Assembly: GCA_964472505.1 (NCBI GenBank)
Contig: CAYYQW010000013.1
Coordinates: 247 to 64,246 of the forward strand
Origin: an uncultured Bacteroidaceae bacterium
GTDB lineage: Bacteria; Bacteroidota; Bacteroidia; Bacteroidales; JAADGE01
Direction of reading: 5' to 3'
Length of the DNA stretch: 64,000 nt
The notes beneath the pieces were generated by a model, which was given only the letters and a program-made list of their open reading frames with translations, did not search any database and had not been told where the DNA came from. Within the stretch, counting starts at the first letter, position 1. Every line of letters starts with the position of its first letter. Positions 1 to 64,000 of this stretch are shown here, piece by piece. Made by a program: the position numbers and the translations under genes.

Positions 1-141
1 AGTCGTTTGTAAAATGGGTTTTTGAAGAATGTGTTGCATAACATGGTATTGGTGGTGTTTTGTTTGTAGTTCGTCTTAAGATATGTGTCGTTTAACAGCA
101 TCATAAGTGCGGTTGGAATTTATAATTGGTTCAAGAAAGCG

Positions 142-169
142 TCTGATATCTGATTTCTGACCTCTGATT
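142..169 (+). repeat. Heptamer tandem array TCTGATA TCTGATT TCTGACC TCTGATT (decayed copy of the MITE-like family)
   Basis: Strict 7-nt periodicity read directly. The 14-mer TCTGACCTCTGATT is identical to the reverse complement of 56237-56250 inside the element at 56180-56516. Confidence 0.7.
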
Positions 170-185
170 TCCAACATTTCTTCGC

Positions 186-224
186 ACAAAAAAATCAGAG
201 CCTCACATTAGCAAGACTCTGATT
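186..224 (-). terminator. Rho-independent terminator-like hairpin downstream of the dipeptidase gene
   Basis: 8-bp stem AATCAGAG (193-200) / CTCTGATT (217-224), followed on the minus strand by a U-run (A-run 188-194 on the plus strand). It lies 22 nt after the TAA at 246-248. Confidence 0.55.
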
Positions 225-362
225 GAAAGAGTATTTTTCGCGGTTTTAATGCGAGCTGTCTTTTACTTTAAACTGATCGCCGGTTTCTTCAATAATTTTC
301 CGGTAATAATCTTCGCCGTAGCCCGGATATTTTACATGCGGATTTTGGTATCCGGGATTGGG

Positions 363-1946
363 TCATTTAATATTTCCGTCCATGTATTTCATAAACAGAT
401 ATTTATAAAAATCTTGCCACTTGCAAACAAGCGCATTTCCGGTATTTGCAGAATAATCGGTTAAAAATTCCACGGCCATTTTTTTGTCGGTTTTATGCAG
501 TTCCAGCGCAGCTTTGTCAATGGCAGGCGTATAATTTACATATTTAGTTTCCAATTTTTGCTGCAAGGAATCTATTTCCGGATGAATTAAATTATAGCGC
601 ATATAAGCAAAATTGCTAACTTGATTGAATGCCCAAAAGGCCGAGTTGTCGCTCCATTCCATCATGGCTCCGTTACCGCGCTCGTATGTTTCGGGCACTT
701 TGGAAATGCTGCTGTACATGGGCGCATATACGCAGGAAGCGGCATCATCAATACCAAACCAAATAATTCCGCCGATTTCATCGGGCAACCAATCGCGTGA
801 TTGTGATACGAATGAAAAACCGGTTTGCTGCGTGGCCGTAGCGCGCTCATTACAATACTTCACACTATCCACTTCCCATGTGAGCGGTCGCCAGCGGTAA
901 GGTCTTTCAAAGGCTTCGGCACCTATGTCTTTGCGCATATCTAATTCGGTGCCTTCCAAATGGTCGCGCATAAAATTGAACATATCCTGTACGCTTATTT
1001 TGCGGTTGGGTTTAATCCATAAAGGCATGCGATTAGTGGCGTATCCGTTGGGGTTTTGGGTTCCGTCGGCAAATTTACTGTCGTGTTTGATATTTCCTTT
1101 TACGTAATCAAAATGTTTTTGCATATCATCGTTTACATCTTTAAACATAGACCAAACGCGAATTTCACAAAAACGCGCACCGCCAAAATCTACGGGTGCA
1201 TAAGTATCGGAGAAACTGAAATGTTTGTCTTTTCCCTCGTACCATTCTTTTTCCCGTGCAAAATCTATCACGTCCGGAGCGTTGAATGTATCGGCATTCG
1301 GGTCGTCCCATTTATTTTCTTTTTGAAAAGAGAAGGTGGTAATGCGGGCTTGGTTGGCGTGTCCGCTGATGTATCCGTCCGGAATTCGGCGGGCTACCCA
1401 AACAGCTCCTTTTTCACCTTCGCCTTTACCGATGAGTTCCATAATCCAAACTTCATTTTCGTCGGCTATGGAAAAGGATTCGCCGCTGCTGTAATAGCCG
1501 TAATTATCCATAAGTTCGGCAATTACTTTAATGGCTTCGCGCGCGGTTTTGGAACGTTGCAGGGCAATAAACATGAGGCTTCCGTAATCCATTATGGCAC
1601 CGGATTGAGAGCCTAACTCACTGCGCCCGCCGTAAGTGGTTTCGCCAATGGCCACTTGGTGTTCGTTCATGTTTCCGACTACATTATAGGTATGTGCCAC
1701 TTGCGGAATTTGTCCGAGGTATTTTCCGGTATCCCATTCATAGACATCCAGCATGCTTCCGGCGGGCCAATCGGCAGCGGGCCAATGATAAAGTTCTCCG
1801 TAAAGTACATGGGCATCGGCTGCATAGCTTATCATTATTGAGCCGTCGGTTGAAGCTCCTTTGGTAATTAAAAAATTTGTGCAGGCCCGGCTTATGCCGT
1901 AAAAGCCAAAAAATGCAATTATCAAGACTAAAAACTGTTTTTTCAT
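363..1946 (-). CDS. Peptidase family C69 dipeptidase, secreted; the ORF as called ends at an in-frame TGA
   Basis: 527-aa ORF. A signal peptide is followed by the N-terminal nucleophile Cys (ISRAC-TNFLITKGAS), and the length is typical of C69. The same frame stays open for 38 more codons after the TGA (363-365) down to the TAA at 246-248. Confidence 0.9.
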   Translation of the reverse strand: MKKQFLVLIIAFFGFYGISRACTNFLITKGASTDGSIMISYAADAHVLYGELYHWPAADWPAGSMLDVYEWDTGKYLGQIPQVAHTYNVVGNMNEHQVAIGETTYGGRSELGSQSGAIMDYGSLMFIALQRSKTAREAIKVIAELMDNYGYYSSGESFSIADENEVWIMELIGKGEGEKGAVWVARRIPDGYISGHANQARITTFSFQKENKWDDPNADTFNAPDVIDFAREKEWYEGKDKHFSFSDTYAPVDFGGARFCEIRVWSMFKDVNDDMQKHFDYVKGNIKHDSKFADGTQNPNGYATNRMPLWIKPNRKISVQDMFNFMRDHLEGTELDMRKDIGAEAFERPYRWRPLTWEVDSVKYCNERATATQQTGFSFVSQSRDWLPDEIGGIIWFGIDDAASCVYAPMYSSISKVPETYERGNGAMMEWSDNSAFWAFNQVSNFAYMRYNLIHPEIDSLQQKLETKYVNYTPAIDKAALELHKTDKKMAVEFLTDYSANTGNALVCKWQDFYKYLFMKYMDGNIK

Positions 1947-2022
1947 AATTAAAATATTTATATTTGTTTATCGTTTGAATTCGAGCCCTAAATTTGGGAA
2001 TAATTTTTCAATTAAAAAAGTT

Positions 2023-2730
2023 ATGACAGACAAGCAACAGCAAATTACAGATATTCTGCAAACTAAATCGAGTATTAAACAAACCGTTTTCACTAGCACA
2101 CTGGAAACTTTTAAAGAACTCAAAACACTTTTGCGCCAAACAGCCACTCGATATAATGAAGCCCTGAATTCAACAGGAGTAAATAAGTTGTTTGAATTTC
2201 GCTACACCGGAGAGTTTCTTGCCGAGCTGCGCGTAGCCGGGGATGTGCTTATTTTTTATATGCATTCCAATGTATTTGATTTTGACAGAGACCACGCTGT
2301 AAAAAAGTCTAAATACTTGAAAGAAGACCCGACAGCTGCGTATTCGGGAGTTATAAATATTTATAACTTTTTAGCAGATTCTTTTAAATATGAGCGTAAC
2401 GAAGATTTGGGATACCTCATTGGACGTATTTTCATAAATAAAAATAAGCATTATTTTGTGGAGGGCAAGAGACAGGATGAATCGGCACATCCGCAGTTCG
2501 GAAATAATACAATTGACCGCGAAGCTTTACAAGCCATTACCGAGAATGCAATTGCCTATTCACTTCAATTTGATTTATTGGTTCCGCCCTACGACCGGGT
2601 TAAAGTTACCAATGTAGAACAGATTTCGAAAAAGAAATATCAGGGCCAACTAAAAACCGGCAAGCGTCTCGGCTTCGGTTTCAGATCCGATGATATCGAC
2701 GGTGATACAACACACTACACAGGCGGATAA
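2023..2730 (+). CDS. Conserved hypothetical protein (235 aa from ATG 2023)
   Basis: Long clean ORF. The track start at 1975 is a TTG, and the ATG at 2023 (MTDKQQQ) is more likely. No motif recognised. Confidence 0.7.
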   Translation: MTDKQQQITDILQTKSSIKQTVFTSTLETFKELKTLLRQTATRYNEALNSTGVNKLFEFRYTGEFLAELRVAGDVLIFYMHSNVFDFDRDHAVKKSKYLKEDPTAAYSGVINIYNFLADSFKYERNEDLGYLIGRIFINKNKHYFVEGKRQDESAHPQFGNNTIDREALQAITENAIAYSLQFDLLVPPYDRVKVTNVEQISKKKYQGQLKTGKRLGFGFRSDDIDGDTTHYTGG

Positions 2731-2766
2731 CATTTTTAATCATACAGTTAAATAATCTTAGTTAAA

Positions 2767-3864
2767 ATGACACTTTTAATAATATACTTACTTTTCGCCA
2801 TCGGAGGCTCCTTTTTATGTTCGATATTAGAAGCGGTGTTGCTTTCCACGCCGGTTTCATTTATTGACGTAAAGCTTAAGCAAGGCCACAAATCTGCACA
2901 TCGTTTGCGTCAAATAAAAGAAAATATTGACCGGCCATTGGCGGCCATACTGTCTTTTAATACCATTGCACATACCATAGGAGCTGTTGGCGTGGGCGCA
3001 CAAGCGGCTATTGTTTTTCAAAACATTTCTTTCGGAATCATTTCCGCTACGCTTACCGTGTTGATTCTGGTTTTCTCCGAAATTATACCCAAAACCATCG
3101 GAGCCAAATATTGGCGAAAATTAGCCCTTCCTTCAGGTAAAATAATCAATGTAATTATTATTTTAATGTACCCTTTTGTGCTGATTGCCGAACTTATTTC
3201 AAAATTGTTCACCGGCAACGAGCAAGAATTCACGGTAAGCCGTGACGAACTCTCTGCCATGGCTGATATCGGAACTAAAGAAGGCATTTTTGAAGAGAAA
3301 GAAAATAAAATAATACAAAGTCTGGTGCGCCTCAAAACCGTAATAACCGATGAAGTAATGACCCCGCGCGTTGTGGTAACTACAGCAGATGAGAATATGA
3401 CCATAAAAGAATTTTTGGCCAATAAAACCCATATTCATTATTCTCGCATTCCGTTGTATTCAAATGATAAAGACAGCATAACCGGTTACACCACACGTAA
3501 ATTGGTATTAGATAAACAAGCCGAAAACTTACAAGACATTAAACTCAAAGATATAAAGCGCGAAATCGTTGCAGTATATGCCAAAGCTCCCGTTTATCAA
3601 GTCTGGGAATTGCTGCTGAAACGCAAAGAGCACATTGCTTTGGTTGTGGACGAATTTGGCGGGATGGACGGCATTATAACTATGGAAGATATTTTGGAAA
3701 CCATTTTGGGCCTTGAAATAACCGATGAAACCGACCGTGTAACCGATATGCAAGAATATGCCCGAAAACGTTGGGAAGAAAAACGCCTGAAATATTCATT
3801 TTTTGATGATGAAGAAAAAAGTGCAGACTCCCAAAATATAAATCAGCAGCCCCCGGAGAATTAA
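2767..3864 (+). CDS. CNNM/DUF21 transmembrane domain plus CBS-pair protein (HlyC/CorC-type putative divalent cation efflux)
   Basis: N-terminal 4-TM DUF21-like region, then CBS-pair motifs (VMTPRVVV, IALVVDEFGGMDGIITMEDILE). Confidence 0.85.
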   Translation: MTLLIIYLLFAIGGSFLCSILEAVLLSTPVSFIDVKLKQGHKSAHRLRQIKENIDRPLAAILSFNTIAHTIGAVGVGAQAAIVFQNISFGIISATLTVLILVFSEIIPKTIGAKYWRKLALPSGKIINVIIILMYPFVLIAELISKLFTGNEQEFTVSRDELSAMADIGTKEGIFEEKENKIIQSLVRLKTVITDEVMTPRVVVTTADENMTIKEFLANKTHIHYSRIPLYSNDKDSITGYTTRKLVLDKQAENLQDIKLKDIKREIVAVYAKAPVYQVWELLLKRKEHIALVVDEFGGMDGIITMEDILETILGLEITDETDRVTDMQEYARKRWEEKRLKYSFFDDEEKSADSQNINQQPPEN

Positions 3865-4233
3865 AAATACATGCATAAGTGCCCTGATACGGCTGAGCTC
3901 AATTGTGAAGCTTTGAGAGAATATATTCTTGGAGCCACGGATAAATGCAAATCTGTGTGTCAGTTAGTAATTAAAGTTTCGCAGCTATGCAAGCCCTAAT
4001 ATCGTGGCTTTTAATACATTATATTTTTATCGCAATTGTACTGCAAAGTCTTGTTTATTAAATCGTTATACAGATAATTCCCAAGAAAGATTTTTTGCTT
4101 CGAAACTTACCGGTTATGTATTTGAATAAGCTTATCTGTGTGTTTCACGGTCACTTTTTAAAAGCACATAGAACATAAAAGAACACAAAGAGTTTTTTAT
4201 TATAATATTACGCTAATTTATTTTCCCCTGCGC

Positions 4234-4257
4234 CCGTGTGGTGTTTTCACCGCACGG
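4234..4257. other. Strong hairpin (10-bp stem, TTTT loop) in the convergent spacer between the CNNM gene and pyrI
   Basis: CCGTGTGGTG TTTT CACCGCACGG with one G-T pair. There is no flanking T-run on either strand, so it is not a classical intrinsic terminator. Confidence 0.4.
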
Positions 4258-4318
4258 AATTATAAAGCCGCCTGTTTTGCTTCGAGCCTTTTTAAAAATT
4301 TGAGCAAGGGAAAACAGC

Positions 4319-4777
4319 TTAATGAATTTTAAAATTGGACTTTTCGGTTATTTTTTCACAATAGTCACATTTTAAGCTTATTTCGCCTTTGTTTACAACT
4401 GTAAATCGCGTAGGGATTTTTTCGTGATTGGTAATGCACTTGGGGTTTACGCAGGTGGCAAGGCCGTATATTTTATCGGGTGCGGTAACCTGCTTCTTCT
4501 CAACTACCTTGTAGTCGCGTATTACGTTTATTCCGGCTGTTTCCGTAATCAATGCTATGCGGTTTAAGTCTTTTTCTTCCAGAAACACATCCCAAAGTTT
4601 TATCAGCCCTTTGTGGCCGAGCTTTTTACTTTCCATATTGGTGCCGAAGGTTATGGGCTTGTCAATATGCTCCAAACCCAACACTTTTATTACGGTAAAT
4701 AAACGCTCCGCAGGGATATGGTCAATAACGGTTCCGTCTTTTATGGCATTTACATGCAGTATTTTCTTTTTGTCCAT
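4319..4777 (-). CDS. pyrI: Aspartate carbamoyltransferase regulatory subunit
   Basis: 152 aa. It has the C-terminal zinc motif CVNPKC...CDYC and lies immediately downstream of pyrB. Confidence 0.93.
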   Translation of the reverse strand: MDKKKILHVNAIKDGTVIDHIPAERLFTVIKVLGLEHIDKPITFGTNMESKKLGHKGLIKLWDVFLEEKDLNRIALITETAGINVIRDYKVVEKKQVTAPDKIYGLATCVNPKCITNHEKIPTRFTVVNKGEISLKCDYCEKITEKSNFKIH

Positions 4778-4850
4778 GGTATAGTTTTCTTAATAGTTTT
4801 CTGTGTCTGACAAAATTGCAGTTATAAAAATATATAATAAACTCGTAATT

Positions 4851-5780
4851 CTATGCGTTTTCGGGTTCTATGCCGAGAATTTTGCTCATAATCGCTTGCC
4901 GTGTATAAACCCCGTTTTTGGCTTGTTCAAAATAATAGGCATGGGGCGAATCATCTACATCGGTGCTGATTTCATTTACGCGGGGTAAGGGATGCAAGAC
5001 TTTTAGGCTTGGTTTTGCATTGTGCAACATGCTGCGATCTAATATGTAATTGTCTTTTGTTTTTTCATATTCAATCGGGTCCGAAAAGCGTTCGCGTTGC
5101 ACGCGCGTCATGTATATAATATCAGCTTGGCTTAAATCTTCCGGAAACTCGGAATGTTCTTCATAATCTATCCGGTTATCTTTCAACAACATACGGTATT
5201 CATAAGGAATGCGTAATTTTGGGTGAGAAATAAAATTAAATTTCGGATTAAAATCAGACATGGCCATAATCAGGGAATGCACCGTGCGTCCGTATTTCAA
5301 ATCGCCTACCAAATACAGATTAAGATTTTCTAATGTCCCTTGTGTTTTGTAAATCGAATACACGTCTAACAGAGTTTGCGTAGGATGTTGATTGGCTCCG
5401 TCTCCGGCATTTACCACCGGAATACCGGCAACTTCCGAAGCATACTTTGCGCTGCCCTCCAAGGGATGCCGCATGATAATGAGATCGGAGTAGTTGGCTA
5501 CGGTACGAATGGTATCATTCAGGCTCTCGCCTTTGCTTACACTGGATGAGCCCGCTTCGGTAAAGCCCACAATGCGGCCACTGAGTTGGTTTACGGCGCT
5601 CTCAAAGCTCAGCCGCGTACGAGTGGACGGCTCAAAGAATAAGCTGGCAATAACCTGATCCCTCAAAATGCGTTGCCGGGGTTTTTTTTCAAAAACGGCT
5701 GCCAGTCGGACTATCTCCATAATCTCTTCTTTGGAATAGTCTTTTACCGAAATTAGACTTCTGTTTTGCATGGTTTTCAT
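4851..5780 (-). CDS. pyrB: Aspartate carbamoyltransferase catalytic subunit
   Basis: 309 aa. Contains the carbamoyl-phosphate site FFEPSTRTRLSFE, plus HPTQ and HPLPR motifs. Confidence 0.95.
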   Translation of the reverse strand: MKTMQNRSLISVKDYSKEEIMEIVRLAAVFEKKPRQRILRDQVIASLFFEPSTRTRLSFESAVNQLSGRIVGFTEAGSSSVSKGESLNDTIRTVANYSDLIIMRHPLEGSAKYASEVAGIPVVNAGDGANQHPTQTLLDVYSIYKTQGTLENLNLYLVGDLKYGRTVHSLIMAMSDFNPKFNFISHPKLRIPYEYRMLLKDNRIDYEEHSEFPEDLSQADIIYMTRVQRERFSDPIEYEKTKDNYILDRSMLHNAKPSLKVLHPLPRVNEISTDVDDSPHAYYFEQAKNGVYTRQAIMSKILGIEPENA

Positions 5781-5806
5781 AACGTTTAGAATTGCTTGTT
5801 TTGAAC

Positions 5807-5839
5807 AAAAAAAAACCTGTCGCTTTTTAACGACAGGTT
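5807..5839 (-). terminator. Intrinsic terminator 27 nt upstream of the pyrB start codon (candidate attenuator)
   Basis: Perfect stem ACCTGTCG (5815-5822) / CGACAGGT (5831-5838) with an 8-nt loop. On the minus strand it is followed by a run of 9 U (A-run 5807-5815 on the plus strand). Confidence 0.7.
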
Positions 5840-5842
5840 AAA

Positions 5843-5890
5843 TTAATTTTTCCGTATTTCGGAATGAGATATAATGCGTTTCGGTTTCAT
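5843..5890 (-). promoter_or_regulatory. Candidate 15-codon leader ORF (MKPKRIISHSEIRKN) ending 4 nt before the attenuator stem
   Basis: ATG at 5890-5888 and TAA at 5845-5843, read directly. The geometry resembles the enterobacterial pyrBI leader. Translation is unproven. Confidence 0.35.
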
Positions 5891-5898
5891 ATTACCGG

Positions 5899-5906
5899 CA
5901 AAATTA
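5899..5906 (-). promoter_or_regulatory. Bacteroidota -7 promoter box TAATTTTG upstream of the pyrB leader
   Basis: Matches the TAnnTTTG consensus. Its G lies 8 nt upstream of the leader ATG. Confidence 0.35.
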
Positions 5907-6090
5907 AAAACATTTTTCTTAAGAAAAAACATTAATTGGCAGCTCATGTGTCAGGGGTTTCAAGTATTTGTAAATTAGTAATTTAGATTAATGGTTTGTT
6001 GTATAATTCTTGGCTTAAATTAACTTTTAAAGCAGCGCCCTGTAAGCGGCTTTTGCAGCAAACAAGTCGAAAAAGGGTGAACGTTCCGAC

Positions 6091-6199
6091 TTGCAGACGG
6101 ATTGCAAAATTGTCTTCCGGCTTCAAGCTTAACGATAAATATTTTTGATGAGCGATTTTTAGTGTCTGAAATCTGACTTCTGATATCTGAAATCTCATT
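6091..6199 (+). repeat. Decayed copy of the MITE-like family: 27-nt conserved box plus heptamer array
   Basis: The box TGCAGACGGATTGCAAAATTGTCTTCC (6091-6117) matches the reverse complement of 56274-56300 at 23 of 27 positions. The array TCTGAAA TCTGACT TCTGATA TCTGAAA TCTCATT spans 6165-6199. Confidence 0.6.
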
Positions 6200-6241
6200 A
6201 ACTAAAATACCGAGAAAATGAATTTTGCACCTGTACCCGAA

Positions 6242-7159
6242 TCAGTATGACAGATTCTGTATTAAAAAGCGATAAAGTTCTACGGTATCGTCGATATCGT
6301 GTTTGAATATGCTTTCTTTGGCTGAATGGGGATTTTTAGTTGGCGGCCCTATGAAGCACCAGCTTATGGGATAGGCCGTTTTTTGCAAGGCCATTCCGTC
6401 GCTGCCTCCGGCTGCTTCTACTTCAATTTGATATTTTAAATCAGTTTTTTCTAAAATCTTTAAAATGTGTTTTAAATAGCTGCGCCTCGGTATGCCTTTG
6501 TCGCGGATGGAAACGGCCGGACCTTTTCCGTGATGAATGTTTTCGGTAATCCAGGTACTGTCCAAAATAAGGGCATTGTCTGTTTTGAATGTTTCATATA
6601 TAAATCTGCCGCAAATTTCGGCACCGCCAAATCCGTGTTCTTCATAAGATGTGAATGCTATTACAAAATCATCACTCAATTCAGCCAGTTGTATAGCCGT
6701 ATAAATCCCTACCCGATTATCTAAGTAAGGAGCTTTTATGTAGTCTCCCTTTTGCTCATATTCCGGATAATAAGTCAGTTGAGTACCCGGTTGAATTTTA
6801 CGAAAAAAATCAATGGACTTGTTATCTTTCTCATCTTTTCTGATTTCGCCGCAAACGGAACCTTTGTTGTCTTTGCCAACCAAACGGTCGCCTGCTTTAC
6901 CGGCCGGTGAGCCTATGGGAATCAAATGATTATTGTAGCCTACGGTATATCCCGTAGTATCTGCGTGCACAAATATTGCTGCTTTGGGCTTTTCCCCGAT
7001 TTGTACTATTAGATTATCTTGTAACTCTCGGCCTGAAAAAAGCTTTACTTTGCTTTTTAAATCCGGGTTTTCTCTAAAATAATCCTGCAAAAAATCAGTC
7101 ATCTTAGCTTCGTCTCCCGAAACAGAGGCTACGCCAATTAGTTGTTTTAAAAGTTCCAT
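6242..7159 (-). CDS. M42-type (FrvX-like) metallo-aminopeptidase family protein
   Basis: 305 aa with VHADTTGY and SYEEHGFGGA metal-ligand style motifs. Confidence 0.7.
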   Translation of the reverse strand: MELLKQLIGVASVSGDEAKMTDFLQDYFRENPDLKSKVKLFSGRELQDNLIVQIGEKPKAAIFVHADTTGYTVGYNNHLIPIGSPAGKAGDRLVGKDNKGSVCGEIRKDEKDNKSIDFFRKIQPGTQLTYYPEYEQKGDYIKAPYLDNRVGIYTAIQLAELSDDFVIAFTSYEEHGFGGAEICGRFIYETFKTDNALILDSTWITENIHHGKGPAVSIRDKGIPRRSYLKHILKILEKTDLKYQIEVEAAGGSDGMALQKTAYPISWCFIGPPTKNPHSAKESIFKHDIDDTVELYRFLIQNLSY

Positions 7160-7173
7160 AATATTTTGAAAGC

Positions 7174-8241
7174 TTATTTTGGTTTTCGCAGCAACACCAT
7201 GGTTGCTCCGTAGCCGTACTCGGCATAAGATGCATCCTGAAACAGGCAGGATTTATATTTGCGCTGCAATTCTCTGCGCAAACTGTGCTTTAAACTGCCG
7301 CCGCCTACTCCGTGTATGAACACTATTTTTCTTGGTTTACCCGCTTTAAGTGCATCATCCATTTCTTGCCTAAAACGGTCCATTTGATAATTTAATTTAT
7401 CGGCATCGGACATTCCGGTCTCATCATCAAGTAATTGGTGGATATGTAAATCTACTTCTTTATAAGATTTGGAATTCTCTTCCGCGCTTTTCTGCTTACT
7501 TTCTTTTCTTGCCGGTTGTTTTTCGCGTTTTACGGCTTCGGCAAATTTCTTGTCTTTGAGTTGCTCCAAAGCTTTATTCATTGGATTATCTTCCAAAACA
7601 GTAACAATCAAAGCTTTCTCATCAAAAAAATCATTGGGTTTATAAGCTCCTTCTTTAAACAGTTTTGCCGCTTTAAGCCGAATATCATTTGTAACCGGCT
7701 CTCGGAAATTAAACGGCCGTTTGTCGAAAAAATTCGCTTGAAAAAGATAATCCATATCATCTTTAATCTCTGTGCGCGCTACTTCCTTCAGGAAAATTTT
7801 AATATTTGGCTCGGCTTCACCTTTCAAAATATAAAAATCATCTTTTGATTTACGGCTTAAGTTGTATTGCAAAAAATAATTACTGTCATTAATCAAAAAC
7901 ATATCAAAACCGTCATCGGTCAGAAATTTTTGATTTTTGGGTACGGCAGCGAGATAAATATTTACATCACCACTGTCGGTATAAAAAACTTCGCTGTCTT
8001 CAATTTCTTCCGGTTCTTCTTTGGCCGGATGCGTAGTTTCCGTGCTTTCCTGTGTGCTGCGTGATTTCAAAACAGCATCCGGGCTCCACGCTTTGTCAAT
8101 AATGACTTCCGATTTTAAAACCGGTATTTCAAATCCGTCTTCATTCAGAACGGAAACCGTTTCATTATCGATTATTTTTACAATTGTTCCGCCTCCGGTT
8201 TCATTCAGAAAAGATACTTTATCGCCTGTTTTTAGTTCCAT
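7174..8241 (-). CDS. Smr (MutS2 C-terminal-like) domain protein
   Basis: 355 aa. The C-terminal Smr motif is VDLHIHQL...IVFIHGVGGGSLKHSLRREL. The N-terminal domain is not recognised. Confidence 0.75.
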   Translation of the reverse strand: MELKTGDKVSFLNETGGGTIVKIIDNETVSVLNEDGFEIPVLKSEVIIDKAWSPDAVLKSRSTQESTETTHPAKEEPEEIEDSEVFYTDSGDVNIYLAAVPKNQKFLTDDGFDMFLINDSNYFLQYNLSRKSKDDFYILKGEAEPNIKIFLKEVARTEIKDDMDYLFQANFFDKRPFNFREPVTNDIRLKAAKLFKEGAYKPNDFFDEKALIVTVLEDNPMNKALEQLKDKKFAEAVKREKQPARKESKQKSAEENSKSYKEVDLHIHQLLDDETGMSDADKLNYQMDRFRQEMDDALKAGKPRKIVFIHGVGGGSLKHSLRRELQRKYKSCLFQDASYAEYGYGATMVLLRKPK

Positions 8242-8317
8242 TGTTCAATATTTTTTGCAAAGGTAAAGAAATAATTCAATTTTGCACGGTGATTTTTTTA
8301 ATGAAAAGCCTTAAAAA

Positions 8318-9547
8318 TTGAGCCAAGAACAAACATTAGATTTCGATAAGATTCTTACGGAAGCATATAATTACGAACTGCCTGAAGCACAAATTGCCAA
8401 ATTTCCGGCAGCCCGGCGAGATGCATCCAAGCTGCTGATATACCAAGAAGGAAAAATTGAACATACGGTTTTCAAAGGTTTGAGTGATTATTTGAGACCG
8501 GACGACTTTATGGTTTTTAATGAAACCAAAGTAATAAAAGCCCGCTTAAATTTCAGAAAATCAACCGGAGCAAAGATAGAAGTATTCTGCTTGGAACCAC
8601 ACCAACCTTCTGATTATGAACAAGCTTTTCAGTCAGGCAGCGGCTGTGTATGGAAGTGCGCAGTGGGCAATCTCAAAAAATGGAAATCCGGATTTATTCT
8701 TTCGGAAATGCAACACGATGGAAATCCGATTGAAATACGAGCAGAAAAAATAAGCCGAAACGAAAATACTGTTTTGGTAAAATTTCATTGGGATAAGCCC
8801 GAAATACAATTCGGTGACATTTTGGAACAAGCCGGCAAAACCCCTATCCCGCCCTATCTTAACAGAGAAAGTAATTCGCAGGACAGCCAAACATATCAAA
8901 CCGTGTATTCGCGAATCAAAGGTTCGGTAGCTGCACCAACGGCCGGCCTGCATTTTACCCCGGAAGTTCTGAACAAGCTTAAACAGAAAGGTATAGAATC
9001 GGCTTTTGTAAATTTGCATGTAGGCGCAGGAACTTTTAAGCCCGTAACATCCGAAACCGCCAAAGGGCACAGCATGCACTCCGAGCTGTTTTCCGTTGAT
9101 CTTCAAAACTTAAAACAGATTGCCGAAAAGGTCGGGAAAATAACTGCCGTAGGTACCACTTCGGTCAGAACTTTGGAAAGTTTGTATTGGTTTGGTGTAA
9201 AAGTTTTGCAAAACGATAAGCATTTGAATTTTCTTTCGCAAACCGAGATTAACGATTTACCGCAAAATATTTCCGCATCGGTTGCTTTTGAGGCATTAAT
9301 TGAATATACCGAAAACTCCGGAGCCGATGCATTTAAAGCTTCCACACAAATATTTATTGTTCCCGGCTATGAGTTCCGAACTATAAATAAAATGATTACC
9401 AATTTTCACCTTCCCAAAAGTACTTTGCTGATGCTCATAGGAGCTTTTACCGGCGATGATTGGAAAGAAATATATAGCTATGCTTTGCAAAATAACTTCA
9501 GGTTTCTGAGTTACGGCGACAGCTCTTTATTGATACCAAAAGCTTAA
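8318..9547 (+). CDS. queA: S-adenosylmethionine:tRNA ribosyltransferase-isomerase
   Basis: 409 aa with YELPEAQIAKFP, ESLYWFGV-type and TNFHLPKSTLLML motifs. The only usable in-frame start is the TTG at 8318. An ATG at 8301 is out of frame across an A5 run. Confidence 0.9.
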   Translation: MSQEQTLDFDKILTEAYNYELPEAQIAKFPAARRDASKLLIYQEGKIEHTVFKGLSDYLRPDDFMVFNETKVIKARLNFRKSTGAKIEVFCLEPHQPSDYEQAFQSGSGCVWKCAVGNLKKWKSGFILSEMQHDGNPIEIRAEKISRNENTVLVKFHWDKPEIQFGDILEQAGKTPIPPYLNRESNSQDSQTYQTVYSRIKGSVAAPTAGLHFTPEVLNKLKQKGIESAFVNLHVGAGTFKPVTSETAKGHSMHSELFSVDLQNLKQIAEKVGKITAVGTTSVRTLESLYWFGVKVLQNDKHLNFLSQTEINDLPQNISASVAFEALIEYTENSGADAFKASTQIFIVPGYEFRTINKMITNFHLPKSTLLMLIGAFTGDDWKEIYSYALQNNFRFLSYGDSSLLIPKA

Positions 9548-9553
9548 TACATA

Positions 9554-10333
9554 ATGAACAGCAAGCAAGATAAATTACAGGCATTCGAACGCATTCTGAC
9601 TATAATGGATGAGCTGCGCGAACAATGCCCCTGGGACAAGAAACAGACTAACGAAAGCCTTCGCCTGCTTACCATAGAGGAAACTTACGAACTGGCCGAA
9701 GCCGTTATGGATGATGATTCGGAAGAAATTAAAAAAGAGCTGGGCGACTTATTTTTACATATCATTTTTTATGCAAAAATCGGTTCCGAAAAACAACAGT
9801 TTGACATTGCCGATGTAATCAACAGTTTGGCAGAAAAATTGATTCGTCGGCATCCGCACGTTTACGGAGAAAATATAAATCAAAGCGAAGACGATATCAA
9901 AACCGGTTGGGAAGAAATAAAACTTAAAGAAAAAGGCGGCAATAAAACCATACTGGGCGGCATTCCGGCCGGATTGCCTTCTTTGGTAAAAGCGGTTCGG
10001 ATTCAGGAAAAAGCACGCAATGCCGGCTTTGATTGGGATGAGCGCCGGCAAGTTTGGGATAAGGTAAAAGAGGAAATTGCCGAATTTGAAGAAGCCTCGG
10101 AAAAGCACGATGAAAAAGAAAAGGAAGCTGAATTTGGCGATATCTTTTTCTCGCTGATAAATGCGGCTCGCCTCTATGGCGTTAATCCCGAAAATGCTCT
10201 TGAACGAACCAACCGAAAGTTTATAAAACGTTTCAACTACCTTGAACAGCAAGCAAAAGAAAAAGGCCGCTCACTTAAAGAAATGAGCCTGGCCGAAATG
10301 GAGCTTTTATGGAATGATGCTAAAGAATTTTAA
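9554..10333 (+). CDS. mazG: Nucleoside triphosphate pyrophosphohydrolase MazG
   Basis: 259 aa with tandem MazG domains carrying EExxE-type motifs (IEETYELAEAV, EEIAEFEEA). Confidence 0.9.
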   Translation: MNSKQDKLQAFERILTIMDELREQCPWDKKQTNESLRLLTIEETYELAEAVMDDDSEEIKKELGDLFLHIIFYAKIGSEKQQFDIADVINSLAEKLIRRHPHVYGENINQSEDDIKTGWEEIKLKEKGGNKTILGGIPAGLPSLVKAVRIQEKARNAGFDWDERRQVWDKVKEEIAEFEEASEKHDEKEKEAEFGDIFFSLINAARLYGVNPENALERTNRKFIKRFNYLEQQAKEKGRSLKEMSLAEMELLWNDAKEF

Positions 10334-10347
10334 ATTTTCAAAGCTAA

Positions 10348-11133
10348 TTAATAGCCTTGTTTTTCAAGCTCTTGCTTGGTAGCTTCATAGCCAATCTTAA
10401 AAACTTTTTTTGCTTTTGAATTATCCAGAATATCGTAATTGGAAAGTCTTTCGGTACGAACCACAATGTCACAGTTTTTTACACTCTCAATTACGGTAGA
10501 AAGTACACTCAGTTGAAATACTCGCTTGGCAACTGAAACTGCATTTTTGATTGTATCCTCCGGGCGTGCAGTTGAAACGAGTACACCGATTATCAAATCA
10601 CATTCATCTTGCAGGGGAACTACCGGCAAATTATTCATCACACCGCCGTCCACATACAAATCGCCGTCAATCTCTTTGGGACTAAATAAAATCGGAATAC
10701 TGGACGAAGCAATTACACGCGGAACCGCTTCACCTTTATCAAAATAGTGCATTTCTGCTTTATTCAAATTGGTAGCGCCCGCATAAAACTTAATCGGGAA
10801 ATCCTCAATTTTTTTTTCTTTCAGATGCTCTTTCAGCAAACTTTCCATTCCGCCCAATGATAATAAACCTTTGTGAGGTAAAGCAAATTTGGCTTGGTTG
10901 GATAGTTTTGCATCCATAAAGATATCTAAAATAGTTTCCGGTTTTAATCCCGAAGCATATAATGCGCCCGCAATGGCTCCGGCACTTACTCCGGCAACTG
11001 TGTCGGGTTTCAGGCCGGCTTCTTCAAGTGCTTTAAGTGCTCCAAGATGCGCTATACCTCTTGTTCCGCCTCCGCTTAATGCGACTCCGATTTTCTTTGT
11101 TTTGTTGTCTTTTGACATTTTTTTTTTAATCAT
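10348..11133 (-). CDS. Patatin-like phospholipase family protein
   Basis: Oxyanion motif SGGGTRG, lipase serine GVSAG, and catalytic Asp in YVDGG. Confidence 0.88.
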   Translation of the reverse strand: MIKKKMSKDNKTKKIGVALSGGGTRGIAHLGALKALEEAGLKPDTVAGVSAGAIAGALYASGLKPETILDIFMDAKLSNQAKFALPHKGLLSLGGMESLLKEHLKEKKIEDFPIKFYAGATNLNKAEMHYFDKGEAVPRVIASSSIPILFSPKEIDGDLYVDGGVMNNLPVVPLQDECDLIIGVLVSTARPEDTIKNAVSVAKRVFQLSVLSTVIESVKNCDIVVRTERLSNYDILDNSKAKKVFKIGYEATKQELEKQGY

Positions 11134-11174
11134 AAAAGTATATTGTTTTTTTGAATGAGCAAAACAATATCAAT

Positions 11175-11202
11175 AAAAAACCGGCAGCTAAAGCCGCCGG
11201 TT
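11175..11202 (-). terminator. Intrinsic terminator downstream of the DUF2807-like gene
   Basis: Stem ACCGGCAGC / GCCGCCGGT with loop TAAA. On the minus strand it is followed by 6 U (A-run 11175-11180). Confidence 0.6.
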
Positions 11203-11243
11203 ACTATCTGATAAAATCTGCTAAAGTATTATGAGAAGACTTA

Positions 11244-11969
11244 TTAATCGACTGATTTTATCCTGCCGATTCCGTTTCTGTCAAAATCGGTAGTTGAAGG
11301 CGTTCCTTTATAGCTTACCGAGCCTGCTCCGTTTATTTCAGTTCTTAGAGTTTTTGAAGCATAGACTTCGCAATTGCCGGCACCGTTAATTTCTATACGG
11401 GTAGTTTCGGCAATAAACTCATAATTAGTTACATTTCCGCTGCCGTTGATTTCAATATAGTGCTTAACCGATTTTCCGGTCAACGATACATTTCCGCTGC
11501 CGTTGATATATACATTGGTTTCTTGGTTATCTAAGTCCAATTCAAGCGTTCCGCTTCCGTCGATGTGGAAATCTGTTTGAGCGGATGCAAAAGTGCCTTT
11601 GCCCACAACCTTATTGCTTCCGCTGATTGTAAGCGATTCTAATACAGGCAGAGAAATATGCATGCTTACATCTTTAATGTTTTGAAACATAGAAGGTTCA
11701 ACTGAAATTGTAAGGACCCCGTTTATGATTTCTGTCTCAATTTTATCCAATATTTTTTCCGGAGCATCAATTTCTACAGCGAACTCATCGGATTGTTTTA
11801 AGAATACTTTACCGGGAACCCGTAATTCTATTTTACTAAACTCGCCGGTTTCGTAGGTTGCATGCTCTGTTTCACCTTGTCCGCAAGCGGAATCGCTACA
11901 CGAGATTGAGCCCGCATAGAATAAAGCAAAAATAATAACCGTACTGATTGAAGAAAAAATGTGTGTCAT
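11244..11969 (-). CDS. DUF2807 / head GIN domain-like beta-helix lipoprotein
   Basis: Start taken at MTHIFSS (11969), giving a signal peptide and a Cys lipobox. It has repeated INGSGN/INGAGN beta-helix rungs. The upstream 42 codons of the track ORF look non-coding. Confidence 0.75.
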   Translation of the reverse strand: MTHIFSSISTVIIFALFYAGSISCSDSACGQGETEHATYETGEFSKIELRVPGKVFLKQSDEFAVEIDAPEKILDKIETEIINGVLTISVEPSMFQNIKDVSMHISLPVLESLTISGSNKVVGKGTFASAQTDFHIDGSGTLELDLDNQETNVYINGSGNVSLTGKSVKHYIEINGSGNVTNYEFIAETTRIEINGAGNCEVYASKTLRTEINGAGSVSYKGTPSTTDFDRNGIGRIKSVD

Positions 11970-12048
11970 AATATTATAATTTGGTTGTTTATAAACTATC
12001 TGTAAAACGAACCGACACCGTAAAAAGTTACAAAAAAGTTTTGTACAG

Positions 12049-12072
12049 AAAAAACCCCCGCTCTCGCAGGGG
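12049..12072 (-). terminator. Intrinsic terminator downstream of the T9SS CTD remnant
   Basis: Stem CCCCCGC / GCAGGGG (12055-12072) with one mismatch. On the minus strand it is followed by 6 U (A-run 12049-12054). Confidence 0.5.
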
Positions 12073-12196
12073 CAAAAAACCAAATTATTAACCAAAAAAA
12101 ACTAAACTAAAAAACCATCTCTTTTATTTAAGATATTAATATCCAAAATTACAATATAAAAAATTAAAAAGCAAGTTTTCTTTAAAAAAAGACAAA

Positions 12197-12529
12197 TTAA
12201 TCTGTTTTAACCATAATTTTTGAAGAAATTTTTCTGCCGTCCAATATCAAGGTGTAAAAGAAAGTTCCGGATGAAACCAAAGATTTGTTTACCGTAAAAG
12301 AGCCGTTTCCTCTCTCATTAACAGGTGTTTCCGAAAGTTTAACTCCATGAATATCAAAGATTGCCAAACGTGCATCCTGAACCTTTTCGGGAATGAAAAA
12401 CGGAATTTTTGTTTCGGATATAAACGGATTGGGTGTATTTTGAAAAAAACGAGCACCGGCATATTCTATATTGTTTACATTTGTTTGGCCTTCGAGTGCA
12501 GCTGTGTTGAATTGAAAATAAAAAAGACT
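12197..12529 (-). pseudogene. Orphan T9SS (Por) C-terminal sorting domain fragment with no start codon and no passenger domain
   Basis: My minus-strand translation is ...FFQNTPNPFISETKIPFFIPEKVQDARLAIFDIHGVKLSETPVNERGNGSFTVNKSLVSSGTFFYTLILDGRKISSKIMVKTD*. This fits the type-A CTD pattern (NPF, IxFxL, LxIxDxxG, GxYxYxLxxDG). The frame opens only at 12529, after an in-frame TAA 29 nt from the tRNA. Confidence 0.75.
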
Positions 12530-12560
12530 TTACATCTGCGTAAAGCCTTGATACTCTTTG

Positions 12561-12634
12561 TGAACCCGGAGGAATTCGAATCCCCAACCTCCTGATCCGT
12601 AGTCAGGTGCACTATCCAGTTATGCTACGGGTCC
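12561..12634 (-). tRNA. tRNA-Arg (anticodon ACG)
   Basis: Cloverleaf folded by hand. The acceptor stem is GGACCCG/CGGGTTC, the D arm GCAT..GTGC, and the anticodon arm CCTGA CTACGGA TCAGG. The T arm is GGGGA TTCGAAT TCCTC, the discriminator is A, and CCA is not encoded. Confidence 0.9.
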
Positions 12635-12649
12635 CTTTTTTTGAGATTG

Positions 12650-12657
12650 CAAAATTA
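12650..12657 (-). promoter_or_regulatory. -7 promoter box TAATTTTG for tRNA-Arg
   Basis: TAnnTTTG match, 15 nt upstream of the mature tRNA 5' end. Confidence 0.4.
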
Positions 12658-12745
12658 AAACTTAAAAATTCATAAACAAAGAAATATTACATTTTTTTTA
12701 TTTGTGATTTTTTGTCATTTTTCGAATCATTAAAAAAAACTTTAG

Positions 12746-12753
12746 TAAATTTG
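12746..12753 (+). promoter_or_regulatory. -7 promoter box TAAATTTG for the AsmA-like gene
   Basis: TAnnTTTG match, 25 nt upstream of the ATG at 12779. Confidence 0.4.
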
Positions 12754-12778
12754 ATGTAAATAAAAATATACTGAAACC

Positions 12779-15586
12779 ATGAAAAAAACACTTAAAATAA
12801 TCGGTATTATATTAGTAGTTATAATTGCTTTTCTAATAGCATTTCCTTTTCTTTTTAAGGGGAAAATTATAAAAACCATTAACAAGGAAGCCAATAATAA
12901 TTTGAATGCCGTGTTGCATTTTGATGATGCGCATCTGTCACTTTTGCGTGATTTTCCGAATTTCAATTTGCGAATATATAATTTGAGCCTTGCCGGAAAA
13001 GATACTTTTGCACAAGATACTTTGGTGAAATTTGCAAGTTTTGAAGCTGAACTGAATATAAAAAGCGTAATTTCAGGTGATCAGATAGAAATTAATAAAT
13101 TAATACTGGATAAGGCAAACATTCATGCCCGAATATTGAAAGACGGAACCGCCAATTGGGACATTATGCTTCCGGATACGGCCAAAGAGGAAGAAGAAAG
13201 TATTGAGCCCGACACAACGAGCAGTTCTCCAATGGTTTTGAAACTTAAAAAGTTGGTTTTAAAGGACAGCAGAATTATTTATGATGATAAAGAAACGGAC
13301 GTTTTTGCCGATACGGAAGGCCTAAATTTTGAATTATCCGGTGATCTGACTGAAGATTTAAGTAATTTGGATATTCGCACAAGCATAAAGCAACTTACCG
13401 TAGAATCAGAAGGAATTGCTTATCTGTATAAAATAAATACTGAGTATGAAGGCATTATAAATGCCGACCTGAAAAACTCCGTTTATACCTTTAAAGAAAA
13501 TTTTTTAAGCCTGAATAAAGTGCGCATGGAATTCAACGGAGAAGTAGCCATGCCGGACAGCAATATAGTAATTGATATTATTTTCAACACGCCGGATACT
13601 AATTTCAAAAATGCCCTCTCGCTTATACCTCAAATCTACCAAAAAGATTTCGAGGGCGTTCAGGCGAATGGTATCTTTAGTTTAACGGGCTTTGTGAAAG
13701 GAACATACAACAGTGTGAATATGCCCGGCTATGGTGTGGATTTATTGGTGGAATCGGCCAATTTCGGCTATCCCGACTTGCCCGAGTCCGTGGAAAATAT
13801 TAATGTCGTTATGAACGTGAAAGCCCTTGAAGGTTCCGGGGATGATATAACTGTTGATATTCAAAAAGCGCATTTAGAATCAGCCGGAAATCCTTTTGAC
13901 GCATCAATCTATGCCGCCATGACTGCGAAAGATACGCATGCCCGCGGTTCAATTAAAGGCACCATCGATTTTAATTCCGTAAAAGACCTGATTCCTTTAG
14001 AAGATACAAAAATAGCCGGCATACTAAAAACCGACCTGAATTTCGACGGTATGCTTTCGGATATTGAAAACGAAAACTATGAAAATTTTAAAGCTCAAGG
14101 TTATTTTAATCTTACCGGTTTTGAAATGGAAGGCCCGGATTATCCGCAAATACTGATATCGGAAGCCGATATGAATCTCTCTCCTCAATATATAGCCGTG
14201 AATACCTTCAAAGCTCAGTCGGGCAAGAGCGACTTTAATCTCAGCGGTCGAGTGGATAATATTTTGAATTATGTTTTCTCAGACGATTTACTCTCCGGAA
14301 GTTTTACATTCAAATCCTCACTTATTGATGCCGATGAATTGGCCGGCCTTGATGAAACGTCCGAACAAAGTGATGCAAGCGAAACGGATGAGCCTGAAAC
14401 CGCTGAAACAGCATCGGGCGAGGAAATTATACGTGTTCCGCAAAATATAGATTTTGTTTTGAATTCCGAAATTAGCAAAGTATTGTACGACGGAATGGAA
14501 ATTAATGATCTGAAAGGAAAAATTGTGATAAAAAACGGAACACTCGCTATGGAAAATATCCAAATGCAAACCCTTGGCGGACGAATAGGGATGGACGGCT
14601 CATATGATTCAAAACCCGAAAAACCTTTTGCGGATTTCCGGATGAAGTTGTCAGGCATTGATATTCAGGCTTTATTTAAGCAATTCGTTACCGTTCAAAA
14701 AATAGCGCCTATTGCCGAATACAGCACCGGCAATATTTCAGCCGACATACAATTTAACAGCTCGCTCGATAATGAAATGATGCCGAACTACCCCACCCTA
14801 AACAGTACGGGAAATCTGCGCTCATCTGAAATTGGAATACAAAATAACAGCCTGTTTACTGCTTTAGGAGATAAAACTAAGATTGAAGCCTTTAAAAACC
14901 CGACCCTCAAAGATGTAAGTTTGAACTATGAAATAAAGAACGGAAATTTGGAGCTGAAACCTACTGATTTTAAGGTGAAAGATTCCAAAATGCAAATTGC
15001 CGGTACACATAATTTGGATAAAAGCATTGATTTTGATTTGAATATTGAAGTACCTTCAAAATATGCCGATAAATTGTTTGCCAAGCTGCCGGCTCAAAAG
15101 CTACCCGCTACCATTGAAACTGAAGTGAGCATAGGCGGTACTTCCGACAATCCGAAAATTACGGGCGTTAATAATAATCTGGCCGACGGACTGAAAGATA
15201 CGGCAGAGGAAAAGATTAAAGAAGTAAAAGAAGACTTGAAAGCAGAAGCACAAAAAATAATAGATGATGCTCAAAAGCAAGCTGACCAATTAATAGCAAC
15301 TGCCAAAAAGCAAGGCGACAATTTACGTGCTGAAGCAAAAAAAGGCGGAGAAAAATTGATTTCCGAAGCCGAAAAGCAAGGTGAAAAATTAATTGATCAA
15401 GCTAAAAACCCCATTCAAAAATTAGCCGCTGAAAAATCGGCTGAAAAACTGGTTAATACAGCTAAAGATCAGGCAAAAAAATTAGAGCAGGAAGCCGATA
15501 AAAAGGCAATAGTTTTAGAAGAAAAAGCCCAAAAAGAAGCAGATAAAATAACGGAAACTGCCCGTAATAAGGCAGAAAACTTATAA
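12779..15586 (+). CDS. AsmA-family outer-membrane biogenesis/lipid-transfer-like protein with a K/A/E-rich helical tail
   Basis: 935 aa with an N-terminal membrane anchor and the AsmA-like opening (FLFKGKIIKTINKEANNNLNAVLHFDD). It has a long beta-rich body and a C-terminal amphipathic repeat region of about 120 aa. Confidence 0.8.
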   Translation: MKKTLKIIGIILVVIIAFLIAFPFLFKGKIIKTINKEANNNLNAVLHFDDAHLSLLRDFPNFNLRIYNLSLAGKDTFAQDTLVKFASFEAELNIKSVISGDQIEINKLILDKANIHARILKDGTANWDIMLPDTAKEEEESIEPDTTSSSPMVLKLKKLVLKDSRIIYDDKETDVFADTEGLNFELSGDLTEDLSNLDIRTSIKQLTVESEGIAYLYKINTEYEGIINADLKNSVYTFKENFLSLNKVRMEFNGEVAMPDSNIVIDIIFNTPDTNFKNALSLIPQIYQKDFEGVQANGIFSLTGFVKGTYNSVNMPGYGVDLLVESANFGYPDLPESVENINVVMNVKALEGSGDDITVDIQKAHLESAGNPFDASIYAAMTAKDTHARGSIKGTIDFNSVKDLIPLEDTKIAGILKTDLNFDGMLSDIENENYENFKAQGYFNLTGFEMEGPDYPQILISEADMNLSPQYIAVNTFKAQSGKSDFNLSGRVDNILNYVFSDDLLSGSFTFKSSLIDADELAGLDETSEQSDASETDEPETAETASGEEIIRVPQNIDFVLNSEISKVLYDGMEINDLKGKIVIKNGTLAMENIQMQTLGGRIGMDGSYDSKPEKPFADFRMKLSGIDIQALFKQFVTVQKIAPIAEYSTGNISADIQFNSSLDNEMMPNYPTLNSTGNLRSSEIGIQNNSLFTALGDKTKIEAFKNPTLKDVSLNYEIKNGNLELKPTDFKVKDSKMQIAGTHNLDKSIDFDLNIEVPSKYADKLFAKLPAQKLPATIETEVSIGGTSDNPKITGVNNNLADGLKDTAEEKIKEVKEDLKAEAQKIIDDAQKQADQLIATAKKQGDNLRAEAKKGGEKLISEAEKQGEKLIDQAKNPIQKLAAEKSAEKLVNTAKDQAKKLEQEADKKAIVLEEKAQKEADKITETARNKAENL

Positions 15587-15600
15587 AAATAGGAAACGCA

Positions 15601-17016
15601 TTAATCCGGACGCCGGATTTTTCCGCGAAAATAGGAAAAATAGATACCAAAAATACTGATAAGTGAAAAGCTGACAAAGCCCCATTTAATCACTTTCATA
15701 AATAAAGCGTCCGGAACTGCTTTAATGCTTTGGTCTCCCAATATGCCGGCAATGAATAGTGTGGCAACGGTCATGCTGAATATTTGGCCAAGCACACGCA
15801 TGGTTGCGGCCGAACCCGAAGCCAAGCCGTATTGTGTTTTGTTAACCGAACCCATAATGGTATTCATATTGGGCGATGAAAACAGAGCAAAGCCCAGTCC
15901 TACCCAAAGTAACAAGCTAATAATTATCCACAATGGGCTTGAGGCAGATAAAAATGCGAATGCGGCCAAACCAACCGTACACATACTCATACCCAAAGTG
16001 GAGATATAGCGCGGCTGAATTCTGTCTGAAAGCCGCCCGGCACTTGGCGAAAATATAGCCATCATAATTGGTTGAGCTACCAAAATAATTCCGGCATCGC
16101 GCGGTGACAGTCCTTTAATTTTTTGCAAATACAGACTCAGCAAAAAAACAATGGCAAATGTGCCACTGTAATTTATTAAAGCAGCCAAATTGGAGTAAGC
16201 AAAAAGTCTGTTTTTTGTAAACAGCTTGGTTTGTATAACGGGTGCGGATGAGCGGCTTTCAAAAAGCCAAAAAGCCATAAGCGCCGGAATCCCGGCAGCC
16301 ATTGCCAACCAACCAATGGTTTCGGGAATTCGTGATGAACCGTAAACCAATGCTACCAATGCGAACATATAAAAAGCAGTCCCTTTTAAGTCAATATTCC
16401 GGTTTTCGTTATCAGATTTTTTATCTTTTTCTAAATAAAGAAACGCGATGATACTTGTAAGAACACCCAAACCTGCAGAAAAATAAAAAATGGAACGCCA
16501 GCCCAAATATTGGGTTAAGATGCCGCCTGCAAAAGGCCCGACGGCCAAGCCGATATATACGGCAGCAACGACAATACCTAAAACCCGGCCACGATGTTTG
16601 GGTAAAAAAGCAGAAACTAAAATGGCCGGCCCGGTGGTGCTTGTAAATGCACCTCCGATACCTTGGATATATCGGGCAAAGATTAGCCAAAATCCCGAAA
16701 CGGCTGTTGCGCAAGCCAAAGATGCAAGCGTAAATATTATAATGCCTATTTTAAAAACACGCCGTATTCCTGTTAAATCTCCCAAACGCCCAACCGGCAA
16801 AAGAAACATAGCCGTTGCCAACAAAAAAGAAGTAACCGTCCAACTGAGTGTTACCGCATTAAGTTCGAAAGTTTTTTCAATATCCGGCAAAGCGATGTTT
16901 ATGGATGAAATTAAAAACGATCCCATAAAAGCTGTTATGGCAACGATGCCGATAATGGAAATTTGTCGGTTTGAAAAACACATCTTTTTGTAATATAAAT
17001 AATTATAAAAATGCAA
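15601..17016 (-). CDS. MFS transporter, DHA2 (EmrB/QacA-like, 14-TM) type
   Basis: 471-aa polytopic ORF with the MFS motif GRLGDLTGIRRVF. The true start may be the Met at 16983. Confidence 0.85.
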   Translation of the reverse strand: MHFYNYLYYKKMCFSNRQISIIGIVAITAFMGSFLISSINIALPDIEKTFELNAVTLSWTVTSFLLATAMFLLPVGRLGDLTGIRRVFKIGIIIFTLASLACATAVSGFWLIFARYIQGIGGAFTSTTGPAILVSAFLPKHRGRVLGIVVAAVYIGLAVGPFAGGILTQYLGWRSIFYFSAGLGVLTSIIAFLYLEKDKKSDNENRNIDLKGTAFYMFALVALVYGSSRIPETIGWLAMAAGIPALMAFWLFESRSSAPVIQTKLFTKNRLFAYSNLAALINYSGTFAIVFLLSLYLQKIKGLSPRDAGIILVAQPIMMAIFSPSAGRLSDRIQPRYISTLGMSMCTVGLAAFAFLSASSPLWIIISLLLWVGLGFALFSSPNMNTIMGSVNKTQYGLASGSAATMRVLGQIFSMTVATLFIAGILGDQSIKAVPDALFMKVIKWGFVSFSLISIFGIYFSYFRGKIRRPD

Positions 17017-17066
17017 AATTAAAAAACAGTCTGAGAAATCGGAATGTTTTATTTGTATTAAAATAC

Positions 17067-17091
17067 CAAAAGGCGGACAGTTCCGCCTTTT
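17067..17091 (-). terminator. Intrinsic terminator (bidirectional appearance) after the 17126-18448 gene pair
   Basis: Perfect stem AAAAGGCGGA / TCCGCCTTTT with loop CAGT. T-rich tracts follow on both strands. Confidence 0.65.
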
Positions 17092-17125
17092 GAAAAAATA
17101 ATGAGTTTACGAAATGTAAATACAG

Positions 17126-17566
17126 CTAATTCTTAAAACCGACAATGACTACCAAGCAGCCGGTTTGTGTATTATTGGAATCTTTAGGATCAGGAAGTGT
17201 AGCCGAAATAATTAAGTTTTGATTTGACTGAGAGGTGAATTCCCAACTGTGCGTATTTCCATTTTCGGAGCTGTCGAAGAGTACTTCTTTTTGAAAATTG
17301 ACTACTTTAAACTTTGGAGCCGGCAGATTATCGGCTCCTACTACAACAATTTTGTAGGTTTTCCCTTTAAAAAATGATTTATAAACATCCATATTATCAC
17401 CTTCGCTTAAAGGCAAAGCACTCAAGCGTCCTTCGGGTATATACATGGATGTATCTAAAACAGTAAAGCCTTTAGTTTTTGCAAAATTAAGGCATTGGGC
17501 ATTAAGGTTTCCGCCGGTGAAAGCAAAAACGGATAACAGTATAATAAGTAATTTAATATTTTTCAT
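17126..17566 (-). CDS. Hypothetical secreted protein
   Basis: Start taken at MKNIKLLIILLS (signal peptide). No recognisable domain. It is 27 nt downstream of the preceding lipoprotein gene. Confidence 0.65.
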   Translation of the reverse strand: MKNIKLLIILLSVFAFTGGNLNAQCLNFAKTKGFTVLDTSMYIPEGRLSALPLSEGDNMDVYKSFFKGKTYKIVVVGADNLPAPKFKVVNFQKEVLFDSSENGNTHSWEFTSQSNQNLIISATLPDPKDSNNTQTGCLVVIVGFKN

Positions 17567-17611
17567 ACGTAGAAAATTTCTCAATTAACGAAAAAATTTA
17601 ACAATATATTT

Positions 17612-18448
17612 TTAAGCCGTGTACTTGTCTCGAATTGATTTGATAAGCTCACAGAATTCTTTAAACTCATCTTCGGAAGGCTTATCGCCCATTTTCGAAT
17701 ATAGCTTTTCAATTTTTTTGAAATCCGTTTTTAGGTCGCTCAAGTCAACATCTTGTTCGGCTTGTTCCAGCATACGTTTCATTATATCAATTGATATGGC
17801 CTGATCTAAAATGCTTTGTGTTAAATCAGGATGTTTATCTGTTTTATAATCGGTATATGCCGTGGCAATATACTGAGCTTCTATCCAACCGCCCACCAAT
17901 ATCATGGCCATTATATCATGACGTTTATTTTCGAGAAGGTAAGCATCGGTATTCATAAAGGTTTCGTTTATTATACGAATCAGTTGTTCTTTATCAGGTT
18001 TTTGCTCGATTATGGTTTGGGCATTTTTTTCTCCTATAGCATTGGTTATGCCCAGTTCTTCTGATATGCGCTTGGTGATATCGAAATATTCTTTACTAAA
18101 TTGATTCTGTTCAAAATATCCGGCATAGCTTAGATCGGCTATATATATACCTAAATTCAGCGCCAATTTTTTATTGGTATTGTAGCGTTGGTGGTTGGAG
18201 ATCGGATTTAAAAACTCCGGATTAAAAATAAGGTTCGGATTATCAATTAGCAGCCCGGCCATATCGGACGGAGCCGGTACTGAATACATAACATTGCCGG
18301 CAAGTTGTTCCTCTGTTTCAATTTCGTCCGTAATTACCGTGCTTTCTTCTTCAGTGCCCGGATTACAATACATAAACACAGAAAAGACAATGAACAAAAG
18401 AAGTAATCTGCCGAGATTCTTTCGTAAAATAAAGTGCTTTTTGTTCAT
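17612..18448 (-). CDS. Hypothetical lipoprotein
   Basis: 278 aa with a signal peptide ending FMYC (lipobox-like). The mature part looks helical. No motif recognised. Confidence 0.65.
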   Translation of the reverse strand: MNKKHFILRKNLGRLLLLFIVFSVFMYCNPGTEEESTVITDEIETEEQLAGNVMYSVPAPSDMAGLLIDNPNLIFNPEFLNPISNHQRYNTNKKLALNLGIYIADLSYAGYFEQNQFSKEYFDITKRISEELGITNAIGEKNAQTIIEQKPDKEQLIRIINETFMNTDAYLLENKRHDIMAMILVGGWIEAQYIATAYTDYKTDKHPDLTQSILDQAISIDIMKRMLEQAEQDVDLSDLKTDFKKIEKLYSKMGDKPSEDEFKEFCELIKSIRDKYTA

Positions 18449-18507
18449 AAGTTACAATTTAATTTTATTTCTTTCAAATCTAATGCTTTTTGAATAAATT
18501 CAAAAAT

Positions 18508-19455
18508 TTAGTTTGACGAACGGAAATAATTATCCATTACATTTTGAATTCTTTCTTCCGGATTTTGTGATTTTTCAGGTATAAATTTTTCCCCGGTGAG
18601 TATTTCAAAAAGCTCTATATAACGCTCCGATACTTCTTTTGCAAATGCTTCGCTCAGCTCCGGAACAGCTTGGTTATCTTCACCTGAAAACCCCTGCTTC
18701 ATAAGATATTCACGAACAAATTCTTTTGATAATTGTCTTGGGCTTAATCCTTTTGCGAAACGCTCATTGTAATCATCAGCATAAAAATAACGGGTAGAAT
18801 CCGGTGTATGAATTTCATCTATGAGATATATTTTGCCGTCTTTTTTCCCGAATTCATATTTTGTATCTGCCATAATTAAGCCTTGATTTGCGGCAGTTTT
18901 TGATCCAAGCTGAAAAAGCTTATGAGTATATTCTTCCAATTTGGTATAATCGCTTTCACTGACTAAGCCTTGGCGAATGATTTCTTCTTTGGATATTTCT
19001 TCATCATGGCCGGTATCTGCTTTTGTAGTAGGTGTGATTATTGGTTTTTCAAAAGCTTGATGTTCTTTCATGCCCTTGGGAATAACAACACCACTCACGG
19101 ATTGTCTTCCGCCTTTGTAGGCACGCCATGCACTTCCCGTAAGATATGCACGGATAATCATCTCAACCGGAAAAGGCTTGCAATAGCGACCGACCATAAC
19201 GACCGGATCGGGATCGGCAATTTTCCAGTTTGGAACCACCGATACGCTTTCATCCAGAAATTTTTTGGCTATTTGATTTAATATTTGCCCCTTGTACGGA
19301 ATTCCGCGGTTTAATACTTTGTCAAATGCCGAAATACGGTCGCTTACCAGCATTACCAATAAGTCATTTTCCAAAAAATATACATCACGGACCTTTCCTT
19401 GGTACTTCTTTTTTAGGCCGGGAAGCGACAAATCCGATTTAAGCAGCGGCTTCAT
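18508..19455 (-). CDS. purC: Phosphoribosylaminoimidazole-succinocarboxamide (SAICAR) synthase
   Basis: Start taken at MKPLLKSD (19455). Contains [15 protein letters not shown] and [11 protein letters not shown] motifs. The 29 upstream codons of the track ORF overlap phoH and are unlikely to be translated. Confidence 0.9.
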
Positions 19456-19474
19456 AAAATTTAATTTTAGTTTG

Positions 19475-20410
19475 TTAGTTCGTGTCTCCCTTTTCAAAAG
19501 CATTAACAATAGAAGTAACCAAGCGATGACGAATAATTTCATCCTTTGAAAATTCTATAAAAGAAATGCCTTCAATATTGTTTAACAAGTGTTTGGCTTT
19601 TACCAAGCCGGATGCACTTTTATCGGGTAAATCAATTTGCGTAATGTCACCGGTTACAAAAAATTTTGAATTTTCCCCCATACGTGTAAGGAACATTTTT
19701 ATTTGTCCGAGGGTTGTATTTTGTGCTTCATCCAGGATCACCACGGCATTATTTAATGTACGTCCGCGCATGTATGCCAGCGGAGCAATTTGGACGGTGC
19801 CGTTTTCTATGAGCGTATTTAACTTTCTTCCAGGAATCAAATCGTATAGTGCGTCGTAGAGTGCTTGCAAATATGGGTCCAGCTTCATTTTGACATCTCC
19901 GGGCAAAAAACCGAGGCTTTCTCCGGCCTCAACAGCCGGGCGGCTTAAAATAATTCTTTGTACTTGTTTTTCTTTAAGAGCTTTAACCGCCAGGGCAATG
20001 GCCATGTATGTTTTTCCCGTTCCGGCCGGTCCGGTTGCAAATAGTAAATCGTCTTTACCAAAGGCTTCGATGAGCCTCTCCTGCCCTTTGGTACGGGGTC
20101 TTATAATTTTTCCGTGATTTCCGTATATTACTACATCACTTTTATTACCGGTAGGTAAGCGTTCGTAAAATATATTATTTATATCCTCAGGTCGCAAAAG
20201 TTTATATTTACCAAGATGCTCATTCACGCTGTCATAAAAAGCCATAAAATGGGCAATTTCAGCTTCATCGCCTTTGAGCATTATCTCATCGCCTCGGTGC
20301 GAAATGATAAGTTTTGGGAAAAGTTTTTGAATGAGTTTTAAATTTTCATTTTGAACTCCCAAAAAATCTACGGGCATCTCAGTATCAACAGAAATTTTCT
20401 TTTCAATCAT
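19475..20410 (-). CDS. phoH: PhoH-family ATPase
   Basis: 311 aa with Walker A GPAGTGKT, Walker [10 protein letters not shown], and the PhoH signature [10 protein letters not shown]. Confidence 0.9.
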
Positions 20411-20497
20411 TTATTTTCTTAATTAATAATTAAGTACTTTTGCAAAGTAATAAGAATAGAATTAAAATATGATGCAAAAATAATTTTTTTTAAAGAA

Positions 20498-21304
20498 ATG
20501 AGTGTAATAACTTTAACAACTGACCGACGAAGTGATGATTTCTTTGTAGGAAGAGTAAAAGGGGAGATAGCAAAGCTGTGTCCTTCGGCGCATGTTATAG
20601 ATTTAGCTCATAATCTGCCTCACTTTAATATAGATTACGCATCATTTATAATCAGAAACAGCTACAAAAATTTTCCGGACGGAACCATACACTTTATAGG
20701 TATTGACAGCGAAGAAGGCCCGGGCCAACGACATCTCATAGCCAAAGCCTTTGACCAATACTTCATTTGTGCCGACAACGGAATTATTTCACTAATTTTT
20801 GAAGCGCATGAGGTTTCGGAATTATACCAACCGATAAGCAGTGAAAATGAAGGCCTTCCGGCTATGCTTCGCTTTGTATTGTTGGCTCAAAAAATTATTA
20901 ATGCCGTTTCGAGTGAAGAATTTTTAAAACCCGCTACAAACTACAAAAAGAAGTTAAGCTCGCGCCCGGTGCAGGAAGAAGCCCTTTTACTCGGAAAAAT
21001 TATCTATGTGGACAGCTACCAAAATGCCATAACCAATATTGACCGCAGCCTGTTTGAAGAAAGCCGAAAAGGGCGTAACTTTATAATATATGCAGGAAGC
21101 ATGTCCAATAAGATTCACGCAATTAATCAAACACATCTTGAATCACAACATGGTGAGTTGCTGGCTATATTTAACTCTATGGATTTACTCGAAATATCCA
21201 TAAATAAGGGAGCAGTTATGCGCCTGCTGAATTTGAAACTCTATACTGAAATTCGAATAGAGTTTTTTGTCCCTAAAACCAAAGACCACCCGCAATTGTT
21301 CTAA
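20498..21304 (+). CDS. SAM hydrolase / SAM-dependent halogenase family protein (DUF62, SAM hydroxide adenosyltransferase-like)
   Basis: 268 aa. The opening ITLTTD..DDFFVGRVKG and the overall layout are typical of DUF62. Confidence 0.75.
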   Translation: MSVITLTTDRRSDDFFVGRVKGEIAKLCPSAHVIDLAHNLPHFNIDYASFIIRNSYKNFPDGTIHFIGIDSEEGPGQRHLIAKAFDQYFICADNGIISLIFEAHEVSELYQPISSENEGLPAMLRFVLLAQKIINAVSSEEFLKPATNYKKKLSSRPVQEEALLLGKIIYVDSYQNAITNIDRSLFEESRKGRNFIIYAGSMSNKIHAINQTHLESQHGELLAIFNSMDLLEISINKGAVMRLLNLKLYTEIRIEFFVPKTKDHPQLF

Positions 21305-23442
21305 TTGTCTAACTCAATAACTTCTGCATTCGGATAACCCATTTTTTTAATCATCGCTAAATTATCTTCAGCTAAAGATTTTTGGGTGTATTTCCCGAAA
21401 GTATATTCAATACTTCCGTCGGGAGTTTTGGTTTTCTTTACTTGACCCTGAAAGCGGTCTAAAAATTCTTGCTCTTCGGCTTGGCTTTTATTATAATTAC
21501 CCAATACAATAGTAAAAACAGCACCACCGCTCAAAGCTTGCTTTCCCTTGGGTTTATACACATGTCCGCTTTCATCGGAAGGCACCTCATCCGTATCAAT
21601 TTCATCAACACCGACAATTTGTCCTGAGACTAAATACTCCTTCATGGGCTCATCAATAAGCGTCATTATAATTTGGTTATCGCTTTCCGGATTGGCCAAC
21701 TCAATGCCAATATTAATTCTGCTTTCACTAATCCCTTTAGATATTAAGTAAGCGGAAATTGCTTGAATACGTTTTTTTGCGCGTCGATCATCTTCATCCC
21801 CGGCAGCGGAGAGATCTATTTCGAGTGCCGGTTTTTGTTTCAAAAATGCTGTCGTTACATCCAACAACAATTCAGATTCATTGTTAAGTTTATTTTTGCC
21901 GGATTCAAATATAATTAAGTACTTCTTGTTAACATAAGCGGGCTCTACAGTCGTTAGTTCTTTCTCTGTTACATTATATTCCATTACATTATCAATGGGA
22001 GCCGGATAGCTAAATGCTTCAAAGTATGTGCCGGGTGCTTGCACATGAACAAAATACGATTCGCCGCGCTTTGATAAGATTCTGAAAGCTCCCGAAGTGT
22101 CAGGCGAAACAGTTTTATAAAGCGCCTTTGTGCTTTCTTCATATACCGTAACCGTAGGTTTTTCATCAATTTCTTCCGGGCTGTTGATATGCCCTTTTAC
22201 GGCCACATAGTAATTTATGGTGTCGGTAAAATCAATAAAATAAATGTCACTTCGTCCAAATCCTCCGCTTCGTCGTGAAGCAAAGTAAGCTCTTTCGGTA
22301 TCATCGCTGAGAAAGTAATGAATATCATCTTCAACGGAGTTTACCGGAAAACCTAAGTTTTGAACATTACTAAAATCTGAACCTCTGATCTCAGCCGAAA
22401 AAATATCAAAACCTCCGATTGAATTATGTCCTTTTGAGCTAAAATAAAAGACGCCGCTTTCATGCAAGAATGGGCTGTCGTCATCATAAGGCGTATTAAT
22501 ATCGGGTCCAAGATTTTGCGGATTGGACCATTTTTCGCCTTCTTTAGTGATCCGATATATATCGGTTCCCCCGTATCCGCCGGGCATATCGCTTGAAAAA
22601 TAAATGGTATTTCCGTCTTTACTTACAAAAAGATGGACTTCTCTGTGTGAGCTGTTAACATATTTGCCCAATTTGGCAATTCGGGTCCACCGATCACCGT
22701 CTCGTTCACTCTGGTATATATCTCCGTCACGATAAATATAAATTTTCTTGGCATCAGCAGACAGCCCGCAATTGGCATCGTTTTGCGATGTATTTATTCG
22801 GTTTCCCAAGGGTTGGGGATTTATCCAATTTCCCCGGTCATCCTTTGTTGTTATATATACATCTTCATCGTATTGCCCGTCAAGTTGTTGTTCTTCGGTT
22901 TGGTATTTCCTCCTTGAAGTAAAAATCATCACGTTTTCATCATAACTTAAAAAAGGAGAATGCTCTGAGAAATTTGAATTTATGGGTTCTCCGAAATTTC
23001 TGACTTGTATGGGACTTTCGACGTTGAGCAAAATTTTGGCATTTTCGCAGTACTCTATTTCTCGTTGAAGAATATCGACAGCTTCATAATCTTTTCTGTC
23101 CGATTCTATTTTTAATTCATTAAACAAAACCAGAGCATCGCCAAAACGCAAATTTTTGCGATATGTGCGTGCTAATTGGTACTTTGCGTCAAATGCTCCG
23201 CGTTCGTTTTCTTGCTGCGAATATAATTCGATTGCTTTTTTTAAAGGAGCAACTGCATTTTCTTTATTGTTGGCCATATTCATATAGCAATAACCCAATT
23301 TTAACAGATAATCCGGATTATTCGGGTCACTTTGCACTTTTATCTCAAATGCTTTTGAGGCTGCTATAATATTTCCCGAAAATATTAACTCTTCAGCTCT
23401 TTTGTCCGAAACTTCTTGCCCTTGGGCGAATGAAGCTCCCAA
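21301..23442 (-). CDS. TPR / PD40 (TolB-like beta-propeller) / OmpA-domain protein with a SPOR-like C-terminus; the N-terminal signal peptide is out of frame
   Basis: 713 aa from a TTG. It has TPR-like helices, repeated PD40-type motifs, an OmpA-like segment (RRAKKRIQAISAYLISKGISESRI) and a SPOR-like end. The ATG at 23483 encodes MNTRQVIFSLLVFF in another frame across a T7 run. Confidence 0.8.
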   Translation of the reverse strand: MGASFAQGQEVSDKRAEELIFSGNIIAASKAFEIKVQSDPNNPDYLLKLGYCYMNMANNKENAVAPLKKAIELYSQQENERGAFDAKYQLARTYRKNLRFGDALVLFNELKIESDRKDYEAVDILQREIEYCENAKILLNVESPIQVRNFGEPINSNFSEHSPFLSYDENVMIFTSRRKYQTEEQQLDGQYDEDVYITTKDDRGNWINPQPLGNRINTSQNDANCGLSADAKKIYIYRDGDIYQSERDGDRWTRIAKLGKYVNSSHREVHLFVSKDGNTIYFSSDMPGGYGGTDIYRITKEGEKWSNPQNLGPDINTPYDDDSPFLHESGVFYFSSKGHNSIGGFDIFSAEIRGSDFSNVQNLGFPVNSVEDDIHYFLSDDTERAYFASRRSGGFGRSDIYFIDFTDTINYYVAVKGHINSPEEIDEKPTVTVYEESTKALYKTVSPDTSGAFRILSKRGESYFVHVQAPGTYFEAFSYPAPIDNVMEYNVTEKELTTVEPAYVNKKYLIIFESGKNKLNNESELLLDVTTAFLKQKPALEIDLSAAGDEDDRRAKKRIQAISAYLISKGISESRINIGIELANPESDNQIIMTLIDEPMKEYLVSGQIVGVDEIDTDEVPSDESGHVYKPKGKQALSGGAVFTIVLGNYNKSQAEEQEFLDRFQGQVKKTKTPDGSIEYTFGKYTQKSLAEDNLAMIKKMGYPNAEVIELDN

Positions 23443-23817
23443 AAAAACACCAATAAGCTAAAAATTACTTGGCGTGTATTCATTGTCGTCTTTTCTTTTT
23501 AAAAATAAAACGTTCTATGGTGAAAATCCACAAACTAAATGCTGTATATCACCTAAATCCGTAAACAGACTATATGAAATGCAATAATCATGCACTTTTA
23601 TTGGCAACGGTCAATTTTTCTGCTGTTACGAGTTTGTGCTAAAAAAGTTGCAAATAAATTACATTTTATTGGCATGAAATAATTTTTATGTAATTTTACC
23701 TTATAAATATAAGGAATATTAAAAAATTTTGAGGTTTTTAAGTTAAATAATTACTTTCGCCAACTTAAAGATTGCATAAGCTACAATATGTTCTGAAACA
23801 ATTAAATCAACAAGGTG

Positions 23818-27607
<3,790 letters not shown>

Positions 27608-27609
27608 TT

Positions 27610-29526
27610 ATGGACAAAAACCAAGTAACAGGCCTTATATTAATCTTCCTCATTATTGTAGGATATTCCTGGTGGATGAGCCCCACCGAAGAAGAACAAA
27701 AGGCCATGGAGATGAAAAGAGATTCTGCTCAACTCGCATACAAGAAAGAACAAAGAGAAGATTCTTTGGCGCAAATACAGCGTGAAACTCAAAATACCTT
27801 TAAAAAGGACAGTATTTCGCAAGACAGTTTGAGTACCGACAGTGCTGTAAAGAAAGCACCTGCTAAGAATTTAGGCAGTTTTTCCCAAGCAGCCGACGGC
27901 GAAGAGAAAATCTATACAATCGAAAATCAAAACATAATTGTAAAGTTCAGCAATAAAGGAGCTTATCCCTTATATGCCGAATTGAAAGACTTCGAGAGTT
28001 ACGACGGCTCACCCTTGTATCTGTTTAAAGGCAAAGACAACCGCTTTGAGTTGCTTTTTAATGCCGATAATGTGGGAATAAGCACATTGGATTTGTATTT
28101 TGAGCCCGTGCAAAGTCAAACAAAACTCAATGCTTCCGAAAGTGAAAAAACCATACAATTTAGAGCTTATGCCGGAAGCAACCGATACATAGAGTTTAAA
28201 TACAGCCTAAAACCCGAAAGCCATTTGCTTGATTTTAGTATCAGCATGCACGGCATGGATGACATTATTCCGAGAAATAATCCTTATGCCAATCTCAACT
28301 GGGAATCTAAAGCCAGACGGCATGAAAAAGGAACCGACTGGGAAAACCAAAATACCACGGTATATTATAAGTATTTTGAAGACGAGGTTGATTATCTTTC
28401 CGAAACTTCGGATAAAAAAGATGAGCTTCTCAAAACACGCGTGCGCTGGATTGCATACAAAGGGCACTTCTTTACCTCAGCATTGATAGCAGAAGAAGCT
28501 TTTCAGTCAGCCGAAATCAGATATGAAAAAGATGAAGCCCAGGAAATATACCTTAAAGAGTTTTATTCATCCATTGACGCTGAATATAGTCAAATGACCG
28601 AAAAGCCAATGAAAATGGCTTACTATTTTGGTCCGAATGATTATGATATTCTGAGCGACGTAAAATTGAAAGAGGACGATAAATTAAATCTGAAACGAAT
28701 TATCCCGCTTGGCTGGTCCGTATTCAGATGGATAAATCAATTTATTGTTATTCCGCTGTTTGACTTTTTAGGCTCATTTATAAGTAATTACGGAATAATT
28801 ATTCTGATAATGACCGTAATCATTAAGTTGGTACTTTTTCCGCTGACTTATAAATCTTATGTGTCATCGGCTAAAATGCGTGTACTGAAACCGCAAATAG
28901 ACGAGATAAATAAAAAAATCCCAAAAGACAAAGCCATGGAGCGCCAGCAAGCCACCATGGGTCTATACAAAAAGGCAGGAGTTAATCCCATGGGCGGTTG
29001 TTTGCCCATGCTTATTCAATTCCCGTTTCTTATTGCCATGTTCCGATTTTTTCCGGCCTCTATTGAACTTCGGCAAAAAAGTTTCTTGTGGGCAGACGAT
29101 CTTTCTACTTATGACTCAATCTGGACATTCCCCGGAGGGTTTGAAATTCCCTTCTACGGTGATCACATAAGCTTGTTTACTTTACTTATGGCCGGAGCGT
29201 TGATGCTCAGTACGCTGTTAAATCAAAACCAAATGAGCGGCGGATCGGCACAGATGCCGGGCATGAAAATGATGATGTATATTATGCCCCTTATGATGTT
29301 GTTCTGGTTTAATAATTATTCGGCCGGTTTAAGTTATTATTACTTCCTGTCAAATGTTATAACCATCGGGCAAACCTTAGTCATCAGACGCATGATAGAT
29401 GAAGATAAGCTTTTAAGAAAGCTTAATGAAAATAAAAAGAAACCCAAAAAACGATCAAAATTCCAAGAGCGCTTAGAAAAAATGGCTAAGGAAAAAGAGC
29501 GTATGAATAAAAATAAGAAAAAATAA
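27610..29526 (+). CDS. yidC: Membrane protein insertase YidC (long Bacteroidota form)
   Basis: 638 aa with an N-terminal TM, a large periplasmic domain, a C-terminal 60-kDa insertase core (GGCLPMLIQFPFLIAM) and a basic tail. Confidence 0.93.
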   Translation: MDKNQVTGLILIFLIIVGYSWWMSPTEEEQKAMEMKRDSAQLAYKKEQREDSLAQIQRETQNTFKKDSISQDSLSTDSAVKKAPAKNLGSFSQAADGEEKIYTIENQNIIVKFSNKGAYPLYAELKDFESYDGSPLYLFKGKDNRFELLFNADNVGISTLDLYFEPVQSQTKLNASESEKTIQFRAYAGSNRYIEFKYSLKPESHLLDFSISMHGMDDIIPRNNPYANLNWESKARRHEKGTDWENQNTTVYYKYFEDEVDYLSETSDKKDELLKTRVRWIAYKGHFFTSALIAEEAFQSAEIRYEKDEAQEIYLKEFYSSIDAEYSQMTEKPMKMAYYFGPNDYDILSDVKLKEDDKLNLKRIIPLGWSVFRWINQFIVIPLFDFLGSFISNYGIIILIMTVIIKLVLFPLTYKSYVSSAKMRVLKPQIDEINKKIPKDKAMERQQATMGLYKKAGVNPMGGCLPMLIQFPFLIAMFRFFPASIELRQKSFLWADDLSTYDSIWTFPGGFEIPFYGDHISLFTLLMAGALMLSTLLNQNQMSGGSAQMPGMKMMMYIMPLMMLFWFNNYSAGLSYYYFLSNVITIGQTLVIRRMIDEDKLLRKLNENKKKPKKRSKFQERLEKMAKEKERMNKNKKK

Positions 29527-29542
29527 TTATACCCAAATAACG

Positions 29543-29584
29543 CATTGCCCGGAATACTTTTGTATACCGGGTAATGTATTTTTT
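29543..29584 (+). terminator. Intrinsic terminator after yidC
   Basis: Stem CATTGCCCGGAATAC / GTATACCGGGTAATG (13 of 15 paired) with loop TTTT, followed by a T-run at 29579-29584. Confidence 0.65.
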
Positions 29585-29748
29585 AAAATAACATTTAGAC
29601 TACCGGACAAGCTTTGTAGCAATGTATTTCATCATTTGCCGATGCTTTACAAAGCAACTTGCAGCAATTATATCAAAAACATCATATGAATCCGGAAACT
29701 TAATCACTACATTTTTCGTACATTAGCAGATACATTAATTTTTTTATT

Positions 29749-30177
29749 ATGATAAAATCACTACTCATTTTTACAAGTCTGAGCATAGCATTATTAATTG
29801 CCCTGCCGGCACAGGCTGAAGCACAAAGCTTTCAAGCAAAGATGCACAGCGTTTCATATTTTTCGAAAAGTTCCGGCTGCAGCAGCTCGGAAACAATTTT
29901 AGTTAGGGTGAAATATACAGTCAGCTCATATAAGCCCAATGAGCTTGTCATTGCGCATCAATATGCCAACGGAGTACAAATAAGTGCTAATGTCGAAAAA
30001 ATTGATAAAAAAGGTCATATTGTGTATGATTTTTGCATAGATAAAAATCATATAGAAGAAATTTATACAACATTTAAGACAGAAAGAGGAGTTGTATCAA
30101 ATAAAATTAAAATAATAATAAATGCTCAACAAGCTACTATAGTATCAGGAACTCCGCCAAAAACACTTCGCCTGTAA
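29749..30177 (+). CDS. Small hypothetical secreted protein
   Basis: 142 aa with a clear signal peptide (ALPAQAEAQ). No motif recognised. Confidence 0.6.
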   Translation: MIKSLLIFTSLSIALLIALPAQAEAQSFQAKMHSVSYFSKSSGCSSSETILVRVKYTVSSYKPNELVIAHQYANGVQISANVEKIDKKGHIVYDFCIDKNHIEEIYTTFKTERGVVSNKIKIIINAQQATIVSGTPPKTLRL

Positions 30178-30207
30178 TTATAAGAATAATTTATAAAACA
30201 AAACTCT

Positions 30208-30621
30208 ATGGATCCGGTTATTTTTAAAAATCAATTTGGCAGTGTAACGCACTTGAAAGACAGCAATACCCTTTTTATAAAATGGTGCGATAATGATGCC
30301 CCCATGAGCTTAGAAGAATATAAAAAACCATTTCTTAAAACTTTGGAATACCAAGTAGGTCTTCAGAAAAAAGCGGATAATTTTTTGTCGGATATTCGGG
30401 ACCAACAAACCGTTTCACCCAAATATCAAAAATGGTTGCAAACTGAAATTTTGGCAAAAGCTTCCGATTTAGATATCAAGCATATTGGTATTATATTATC
30501 TGCCAATGCTTTTAAACGTTTTTATATCAACAAAGTAATAAAGTATATTACAGGAGCAAATATCCCGGTTAAAACTTTCAATAATTATGAGGAAGCAATA
30601 AAATGGTTTATATCCTTCTAA
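30208..30621 (+). CDS. Hypothetical protein, possibly SpoIIAA-like/STAS fold (paralogue 1)
   Basis: 137 aa. It is collinear with the ORF at 30811-31218 (shared SPKYQKW/SPKYRKW, FKR(F/Y)YIN, and an (E/D)EA(I/K)(K/E)WF end). The fold assignment is my guess from the pattern. Confidence 0.6.
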   Translation: MDPVIFKNQFGSVTHLKDSNTLFIKWCDNDAPMSLEEYKKPFLKTLEYQVGLQKKADNFLSDIRDQQTVSPKYQKWLQTEILAKASDLDIKHIGIILSANAFKRFYINKVIKYITGANIPVKTFNNYEEAIKWFISF

Positions 30622-30810
30622 ACAAATCAGTCTTCCTAATTCTCTAAGCACTAACTTAGCCTGCAAAAAACAGCTGATTTAATATCAATTATGTTTTGCA
30701 ATATTTTCGTATATTCTTCGTATAAAAACATAGCGGTGTAGCTATATTTTTATATCGTGAAACACAAAATGGAGTGAACTAACAATTATGAACGTAAAAA
30801 ATTAGCAGTT

Positions 30811-31218
30811 ATGGAACAAATATTTGAAACAGATTGGGCAAAAGCCGATTATTATCCGGAAAGACAATTAGTTATTGTAACTTGGAAAGACAAAGACAGA
30901 GTATTAACTTTTGATGAATATAAGTATCCTTTTGAAAGAAGTCTTGAATTCCAGATTGAAAAGAAATTTGAAGTTCGATATTTTATATCCGATACCCGAA
31001 ATCAAGGAACCATATCACCAAAATACAGAAAATGGTTTCAAGATGTGGCAGCTCCGAAAGCTCAAAGTCAAGGTTTGAGAAAAGGAGCTGTGGTTATGAA
31101 TACAAATGTTTTCAAACGCTATTATATTAACCACATTATGAAAACTCTCAACACCTTAGGAATGCCCTTTAAAGCTTTCAAAAATTTAGATGAAGCCAAA
31201 GAATGGTTCAAGGAATAA
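30811..31218 (+). CDS. Hypothetical protein, possibly SpoIIAA-like/STAS fold (paralogue 2)
   Basis: 135 aa, a tandem paralogue of 30208-30621. Confidence 0.6.
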   Translation: MEQIFETDWAKADYYPERQLVIVTWKDKDRVLTFDEYKYPFERSLEFQIEKKFEVRYFISDTRNQGTISPKYRKWFQDVAAPKAQSQGLRKGAVVMNTNVFKRYYINHIMKTLNTLGMPFKAFKNLDEAKEWFKE

Positions 31219-31237
31219 TTGTCAATATTCACTAACA

Positions 31238-31687
31238 TTACTTCATGGCCTCAAAAAGTTGATAATGATCGCCGTTCATGCCTATGTTTTCATAGACTTT
31301 ACGAGCTCGCGAGTTGGTTAAGTTAACATATAAACGAATGCCGCCCACATCGGAGCGAGCTTCGGAAAGTTTTGTTATGTGCCGATACATGCTTTGGAAA
31401 ATTCCTTTTCTGCGAAATTCGGGCAACACATAAACCGATTGAATCCACCATACCCATGCATTGCGCCAATCGCTCCATTCATAGGTTATTAAGAGCGAGG
31501 CAACTGTTTTATTATCAAAATCGGCTAAGTAATAAACCCCTTTTCCCGGATCATCAAAAACGGCTTTCACGCCTTTGCTAACAAGAGATTTGTCGAGTTC
31601 TAACTTCTCGGTTTCCTTTGCCATTTTAAGTTGAAAATCAATAATGAGCTCTGCATCTTCTTTTTGGGCCTGTCTAATTTTTGGCAT
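31238..31687 (-). CDS. GNAT family N-acetyltransferase
   Basis: 149 aa with an acetyl-CoA binding region VLPEFRRKGIFQSMY. It overlaps the aroC stop by 14 nt. Confidence 0.8.
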   Translation of the reverse strand: MPKIRQAQKEDAELIIDFQLKMAKETEKLELDKSLVSKGVKAVFDDPGKGVYYLADFDNKTVASLLITYEWSDWRNAWVWWIQSVYVLPEFRRKGIFQSMYRHITKLSEARSDVGGIRLYVNLTNSRARKVYENIGMNGDHYQLFEAMK

Positions 31688-32651
31688 CTTGTCTTAACTT
31701 TAAGTCGGCCAGGACGATTGCCGTTACGGCTTCAATAATTACCGGTACGCGCAAAGCAATGCAGGCATCGTGGCGGCCTTTGATTTGTAATTCTTTAATT
31801 TGATTATCTTTAAAATTGTAAGTTTCCTGTCCGATAAAAATACTGGAGGTTGGCTTTACAGCGGCTCTGAAAACCAATTCGTTTCCGTTGGAAATTCCGC
31901 CGTTAATTCCGGAGCTGTGATTACTTTCGGTTTTACCTTCGGCATCAATGAGCCGGTCATTATGTTCGGATCCGAACATTTTTGCAGCTTCAAAACCACT
32001 TCCAAACTCAATTCCTTTAACGGCCGGAATAGAAAAAACCGCTTGCGAGATGAGCGATTCAATGCTGTGAAAAAACGGTTCGCCCCAGCCTGTCGGTATG
32101 CCCTGTGCTCTGCACTCAATCAGGCCGCCCACTGAATCTCTTGTTTTTAGTGCTTTATCTACGGCAGCACGAATATTCTTGTCGCCTCCTGCTTCAATTA
32201 TTTGAGCCGATATGTTTACTTGTTGAATTATTTTTTTTGCAATAACCCCGGCAGCGACAATACCCACGGTGAGTCTTCCGGAAAAATGTCCGCCCCCGCG
32301 CTCGTCATTATAGCCGGCATATTTTTTATGAGCCGTAAAATCAGCATGGCCGGGACGCGGATGCTCACGAAAATTATAATGCTGTGAACGTGTATTGCTG
32401 TTTTCAAAGCGAATAAGAATCGGTGCTCCTGTAGTATATCCGTTGTAACAGCCGCTCAGAATTTCGGGTTTATCAGATTCTCGTCTGGGAGTTGTGCCTT
32501 TTGCACCGCTTTTGCGCCGATGCAAATCGCTGTCAAAATCACTAAGCCTTAGAGGAATTCCTGCGGGACAACCGTCTATGACCACACCTACGGCTTTTTG
32601 ATGTGATTCACCCCATATTTGCACTCTGAATAAGGTTCCAAAACTGTTCAT
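31674..32651 (-). CDS. aroC: Chorismate synthase
   Basis: Start taken at MNSFGTLFRVQIWGESHQKAVGVVIDGCPAG (32651). Also has the GRHDACIALR motif. Confidence 0.9.
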   Translation of the reverse strand: MNSFGTLFRVQIWGESHQKAVGVVIDGCPAGIPLRLSDFDSDLHRRKSGAKGTTPRRESDKPEILSGCYNGYTTGAPILIRFENSNTRSQHYNFREHPRPGHADFTAHKKYAGYNDERGGGHFSGRLTVGIVAAGVIAKKIIQQVNISAQIIEAGGDKNIRAAVDKALKTRDSVGGLIECRAQGIPTGWGEPFFHSIESLISQAVFSIPAVKGIEFGSGFEAAKMFGSEHNDRLIDAEGKTESNHSSGINGGISNGNELVFRAAVKPTSSIFIGQETYNFKDNQIKELQIKGRHDACIALRVPVIIEAVTAIVLADLKLRQDAKN

Positions 32652-32661
32652 TTTTTCTGAC

Positions 32662-33507
32662 TTAAGCGGGTTGTGTTTCTTTTTCCGCAACTTCAAATTG
32701 CGTTTCCAATTTCTGTCTTAGCTCGGCAATTGTAAGCTTCGTAGCAAAATTATCTTTATAAAACCAAGATATATGCCCGGTTTCTTCCGAAACGGTTACC
32801 ACAAAGCTGTTGCTTTGTTCGGCAGCTGCAGCTGCCGCTCTGTGGCGCAAACCAAAAGAAGGAGGAAAATCGCTTCGATGTGATAAGGGCAAAATACATT
32901 TTGCAGCCACAATTCTGTCGTCGCGAATAACAACTGCGCCGTCATGCATTGGGCTGTTTCTCTTAAAAATGGTTCTAAGCATAAGTGATGTTGTAAGCGC
33001 ATCAACTTCGGCTCCGGATTCTATAATACGCTCCGGCAAAAACCCGTCTTGAATAACGATAAGCGCTCCGGTTTTTTCTTTTGACATTTTAACGCAGGCA
33101 TTAGCAATGGCCCATATTTTAAGCTTCGTTGATTTTTGTTTTTGCTTATCAACAAGACTTTTAATTTTTTCTTCAATACGAGACAGGTATTTGTTGCTCA
33201 CCAAAAGAAAAAACTTTCGGATTTCCTGTTGGAAAACTATAATAATAGCCAAAGCTCCCAAACCCGTTACATGCCCGAGAATACCGCCCAACAGCCTCAT
33301 ATCCAAAGCTTTTACAATAATCCAAACGATATACATGGAAGCCAGTCCGAAGAAAATCTTTATGGCAGCCGTATTTCTTATCAGCAAATACACATTATAA
33401 AATAAAAATGCCGTAAGAAAAATATCGAGTATGTCCCAAATCGTGAGTTGTATAAATTCCACTTGTCTATTCCTTGTTATATTGTGATAATTGAATATGT
33501 AAATCAA
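32662..33507 (-). CDS. cdaA: Diadenylate cyclase (c-di-AMP synthase), membrane-anchored CdaA type
   Basis: Three N-terminal TM helices plus DAC motifs (TGALIVI, HDGAVVI, GLRHRAA, VSEETG). An in-frame GTG at 33462 would avoid the 41-nt overlap with folP. Confidence 0.9.
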   Translation of the reverse strand: MIYIFNYHNITRNRQVEFIQLTIWDILDIFLTAFLFYNVYLLIRNTAAIKIFFGLASMYIVWIIVKALDMRLLGGILGHVTGLGALAIIIVFQQEIRKFFLLVSNKYLSRIEEKIKSLVDKQKQKSTKLKIWAIANACVKMSKEKTGALIVIQDGFLPERIIESGAEVDALTTSLMLRTIFKRNSPMHDGAVVIRDDRIVAAKCILPLSHRSDFPPSFGLRHRAAAAAAEQSNSFVVTVSEETGHISWFYKDNFATKLTIAELRQKLETQFEVAEKETQPA

Positions 33508-34315
33508 TGGCCTGCTTTGCTTCTTTTACATCATGAACACGCAGAATATCAGCATGCTTATCCAAAGCGGTTTTGTGCAACACATTTGTAGCTGAGAGTG
33601 AATCTTTGGAGCTAATATTCAACAGTTTATAGATCATTGATTTACGCGAAAGTCCTACCATTATAGGTGTTTCCAATACGTCAAACCGCTCTAAATTGGC
33701 CAACAATTCATAATTATGCCTAAGGGTTTTTCCAAAACCAAAACCTGGGTCTATGATGATATCTTGTATGCCTTTTGCTCTGAATTGTTGCAGTTTTTGA
33801 GAAAAATAATAAATTAATTCTTTTACAATATTGTCATAATGCGGATTTACTTGCATATTTTCAGGTTTTCCCTGTTTATGCATCATAATGTAGGGCAAGT
33901 TGTTTTCTGCTGCCAAATCGGGCAATCGAGAATCTTCTTCACCGGCGCTTATATCATTTATTATGTCAATATCAAAGTTTTCTAAAGCCGATTTTGCCGT
34001 TTCATATCTGAATGTATCTATTGAAATAACCACATCAGGGTAGAGTTTTCGAATAAACTCAAGTGCCGAAAGCAAGCGTTTACTTTCTTCTTTTTCCGAA
34101 GGCATTTGAGCTCCCGGTCGGCTTGATGCAGCTCCCACGTCTATAATATCCGCTCCGGCTTCAATAATCCTGCGACATTGAGCTTTCACGGCATCTTCCG
34201 TAGTATAACGTCCGCCGTCGTAAAATGAATCGGGTGTTACGTTTAAAATGCCGGCTATAAGCGGCCTTTCCAATTCTATCAGCCGCCCTCTGCAATAAAT
34301 ATAAGATTGTTTCAT
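33467..34315 (-). CDS. folP: Dihydropteroate synthase
   Basis: 282 aa with GILNVTPDSFYDGG and DVGAASSRPG motifs. Confidence 0.93.
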   Translation of the reverse strand: MKQSYIYCRGRLIELERPLIAGILNVTPDSFYDGGRYTTEDAVKAQCRRIIEAGADIIDVGAASSRPGAQMPSEKEESKRLLSALEFIRKLYPDVVISIDTFRYETAKSALENFDIDIINDISAGEEDSRLPDLAAENNLPYIMMHKQGKPENMQVNPHYDNIVKELIYYFSQKLQQFRAKGIQDIIIDPGFGFGKTLRHNYELLANLERFDVLETPIMVGLSRKSMIYKLLNISSKDSLSATNVLHKTALDKHADILRVHDVKEAKQAIDLHIQLSQYNKE

Positions 34316-34347
34316 ACAAAAGATTTCCGGTGCAAAAATAGAAACTC

Positions 34348-37300
34348 TTAGTTGCCAATCAAAACAAATGGTGACCAGAAAAACGGATGTGCATGTTTTT
34401 CACGGCTGTTAATAAGTTTCAACTTTGCGTTGTGTAAAGCATCGGCATAATTATTACCGGATAAAATGCTGTCGTAAAAATATTGCATAAGCAAAGCGGT
34501 AGATTCATCTTCAACCATCCAGAGAGAAACGATAATGTTTTTTGCACCGGCATAAATAAATGAACGCGTAAGTCCGATTATGCCCTCGCTTTTCGAAATT
34601 TTACCCAAACCCGTTTCACAGGCCGACAAGACTACTAAGTCGGAATTCATCGCATAATTATAAATTTCACCGGCATACAGAATGTTTTCGGAGCTGTTTT
34701 CGGACGGGTAAAATAATAAACCTGAAAGCTCGGGATGCTGTGTATTTACAAGGCCGTGAGTAGCAATATGTATGATGTTGTAATCGGACAATTGCAAGTT
34801 ACGAAAATATTGTTTTGTAACTTCATTGCCGGTAAGCTTATCATACCGGCCGAGCGAGTCTGCTATTTTATGGTATATGCTGTCAATTTCTTTTTGGGTT
34901 CCCGGTAATTCGCTAAGCGAAAAACCCTCCATTTTTTGAGTTTGCAAATTCGAGAAAACAGGTGCCAAACCTAACCAGCCGGAAATATTCCCGGCTTCAT
35001 AAGGATTTTCCATTGCTTGAGCAAAAAGTGAAGCTGAATAAAAATAACTGATCCTATAATCTTTAATCAAAAAAGGATAATCCGAAAATCGCAATAATTC
35101 TCCCGTGAAATCTTTGGTAATGAGAGCTTCAAAAGGGATAATTCCGAGGATATGATCGGGAACTATTATTAATTGTTCTGTTGTTTCGGGAATGTCGCCC
35201 GGAAATAATACGGCAAACAATTCGCGGCCGAGTGCCAAGTATTTCGGAAAATCGGATTTTAATCCGGAAGTCAGATATTTTCTGAAACTAATAATCTGTT
35301 CCTCAAAATTCACGGGTACATCCGCTGAACTTATTTTAATGTTATCTTTAGTTAGGGTAAAAATAATCAGCTGGCTTCCGCTGAAGAAATAACTTCTGAA
35401 GGCTTGATTATCAGCCAAATATTGTTGTATTAATGCAGGCTTTATGCCTTCCTGAGCATGCGCCGTCTGATAATAATTCGGATAATTTTTTTCGATATAA
35501 TTACTTAAATGAATTGCGCCTTGATTAAATTTAAACAAGTCATCTTGAAGTTGTTTTTCTTTTTGCTTATCGTTTGTTTGCAGCAGTTTAGTTTTGATAC
35601 CCGAGATTTGATTATCCAAGAACCTTTCCTGTTGAATTAAAGAATCCGGTATTCCGGAAAAGTGCTTAGCTTCAGAAGCATAAACAGCATCCGATAATAA
35701 AGCGGCTTTATTTTTTTCGGAAAAATAAAAAGCTTTTTCATAATACACTTTCTTTTTATCCGCTTGTTTTTGCAAATTACCCATATTTGCTGCGGCCAAA
35801 ACAGCCGCCTCATAAATATCACGATTACGATTACCCGATCGCAATTTATCGCTTTCGCCTCGTATGCTTTTCCGATTGGCGGCAATAAGAGAATCAGACA
35901 AAAGATATGTTTCATAAGCATGCCGGGCATAAGCGTATGTGCTGTCTTGCATATATACGGCCGTAAGCACACGAGCTTTACCGGATAATGCATAAAGCAA
36001 ATAATTTAGGTCAGCATATTCTTTGGGCTTCGGATTGGAAAAAAAATCGGCCGAATCCGGACTGAATTCCGGCACGTTTACCTGTAAAGCCTTTTGGTAG
36101 AACAACAGCGATGAATCGTTTTTTGCCAAGCGATGATAAGTTTCGCCCATATTAATATAAGTCAAAGCAAGTGCCGGCAATATATAATTATCGGAACGGC
36201 CGTACAACACTTCTGCTTTTCGGTAATATTCAAGCGCTTTGTCATAATCGCCTTTACGTCTGTAAACATTGGCCGTATTATGAAAGTAGCTTCCCAATTC
36301 CGGATGCTCGTTGCCATAGTTAGTGCGTATGACCTTAATAGCCTCTTGGTAATACGATATTGCCGATTCATATTTTTCATCGGCAAACAAAACCGAAGCA
36401 AAATTGCCGGCTGTCATGGCAATAGAAGGATGTGTGTTGCCCAAAACACGCTTTTGAATTTCATAAGCCGATCGGAAAGCTCTTACCGCCTTTGCGTAAT
36501 CATTAAGCGATTTATATGCCAAGCCGATGTTATTATACTCATCCGCCACTGAGCGGTGATTTTCTCCCCAAAATGATTGTTTGATTTCCAAAGCCTTTTC
36601 CATAAACTGTAAAGCGGTATTATACTGCCCCATGGTATAATATACGCTGCCTTTTCCTGAATACAGCAGAGCGGTATTCGGACTTTGGCTCTGTCCGGTT
36701 TTAGCGGCCTGTTCCAGGCCTTTGTCAAGATATGCTAAGGCTTCCTTAAAATTCCCCAGGCTGCGCGCTGTGATACTCAGGTTATTGTATGCCGCACTTA
36801 ATTCCGGCGCTTGAGCACCGGCTATTTCCAAGCGTAATTTCAAATCTTGCAAATAATACGCATGTGCTTTTTTGTATTCACCCAAGTTTGAATATATATT
36901 GCCAAAAGAAGCAGACAGTTTAGCTGCAAAAAACGGATCATTTACGGGGAATTTTTTTGCCAGTTGTTCCGATTTTTGAAAATAATCCAAAGCCTCTTGC
37001 ATATTTCCGCTGCCGAATTCTTGACGCCCTTTGGCAAAGTACAGCAAAACCTGATAACGATTTTCATCTCCAAAAAATTCCACGGCATCTGATTCTGCAA
37101 TATTCAAAACTTTTTCTGCCTGTTGATATTTATTTTGAGCTATCAAAACAAGTGATTCGGATATTTTGCATTGTAAATAATTCCCCTGATAATCCGCTTG
37201 TTTAAACAAGTCTGCTGCCTGTGAGAATTTTATCTGTGCATTCTTAAAATCATAAGTTGACTGTAATCGTCCGGCATCGCGAAACAATTCAACGGCCTTA

Positions 37301-37371
37301 TCGTAATTATCGGTTTGCCCGTAAATAAAAGGCGAAACAAATAAAAAAAGTATCAAAAATATTCTGTGCAT
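34348..37371 (-). CDS. Secreted TPR-repeat protein with a C-terminal CHAT (caspase-like) protease domain
   Basis: 1007 aa with a signal peptide and about 10 TPR-like units (repeated A..Y...L-type motifs). The CHAT His/Cys dyad context is IIHIATHG and LVVLSACETG. Confidence 0.85.
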   Translation of the reverse strand: MHRIFLILFLFVSPFIYGQTDNYDKAVELFRDAGRLQSTYDFKNAQIKFSQAADLFKQADYQGNYLQCKISESLVLIAQNKYQQAEKVLNIAESDAVEFFGDENRYQVLLYFAKGRQEFGSGNMQEALDYFQKSEQLAKKFPVNDPFFAAKLSASFGNIYSNLGEYKKAHAYYLQDLKLRLEIAGAQAPELSAAYNNLSITARSLGNFKEALAYLDKGLEQAAKTGQSQSPNTALLYSGKGSVYYTMGQYNTALQFMEKALEIKQSFWGENHRSVADEYNNIGLAYKSLNDYAKAVRAFRSAYEIQKRVLGNTHPSIAMTAGNFASVLFADEKYESAISYYQEAIKVIRTNYGNEHPELGSYFHNTANVYRRKGDYDKALEYYRKAEVLYGRSDNYILPALALTYINMGETYHRLAKNDSSLLFYQKALQVNVPEFSPDSADFFSNPKPKEYADLNYLLYALSGKARVLTAVYMQDSTYAYARHAYETYLLSDSLIAANRKSIRGESDKLRSGNRNRDIYEAAVLAAANMGNLQKQADKKKVYYEKAFYFSEKNKAALLSDAVYASEAKHFSGIPDSLIQQERFLDNQISGIKTKLLQTNDKQKEKQLQDDLFKFNQGAIHLSNYIEKNYPNYYQTAHAQEGIKPALIQQYLADNQAFRSYFFSGSQLIIFTLTKDNIKISSADVPVNFEEQIISFRKYLTSGLKSDFPKYLALGRELFAVLFPGDIPETTEQLIIVPDHILGIIPFEALITKDFTGELLRFSDYPFLIKDYRISYFYSASLFAQAMENPYEAGNISGWLGLAPVFSNLQTQKMEGFSLSELPGTQKEIDSIYHKIADSLGRYDKLTGNEVTKQYFRNLQLSDYNIIHIATHGLVNTQHPELSGLLFYPSENSSENILYAGEIYNYAMNSDLVVLSACETGLGKISKSEGIIGLTRSFIYAGAKNIIVSLWMVEDESTALLMQYFYDSILSGNNYADALHNAKLKLINSREKHAHPFFWSPFVLIGN

Positions 37372-37472
37372 GGTTCAATTTTTTTGTATAAATTTGGAAA
37401 GCTTTTATATAATAAACTTGCCAAAAATTGGTTTTTTGTATCAGGTAAAGTTAAAAATTTTATTTCAAAAAG

Positions 37473-39803
37473 ATGAAAACATCCGATACTCAAATCATAT
37501 TTCTTAAAATCACCATTTTTGTATTAATCCTTAGCGGGGGACTCTCCTACTCCGCCAAGGGGCAGAGCGTAGGCTTGGTCCTCAGCGGAGGCGGTGCCAA
37601 AGGTATGGCGCATATTGGAGTTATTCGTGCTTTGGAAGAGAACGGAATTCCCATTGACTATATTTCGGGTTCGTCCATTGGAGCAATGGTAGGAGGTTTA
37701 TATGCTTCCGGCTATACCACCGATGAGATTGAAATGATATTTGCATCGGAGCGTTTTAAACAGTGGCGAGCCGGTGCGGTTGATCCCGAATACTATTATT
37801 CATATATGCGTGAAGAATCGGCTGAAATGCTGTCTGTAAAATTCAAAGCCGACTCATTGGAAACAAAAGCTTATTTGCCGGCCAGTGTGGTTTCTCCGCA
37901 CCAGATGGATTTTGCTTTCATGCAAATACTTTCGGCACCTGCTGCTGCTGCTAATTATGATTTTGACAGTTTGTATATTCCGTTTCGCTGCATGGCTACC
38001 GATATTTATGAACGAAAATCCATTGCTTTCAGCAAAGGCCACTTGCCCTCGGCAGTAAGGGCTTCCATGACATTTCCTCTTTATTTCAAACCCATAGAAA
38101 TAGACGGCAAATTGATGTTTGACGGCGGCATTTACGATAATTTTCCCAAAAAAGTAATGAAAGAAGATTTTAATCCGGATATAATTATTGGTGTTAAAGT
38201 AGCCTCAAACTACGGCATGCCCGATAAAGATGATGTAATAAGCCAAATAGAAAGCATGATAGCCGGCCACAGCGACTATTCTTTATGTGAAGAAGAAGGC
38301 ATACTTATTGATATACAATTAGATAATGTAAAACTGATGGATTTTAGTTCCACAAAAGCCATTGAAGAAAAAGGCTATAAAGCAGCAACAGACATCATGG
38401 ACTCAATCAGCTCCCGAGTAGAACGTCGCGTAAGTCCATACGAGCGAAACAGAGCCCGATTAAACTTTAGAAAAAAATATCCGAAATTAATTTTTGATAC
38501 CATTATAGTAGAAGGCCTCAAACCGAAACAAAAAGAATATATCGCAAACCTTATAGGCATAAAGGGTGAAGCTATCGGTATTGATGAGCTTAAAGAACAA
38601 TACAACAAAGCAGTAGCTTCAGAGCATATTGAAAACATGTATCCGATAGCCGAAAAAAAAACAAATGATTCTTTTTTTAGCTTACGACTGCCGGTAGAAA
38701 CAGCCAAAAAATTCAAAGCCGGCATAGGCGGTAATTTTAGTTTAACAGATATGAACCAAGCATATTTAGGCGGAAGTTACCGCTTTTTTGGACGACGAGC
38801 CTACCGTGTTAATGCCAATCTGTATTTCGGAAGTTTATATAATTCCGCACAGCTAACCGGGCGTGTATATTTCCCGGTACGAAGCCAAATATTCACGGAT
38901 TATATTCTAAATTTTTCACGCAAGAATTTTTCTAACGGAAAAGCCAATAATTTTTTTGAAGATCAAAAATCACCCTACATTATCAAAAATCAACTATTTA
39001 CCGGCTTATCAACCGGCCTTCCGCTTACCAACAACGGCTATGCGTTTGCGGGAGCTAATTTGGCTAAAGATATGAACCGCTATTATCAGCGAACCGGCTT
39101 TCGCTCGGATGACAGCACCGATAAATCAGAAATAAATTATTGGCTCGGTTTTCTCGGCTACAGATATAATTCACTTAATTATAAGAACTTTGCCCATATA
39201 GGGAAACTATTGGAAATACGTGCTTCGTATATAAACGGTAAAGAAAAACATACACCCGGCAGCACCGGACTTATTGAGGAAATTCAACATCTTAGTTTTG
39301 ATTATTTTGCATTTAAGGCAGACTACAAGGGTTACTTCCCCATTAGTAAAAGCATAACACTCGGATTGGATGCTTCCGTAGTATTGTCGGATAAAGAGCC
39401 GCTCTCAAATTATACCTCAACCGTGGCTGATGCTCCGGCATATAATCCGTTTCCTTATGCACGCTCTTTATTTAATGTTAAGTATCGCGCTCATAATTAT
39501 GCCGCTTTAGGCATAAAAAGCATTTTACATTTCACCGATGATTTGTCTTTCAGGTTGGAAGGACAGATATTTCAGCCTTACCGAAAGCTGTCGGCAAAAA
39601 TTACCGGTGAAGTTATCTCTGCTGTTTACGAAAAACCCTTCCAATATCATTATTTTTCGGGGCGTGCGGCCATTGTGTATCAAACCATGGTGGGTCCTGT
39701 GTATCTCAGTTATAATTATTTTCAGAATTACTCACATGATTTTTATCTTTCTCTGGGTTTAGGTTTTCATGTTTTCAATGATAATGCTAAAATGCTTCGC
39801 TAA
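37473..39803 (+). CDS. Patatin-like phospholipase fused to an Omp85/surface-antigen-type beta-barrel (PlpD-like)
   Basis: 776 aa with SGGGAKG, GSSIGA and FDGG patatin motifs. It has a long beta-strand-rich C-terminal half ending in an aromatic-rich barrel-like segment. Confidence 0.8.
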   Translation: MKTSDTQIIFLKITIFVLILSGGLSYSAKGQSVGLVLSGGGAKGMAHIGVIRALEENGIPIDYISGSSIGAMVGGLYASGYTTDEIEMIFASERFKQWRAGAVDPEYYYSYMREESAEMLSVKFKADSLETKAYLPASVVSPHQMDFAFMQILSAPAAAANYDFDSLYIPFRCMATDIYERKSIAFSKGHLPSAVRASMTFPLYFKPIEIDGKLMFDGGIYDNFPKKVMKEDFNPDIIIGVKVASNYGMPDKDDVISQIESMIAGHSDYSLCEEEGILIDIQLDNVKLMDFSSTKAIEEKGYKAATDIMDSISSRVERRVSPYERNRARLNFRKKYPKLIFDTIIVEGLKPKQKEYIANLIGIKGEAIGIDELKEQYNKAVASEHIENMYPIAEKKTNDSFFSLRLPVETAKKFKAGIGGNFSLTDMNQAYLGGSYRFFGRRAYRVNANLYFGSLYNSAQLTGRVYFPVRSQIFTDYILNFSRKNFSNGKANNFFEDQKSPYIIKNQLFTGLSTGLPLTNNGYAFAGANLAKDMNRYYQRTGFRSDDSTDKSEINYWLGFLGYRYNSLNYKNFAHIGKLLEIRASYINGKEKHTPGSTGLIEEIQHLSFDYFAFKADYKGYFPISKSITLGLDASVVLSDKEPLSNYTSTVADAPAYNPFPYARSLFNVKYRAHNYAALGIKSILHFTDDLSFRLEGQIFQPYRKLSAKITGEVISAVYEKPFQYHYFSGRAAIVYQTMVGPVYLSYNYFQNYSHDFYLSLGLGFHVFNDNAKMLR

Positions 39804-39925
39804 CCGGCAAGGAAGTTTTTGCTGCTTCTAAAAAAAATGCTTTTATTTGTGCGTTTTTACGAGTCAAAGATTCGTATATATACATATATTATTTAAACTT
39901 TTCATTCCAATAAACAAACAAAAGG

Positions 39926-40765
39926 ATGAACGAAAATAAAAAAAAATTAGAGCCGATTGATTTTAAAAAAATTATTCGAAGCCAAGAAAATAAAACGGTA
40001 AGAAACCTTCCGAATTTCGTTATTAATATTGTAAAACGAATACTTAAAGAAAAGCAGCTCAATAAATTCATTGAAGCCAACGGAGACAAATTCAATGTTG
40101 ATTTTATTAAAGGCTCACAAGAATATTTTAATGTAGATGTAGAGCAATACGGCTTAGAACAGTTGGATCCCAACAGGCGTTACATTTTTGCCTGTAACCA
40201 CCCCATCGGAGGCTTAGATTTTTCATCGGCTATATACGTGCTAAGCGATAAGTTCCCAAAAATTAAAGTCATTGCCAATAAGATACTAACCGGTTTGGCC
40301 AATATTCGCGAAATGTTATTGCCCGTTGGAGTTTTTGAGAAAACCGACAAAGAAGACAAAGAAAGACTTGAGAGAATAATGTCAGATGATGAACATCAGA
40401 TATTAACTTTTCCGGCCGGGCGCGTAGCCAGAAAAATCGACGGCAAAATACAGGATTTGCCCTGGCATCGCAGTTTTATTCGGCAAGCTATACAGTATGA
40501 GCGAGAAGTAGTTCCGGTGTATATTGATTCGTTTAATTCGAAATTCTTTTACAATATCGGCCGCCTGCGTACATTTTTAGGAATTAAAGCAAATATTGAA
40601 CTGTTTTTCATAATCGGTGAACAATTCAAGAAATACAATGAAACCATTCCCATATATTTTGGTAAACCCATTCATTACTCAACATTTACCGATGACAAAA
40701 CGCATCTTGAGTGGGCACAGGAAGTACGCCGAATCACTTGCAATTTAAGCAAAAAGAAAGTATGA
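39926..40765 (+). CDS. PlsC-superfamily acyltransferase (variant motif NHPIGGLD); possibly an aminolipid/lysolipid O-acyltransferase
   Basis: 279 aa with an acyltransferase block FACNHPIGGLD and a FPAGRV block. Its stop overlaps the next start (ATGA at 40762-40765). Confidence 0.65.
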   Translation: MNENKKKLEPIDFKKIIRSQENKTVRNLPNFVINIVKRILKEKQLNKFIEANGDKFNVDFIKGSQEYFNVDVEQYGLEQLDPNRRYIFACNHPIGGLDFSSAIYVLSDKFPKIKVIANKILTGLANIREMLLPVGVFEKTDKEDKERLERIMSDDEHQILTFPAGRVARKIDGKIQDLPWHRSFIRQAIQYEREVVPVYIDSFNSKFFYNIGRLRTFLGIKANIELFFIIGEQFKKYNETIPIYFGKPIHYSTFTDDKTHLEWAQEVRRITCNLSKKKV

Positions 40766-41475
40766 TAAAAGTTTGGGCATTTATTCGTGCATTATATATC
40801 TGGTTAGTAGGCGGCGGTATCTTTCTTGTGGCGACTCTTATCGGGATTATACTTTTTAATATTATCCCGGCTAAAAAATTACATTATCCCTACAGCCGTT
40901 TTTTGCGCTTGATATTTATTTTCTCATTCATACGAGTTGAGCGCAGGCGTAAAGGGAAATACGATAAAAATAAAAGTTACATTTTCATGGCCAATCATAC
41001 CAGTTTGGTGGATGTTCCGCTTATGGGTGCTTACCTGCCGGTATTTGCTAATGCGCTTGAGGCACATTCGCACTTCAAATGGCCTCTTTATCGCCATTTA
41101 ATCAAAGCTTACGGGCAGATACCCATTGATCGCTCCAGTGCTCAAAAGTCTGTGCGCAGCTTTGAATTAGCCTCTCAAAAAGTAAACAGCGGTACTTCAA
41201 TCATCGTTTTTCCGGAAGGCCACCGAACGCGCGACGGCAAATTACGTACTTTCAAAAAACTGCCTTTCACTATGGCCAAACAAACACATGCCGATATTAT
41301 TCCCATAGGCATAAAAGGTATGTGGAAAGTCTGCGGAGGCGAAAGCTTTTTTCTGTACCCCGGCAAATTATACATGAATTTTGGAGAGGCAATTCCTCAC
41401 CAAAAAATACAGGAAATGACAGAAAATGAAATTTCCGATTTGATCCGCCAAGAAATAATTGAACTCAGTAAATAG
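40762..41475 (+). CDS. plsC: 1-acyl-sn-glycerol-3-phosphate acyltransferase family protein
   Basis: Start taken at MIKVWAF (40762). It has an N-terminal TM, the HX4D motif NHTSLVD, and the FPEGHRT block. Confidence 0.8.
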   Translation: MIKVWAFIRALYIWLVGGGIFLVATLIGIILFNIIPAKKLHYPYSRFLRLIFIFSFIRVERRRKGKYDKNKSYIFMANHTSLVDVPLMGAYLPVFANALEAHSHFKWPLYRHLIKAYGQIPIDRSSAQKSVRSFELASQKVNSGTSIIVFPEGHRTRDGKLRTFKKLPFTMAKQTHADIIPIGIKGMWKVCGGESFFLYPGKLYMNFGEAIPHQKIQEMTENEISDLIRQEIIELSK

Positions 41476-41635
41476 CCTGATAAACAGTCGCTTCAAGCAG
41501 TTATGATTTGTATCATAGCTTTTCACAAAAATAAATCCGATATTTGCATCTGAATAAAACAATTTCGAAAGAAAATAACGGATAAACATTTTCCAATTCT
41601 CGATAAAATATAGCAGCACAAAGCATTTAAGCCCA

Positions 41636-42745
41636 ATGAACAAATCAAAAATCATAAAAGACTTACTGAACAAGGAAATACTTGATAAAGATGCACTAAG
41701 CTTTCTGCTACAAACAGACAAAACTCACGCAAATCTTATTTTTGAAAAAGCCGCTGAAATAAAACAACAATACGTCGGCAATACTACTTATCTGCGCGGC
41801 TTAATTGAACTTTCAAATATCTGCCGTAAGAACTGCTTATATTGCGGAATACGAAAAGGGAATACCTCTGTTGAACGCTATAATCTGACCGATGAAGCGG
41901 TAGTTGAAGCGGCGAAATATGCTTACGAAAAAAACTATGCCTCAATAGTAATACAAAGCGGGGAATTAGATAATGAAAAATTCACTAACCGAATCACCCG
42001 CCTGCTGAAAAAAATTAATGCAGCCACCAATCATAAATTAGGCATAACACTGTCTATGGGCGAACAAAGCGAAGCTGTTTTCAAAGAATGGAAAGCAAAT
42101 AATGTTTCTCGCTATCTGTTACGCATAGAATCATCCGATAAAGAATTATACAACAGCATTCACCCCAATGATGAAACACACAGTTTTGAGAATCGCATAA
42201 AAGCCCTGCGCAGCCTTCAAAATTTGGGATACCAAACCGGAACCGGCGTAATGATAGGACTTCCGGGACAGACTTATGAGCATCTCGCCGGCGATTTACT
42301 GTTTTTTCAAAATTTTGATATTGATATGGTTGGTATGGGGCCATACATCAGCCATTCGGAAACACCAATGGCAAATCTGGAAAACCGGCTGTCGCTTTCC
42401 GAACGCTTTTTTCTGGCACTTAAAATGACTGCCCTTTTACGCATTCTGATGAAAGATATCAACATAGCCGCAGCTACTGCTTTACAAGCCATAGACCCGG
42501 CCGGAAGAGAAAAAGCCATCAAGTGCGGAGCCAATGTGCTTATGCCCAACCTTACACCAAGTCAAAACCGCAATAATTATAGGCTCTACGAGAACAAACC
42601 TTGTATCGATGAAAGTGCAGAAGACTGCATTCATTGCACTGAAGCTCGCATCAGCCTGGCCGGCGACGAGATAGGCTACGGAGAACAGGGAAACTCTAAA
42701 CATTTCTACAAAAGAACAGACAAACAGGGGCAATCGCACTCTTAA
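41636..42745 (+). CDS. Radical SAM protein, HydE-like (BioB/HydE/PylB clade)
   Basis: 369 aa with the radical SAM cluster CRKNCLYC and a C-terminal CX7CX2C (CIDESAEDCIHC), as in HydE. No hydF, hydG or hydrogenase gene is in the window. Confidence 0.7.
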   Translation: MNKSKIIKDLLNKEILDKDALSFLLQTDKTHANLIFEKAAEIKQQYVGNTTYLRGLIELSNICRKNCLYCGIRKGNTSVERYNLTDEAVVEAAKYAYEKNYASIVIQSGELDNEKFTNRITRLLKKINAATNHKLGITLSMGEQSEAVFKEWKANNVSRYLLRIESSDKELYNSIHPNDETHSFENRIKALRSLQNLGYQTGTGVMIGLPGQTYEHLAGDLLFFQNFDIDMVGMGPYISHSETPMANLENRLSLSERFFLALKMTALLRILMKDINIAAATALQAIDPAGREKAIKCGANVLMPNLTPSQNRNNYRLYENKPCIDESAEDCIHCTEARISLAGDEIGYGEQGNSKHFYKRTDKQGQSHS

Positions 42746-43125
42746 TAAGTTTATATACTCATCTACAGCTTGCCATCCAAAAGCATAAGAAATAAATTTA
42801 TTTTTCTTAATAAACACTATTTTTTTATGTGAAACACAAAAATATTCGTTTTATTAATCCATTCAAAAAGCGAAACTTATAATAGGTGGTTAATGAAAAA
42901 AAATATTTTTTTATAACTTATAAAAAAACAACAAAAATATCTTAGTAATTTGAAACTTTTCTTAAAAAACAGCGTAACATTAAATGCAAACAAACATTTT
43001 TTAAAAGTTAGCATAATATGCACAAAGAGTTTTAAGTTTTATTCGTACCAAATATTTCAGACTACTCATTGACAACATTGTGCTAAGAAATAAATTAAAT
43101 TTTCATAATTTTGGTTTATTGAGAG

Positions 43126-43155
43126 AAAAGGCTGTCCGGAAGGACGGCCTTTTTT
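43126..43155 (+). terminator. Strong isolated intrinsic terminator inside the AT-rich spacer
   Basis: Stem AAAAGGCTGTCC / GGACGGCCTTTT with loop GGAA, followed by a T-run. It lies 380 nt after the HydE-like stop and 135 nt before the next start. Confidence 0.6.
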
Positions 43156-43246
43156 ATTGTAAAAACTCTTTTGGGCACAGCTTAATCGTTTTCTTGATTT
43201 TTTAACGGCTGACAAACGATATATAATGATATATCCGTATTTTTAT

Positions 43247-43254
43247 TAAATTTG
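43247..43254 (+). promoter_or_regulatory. -7 promoter box TAAATTTG for the pentapeptide-repeat lipoprotein gene
   Basis: TAnnTTTG match, 35 nt upstream of the ATG at 43290. Confidence 0.4.
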
Positions 43255-43289
43255 CGTATAAACAGAGAAATTTTTAAAATTAATGATAT

Positions 43290-44168
43290 ATGAAATACCA
43301 CATTAGCCTTATTCTTTTTGCACTTATTTTTTCAGCCTGCGACAAAAATCATAGAGACTCCGCCCCTACAGACAAAGAGGCTCGCAGCACCATAATATAT
43401 GCCGATGAAATCAACGATAAAGTTAAATCCGGCAAAGAAATTTATTATGAAGATGCCGTTATTGTAGGCGATATCGATTTTACACTAAGCCCGGATATAT
43501 CCATAGAATCACCCTCAATCATGAGGCACTACAGAAACTCCGGAGTGTTGTTCTCAAATTGCACCTTTCAGGGCGAAATTATTGCCGCTCGTAAAGATAA
43601 AGAAAAACACAACTATTTGTATTTTGACAGAAATGTTAGCTTTTTGAACTGTACCTTTCAAAGTAAAATCAATTTCTCGGAAACTCGCTTTGACCATTTG
43701 GCTCTTTTCAGAGAAAATATATACCAAGACAGTGTAATATTTAACGGTGCAAGCTTTAATTTTAAAAAGAATTATTTTCATAACAGTAAATTTATGGCTT
43801 TTACCGATTTTTCCGAAACCGTTTTCAAAGGAGAAAGCTCTTTTTTGAAATCAGAATTTCGGGGAAACCTGCTTTTCCAGTCGGCTGTTTTTTATGAAAC
43901 CGTTAATTTTGGAGCGATTCATTTATATAAAAAATCTGATTTTTCATTAAACAGCTATCGAGGCGAAGCAAATTTCAGATATGCTACTTTTGAGGCGCCC
44001 TGCAGCTTCAATCATTCTCAATTCGGGGGCCGTGTAGAAATGGACGATTTGAGTACACGAGAGATTCTGACTTTTGAAAATGCAGTCTTTCTCAAGCGTC
44101 CAAAATCAGAGACTACCGACTTGACGGATATGATTTCCCTGAAAAACAGTCGTTTTATTATTGACTAA
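43290..44168 (+). CDS. Pentapeptide-repeat-like lipoprotein
   Basis: 292 aa with the lipobox LIFSAC. Its body consists of recurring F-x-x-x-x-F units (NCTFQGEI, NCTFQSKINFSETRF, ASFNF and others), suggesting a right-handed quadrilateral beta-helix. Confidence 0.65.
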   Translation: MKYHISLILFALIFSACDKNHRDSAPTDKEARSTIIYADEINDKVKSGKEIYYEDAVIVGDIDFTLSPDISIESPSIMRHYRNSGVLFSNCTFQGEIIAARKDKEKHNYLYFDRNVSFLNCTFQSKINFSETRFDHLALFRENIYQDSVIFNGASFNFKKNYFHNSKFMAFTDFSETVFKGESSFLKSEFRGNLLFQSAVFYETVNFGAIHLYKKSDFSLNSYRGEANFRYATFEAPCSFNHSQFGGRVEMDDLSTREILTFENAVFLKRPKSETTDLTDMISLKNSRFIID

Positions 44169-44352
44169 ACGGCTCCGGAAACAAAATGCTTTAACATTAC
44201 GTATAGTAAAATAAAGCATATCGGAAAACAAAGCACCTTTTATATCAAAAAACGCAGCCTTTGGTCAAAGGTACCCATACGATAATCAAATAATATCCAT
44301 AGTGTAGCGTTTTATTTATACATTTATAGTCAGAAATCTAAACTTTAAAGAC

Positions 44353-46029
44353 ATGAAACTCAAATTCAAATTCAAATTTATTGCAAGCCTCGTGCTTATT
44401 CTTCCTTTTCTTTTTATGGCAAGCTCTTGCGAAGAGCTGTTAGCCGATTTAGATGATGAAGATGTTGAGCAAGTTTATGAAAACCTCGGTTGGTGGGGTA
44501 TGGAAGATGAAGATACCGAAAGTATCGAAGATGGCATTAGCTTTGGCTCCGGTGATTTACCCTCAAAAGTGGATATCTCCGGTAACATGCCTCCGGTTGG
44601 AAACCAAGGACAATACGGAACTTGTGTAGCTTGGGCCGTAGGATACGGACACAAAACCTATATGGAAGCCGTGGAAAATAACCGAACCACAGCCGATTTA
44701 TCAAACACGGCTTACCAATTCAGCCCCAAATACCTTTTTTGGGCCATACCCTCCGGAAGCAAAAATGACGATTGCAACGGAACCGGTTTTCAACCCGCTT
44801 ATGATGTGATGCTGAGCAAAGGTATTGCTCAAGAAAGTGTAGTGCCTTATACCGACTTGGGCGACTGCTCCGGTTCAACTACATCAGCATGGGATAACAA
44901 TGCAGATGATTACTTGATTGAAAACTACCGAGAAATTGATGTAGATAAAGCCACCATTAAACAATATCTTGCACAAGGACGGGCCGTGGTTTTCGGCGCC
45001 AAGTTGGGCGATGATTTTATGAACTGGAACAGCAGCTCAATCCTTTATTCCGACACCTACGGTTATTCCGGACAACACGCCTATCACGCCATGATTTTAA
45101 CCGGATACGATGACAGCAAAGGTACCAACGGAGCGTTCAGAGTTCTGAACTCTTGGGGAACCGGCTGGGGCGATAACGGTTATATCTGGGTGGATCAGAA
45201 TTTCTTTGTAGGCAGCGGCGGTGATTTTGCTTTTTGTGCATTCGTAGCTCAAAATGCAGCCAATACTGCTCCGGACTTGGACGATCCTGAAGACGGAATG
45301 GATGTAATGGCTTGGGAACTTTCTGATGAATTAAATGTTGATAACCCGGATCCGGATGGCAGAAACCGGACTGCCAGGTATGATGTCTACAACTCAGGAA
45401 ATGAACCCATTTTAGCATCGGAAGATTGGAATATCTTGTATGTATATTATAATGCTTATGATGCCAATGATTATGGCATTATTTTATACGACTACTATAG
45501 TGATGACTATGCGGATCAAGCTAACGGAATGCCTGATAATTGGAGTTTAGACTCAGATGGAGACGGAGTCGGAAACTGGTACAACTATGTAGATGTTCCG
45601 GCATCACAAAGTGTGGCCCAAGCTCTATATGACGATCCTGATGCTCGCTTTAGATGGGATTACACGATGCCCGAGATCACCGGCGAATACTATCTGGTCA
45701 TTATAGCCGACGGTTATGATGTACTCAAAGAAGTTAACGAAGAAAATAACTACTTCTATTTAACGGATACAAACGGTGAGCCCATTCAAATAACCAATGG
45801 TGTAATTCAAGACCCATTAATGGATAACTCAAAATCCGGTGTTGTGCCTCCCAAAAAATTCGGCCCTTCGGAAAAACCAACCGTACGAACCGAGAAGAAT
45901 TTGAATGCCTACACAACTAAAGAAATTACGGCCATGATTAAAAACCGTAAAGAAACCGGCGACATTCAACGCAAAGCCATGCAATACGTAAACAAAAACT
46001 CGTATCCCAAAAAAGTGGAAAAACGATAA
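44353..46029 (+). CDS. Papain-like (C1 family) cysteine peptidase lipoprotein with a CARDB-like C-terminal domain
   Basis: 558 aa with the lipobox MASSC. The catalytic contexts are QGQYGTCVAW (Cys), HAMILTGYDD (His) and NSWGTGWGDNGY (Asn/Trp). The C-terminal domain ends in EVNEENNY, which is typical of CARDB. Confidence 0.85.
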   Translation: MKLKFKFKFIASLVLILPFLFMASSCEELLADLDDEDVEQVYENLGWWGMEDEDTESIEDGISFGSGDLPSKVDISGNMPPVGNQGQYGTCVAWAVGYGHKTYMEAVENNRTTADLSNTAYQFSPKYLFWAIPSGSKNDDCNGTGFQPAYDVMLSKGIAQESVVPYTDLGDCSGSTTSAWDNNADDYLIENYREIDVDKATIKQYLAQGRAVVFGAKLGDDFMNWNSSSILYSDTYGYSGQHAYHAMILTGYDDSKGTNGAFRVLNSWGTGWGDNGYIWVDQNFFVGSGGDFAFCAFVAQNAANTAPDLDDPEDGMDVMAWELSDELNVDNPDPDGRNRTARYDVYNSGNEPILASEDWNILYVYYNAYDANDYGIILYDYYSDDYADQANGMPDNWSLDSDGDGVGNWYNYVDVPASQSVAQALYDDPDARFRWDYTMPEITGEYYLVIIADGYDVLKEVNEENNYFYLTDTNGEPIQITNGVIQDPLMDNSKSGVVPPKKFGPSEKPTVRTEKNLNAYTTKEITAMIKNRKETGDIQRKAMQYVNKNSYPKKVEKR

Positions 46030-46051
46030 AGCGTAACGCATACAGTTAATA

Positions 46052-46082
46052 AAAAAGCTGCCTGTTTCGGGCAGCTTTTTTT
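46052..46082 (+). terminator. Intrinsic terminator after the C1 peptidase gene
   Basis: Stem GCTGCC / GGCAGC (46057-46062 / 46070-46075), extended by A/T pairs, followed by a T7 run at 46076-46082. Confidence 0.75.
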
Positions 46083-46207
46083 ATACGGTAAGAGGTCGGT
46101 GAATACAGAAAGCATAAAATTTCCGTATTCTAAGAAAATATTGTACTTTTGCTTTGCAACCGGGCAATTCAATCCGGTTTTATTTGTATTAACAAAACAA
46201 AAGAATC

Positions 46208-46954
46208 ATGAAACTTTTAGAAGGAAAAACTGCTTTAATAACCGGCGCAGCGAGAGGTATAGGAAAAGCCATAGCCGAAAAATATGCCGATCAGGGTGCC
46301 AATATTGCCCTCACCGATTTAAAAACCAATGAGCAAACCAATGCATTGGTAAAAGAATTGGAAGCCAAAGGCGTAAAAGCACAAGCATACGGTTTTGATG
46401 CATCCAATGTTCAGCAGGCTGAAGAAGCGGTACAGGCAATTCAGAAAGCATTTGGACGAATAGATATTTTAATTAACAATGCCGGAATCACGCAAGATAC
46501 GCTTCTTATGCGAATGTCGGAACAACAATGGGATTCCGTTTTGAAAGTAAACTTAAAATCGGTATTTGCCATGACAAAAGCCGTACAACGCATTATGCTT
46601 AAGCAACGCTCAGGCTCTATAATAAACATGAGCTCCGTAGTAGGCGTAAGCGGAAATGCCGGACAAGCTAATTATTCAGCCTCAAAAGCCGGTATTATAG
46701 GTTTCACAAAATCCATAGCCAAAGAGCTTGGCGCCAGAAACATACGTTCAAATGCCGTAGCTCCCGGTTTCATCATAACGGATATGACCGCCCAACTATC
46801 CGAAGAAGTTAAAAAACAATGGACAGAAACCATACCGCTAAAACGCGGCGGAACCCCGGAAGACGTTGCCGATCTTTGTATTTATCTCGGCTCGGATATG
46901 TCATCTTACATTACCGGACAGGTAATTAACGTATGCGGCGGAATGAACACATAA
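46208..46954 (+). CDS. fabG: 3-oxoacyl-[acyl-carrier-protein] reductase
   Basis: 248 aa SDR with TGAARGIGKAIA, NNAGIT and the catalytic YSASKAG. Confidence 0.92.
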   Translation: MKLLEGKTALITGAARGIGKAIAEKYADQGANIALTDLKTNEQTNALVKELEAKGVKAQAYGFDASNVQQAEEAVQAIQKAFGRIDILINNAGITQDTLLMRMSEQQWDSVLKVNLKSVFAMTKAVQRIMLKQRSGSIINMSSVVGVSGNAGQANYSASKAGIIGFTKSIAKELGARNIRSNAVAPGFIITDMTAQLSEEVKKQWTETIPLKRGGTPEDVADLCIYLGSDMSSYITGQVINVCGGMNT

Positions 46955-46965
46955 GCAGCTCCCCT

Positions 46966-46998
46966 GCCCGATCTCCGTTTGGACGGTCGGGCTTTCTT
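46966..46998 (+). terminator. Terminator-like hairpin after fabG
   Basis: Stem GCCCGATC / GGTCGGGC, with an inner TCC/GGA extension and a GTTT loop, followed by TTTCTTATT. Confidence 0.5.
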
Positions 46999-47019
46999 AT
47001 TCACCTAAAATTTGATACC

Positions 47020-48237
47020 ATGCCACTTTTTGGATTCAACAGATTAAAAAAATCAGCGAAAAAAGTCAGTAAATCGGTGCTAAAAAATGTTGCCGAAACC
47101 GGTGAGACAAAATTAGATGTTAAACTACAAGGAGTCATTAATGCCAACGTGCTAAATATACGCTCTGCGCCTACACTTAACAGTCAAAAATTGGGAAAAT
47201 TTACAAAAGGAGCCCTTATCAGCATTTTGGAGCATGTGGATAATGAGTGGTATCGCTTCAAATATAACAATCAAGATGCTTATGTTTATGCTAAATTTGT
47301 AAGCATCGTAAAAGGTCTAATAAATGCCAACGTGCTGAATATACGGCAAGGCCCTTCCACAAAGGATCAAGTTGTGGGACAATTGAAACGCAATGACGTG
47401 GTAACTGTTGCGCATATTCAGGATAAGTGGCATAAAATAATATATGATGAAAGCTTTGCTTATGTATATGCCAAGTATGTTACCCTTATTTACGATACCG
47501 AATCAGCCGGTACATCCGAGAGTAAATTGCTTAAAGACAATGCGCTTTTGCTTAATGTAAAAATTGAACCCGACAAAAAAATAGGCGTACCTTCTTCCCC
47601 GCGTTCCAAAAGAATTACAGCTGAAACCTATAATAATTTTGGCGGGCTTACCGATGTCATAAGCAAGCAATTAAAAATAGACCCGGCAGCGGCCATTGCC
47701 GTGCTTGCGGTAGAAAGTGCCGGAAAAGCATACGGCAATGACGGCCGTGTACTCATTCGTTTTGAAAATCACTTATTTTATCGTTTTTGGGGTAAAAGGA
47801 ATTTAGATGTGTTTAATGACCACTTTAAGTTTGACAGAAGAAAGTACTGGACCAATCATTTTTTCAGAAGCAATAAAAAAGCCGAATGGGAAAACTTTCA
47901 CGGTAATCAAAAGAAAGAATGGGAAGTATTTGAGTTTGCTCAAAAACTGGATTCTACCGCTGCTCATATTTCAGCGAGCTACGGAGCTCCTCAAATTCTG
48001 GGTACCAACTACAAGAAAATAGGCTATGACTCTCCCGAAAAACTTTTGGAAAACTTTTCAGACGATGTACGCTTTCAGGTATTTGCTTTGTTTGACTTTT
48101 TTAGCCCGCAAATGATTAAACACGTGCAAAATAAAGACTTCACCTCTTTTGCCCGCTACTATAACGGTGCCGGACAAGCCGTACGATACGGCAACTACAT
48201 CAAAGATTTTTATAATGCGTTTAAAAGTCTGACTTAA
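47020..48237 (+). CDS. SH3b-SH3b-N-acetylmuramidase (DUF3380/PF11860-like) protein, no signal peptide
   Basis: Start taken at MPLFGF (47020). It has two near-identical SH3b units (INANVLNIRSAP... and INANVLNIRQGP...). The C-terminal domain has LAVESAGKAYGNDGRVLIRFENHLFYRF, typical of the endolysin-like muramidase family. Confidence 0.75.
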   Translation: MPLFGFNRLKKSAKKVSKSVLKNVAETGETKLDVKLQGVINANVLNIRSAPTLNSQKLGKFTKGALISILEHVDNEWYRFKYNNQDAYVYAKFVSIVKGLINANVLNIRQGPSTKDQVVGQLKRNDVVTVAHIQDKWHKIIYDESFAYVYAKYVTLIYDTESAGTSESKLLKDNALLLNVKIEPDKKIGVPSSPRSKRITAETYNNFGGLTDVISKQLKIDPAAAIAVLAVESAGKAYGNDGRVLIRFENHLFYRFWGKRNLDVFNDHFKFDRRKYWTNHFFRSNKKAEWENFHGNQKKEWEVFEFAQKLDSTAAHISASYGAPQILGTNYKKIGYDSPEKLLENFSDDVRFQVFALFDFFSPQMIKHVQNKDFTSFARYYNGAGQAVRYGNYIKDFYNAFKSLT

Positions 48238-50327
48238 TGCCGGATTATTCACTCATTACAACAGAATACCCCCTCGGTTTTCTTCTGCTTTGCCTTGTGT
48301 TAGGCTTGGCTTATGCCTTTTTTTTATATCGCAAAGATGAAAAGCTGAAGCATGCGGCAAACTATCTGAAAATATTGTTATTTTCATTCAGGGCTCTGAC
48401 AGTGAGTATAATAGCTTTTTTACTTTTGAACCCGGTAATCCACAGCACCGGTCAATATGTTGAAGAACCCATTGTAGTTATTGCACAAGACGTTTCGGAA
48501 TCGATGGTGTCGGATACAACGAAACTTGCTCCGCTGATAAAAAATACCGATGAAATTTTTAATTCGATCAGCGAAAACTATGATACAAAAATATACAGTT
48601 TCGGCGAGTCTTTCCGTCCGGGTATTGAATATGAATTCTCAGATAAACAAACTAATATTTCCGAAGCTGTTCAGAAAGTTCAGGCACAATATTTCAATCG
48701 CAACATTGGAGCGCTGATATTAATTAGCGACGGAATTTATAACAGCGGCAGTAATCCTATTTATACAGCCTCTCAGGTTGGTTTCCCGATTCATACCATT
48801 GCAGTCGGAAACCCTGAGCCCAAAAAAGATTTGATACTTAAAGATGCCGAATATAACAAAATCGTATTTTTAAACGATATTTATCCGCTTCATGTCAATA
48901 TAGAAGCTAAAAAATTGGCCGGAGAAAATTCAAAACTCTCAGTATATGAAAACGGCAGAATAATAGAAACCCGAAATATACAAATTACTTCCGATGATTT
49001 TTATACTACGGTTGAGCTGGAAGCTAAAGCTGAAACTACGGGTGTTCGCCGCTTGCGTTTTGTGCTTGAAACCATTGAGGGTGAATACAGCAGTCTGAAT
49101 AACCGCAAAGAAATTATTTTTGAAGTTATTGACAGTAAACAAAAAATACTTATTCTGGGCAATTCACCGCATCCTGATATAGGAGCCCTTAAAAGCAGTT
49201 TGGATAAAAATAAAAACTTTGAAACTGAATTTTCCATAATCGGACAAAACACAAAACCGCTTTCATCATACAATTTAGTAATTATGCACCAATTACCCTC
49301 GGTAAGTCATTCGGCTTTAAGAGAAATTGAAAGTTTACGGAATAATCAAATTCCAACTTTGTGGATAATAGGCAAACAAACGGCTACTGATAAGTTTAAT
49401 ACAACGGGAAGCAGCCTTAAGATTCAATCTCAAGCTTCTTCTTTTGACCCTGCAACCGGCATTTTCAATCCTAATTTTTCAATGTTTGAGCTTCTGCCGG
49501 AAATTGATAATTTATTGCAAAATGCTCCGCCTTTAGAAACACCATTTGGAAAATACAGTAATTATAGCCCGAATAATGTATTGTTTTTCAGAAAAATACA
49601 AGATGTTGAAACCGAAAGCCCTTTGGTCGTTTTCAGTAATAATCAAAGCCCCGCAAAATCAGCCGTGATTACCGGAGAAGGTCTTTGGCGATGGAAAATT
49701 TATGATTACAAATTGCACCAAAATCATATCTTGTTTAATGAATTTATTCAGAAAACCTGCCAATATTTAAGTTTAAAAATAGATAAGGATCGTTTTAGGG
49801 TTAAGGTTGAAAATATAATTGCCGAAAATCAAGATGTTATCTTTCGGGCAGAGCGCTATAACAAAAGCTATGAACTTATAAATGAGCAAGACGTCAACTT
49901 GCAATTGACTGATTCGCTTGGAGATACCTACGATTTTGTATTTGACAAAACCCGACAAAGCTATGAACTAAACCTCGGCAAGTTGGCTGCCGGTGATTAC
50001 CGTTGGAAAGCCGAAACAGATATTGACGGGAAAAAACTTAGCAAACAAGGCGAAATAAGTATTCATACACTAAATACGGAAGCGCGTAATACCCGAGCAA
50101 ATCATCAATTGCTTTATAATATTTCCGAAAAAACCGGAGGTCAAATGTTCAACTTACAGCAAAGTTCCGAACTTATAAAACGATTGACTGAAGACGTTCG
50201 AATGAAACCCGTTGCACATAGTGAAAAGAACAGTTTTAAAATCATACACGCCAAACTTTTGTTTTTCTTAATACTACTTTTGTTGGCGGCAGAGTGGTTT
50301 ATACGAAAGTATTCGGGTTCATATTAA
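48237..50327 (+). CDS. Large membrane protein with an N-terminal double-TM segment (BatA-like), a vWA-like start and a C-terminal TM anchor
   Basis: 696 aa. Two TM helices are followed by VIAQDVSESM (a MIDAS-like DxSxS motif). The protein ends in a hydrophobic helix. Its ATG overlaps the preceding TAA (TAATG). Confidence 0.65.
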   Translation: MPDYSLITTEYPLGFLLLCLVLGLAYAFFLYRKDEKLKHAANYLKILLFSFRALTVSIIAFLLLNPVIHSTGQYVEEPIVVIAQDVSESMVSDTTKLAPLIKNTDEIFNSISENYDTKIYSFGESFRPGIEYEFSDKQTNISEAVQKVQAQYFNRNIGALILISDGIYNSGSNPIYTASQVGFPIHTIAVGNPEPKKDLILKDAEYNKIVFLNDIYPLHVNIEAKKLAGENSKLSVYENGRIIETRNIQITSDDFYTTVELEAKAETTGVRRLRFVLETIEGEYSSLNNRKEIIFEVIDSKQKILILGNSPHPDIGALKSSLDKNKNFETEFSIIGQNTKPLSSYNLVIMHQLPSVSHSALREIESLRNNQIPTLWIIGKQTATDKFNTTGSSLKIQSQASSFDPATGIFNPNFSMFELLPEIDNLLQNAPPLETPFGKYSNYSPNNVLFFRKIQDVETESPLVVFSNNQSPAKSAVITGEGLWRWKIYDYKLHQNHILFNEFIQKTCQYLSLKIDKDRFRVKVENIIAENQDVIFRAERYNKSYELINEQDVNLQLTDSLGDTYDFVFDKTRQSYELNLGKLAAGDYRWKAETDIDGKKLSKQGEISIHTLNTEARNTRANHQLLYNISEKTGGQMFNLQQSSELIKRLTEDVRMKPVAHSEKNSFKIIHAKLLFFLILLLLAAEWFIRKYSGSY

Positions 50328-50369
50328 AAAGTATTTCTATCAGTCGGGAATTAGATATTGTTTTTTGTA

Positions 50370-50377
50370 TAAATTTG
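50370..50377 (+). promoter_or_regulatory. -7 promoter box TAAATTTG for trkA
   Basis: TAnnTTTG match, 55 nt upstream of the ATG at 50433. Confidence 0.35.
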
Positions 50378-50432
50378 CGCCCAAATTTCATATCCGAATT
50401 ATAATAAGCAGAATTCTTTTTAAAATAAAAAA

Positions 50433-51785
50433 ATGAAAGTAATAATAGCCGGAGCCGGTGAAGCAGGGACATACTTAGCCCAATTACTGTATGATAATAA
50501 AGACAACATCACCATAATCGATCACGATGAAACCCGTATAAAATATATTGACGAACATTATGATTTTTTATCTCTAAAAGCTTCATCTTTATCAATTGAA
50601 ACATTAAAGTCAGCCGGTATTTCCGCTTGCGATTTGTTTATAGCCATGACCGATACCGAAGAGGGCAACCTGCTTTCGTGTATCATGGCTAAAAAATTAG
50701 GTGCCAAAAAAGTAATAGCACGTATATCAAATAAAGAGTATATTGATGATTTCGGAAATGAGCTTTTTAAAGGTTTAGGCATTGATTCACTGGTTTATCC
50801 GGAGATTCTGGCCAGTGAAGAAATTGTAAACATTCTCGAACGAGCGGGAACCAAACAGTTTGTGAAATTTGCAAACGGAAGTTTGCAAATTGTAGTATTA
50901 AAAATAAAGAAAGATTCAGCGTTCTCGGGCATAAAATTCTCCGATTTAAAAAAAGAAGAAAATGCCAACAATTTTAGGAGTATTGCCATAAAACGGCAGG
51001 GAAAAACATTTATACCCTCCGGCAACAACAAAATGCAAGCCGATGATCTGGTTTTTACAATATGCAAAAAACCAATGGTTGACTATTTGTTGAAACAATC
51101 GGGCAACCCTTCTTTTACCGTTAAAAATGTTATGATTATGGGCGGAAGCCGTATCGGATACAAAACGGCACTTGCGCTTCAAAAAACACATAATGTAAAG
51201 TTATTTGAACGCGACAAAGAGAAATGCCATGAACTTTCAGAAATACTTAATCATACTTTGATAATAAACGGCGACGGGAGAGATACGGCTTTGCTCATTG
51301 AAGAAGGTATCGAAAATACCGATGCATTTATAGCCGTAACCGGCAATTCGGAAACTAACATACTGGCTTGCCTGCATGCCAAAAAGTACGGTGTCAAAAA
51401 AACAATTGCCGAAATAGAAAACATGGATGACTTACCACTTGTACAGAATATGGGTGTAAATTCCGTAATAAATAAAAAATTGATAGCAGCGGGCCATATC
51501 TATACGCATGTATTATCGCAGCATCTGGCTTCGGTGCAGTGTTTGTCCGATATAGATGCCGAAGTACTTGAATTTATTGTTCCTGAAAATGCTCCCATAA
51601 GCAAAGCCAATTTATCTAATTTAAAGTTTCCGGATGCTGCCATTATCGGGGGCATAATGAGAGAAAATGAGGAATCGATAATTCCGCAAGGAAGCAGCCG
51701 CATTAAAGCAGGCGACAAAGTTATAGTCTGTGCCATGCCGGAAGCTATAACTGAAGCAGCAAATTTTTTCAAACAAAAAAAATAA
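50433..51785 (+). CDS. trkA: Trk potassium uptake system NAD-binding subunit
   Basis: 450 aa with two RCK/TrkA-N Rossmann units (IIAGAGEAG and IMGGSRIG). Confidence 0.92.
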   Translation: MKVIIAGAGEAGTYLAQLLYDNKDNITIIDHDETRIKYIDEHYDFLSLKASSLSIETLKSAGISACDLFIAMTDTEEGNLLSCIMAKKLGAKKVIARISNKEYIDDFGNELFKGLGIDSLVYPEILASEEIVNILERAGTKQFVKFANGSLQIVVLKIKKDSAFSGIKFSDLKKEENANNFRSIAIKRQGKTFIPSGNNKMQADDLVFTICKKPMVDYLLKQSGNPSFTVKNVMIMGGSRIGYKTALALQKTHNVKLFERDKEKCHELSEILNHTLIINGDGRDTALLIEEGIENTDAFIAVTGNSETNILACLHAKKYGVKKTIAEIENMDDLPLVQNMGVNSVINKKLIAAGHIYTHVLSQHLASVQCLSDIDAEVLEFIVPENAPISKANLSNLKFPDAAIIGGIMRENEESIIPQGSSRIKAGDKVIVCAMPEAITEAANFFKQKK

Positions 51786-51833
51786 CAGGCAAACCATAAG
51801 AAACCCAAAGGCCTGACAAATAAATATAAGCGC

Positions 51834-53288
51834 ATGCGATTCATTAATTATGCAGCGATAATCCGCGTTTTGGGAAGTTTATTACTGATAGAAGCTTTTT
51901 TTCTGCTATTGTCGGGCGGAGTATCATTGGCCTATTCCGAAAGTTCGTATCAATCTTTTTTGCTCTCGGCCTCAGCAGCCCTTATACCCGGAGTTTTGGC
52001 CATCTATTTTACTCGTAATGAAAAACGAGGCATTCATAAGCGCGAAGGCTTTATTATTGTCAGCTCTGTATGGATAATGTTTTCTTTCATAGGCAGTATT
52101 CCTTTTGTGCACAGCAACAGCATCCCCAACTTTACAAATGCATTTTTCGAAACCATGTCCGGCTTCACCACAACCGGATCAACCATTTTAAATACTATTG
52201 ATGAGCTTCCTAAAGGTATTCTCTTTTGGCGAAGCATGATGCAGTGGATGGGCGGAATGGGAATAATTGTTCTGTCACTGGCTATCATGCCCATATTGGG
52301 TATAGGCGGTATGCAACTTTTTGTGGCCGAATCGCCGGGCCCTACCACCGACAAATTACATCCGCGCATAACCGAAGCAGCCAAAAGGCTGTGGGCAATA
52401 TATGTTATTTTTACACTTACGGAAGCCTTGCTTCTTAAAATTGGCGGCATGAGCTGGTACGATGCCGTAAACCACAGTTTCACCACTATGGCAACCGGCG
52501 GTTATTCAACCAAACAAGCCGGTATTGCATACTTTAATTCACCGTTTATTCAGTATGTAATCATTGTATTTATGCTGTTGGGCGGAGTTAACTTTGCGCT
52601 TTCCTATTTTGCATTTAAACTTAAGTTTCGAAAAATACTAAAAAACGAAGAACTTAGATTCTATCTGTTTTTCATTTTTATTTTTACCATTATATCTACA
52701 GCGGTGTTATATACCGGCGGCAATGAAACATTGGAAAAATCATTTCGAGATTCGGCTTTTCAGGTTATTTCCATTATTACAACTACAGGCTATGCAACGG
52801 CCGATTATCTGCTCTGGCCGCCGTTTTTATGGTTACTGATATTTATGCTGATGTTTTTTGGCGGAATGTCCGGCTCAACCGGCGGCGGAATAAAAATTAT
52901 GCGTATTGCCGTATTAATTAAAAACAGCGTATTGGAATTTAAACGCTTAATTCACCCGAATGCAGTTGTTCCCGTGCGCTTTAGTAATAAAGTTTTGAGC
53001 CCGCAAATTGTATCCAATATTTTGGCTTTCATTGTGTTGTACATGAGCATTTTTATACTGGGAACAGCTGTTATGTCGGCCTTTGGCTTAGATTTCATAA
53101 CGGCCATGGGCTCAGTAATTGCAGCGCTTGGAAATGTTGGCCCGAGTATTGGGGATGTTGGCCCGAGCAGTAGTTATGCTCACATTCCTGCCGGCGGCAA
53201 ATGGTTCCTTTCATTTTTAATGCTTATCGGGCGTTTGGAACTTTTTACGGTATTGGTTCTGTTTGCACCTGCTTTTTGGAAAAATTAA
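51834..53288 (+). CDS. trkH: Trk/Ktr potassium uptake membrane subunit
   Basis: 484 aa polytopic protein with selectivity-filter-like repeats (GFTTTGST, MATGGYST, ITTTGYAT). Confidence 0.92.
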   Translation: MRFINYAAIIRVLGSLLLIEAFFLLLSGGVSLAYSESSYQSFLLSASAALIPGVLAIYFTRNEKRGIHKREGFIIVSSVWIMFSFIGSIPFVHSNSIPNFTNAFFETMSGFTTTGSTILNTIDELPKGILFWRSMMQWMGGMGIIVLSLAIMPILGIGGMQLFVAESPGPTTDKLHPRITEAAKRLWAIYVIFTLTEALLLKIGGMSWYDAVNHSFTTMATGGYSTKQAGIAYFNSPFIQYVIIVFMLLGGVNFALSYFAFKLKFRKILKNEELRFYLFFIFIFTIISTAVLYTGGNETLEKSFRDSAFQVISIITTTGYATADYLLWPPFLWLLIFMLMFFGGMSGSTGGGIKIMRIAVLIKNSVLEFKRLIHPNAVVPVRFSNKVLSPQIVSNILAFIVLYMSIFILGTAVMSAFGLDFITAMGSVIAALGNVGPSIGDVGPSSSYAHIPAGGKWFLSFLMLIGRLELFTVLVLFAPAFWKN

Positions 53289-53292
53289 GCTT

Positions 53293-54231
53293 ATGAAAGA
53301 AATTGTCAGCGAACTCAAACTATTTATCCGAAAAGATTTCAATCTGCCGGCTTACGGTTTTACGATTATATTTCTGGCAGTTGTGCTGACACTAAATTTT
53401 CACTATAATTTTGAAAAAACCGTTATCAACAGTTTTTATGCCAAACCAATCGGCTATTTGGTTTATTTTCTCTACTACTATTTGCCTTATATCTTTATTG
53501 TTATTATTACCCTAAGTTTCAAGAAGAGGCTGTATAAAATTCGCCAAAAAGAATTTATCGTAAAAAGCTTTGTATTTATAGCCGTTTTTGCATTTATGAC
53601 CGCTTTTCATCACCATAAAGCTATAGCCGATGCCTATTCCGCTGATTTCAGAGAATATAATTATCTGCTTAAGATATTGGGAAACTTAAAACGCATACTG
53701 CCTTTCATAATCATTTTTGCAGTTGTAAAATATTTTTATGATAAAGAAGACAAGCATTTGTACGGCCTGCAATTTGCCCGAACCAATTATCGTCCGTACT
53801 TTATCATGTTACTTTTGCTAATTCCCCTAATAACTTTTGCTTCTTTTACCGACAGCTTCCAATATGCTTACCCTCGAATGAAACCTTGGCAGTATCCGGA
53901 TGTTTTCGAATTAGAATATTTTGAGAAAATTTTCTTGTTTGAAATGGCTTACGGATTAGATTTTGTCAGCATTGAGCTGATGTTTAGAGGTGCTTTGGTT
54001 ATAGGTATGGCGCGCTGCCTGAAAGAAGATTCCGTTTTGCCCATGGCAGCTTTATATGTGATAATTCATTTTGGGAAACCGCCGCTTGAAGCCATCAGCT
54101 CATTTTTCGGAGGTTTTATTCTTGGAGCCCATTCTTATTATTCCAAACACATTTTGGGCGGAATAATTGTACATATCGGCCTTGCGTGGCTCATGGAATT
54201 TGCAGCCCATCTGCAACATTATTTCGATTGA
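53293..54231 (+). CDS. CPBP (CAAX/Abi) family intramembrane metalloprotease
   Basis: Start taken at MKEIVSE (53293). It is polytopic, with EMAYG..SIELMFRG and later His motifs (VIIHFGK, IVHIGLAW). Confidence 0.7.
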   Translation: MKEIVSELKLFIRKDFNLPAYGFTIIFLAVVLTLNFHYNFEKTVINSFYAKPIGYLVYFLYYYLPYIFIVIITLSFKKRLYKIRQKEFIVKSFVFIAVFAFMTAFHHHKAIADAYSADFREYNYLLKILGNLKRILPFIIIFAVVKYFYDKEDKHLYGLQFARTNYRPYFIMLLLLIPLITFASFTDSFQYAYPRMKPWQYPDVFELEYFEKIFLFEMAYGLDFVSIELMFRGALVIGMARCLKEDSVLPMAALYVIIHFGKPPLEAISSFFGGFILGAHSYYSKHILGGIIVHIGLAWLMEFAAHLQHYFD

Positions 54232-54279
54232 CTTTAGACTACTTAGGCATAATTAATTACTTTTGTAAAAAAAAATAAC

Positions 54280-54981
54280 ATGCGCATTGATATTATATCC
54301 GTCATGCCGGATTTGTTACGCAGCCCGTTTGAACATTCCATCTTAAAACGAGCGCAAGACAAAGGTCTATCCGAAATTCATCTGCATGACTTAAAGGATT
54401 ATGCAAGCAATAAATATCGCCGTGTTGATGATTACCAATACGGAGGCGGTGCCGGTATGGTCATTCAGATAGAGCCGGTTGACAAAATCATAAGCAAACT
54501 TAAGGCCGAACGCAAGTATGATGAGATAATTTATACCAGCCCCGATGGTGAATTATTTAAACAGTCCGCGGCCAACGAGTTGTCTCTGGCCAAAAATATT
54601 ATTATTCTTTGCGGCCACTATAAAGGCATTGACCAACGCATACGGGATGAATTCATTACACGAGAAATTTCAGTAGGCGATTATGTGCTTACAGGCGGCG
54701 AAATTGCTGCTGCCGCCATTGCCGACAGCATAATTCGTTTGATTCCGGGAGTTATTTCCGATGAAACCTCTGCCCTGTCCGATTCGTTTCAGGATAATAT
54801 GCTGGCTCCGCCGGTTTATACCCGTCCGGCGGAATACAAAGGCTTAAAAGTTCCGGAAATACTACTTTCCGGAAACTTTCCAAAAATTGAAGAATGGCGT
54901 ACAGAGAAAGCCCTCAAGAAAACACGCCGCATGCGTCCCGGCTTGCTTTCTGATAAAAATTCCTCCCAAAAACAGGAATAG
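54280..54981 (+). CDS. trmD: tRNA (guanine37-N1)-methyltransferase
   Basis: 233 aa with [19 protein letters not shown] and GDYVLTGGE motifs. Confidence 0.95.
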
Positions 54982-54985
54982 AAGA

Positions 54986-56131
54986 TTACGCTCCGTACAT
55001 CAATTCCGTGAGGGATTCGTAATCATCATCGCTTAGCTTATAATTACTGCCGCTTACTTTATTGGCTGCCATCAAATCTATTATTTCTTGCTTATGACTG
55101 CGTCCTATTCCAACTTCCGTGAGCTTAAGGGGAGCATTTATTGATTCAAAAAATTCTTCAAATTTGTGAATCATTTCATCAACATCCGATGTACCAAATA
55201 CTAACTCGCCAAGCCTTTGCAAGCGCTCCGGGCGTGTGTTTTTAATATGCTTAAACCATGCGGGATAAGCCACTGAAAGACTGGCTCCGTGGGATGTATC
55301 AAACAAAACAGATAAGTTATGCCCTATGCCGTGCACGCCCCAATCGCCGCCGTTTTTTCCCCAAGCGGTTGTTCCGTTCAGCGCCATGGCAGCCAACATC
55401 ATAATGTTTGCTCGGTATTCGTAGTTTTCAGGTTCTTGCAATACTTTCGGGCCGTAATGCATGGCTTCTTTGATTATTGAAGCAGATATTCTGTCGGCAA
55501 GCGGTGATTCACCAATACCAAAAAAATTCTCCAGAGAATGCGCTATTAAGTCAACCACTCCATAAGTTGTATGTGTAGGCGGAAGGCTGTAAGTGAATTG
55601 CGGATCGAGAAAAGATTCTTTCGGATACATATACTCACAACCATAGCCTACTTTTTCCTTTGTTTCATTATTCTGAATTACGGCAAATTGATTCATTTCA
55701 GTACCCGTTGCGGCTACTGTAAGTACTGCTATCAAAGGTACACCGGCTTTGGGTTTAATTTTTCCTTTGGCAATATCCCATACCGGCTTATTTTCTTTAA
55801 TGCTGACTGCAATATATTTTGCCGAATCAATAACACTGCCGCCGCCAAGCGCTATGATTATGTCAGTTTTGGCTTTTCGTCCGAGTTCAGCGGCTTCATC
55901 GGCATAAGTGCTTTCGGGGTTTGGTTTTATTCCCGAGTATTCGGTAATATTCATACCCGATTTTTCTAATTGATCTTTAATTATATCATAATAACCAAAT
56001 CGTTGAACCGAACCTTTTCCATATAAAAGCAAGACATTTTTACCATAAGCTTTTGCAGATTCTCCCAAAGTGTCGCATACATTTTTGCCGAAATGCAGCT
56101 TTACCGGATTATGTATTGTAAAATTTCTCAT
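54986..56131 (-). CDS. Iron-containing (group III) alcohol dehydrogenase, butanol dehydrogenase/YqhD-like
   Basis: 381 aa with GGGSVIDSAK and the His-rich metal site (HSLENFF, HGIGH). Confidence 0.88.
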   Translation of the reverse strand: MRNFTIHNPVKLHFGKNVCDTLGESAKAYGKNVLLLYGKGSVQRFGYYDIIKDQLEKSGMNITEYSGIKPNPESTYADEAAELGRKAKTDIIIALGGGSVIDSAKYIAVSIKENKPVWDIAKGKIKPKAGVPLIAVLTVAATGTEMNQFAVIQNNETKEKVGYGCEYMYPKESFLDPQFTYSLPPTHTTYGVVDLIAHSLENFFGIGESPLADRISASIIKEAMHYGPKVLQEPENYEYRANIMMLAAMALNGTTAWGKNGGDWGVHGIGHNLSVLFDTSHGASLSVAYPAWFKHIKNTRPERLQRLGELVFGTSDVDEMIHKFEEFFESINAPLKLTEVGIGRSHKQEIIDLMAANKVSGSNYKLSDDDYESLTELMYGA

Positions 56132-56179
56132 TGTATTAATTTTTTAATGTTTTGGAATTACAAGATACAAATAATCAAA

Positions 56180-56516
56180 TTGAATTAGGCATTTTATTAA
56201 TAGTTTTAACTGAAGTCTCGCAGCATAATTTGCTTTAATCAGAGGTCAGATATAAGATATAAGTATTAAGATGTAAGACAATTTTGTAATCGGGCTGCAT
56301 ATAAGAGAGTTTGCAGCGTTTTGTAAGTTCGTCGGCGTGTTATTCAGATATGTTTTTTACAAAATTATTATTATATAAACTCAAACCGGCATTTCGCAGC
56401 ATTCAATTCCCCTATCCTTCCGAAATAATCGGAACAGGCACTTCTCCAAAGGGGAATCCGAAAATAGCCGTTGTGCTGTAATTTTAATATTTGTCGTATT
56501 CATACGCCTAATTCAA
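56180..56516 (+). mobile_element. MITE-like non-autonomous element, copy A (337 bp)
   Basis: The perfect 11-bp TIRs TTGAATTAGGC (56180-56190) and GCCTAATTCAA (56506-56516) are flanked by the identical 8-bp direct repeat TAATCAAA (56172-56179 and 56517-56524). There is no coding ORF inside. Confidence 0.8.
56237..56278 (-). repeat. Heptamer array inside MITE copy A (minus strand: TCTTACA TCTTAAT ACTTATA TCTTATA TCTGACC TCTGATT)
   Basis: 7-nt periodicity read directly. It abuts the conserved box at 56274-56300. Confidence 0.7.
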
Positions 56517-56532
56517 TAATCAAATTTATTAC

Positions 56533-56564
56533 AAAAAAAACCGGAACCTTAAGTACCGGTTTTT
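56533..56564 (-). terminator. Bidirectional-looking terminator after the FGE-family gene
   Basis: Stem AAAACCGG / CCGGTTTT with an 11-nt loop. The A8 run on one side and the T-run on the other give U-tails on both strands. Confidence 0.55.
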
Positions 56565-56590
56565 ATTATTCTTCTTATCTCTGAATCGGA

Positions 56591-57394
56591 TTATTGATTT
56601 CGAACCAATCGAATGCCGGCAAGTCCGTCTTCGCTGGTTGGATCTAAATAAAAACGTTTAGTATTTCTAAGCACATCCGGACGACACATGTAGTTTCCGC
56701 CGCGGCATACTTTATCAATGCCGCTTTCCGGACCTTTGGGATTATCTTCGGGAGATTCTTTGTAGTAGTTCTCATCATACCAATCATAGCACCATTCCAT
56801 AACATTTCCGGTCATGTCGTAAAGTCCCAGTTCATTCGGCTTTTTCTCACCGACCGGGCGTTGTTTGTTGCTGGAATTGGTAATAAACCAAGCTACTTCA
56901 TCGGGTACATTGCTTCCGCTGTAAGCATAAAACTTGGATTTATTCCCGCCTTTGGAAGCATATTCCCATTCAGCCTCAGTAGGTAACCTGAATCCGTTGG
57001 CCGATTGATCAAACTCAACAACAAATCTGTTGCTGTCTCTGGTAATAGTATAGGATTTATCGAGGTTTTGTGTAGTGCTCAGCCAGTTGCAATACATTAC
57101 TGCATCGTACCAATTGACATTAACAACAGCCTGATTATCCTCACCTTTCGGTTCCTTTTTTCCCGTAACTCGGCAAAAGCGGTTGTACTGGGCTATTGTA
57201 ATTTCGTACTTGCTCATATAAAAAGAAGACAGCGTTACTTCATGTTCCGGTCGCTCATCAGAGCTGGAGCTGTAGTCATTTCCCATTCTAAAAGTCCCGC
57301 CTTCCACCAAAAGCATCTCAGGTTTTAAATCGGCTTGAGCCAACGCAAAGCCGGAAAGGAATAGCAAGGCTGACAAAAAAGTAAATAGTTTCAT
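56591..57394 (-). CDS. Formylglycine-generating enzyme (SUMF1/EgtB/PvdO) family protein, secreted
   Basis: 267 aa with a signal peptide and the motifs RLPTEAEWEYA, GNVMEWCYDW and RGGNY. Confidence 0.85.
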   Translation of the reverse strand: MKLFTFLSALLFLSGFALAQADLKPEMLLVEGGTFRMGNDYSSSSDERPEHEVTLSSFYMSKYEITIAQYNRFCRVTGKKEPKGEDNQAVVNVNWYDAVMYCNWLSTTQNLDKSYTITRDSNRFVVEFDQSANGFRLPTEAEWEYASKGGNKSKFYAYSGSNVPDEVAWFITNSSNKQRPVGEKKPNELGLYDMTGNVMEWCYDWYDENYYKESPEDNPKGPESGIDKVCRGGNYMCRPDVLRNTKRFYLDPTSEDGLAGIRLVRNQ

Positions 57395-57517
57395 GGTTTA
57401 AATTTTTATTTCATATTATAATTAGCGTATTCTTCTGATGACTCATACAAATTTAGTGCAAAAACTAATAAATTGTAAAATTTCTTGTTTAATAACGAAA
57501 GTTTTACTCTATTTATT

Positions 57518-58069
57518 TCACTCAAAGTTTTTTTCAGCCTCTGCAAAATTGGGCAAGACGGCATCTTTTTCTGATATAACGGCATCTTTATGATTTATTT
57601 TCCAATCAATAGCCAATTTTGGATCATTAAAAAAGATACCTCGTTCGGCATCTTTTCTGTACTCATTGTCGCATTTGTAAAACAGTAAAGTTTCCTCGCT
57701 CAAAACAGAAAACCCGTGAGCAAAACCTCGAGGTATCAAAAAATGTAAGTTGTTTTCGGAAGAGAGTTCTATGGAATAATGCCGGCCGTATGTTGGAGAT
57801 TTTTTCCGCAAATCCACGGCTACATCCAAAACTTTGCCGCGCAATACCCGAATCAATTTTGCCTGGCTGTATGGTGCAAGCTGATAATGTAATGCTCTGA
57901 CCACATTTTTTTGAGAAAGGGACTGATTATCTTGAATAAAATTATATTCTAAGCCGACTTTGGCGAATTTCTGCTTGTTATAGCTTTCAAAAAAATATCC
58001 GCGTTTATCTTTAAAAATATCGGGTTCAATTACCCAAAGCCCTTCGATGGGAGTTTTCAAAAAGTTCAT
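57518..58069 (-). CDS. rfbC: dTDP-4-dehydrorhamnose 3,5-epimerase
   Basis: 183 aa cupin with the motifs DKRGYFFE, RALHYQ and PRGFAHGF. Confidence 0.93.
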   Translation of the reverse strand: MNFLKTPIEGLWVIEPDIFKDKRGYFFESYNKQKFAKVGLEYNFIQDNQSLSQKNVVRALHYQLAPYSQAKLIRVLRGKVLDVAVDLRKKSPTYGRHYSIELSSENNLHFLIPRGFAHGFSVLSEETLLFYKCDNEYRKDAERGIFFNDPKLAIDWKINHKDAVISEKDAVLPNFAEAEKNFE

Positions 58070-58176
58070 TTCTTAATTATCGGTGAATTAAATTATATGT
58101 CTGTTAATATAATAGTTCGTTATGCTTTTCCAGTATATTGAAAATGAGAACTTTGCCAAAGTTTAACGAGCCATTG

Positions 58177-59064
58177 TTAATAATTAAAGGTTTGAATTTT
58201 GCCTTCTGCAATTTGCATTAAATATTTACCGTAGTTATTATTTTTTAAGTCTTCGGCCAATATTGTAAGCTGTTTGCGGTTAATAAAACCTTTTGAATAG
58301 GCTATTTCTTCGAGGCATGCTATTTTGAGGCCTTGCCGGTATTCAATGGTAGCTATAAAATCAGATGCTTTTAATAAGCTTTCGTGTGTTCCCGTATCAA
58401 GCCATGCCATACCGCGTCCAAGCAGCTCTACTTTTAGTTTTTTCTCATCAAGATATAATCGGTTAAGGTCGGTAATTTCCAATTCTCCTCTTGCGGAAGG
58501 TTTTAGTTTTTTTGCTTTTTCCACAACGGTGTTATCGTAAAAATACAGACCGGTGATTGCGTAATTGGAGCGCGGTTTATCCGGTTTTTCTTCTACCGAT
58601 ATTACCTGCCCTTTTTCATCAAATTCAACTACACCGTATCGCTGCGGATCATTTACATAGTATCCGAAAACAACAGCACCGTCATTAGTTTCTGCAGATT
58701 TTTGCAATGTTTTGCTAAAATCGTGTCCAAAAAACAAGTTATCACCCAAAATAAGTGATACGGAATCATCACCAATAAAATCTTCACCAATCAAAAAGGC
58801 CTGTGCAAGCCCGTCGGGCGACGGTTGTACTGCGTATTGAATATCCATTCCGAGCCGGCTTCCGTCACCAAACAAATCTTCGTACAGTTGTATATCTCTT
58901 GGCGTAGAAATAATCAAAACTTCACGAATACCTGCTATCATAAGGTTTGATAAGGGATAGTAGATCATCGGTTTATCATAAATTGGGATAATTTGTTTTG
59001 AAATGGATTTTGTAATGGGATACAATCGTGTTCCGGATCCGCCGGCGAGTATTATTCCTTTCAT
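58177..59064 (-). CDS. rfbA: Glucose-1-phosphate thymidylyltransferase
   Basis: 295 aa, opening [18 protein letters not shown], with the motif LGDNLFFG. Confidence 0.95.
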
Positions 59065-59075
59065 AAGTTAAATGT

Positions 59076-60026
59076 TTATATTTTATTATTTTGTATTAAT
59101 TCTTCAAAATACTTAATGGTTTTCATTAATCCCTCTTCCAAATGTACTTTGGGCTCCCAGTCTATTACTTTTTTTGCCAAACTGATATCCGGTTTTCTTT
59201 GCATGGGGTCATCTTCGGGTAGTTCTTTGAATATCAGTTTGGATTTTGAACCGATTAAACTAATAATTTTCTCAGCCAATTCCAAAATTGAAAATTCTCC
59301 GGGATTTCCAATATTTATGGGGCCTGTAAAATCATCCGGGGTATTCATGGTGCGTATCATGCCTTCAACTAAATCATCTACATACTGAAAGCTTCGGGTT
59401 TGGTTTCCGCTGCCGTACACAGTAATGTTTTCATTGCTTAATGCCTGCATAATAAAATTGGATACTACCCGCCCGTCGTTCGGATGCATCCGCGGGCCGT
59501 ATGTATTGAAAATACGAACAATTTTAATGCGCACCTTATTTTGTTTATGATAATTGACAAATAAGGTTTCTGCAACTCGCTTTCCTTCATCGTAGCATGC
59601 TCTGGCACCAATAGGGTTTACATGACCCCAGTAGCTTTCTTTTTGCGGATGCTGCTCCGGATCGCCATAGACTTCGCTGGTAGAAGCCTGCAAAATTTTT
59701 GCTTTTTTTCTTTTGGCCAAACCCAACATATTTATGGCTCCGCTTACCGATGTTTTTACGGTTTTTATGGGATTGTGGCTGTAATGTACCGGTGATGCCG
59801 GGCAGGCAAGATTGTATATTTCATCTGCTTCGGCGAAATACGGCATGGTAATATCATGCCTTACTATTTCAAAAAACGGATTTTTTTGTAAATGAACAAT
59901 ATTGCTTTTATTTCCCGTAAAGTAATTATCGACCGATATTACTTCGTGCCCGTCATTCAGCAAGCGTTCGCACAAATGTGATCCTACAAAACCGGCACCG
60001 CCGGTAACTAAAATAGTCTTTTTCAT
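59076..60026 (-). CDS. uxs: UDP-glucuronate decarboxylase (UDP-xylose synthase)
   Basis: 316 aa extended SDR with [12 protein letters not shown] and the catalytic YDEGKR. The length and layout are typical of UXS. Confidence 0.85.
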
Positions 60027-60177
60027 TCCTGTTTTTTAATAAGCAAATATATCGAACAAACGGCAAGCGATGTCCTAAAGTTGCAAATATAAATAAGTTC
60101 TTTTCTTAGTGCAAAGTTAATCGGCCGTCGGAAAAAGGAATCTAATTTCGCTGCCTCTATGCAGATTTATTCAAAAT

Positions 60178-60221
60178 AAAAAAACTCTCCCTTTCTGAGC
60201 TGTGAAAAGAAGAGTTTTTAA
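60178..60221 (-). terminator. Terminator-like hairpin after ugd
   Basis: Stem AAAACTCT (60181-60188) / AGAGTTTT (60212-60219) with a long loop. On the minus strand it is followed by a U-run (A7 at 60178-60184). Confidence 0.45.
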
Positions 60222-60245
60222 TTAAATTATCAATTTAACAGATAG

Positions 60246-61559
60246 TTATCGCCCGATTCCGAAGTATTCGAAACCATGCTCTGCTACTTCAGCCGGGTCA
60301 TAGATATTGCGTCCGTCGAAGATGACTTTATTTTTCAATAATTTACTCATGACTTTATAATTAAGCACTTTGAATTCGTTCCACTCAGTTACCAGCAACA
60401 ATGCATCGGCATCTACCAAAGCTTCGTTTTTATCTTCGGTATATTTTACCAGATTGCCGATACGCTCTTTCGCTTCATCCATAGCAACCGGGTCGTATGC
60501 ATAAACATCGGCACCAAGATCTTTTAATTGTTGGGCAATAACAATGGCAGGAGCCTCACGCATGTCGTCGGTATTGGGTTTGAAGGAAAGACCCCACATG
60601 GCAATACGTTTTCCTTTCAAATCATTGTTGAAATACTTTTTAAGTTTTTTAACCATTACCGACTTTTGTCGCTCATTGACCGATTCCACTGCCTTAAGAA
60701 TATCCAGAGAATATCCTTTTTCATCGGATGTTCTAATGAGGGCTTTAACATCTTTGGGGAAACAGGAGCCACCGTAACCGGTTCCGGCATATATGAAGTG
60801 ATAGCCAATACGTGAATCGCTGCCTATGCCTTTGCGAACGTTCGTAACATCTGCTCCTACAATTTCGCACAGGTTGGCAATATCATTCATAAAGCTGATT
60901 TTTGTAGCGAGCATGGCATTAGCGGCATATTTAGTCATTTCGGCAGAAGGAATGTCCATGAAAATAACCGGATGCCCGTTCAAAACAAAAGGTTTATACA
61001 AGCGTTTCATTATTTTTATGGCTTGCTCAGATTCGGTTCCGACTACAATTCGGTCGGGTTTCATAAAATCATCAACGGCACTTCCTTCTTTGAGAAACTC
61101 CGGATTGGAAGCAACATCGAAAGTTAAATCAGAACCGCGCTTATCCAACTCATCCTGTATGGCTTTTTTTACTTTTTTGGCCGTTCCTATCGGAACGGTA
61201 CTTTTGGTTACAAATACCATATAATCCTGCATGTGCTTTCCTACATCTTTTGCTACCTGTAAGACATATTGCAAATCGGCACTTCCGTCTTCGTCGGGAG
61301 GAGTTCCAACGGCTGAAAAGACGACTTCGCACTCTTCAAGAGTTTCCTTTACGGAAGTAGTAAATGACAGTCTGCCGTTTTTGATATTCCTTTCAACCAT
61401 AGGCTGTAAGCCGGGCTCCCAAATTGGCAGTTTAGCATTTTTGAGATTTTCTATTTTTTTTTCGTCAACATCGACACAATGGACATGTACGCCGGCTTCT
61501 GCAAAGCAGGTTCCCGTAACTAAACCGACATAACCGGTACCAATTACTGATATTTTCAT
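60246..61559 (-). CDS. ugd: UDP-glucose 6-dehydrogenase
   Basis: 437 aa, opening MKISVIGTGYVGLVTG, with the catalytic Cys in GGSCFPKD. Confidence 0.95.
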   Translation of the reverse strand: MKISVIGTGYVGLVTGTCFAEAGVHVHCVDVDEKKIENLKNAKLPIWEPGLQPMVERNIKNGRLSFTTSVKETLEECEVVFSAVGTPPDEDGSADLQYVLQVAKDVGKHMQDYMVFVTKSTVPIGTAKKVKKAIQDELDKRGSDLTFDVASNPEFLKEGSAVDDFMKPDRIVVGTESEQAIKIMKRLYKPFVLNGHPVIFMDIPSAEMTKYAANAMLATKISFMNDIANLCEIVGADVTNVRKGIGSDSRIGYHFIYAGTGYGGSCFPKDVKALIRTSDEKGYSLDILKAVESVNERQKSVMVKKLKKYFNNDLKGKRIAMWGLSFKPNTDDMREAPAIVIAQQLKDLGADVYAYDPVAMDEAKERIGNLVKYTEDKNEALVDADALLLVTEWNEFKVLNYKVMSKLLKNKVIFDGRNIYDPAEVAEHGFEYFGIGR

Positions 61560-61664
61560 ATTGTATTGATTAAAATGTTTGAAATTTTTTACAAATTAAA
61601 AAATTATTCGGATAACCGCAAAAGACAAATGTCAGCTACACTTAATATTTTGAATAAAAACTAA

Positions 61665-61870
61665 TTGAATTGAGCCCATGAGTTCTGCAAACTCTTATAT
61701 TCCATCCAAGTATTTATCACCGGTACCGCCAAGCTCTGCCTTAAAAAAGCCTTCTTAGAATAAACTTGTCAAAACCGAGTGCGCTTCCGATTGCCGAAAT
61801 AATTATCAGTAAATATACCTAACATTTGGAACTGAAAGAGTTATAAGTATTAGTAATCTGTCTAATTCAA
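61665..61870 (-). mobile_element. MITE-like non-autonomous element, copy B (206 bp, shorter and divergent)
   Basis: The TIRs TTGAATTGAGC (61665-61675) and GTCTAATTCAA (61860-61870) match the copy A TIR at 9 of 11 and 10 of 11 positions. They are flanked by the identical 8-bp direct repeat AAAACTAA (61657-61664 and 61871-61878). The internal block CTGCAAACTCTTATAT is the reverse complement of ATATAAGAG(AG)TTTGCAG in copy A. Confidence 0.75.
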
Positions 61871-62085
61871 AAAACTAAGAAAGCCGCAAGCATGTTATGC
61901 AGCATAAACTAATACTTCCTCGTGTTTGCAAAGCAAAGAATTCGTTTAAAAAATATAATTTCTCATATTGTTGAAAATAAGCATGTTATCCATATATAGA
62001 AAAAAATCGACACTGAGAAGGTAAAAAAATTGCTCTAAAAGCTTAAAAAACAGAGAAATTCAGAGGAATTTCAAAAAGATAATAC

Positions 62086-62093
62086 TATTTTTG
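62086..62093 (+). promoter_or_regulatory. -7 promoter box TATTTTTG for rpsA
   Basis: TAnnTTTG match, 55 nt upstream of the ATG at 62149. Confidence 0.4.
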
Positions 62094-62148
62094 CACCCGC
62101 AATTACAAAAAATAATGTCTAACTTATTAAATTTTAAGGAATTAAATT

Positions 62149-64000
62149 ATGAATGAAAAAATTGAAAATCAAAACGAAGAAACCAACCAAGCAGAAGAGT
62201 TGGAAACTCAGGCTTCTTCAGAAGTAAAACAAGAAGAGCAGGAGAAGAAAGAAACAACGGAAAAAGAAGAGGAGACGCAACAAACTGAAGAAGAAGCCCA
62301 AAAAGAGAATTTTGAAGAAAATCAGTTTTCGGAAAATGAATCAACCTTGGATTTCAACTGGGATGCAGCCTCGACAGATGTAGATGACTATTCGAAAAAA
62401 GAAAGACAATCTATGGAAGATGTTTATGGCGAAACTTTATCTACCATAAACGAAAAAGAAATTGTAGAAGGAACGGTAATATCCGTATCCGACCGTGAAG
62501 TTGTAGTAAATATTGGCTACAAATCCGAAGGTGTTGTAAACCGCAACGAGTTTCGTTATCGTCCGGATCTGGCCAAAGGCGACAAAGTAGAAGTTTACAT
62601 TGAAAGTCAGGAAGACAAAGAAGGCCAACTGATTCTTTCACATAAAAAAGCACGTACGCTTAATGCTTGGAAAAATATCAATAACGCTTACGAAAGTGAT
62701 GAGATCCTTAAAGGTTACATTAAATGTCGTACTAAAGGCGGTATGATTGTGGATGTATTCGGAATAGAAGCATTCTTGCCGGGCTCGCAAATCGATGTTA
62801 AACCCATTCGCGACTACGATGCTTATGTGGATAAAACCATGGAATTCAAAGTGGTGCAAATTAACAAAGAATACAAAAACGTTGTTGTTTCGCACAAAGC
62901 ACTTATTGAAGCTGAGCTTGAAGAGCAAAAACAAAAAATTATTGAACAACTTGAAAAAGGACAAGTTCTTAAAGGCACCGTTAAAAATATTACCTCATAC
63001 GGTGTATTCATCGACTTAGGCGGAGTGGACGGTTTAATCCATATTACCGACCTGTCTTGGGGTCGTATTAACCACCCCGAGGAAGTTGTAGAACTTGATC
63101 AGGAACTCAATGTTGTGATTCTTGACTATGACGAAAACAAAAAACGTATTGCACTTGGTTTAAAACAATTAGAGCCTCATCCGTGGGATTCTTTAGACCC
63201 CGAAATGAAAGTGGGCGACCGAGTAAAAGGCAGAGTAGTTGTGATTACCGACTATGGTGCATTTATCGAAATCAAACCCGGCGTAGAAGGCTTGGTACAC
63301 GTTTCGGAAATGAGCTGGTCACAACACCTCAGAACTGCTCAAGACTTCTTGAACGTAGGCGACGAAGTAGAAGCCGAAATTCTTACATTGGACCGCGAAG
63401 AGCGTAAAATGTCATTGGGTATGAAGCAATTAAAACCCGATCCGTGGGAAAATATTGCAGAAAAATATCCGGTAGGAAGCAAGCACAAAACGACTGTGAA
63501 AAACTTTACAAACTTTGGTATTTTCGTAGAGCTTGAAGAAGGTGTTGACGGATTGATTCACATTTCTGATCTCTCATGGACCAAAAAAGTGAAACATCCG
63601 GCAGAATTTACAAAAATTGGTGAAGAAATTGAAGTAGTGGTTCTTGATGTTGATTCCGAAGGCAGAAAATTAAGTCTCGGACACAAGCAACTCGAAGAGA
63701 ATCCGTGGGATGTATTCGAAACTCTTTTCAAAGAAAACAGCGTGCATGAAGGTACGGTTCTGAATATCGGAGCAAAAGAGGCCACAATTGCGCTTCCGTA
63801 TGGTGTTGAAGGAATTTGCTACCTGAAAAACCTGAAAAAAGAAGACGGCGAAACTTTGGAAACAGATGAAAAAGCAAACTTCAAAGTATTGGAATTCAAA
63901 AAAGATTCCAAGAAAATTGTTGTTTCACATTCACACAGCTACAAAGAAGATATCGAGCCGACAAAACGCAGCAAGAAACAGCCTGATATTGAATCAACTA
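62149..64000 (+). CDS. rpsA: 30S ribosomal protein S1 (3' end beyond the window)
   Basis: It is not in the ORF track because it has no stop in the window. I translated it by hand from the ATG at 62149, which has an in-frame TAA two codons upstream. Successive S1 domains are present (EGTVISVSDREVVVNIGYKSEG, GYIKCRTKGGMIVDVFGIEAFLPGSQ, GTVKNITSYGVFIDLGGVDGLIHITD and others), and the frame is open to 64000. The first 60 or so residues are an E/Q/K-rich extension, so the start is uncertain. Confidence 0.93.
   Translation, partial: MNEKIENQNEETNQAEELETQASSEVKQEEQEKKETTEKEEETQQTEEEAQKENFEENQFSENESTLDFNWDAASTDVDDYSKKERQSMEDVYGETLSTINEKEIVEGTVISVSDREVVVNIGYKSEGVVNRNEFRYRPDLAKGDKVEVYIESQEDKEGQLILSHKKARTLNAWKNINNAYESDEILKGYIKCRTKGGMIVDVFGIEAFLPGSQIDVKPIRDYDAYVDKTMEFKVVQINKEYKNVVVSHKALIEAELEEQKQKIIEQLEKGQVLKGTVKNITSYGVFIDLGGVDGLIHITDLSWGRINHPEEVVELDQELNVVILDYDENKKRIALGLKQLEPHPWDSLDPEMKVGDRVKGRVVVITDYGAFIEIKPGVEGLVHVSEMSWSQHLRTAQDFLNVGDEVEAEILTLDREERKMSLGMKQLKPDPWENIAEKYPVGSKHKTTVKNFTNFGIFVELEEGVDGLIHISDLSWTKKVKHPAEFTKIGEEIEVVVLDVDSEGRKLSLGHKQLEENPWDVFETLFKENSVHEGTVLNIGAKEATIALPYGVEGICYLKNLKKEDGETLETDEKANFKVLEFKKDSKKIVVSHSHSYKEDIEPTKRSKKQPDIEST

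Follow-up and report, generated by a model that had tools for sequence, protein, structure and literature searches.

MITEs are non-autonomous class II transposable elements. The classical enterobacterial and neisserial MITEs (ERIC/IRU, Correia, and RUP) are intergenic, able to alter the expression of neighbouring genes, and occur as high-copy families with conserved interiors, with ends and duplications (TA for Correia) other than those reported here. Terminal inverted repeats (TIRs) combined with a duplication of fixed length but variable sequence are the signature of staggered-cut DDE transposition. Invertons are common in Bacteroidales genomes. Among the Bacteroidetes, a MITE designated BrickBuilt or MITEPgRS has been described in Porphyromonas gingivalis (PMC4596501), and within the IS4 family, the ISPepr1 subgroup is characterized by ends of the form YT-AA-YTT---A, duplications of 7-8 bp, and AT-rich targets (PMC2266710, Table 1). 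Here, we analyzed a 337-bp intergenic segment, hereafter element A, located in a 64,000-nt stretch of DNA from an uncultured Bacteroidales lineage (this entire stretch is referred to as the window). We interpret element A, with a probability of about 0.88, as a MITE inserted upstream of an ADH gene, and it is a member of an undescribed, apparently low-copy Bacteroidales MITE family.

The overall structure of element A matches the initial annotation of this DNA, which had described a 337-bp element with perfect 11-bp TIRs and a perfect 8-bp target-site duplication (Table 1). The inverted repeat is exact over 11 nt and reaches 21 nt at 81% identity when extended. The direct repeat is actually 12 nt long (AATAATCAAATT, at 56170-56181 and 56515-56526), and shares 2 nt with each of the two inverted repeats. 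Element A lacks coding capacity: as had been suggested, it harbors no plausible ORF, with no ORF of at least 100 aa overlapping it and all six reading frames closed. At gathering thresholds, an Rfam search of the window yielded only a tRNA located outside of element A, and at E <= 10 it gave nothing but noise where element A lies. The 7-nt periodic array and the nested hairpin noted earlier were also recovered, the former by TRF (56248-56278, 4.4 copies) and the latter as a folding segment with z ~ -2.8. Meanwhile, the box previously described as 27 nt long and common to element A and positions 6091-6117 is indeed shared between the two loci, but over a shorter length of 24-25 nt, with 22/25 positions identical.

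Table 1 Features of element A, its neighbouring genes, and related elements. Coordinates are window positions; L-numbers designate contigs from other genomes and metagenomes.
Feature	Position	Strand	Characteristics
Fe-ADH gene	54986-56131	-	ATG 48 nt from element A
Left target-site duplication TAATCAAA	56172-56179		Same as 56517-56524
Element A body, non-coding MITE, 337 bp, 34% G+C	56180-56516	+	ORF-free, without Rfam match, missing from four syntenic relatives
Left TIR core TTGAATTAGGC	56180-56190	+	Exact reverse complement of GCCTAATTCAA
Left terminal inverted repeat, 23 nt	56180-56202	+	0 mismatches to family end consensus TTGAATTAGGCRYTTNNNNAATA
Internal array, ~six 7-nt units (nnTMAGA)	56237-56278	+	TRF period 7
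24-nt box AGACAATTTTGTAATCGGGCTGCA	56276-56299	+	Common to 6092-6115, minus strand
Nested G+C-rich hairpin in element A	56407-56456	+	Folding
Right terminal inverted repeat	56494-56516	-	Subterminal part diverged, 3 mismatches to TTGAATTAGGCRYTTNNNNAATA
Right TIR core GCCTAATTCAA	56506-56516	-	Exact 11-nt core
Right target-site duplication TAATCAAA	56517-56524		Same as 56172-56179
FGE-sulfatase gene	56591-57394	-	Terminator hairpin ~56533-56567
206-bp element	61665-61870		Degenerate ends TTGAATTGAGC / GTCTAATTCAA; 61657-61878 including duplications
Perfect 8-bp duplication AAAACTAA	61657-61664 and 61871-61878		Flanks 206-bp element
L005 (= L013)			Duplication AATATTTA, perfect 8 bp
L007 (= L012)			Duplication ATGATTTA, perfect 8 bp
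L009 (= L015)			Duplication ATCCTTTT, perfect 8 bp
L008			Duplication TAATCCTA / TAATTCTA, 7/8
L014			Duplication GCATTTCA / TCATTCCA, 6/8

To estimate how often such a pattern would arise by chance, we generated 200 second-order Markov shuffles of the window and searched these for 11-nt inverted pairs separated by 50-1500 bp. Inverted pairs themselves were frequent, with 91 in the window and 83 on average per shuffle. Pairs with a 6-nt flanking direct repeat occurred at only 0.065 per shuffle, and none of the 200 shuffles included a pair with a flanking direct repeat of at least 7 nt, so that the pattern of element A is expected less than ~0.01 times per window. This rarity is indecisive on its own across a large scan, and comparative evidence is therefore needed. 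An inverted and a direct repeat could coincide fortuitously in AT-rich intergenic sequence, given the mean of ~83 inverted pairs per shuffled window, yet, beyond the shuffle result, such a coincidence leaves unexplained that the same ends recur elsewhere in the same pattern and that empty sites agree with the predicted boundaries to the base. With these comparative sequence data, the chance reading is excluded, and we consider its residual probability negligible.

These empty sites were obtained from relatives reached through homologues of the ADH and UDP-glucose dehydrogenase genes, which provided five contigs, including four spanning the FGE-ADH junction. Homologues of the proteins flanking element A in the window were annotated as proteins of Bacteroidales/Bacteroidota MAGs. 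The FGE-ADH gene order is kept in the four relatives, and all four lack the 345 bp that correspond to the 337-bp element plus one 8-bp duplication. Specifically, the FGE-ADH spacer is 118 bp long in L264 (92.6% identical to the window across 7.4 kb of DNA), 119 bp in L016 (85%), 124 bp in L017 (82%), and 107 bp in L018 (73%), for 459 bp in the window, i.e., 114 bp once these 345 bp are subtracted. When element A and one copy of the duplication are removed, the window becomes colinear with the relatives, terminator included, with a mean column identity of 76%. In the BLAST comparison of L264 with the window, one segment stops at 56515 and the next picks up at 56175, and this break of homology exactly at the repeats identifies the loci of the relatives as empty sites. 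Where the window, read on the strand of L264, displays ...GTAATAAA TTTGATTA (element) TTTGATTA TTTGTATC..., L264 includes ...GTAATAAACTGCATTATTTGTATC..., with a single diverged copy of the target. The target 8-mer is diverged in the related species supplying these empty sites (CTGCATTA in L264), and the exact 28-mer of the predicted empty site had no match in JGI metagenomes. Empty alleles, which the initial annotation had proposed to look for, thus exist at four syntenic FGE-ADH loci, and we consider the insertion, its boundaries, and its duplication to be established. The window and L264 represent a filled/empty-site pair with the insertion on the lineage of the window, and the insertion occurred after this uncultured Bacteroidales lineage split from its 92.6%-identical relative.

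The ends of element A also recur at unrelated loci. We scanned JGI metagenomes, in a collection excluding the window's own contig, and one genome per GTDB species for the pattern TTGAATTAGGC-N(300-330)-GCCTAATTCAA. After discarding chance and unrelated matches, five independent insertions were left, all non-coding intergenic elements of 330-344 bp in Bacteroidales/Bacteroidetes genomes or metagenomes, with a duplicated 8-mer that differs in sequence at every insertion (Table 1). The probability of an 8-bp flanking repeat at a chance pattern match is ~10−4, hence these recurrent members are genuine transposition products. Two of them (L012 and L013) are copies with ~95-97% mutual identity on different contigs of the Bacteroidales MAG AMR_MDS_2557, and a third (L015), found in another MAG, is related to these at 88-89%. 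Across family members, sizes range from 206 to 344 bp, no ORF of at least 100 aa overlaps any element, and G+C-rich hairpins comparable to the one in element A are present in other members. Conservation between members is limited to ~24 terminal nt (consensus TTGAATTAGGCRYTTNNNNAATA), and interiors are unrelated between subfamilies. Since this similarity extends beyond the 11-nt search pattern, it provides independent evidence of membership. Only a handful of members were recovered from ~600 Gb of genomes, which indicates that the family is low-copy or that its ends diverge quickly.

Several other matches were considered and rejected as family members. One (L006/L010) falls by chance within a 1630-aa NRPS ORF. 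Another (L011:3526-3868, Ga0307513_10001231) is a ~400-bp segment with the same 11-nt ends in which the flanks are also inverted complements, i.e., a long palindrome or foldback; this segment lies on a contig with 45% G+C and is unrelated to the Bacteroidales family. Finally, three IMG/VR phage contigs matched the 23-nt end consensus (L261:79-101, L262:3998-4020, and L263:11566-11588), all within what looks like one conserved coding region with conserved flanks and the translation ...KMPNSKINRNNF..., so these matches were rejected as element ends and are probably coincidental.

A second member of the family is found in the window itself, ~5 kb from element A, where it was first picked up by a match to the end consensus at 61848-61870. 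The spacer occupied by this 206-bp element is 589 bp long and separates the divergent UDP-glucose dehydrogenase and S1 genes. In a relaxed scan of the window allowing up to 3 mismatches per end and requiring a flanking repeat of at least 6/8, element A and the 206-bp element were the only two candidates with an 8/8 repeat. The right 32 nt of the 206-bp element are 81% identical to the left end of element A, and similarity between the two interiors was not significant. Homology between L264 and the window ends precisely at 61664. L264 includes an unrelated ~535-bp insert (L264:9362-9896) at the position homologous to window 61665-62023, and a third relative (L265) has neither this insert nor the 206-bp MITE, so that the spacer between the S1 and UDP-glucose dehydrogenase genes looks like an insertion hot spot. 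Overall, the recurrence of the TIR and duplication pattern both in other Bacteroidales genomes and at 61665-61870, which the initial annotation had suggested to examine, establishes family membership and, along with the empty sites, supports the MITE-like insertion proposed there. The earlier label of element A as a copy calls for some qualification: its ends do recur as a family, but only ~24 nt of these ends are common, and no second copy with the interior of element A was seen among the members recovered.

Comparing these members also helped delineate the exact ends of the elements. Most copies have A or AA before the duplicated 8-mer and TT after it, which are the same bases as the tips of the element, hence the true ends are ambiguous by up to 2 nt in these copies. 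The 206-bp element has no such TT downstream, which leaves only 8-9 bp for the duplication and sets the ends at TTGAA...TTCAA. This information is relevant to another scenario, in which element A would result from site-specific recombination at a 12-bp core, with the AATAATCAAATT repeats acting as attL and attR, and integration carried out by a tyrosine or serine recombinase instead of a DDE transposase. Such a scenario would accommodate both the 12-nt length of the direct repeat, including its overlap with the inverted repeats, and the A/AA and TT bases around the 8-mer in most members. However, the duplicated 8-mers are completely different between insertions with no conserved att core, the repeat of the 206-bp element cannot exceed 8-9 nt, and the association of TIRs with a fixed-length, variable duplication is expected from staggered-cut transposition. 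We instead read the A...TT flanks as a palindromic target preference, and regard site-specific integration as very unlikely.

The same data bear on whether element A could be an inverton, i.e., a promoter segment flipped by a site-specific recombinase to switch ADH on and off. An 11-nt perfect inverted repeat around ~315 bp immediately upstream of a gene would fit such a switch, and Logan assemblies break within the segment. However, this type of element neither needs nor creates flanking direct repeats, and the ends of element A recur at unrelated loci next to 8-bp duplications that differ. In close relatives, the segment is absent altogether and not simply inverted, and full assemblies from JGI and ENA show a single orientation: an identical element A is found in the same orientation in JGI metagenome 3300012009 (83.7-kb contig Ga0153773_1000113), from which the window comes, and in an ENA microbial-mat assembly. 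The Logan breaks are also not located at the inverted repeats, and, overall, we consider an inverton highly improbable. The Logan contigs in question (L003, L004, and L260), each from an independent short-read assembly of the same mat samples, terminate within element A at window positions 56287, 56294, and 56491, i.e., at the 24-nt box and 26 nt inward of the right end. These ends may reflect repeated k-mers or strain variants, and carry little weight as evidence of repetition given that the assemblies are fragmented elsewhere too.

The interior of element A includes short sequence modules also found elsewhere in the window. Heptamer arrays with a TCAGA core, composed of 4-6 units with variable 2-nt spacers, were identified at 142-174 (-), 6165-6197 (-), and 56237-56278 (+). 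The TCAGA heptamer pattern has 7 matches in the window for 0.15 expected. Two of the arrays are located just downstream of gene ends, on the strand of the gene, and the third is the one inside the MITE. Similarly, the 24-nt box has 2 matches in the window for 0 expected: AGACAATTTTGYAATCSGKCTGCA occurs at 6092-6115 (-) and 56276-56299 (+), and follows a heptamer array in both places, immediately adjacent to it inside the MITE and at a distance of 49 nt at the 6.1-kb locus. This identical order of array and box at both loci indicates that the MITE interior shares modules with another intergenic region. The heptamer array showed no specificity as a widespread motif, as four TCAGANN units yielded at least 120 matches in viral contigs and a control of four ACTGANN units yielded at least 120 as well. 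Separately, a 174-nt unit is tandemly duplicated at 87% identity at window positions 23879-24226, and probably corresponds to a repeated domain within a gene.

We then considered the position of element A relative to the ADH gene. As previously noted, 48 bp separate it from the ADH start codon (ATG at 56131), and this places element A, at -48, with the FGE terminator on one side and, on the other, a 48-nt block kept in relatives (96.8% identity for the L264 HSP covering this block and the ADH start). In these relatives, only ~55-65 nt extend from the FGE terminator to the ADH ATG. Because of this short spacer, the ancestral ADH promoter must have been located within these ~55-65 nt, unless ADH was transcribed by read-through. 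From this geometry, it is plausible that element A displaced the ADH promoter or now supplies it, and if this is true, the insertion would represent a case of rewired ADH expression. Searching for promoters of the Bacteroidetes type (TTTG-N19-21-TAnnTTTG) returned none that was convincingly placed, with no -33 partner in any of the sequences. A perfect TAAATTTG overlapping the duplication in the reconstructed empty site was rejected as a promoter, as it is not kept in L264 and has no -33 partner.

A position directly upstream of ADH would suit a cis-regulatory leader within the mRNA of this gene, and element A could alternatively be a structured non-coding RNA gene, with the terminal repeats forming a closing stem in either case. 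Its plus strand folds better than shuffled sequences (z = -3.7) and includes the nested hairpin, but most of this fold comes from the terminal repeats pairing with each other, and folding of the strand that would be transcribed along with ADH is only marginal (z = -1.7). In addition, no Rfam match was obtained even at E <= 10, relatives retaining both ADH and the 48-nt upstream block do not have the segment, and the interiors of family members are unrelated to each other. We thus give very little credence to a structured RNA.

For element A as a MITE, we propose that the ~24-bp repeats at its termini (consensus TTGAATTAGGCRYTTNNNNAATA) would be recognized by a transposase supplied in trans. 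AT-rich intergenic DNA would then be cut by this enzyme with a stagger of 8 bp, or 9 bp at most, and joined to the ends of the element, after which gap repair would yield the TAATCAAA duplication. This transposase may belong to the IS4 family, in the IS10/IS50/ISPepr1 clade. The fetched loci, plasmids, phages, and viral contigs yielded neither an autonomous element nor a transposase with these ends, and BLAST searches of element A, an L005-type element, and the concatenated ends against plasmids and phages returned nothing relevant. Full-text searches of the literature for the end sequence returned only unrelated primers. A more specific proposal would be that TTGAATTAGGC-ended elements form an orphan MITE family mobilized by an uncatalogued transposase lineage or by a very divergent IS4-like transposase, and that the insertion also rewired ADH expression by cutting off the ancestral promoter and substituting a hybrid or element-borne one. 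We view this combination as speculative and rather unlikely.

Taken together, these results document at base resolution how a MITE was recently inserted in an uncultured lineage of Bacteroidales, with both filled and empty sites. The end consensus TTGAATTAGGCRYTTNNNNAATA, along with the 8-bp duplication and AT-rich targets, can help annotate such elements and seek their transposase, and an insertion in the ADH promoter region offers a natural test case for regulatory change driven by MITEs. Beyond this end consensus and this regulatory test case, our analysis amounts to routine mobile-element annotation.

Among known systems, the ISPepr1 subgroup offers a potential lead as to the origin of these ends. 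The first seven positions, TTGAATT, fit YT-AA-Y, and both the duplication length of 8 bp and the AT-rich targets (TAATCAAA, AAAACTAA, AATATTTA, ATGATTTA, and ATCCTTTT) are within the description of this subgroup. When TTGAATTAGGCRY is compared to the ISPepr1 consensus line, as opposed to an actual element, it agrees at 5 of the 8 specified positions (1, 2, 4, 5, and 7) and fails at positions 8, 9, and 13. Unlike ISPepr1 and the IS10/IS50 "5'-CT end" clade, the ends identified here are not associated with any 1.5-1.6 kb element or DDE/YREK transposase that we found. These ends thus seem to only partly resemble those of IS4/ISPepr1 elements, which would suggest a lead and not membership.

Other comparisons set element A apart from invertons and from high-copy MITEs. 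As in Bacteroidales invertons, inverted repeats surround a few hundred bp directly upstream of a gene, but element A has target-site duplications, a presence/absence polymorphism, and dispersed members, and was seen in one orientation. Similarly to ERIC/IRU, Correia, and RUP, element A is intergenic and non-autonomous, whereas the interiors of its family differ between subfamilies and only the ends are common. Compared to BrickBuilt, which has IS5-type ends (GAGACC...) matching resident ISPg elements and short or irregular duplications, element A has TTGAATTAGGC ends with no matching IS known, a clean 8-bp duplication, and an apparently low copy number. Still, both are small (50-1000 bp), AT-rich, non-coding, intergenic elements with short TIRs and with filled and empty sites between relatives, and both include an internal short tandem repeat, composed of 23-nt units in BrickBuilt and 7-nt units in element A.
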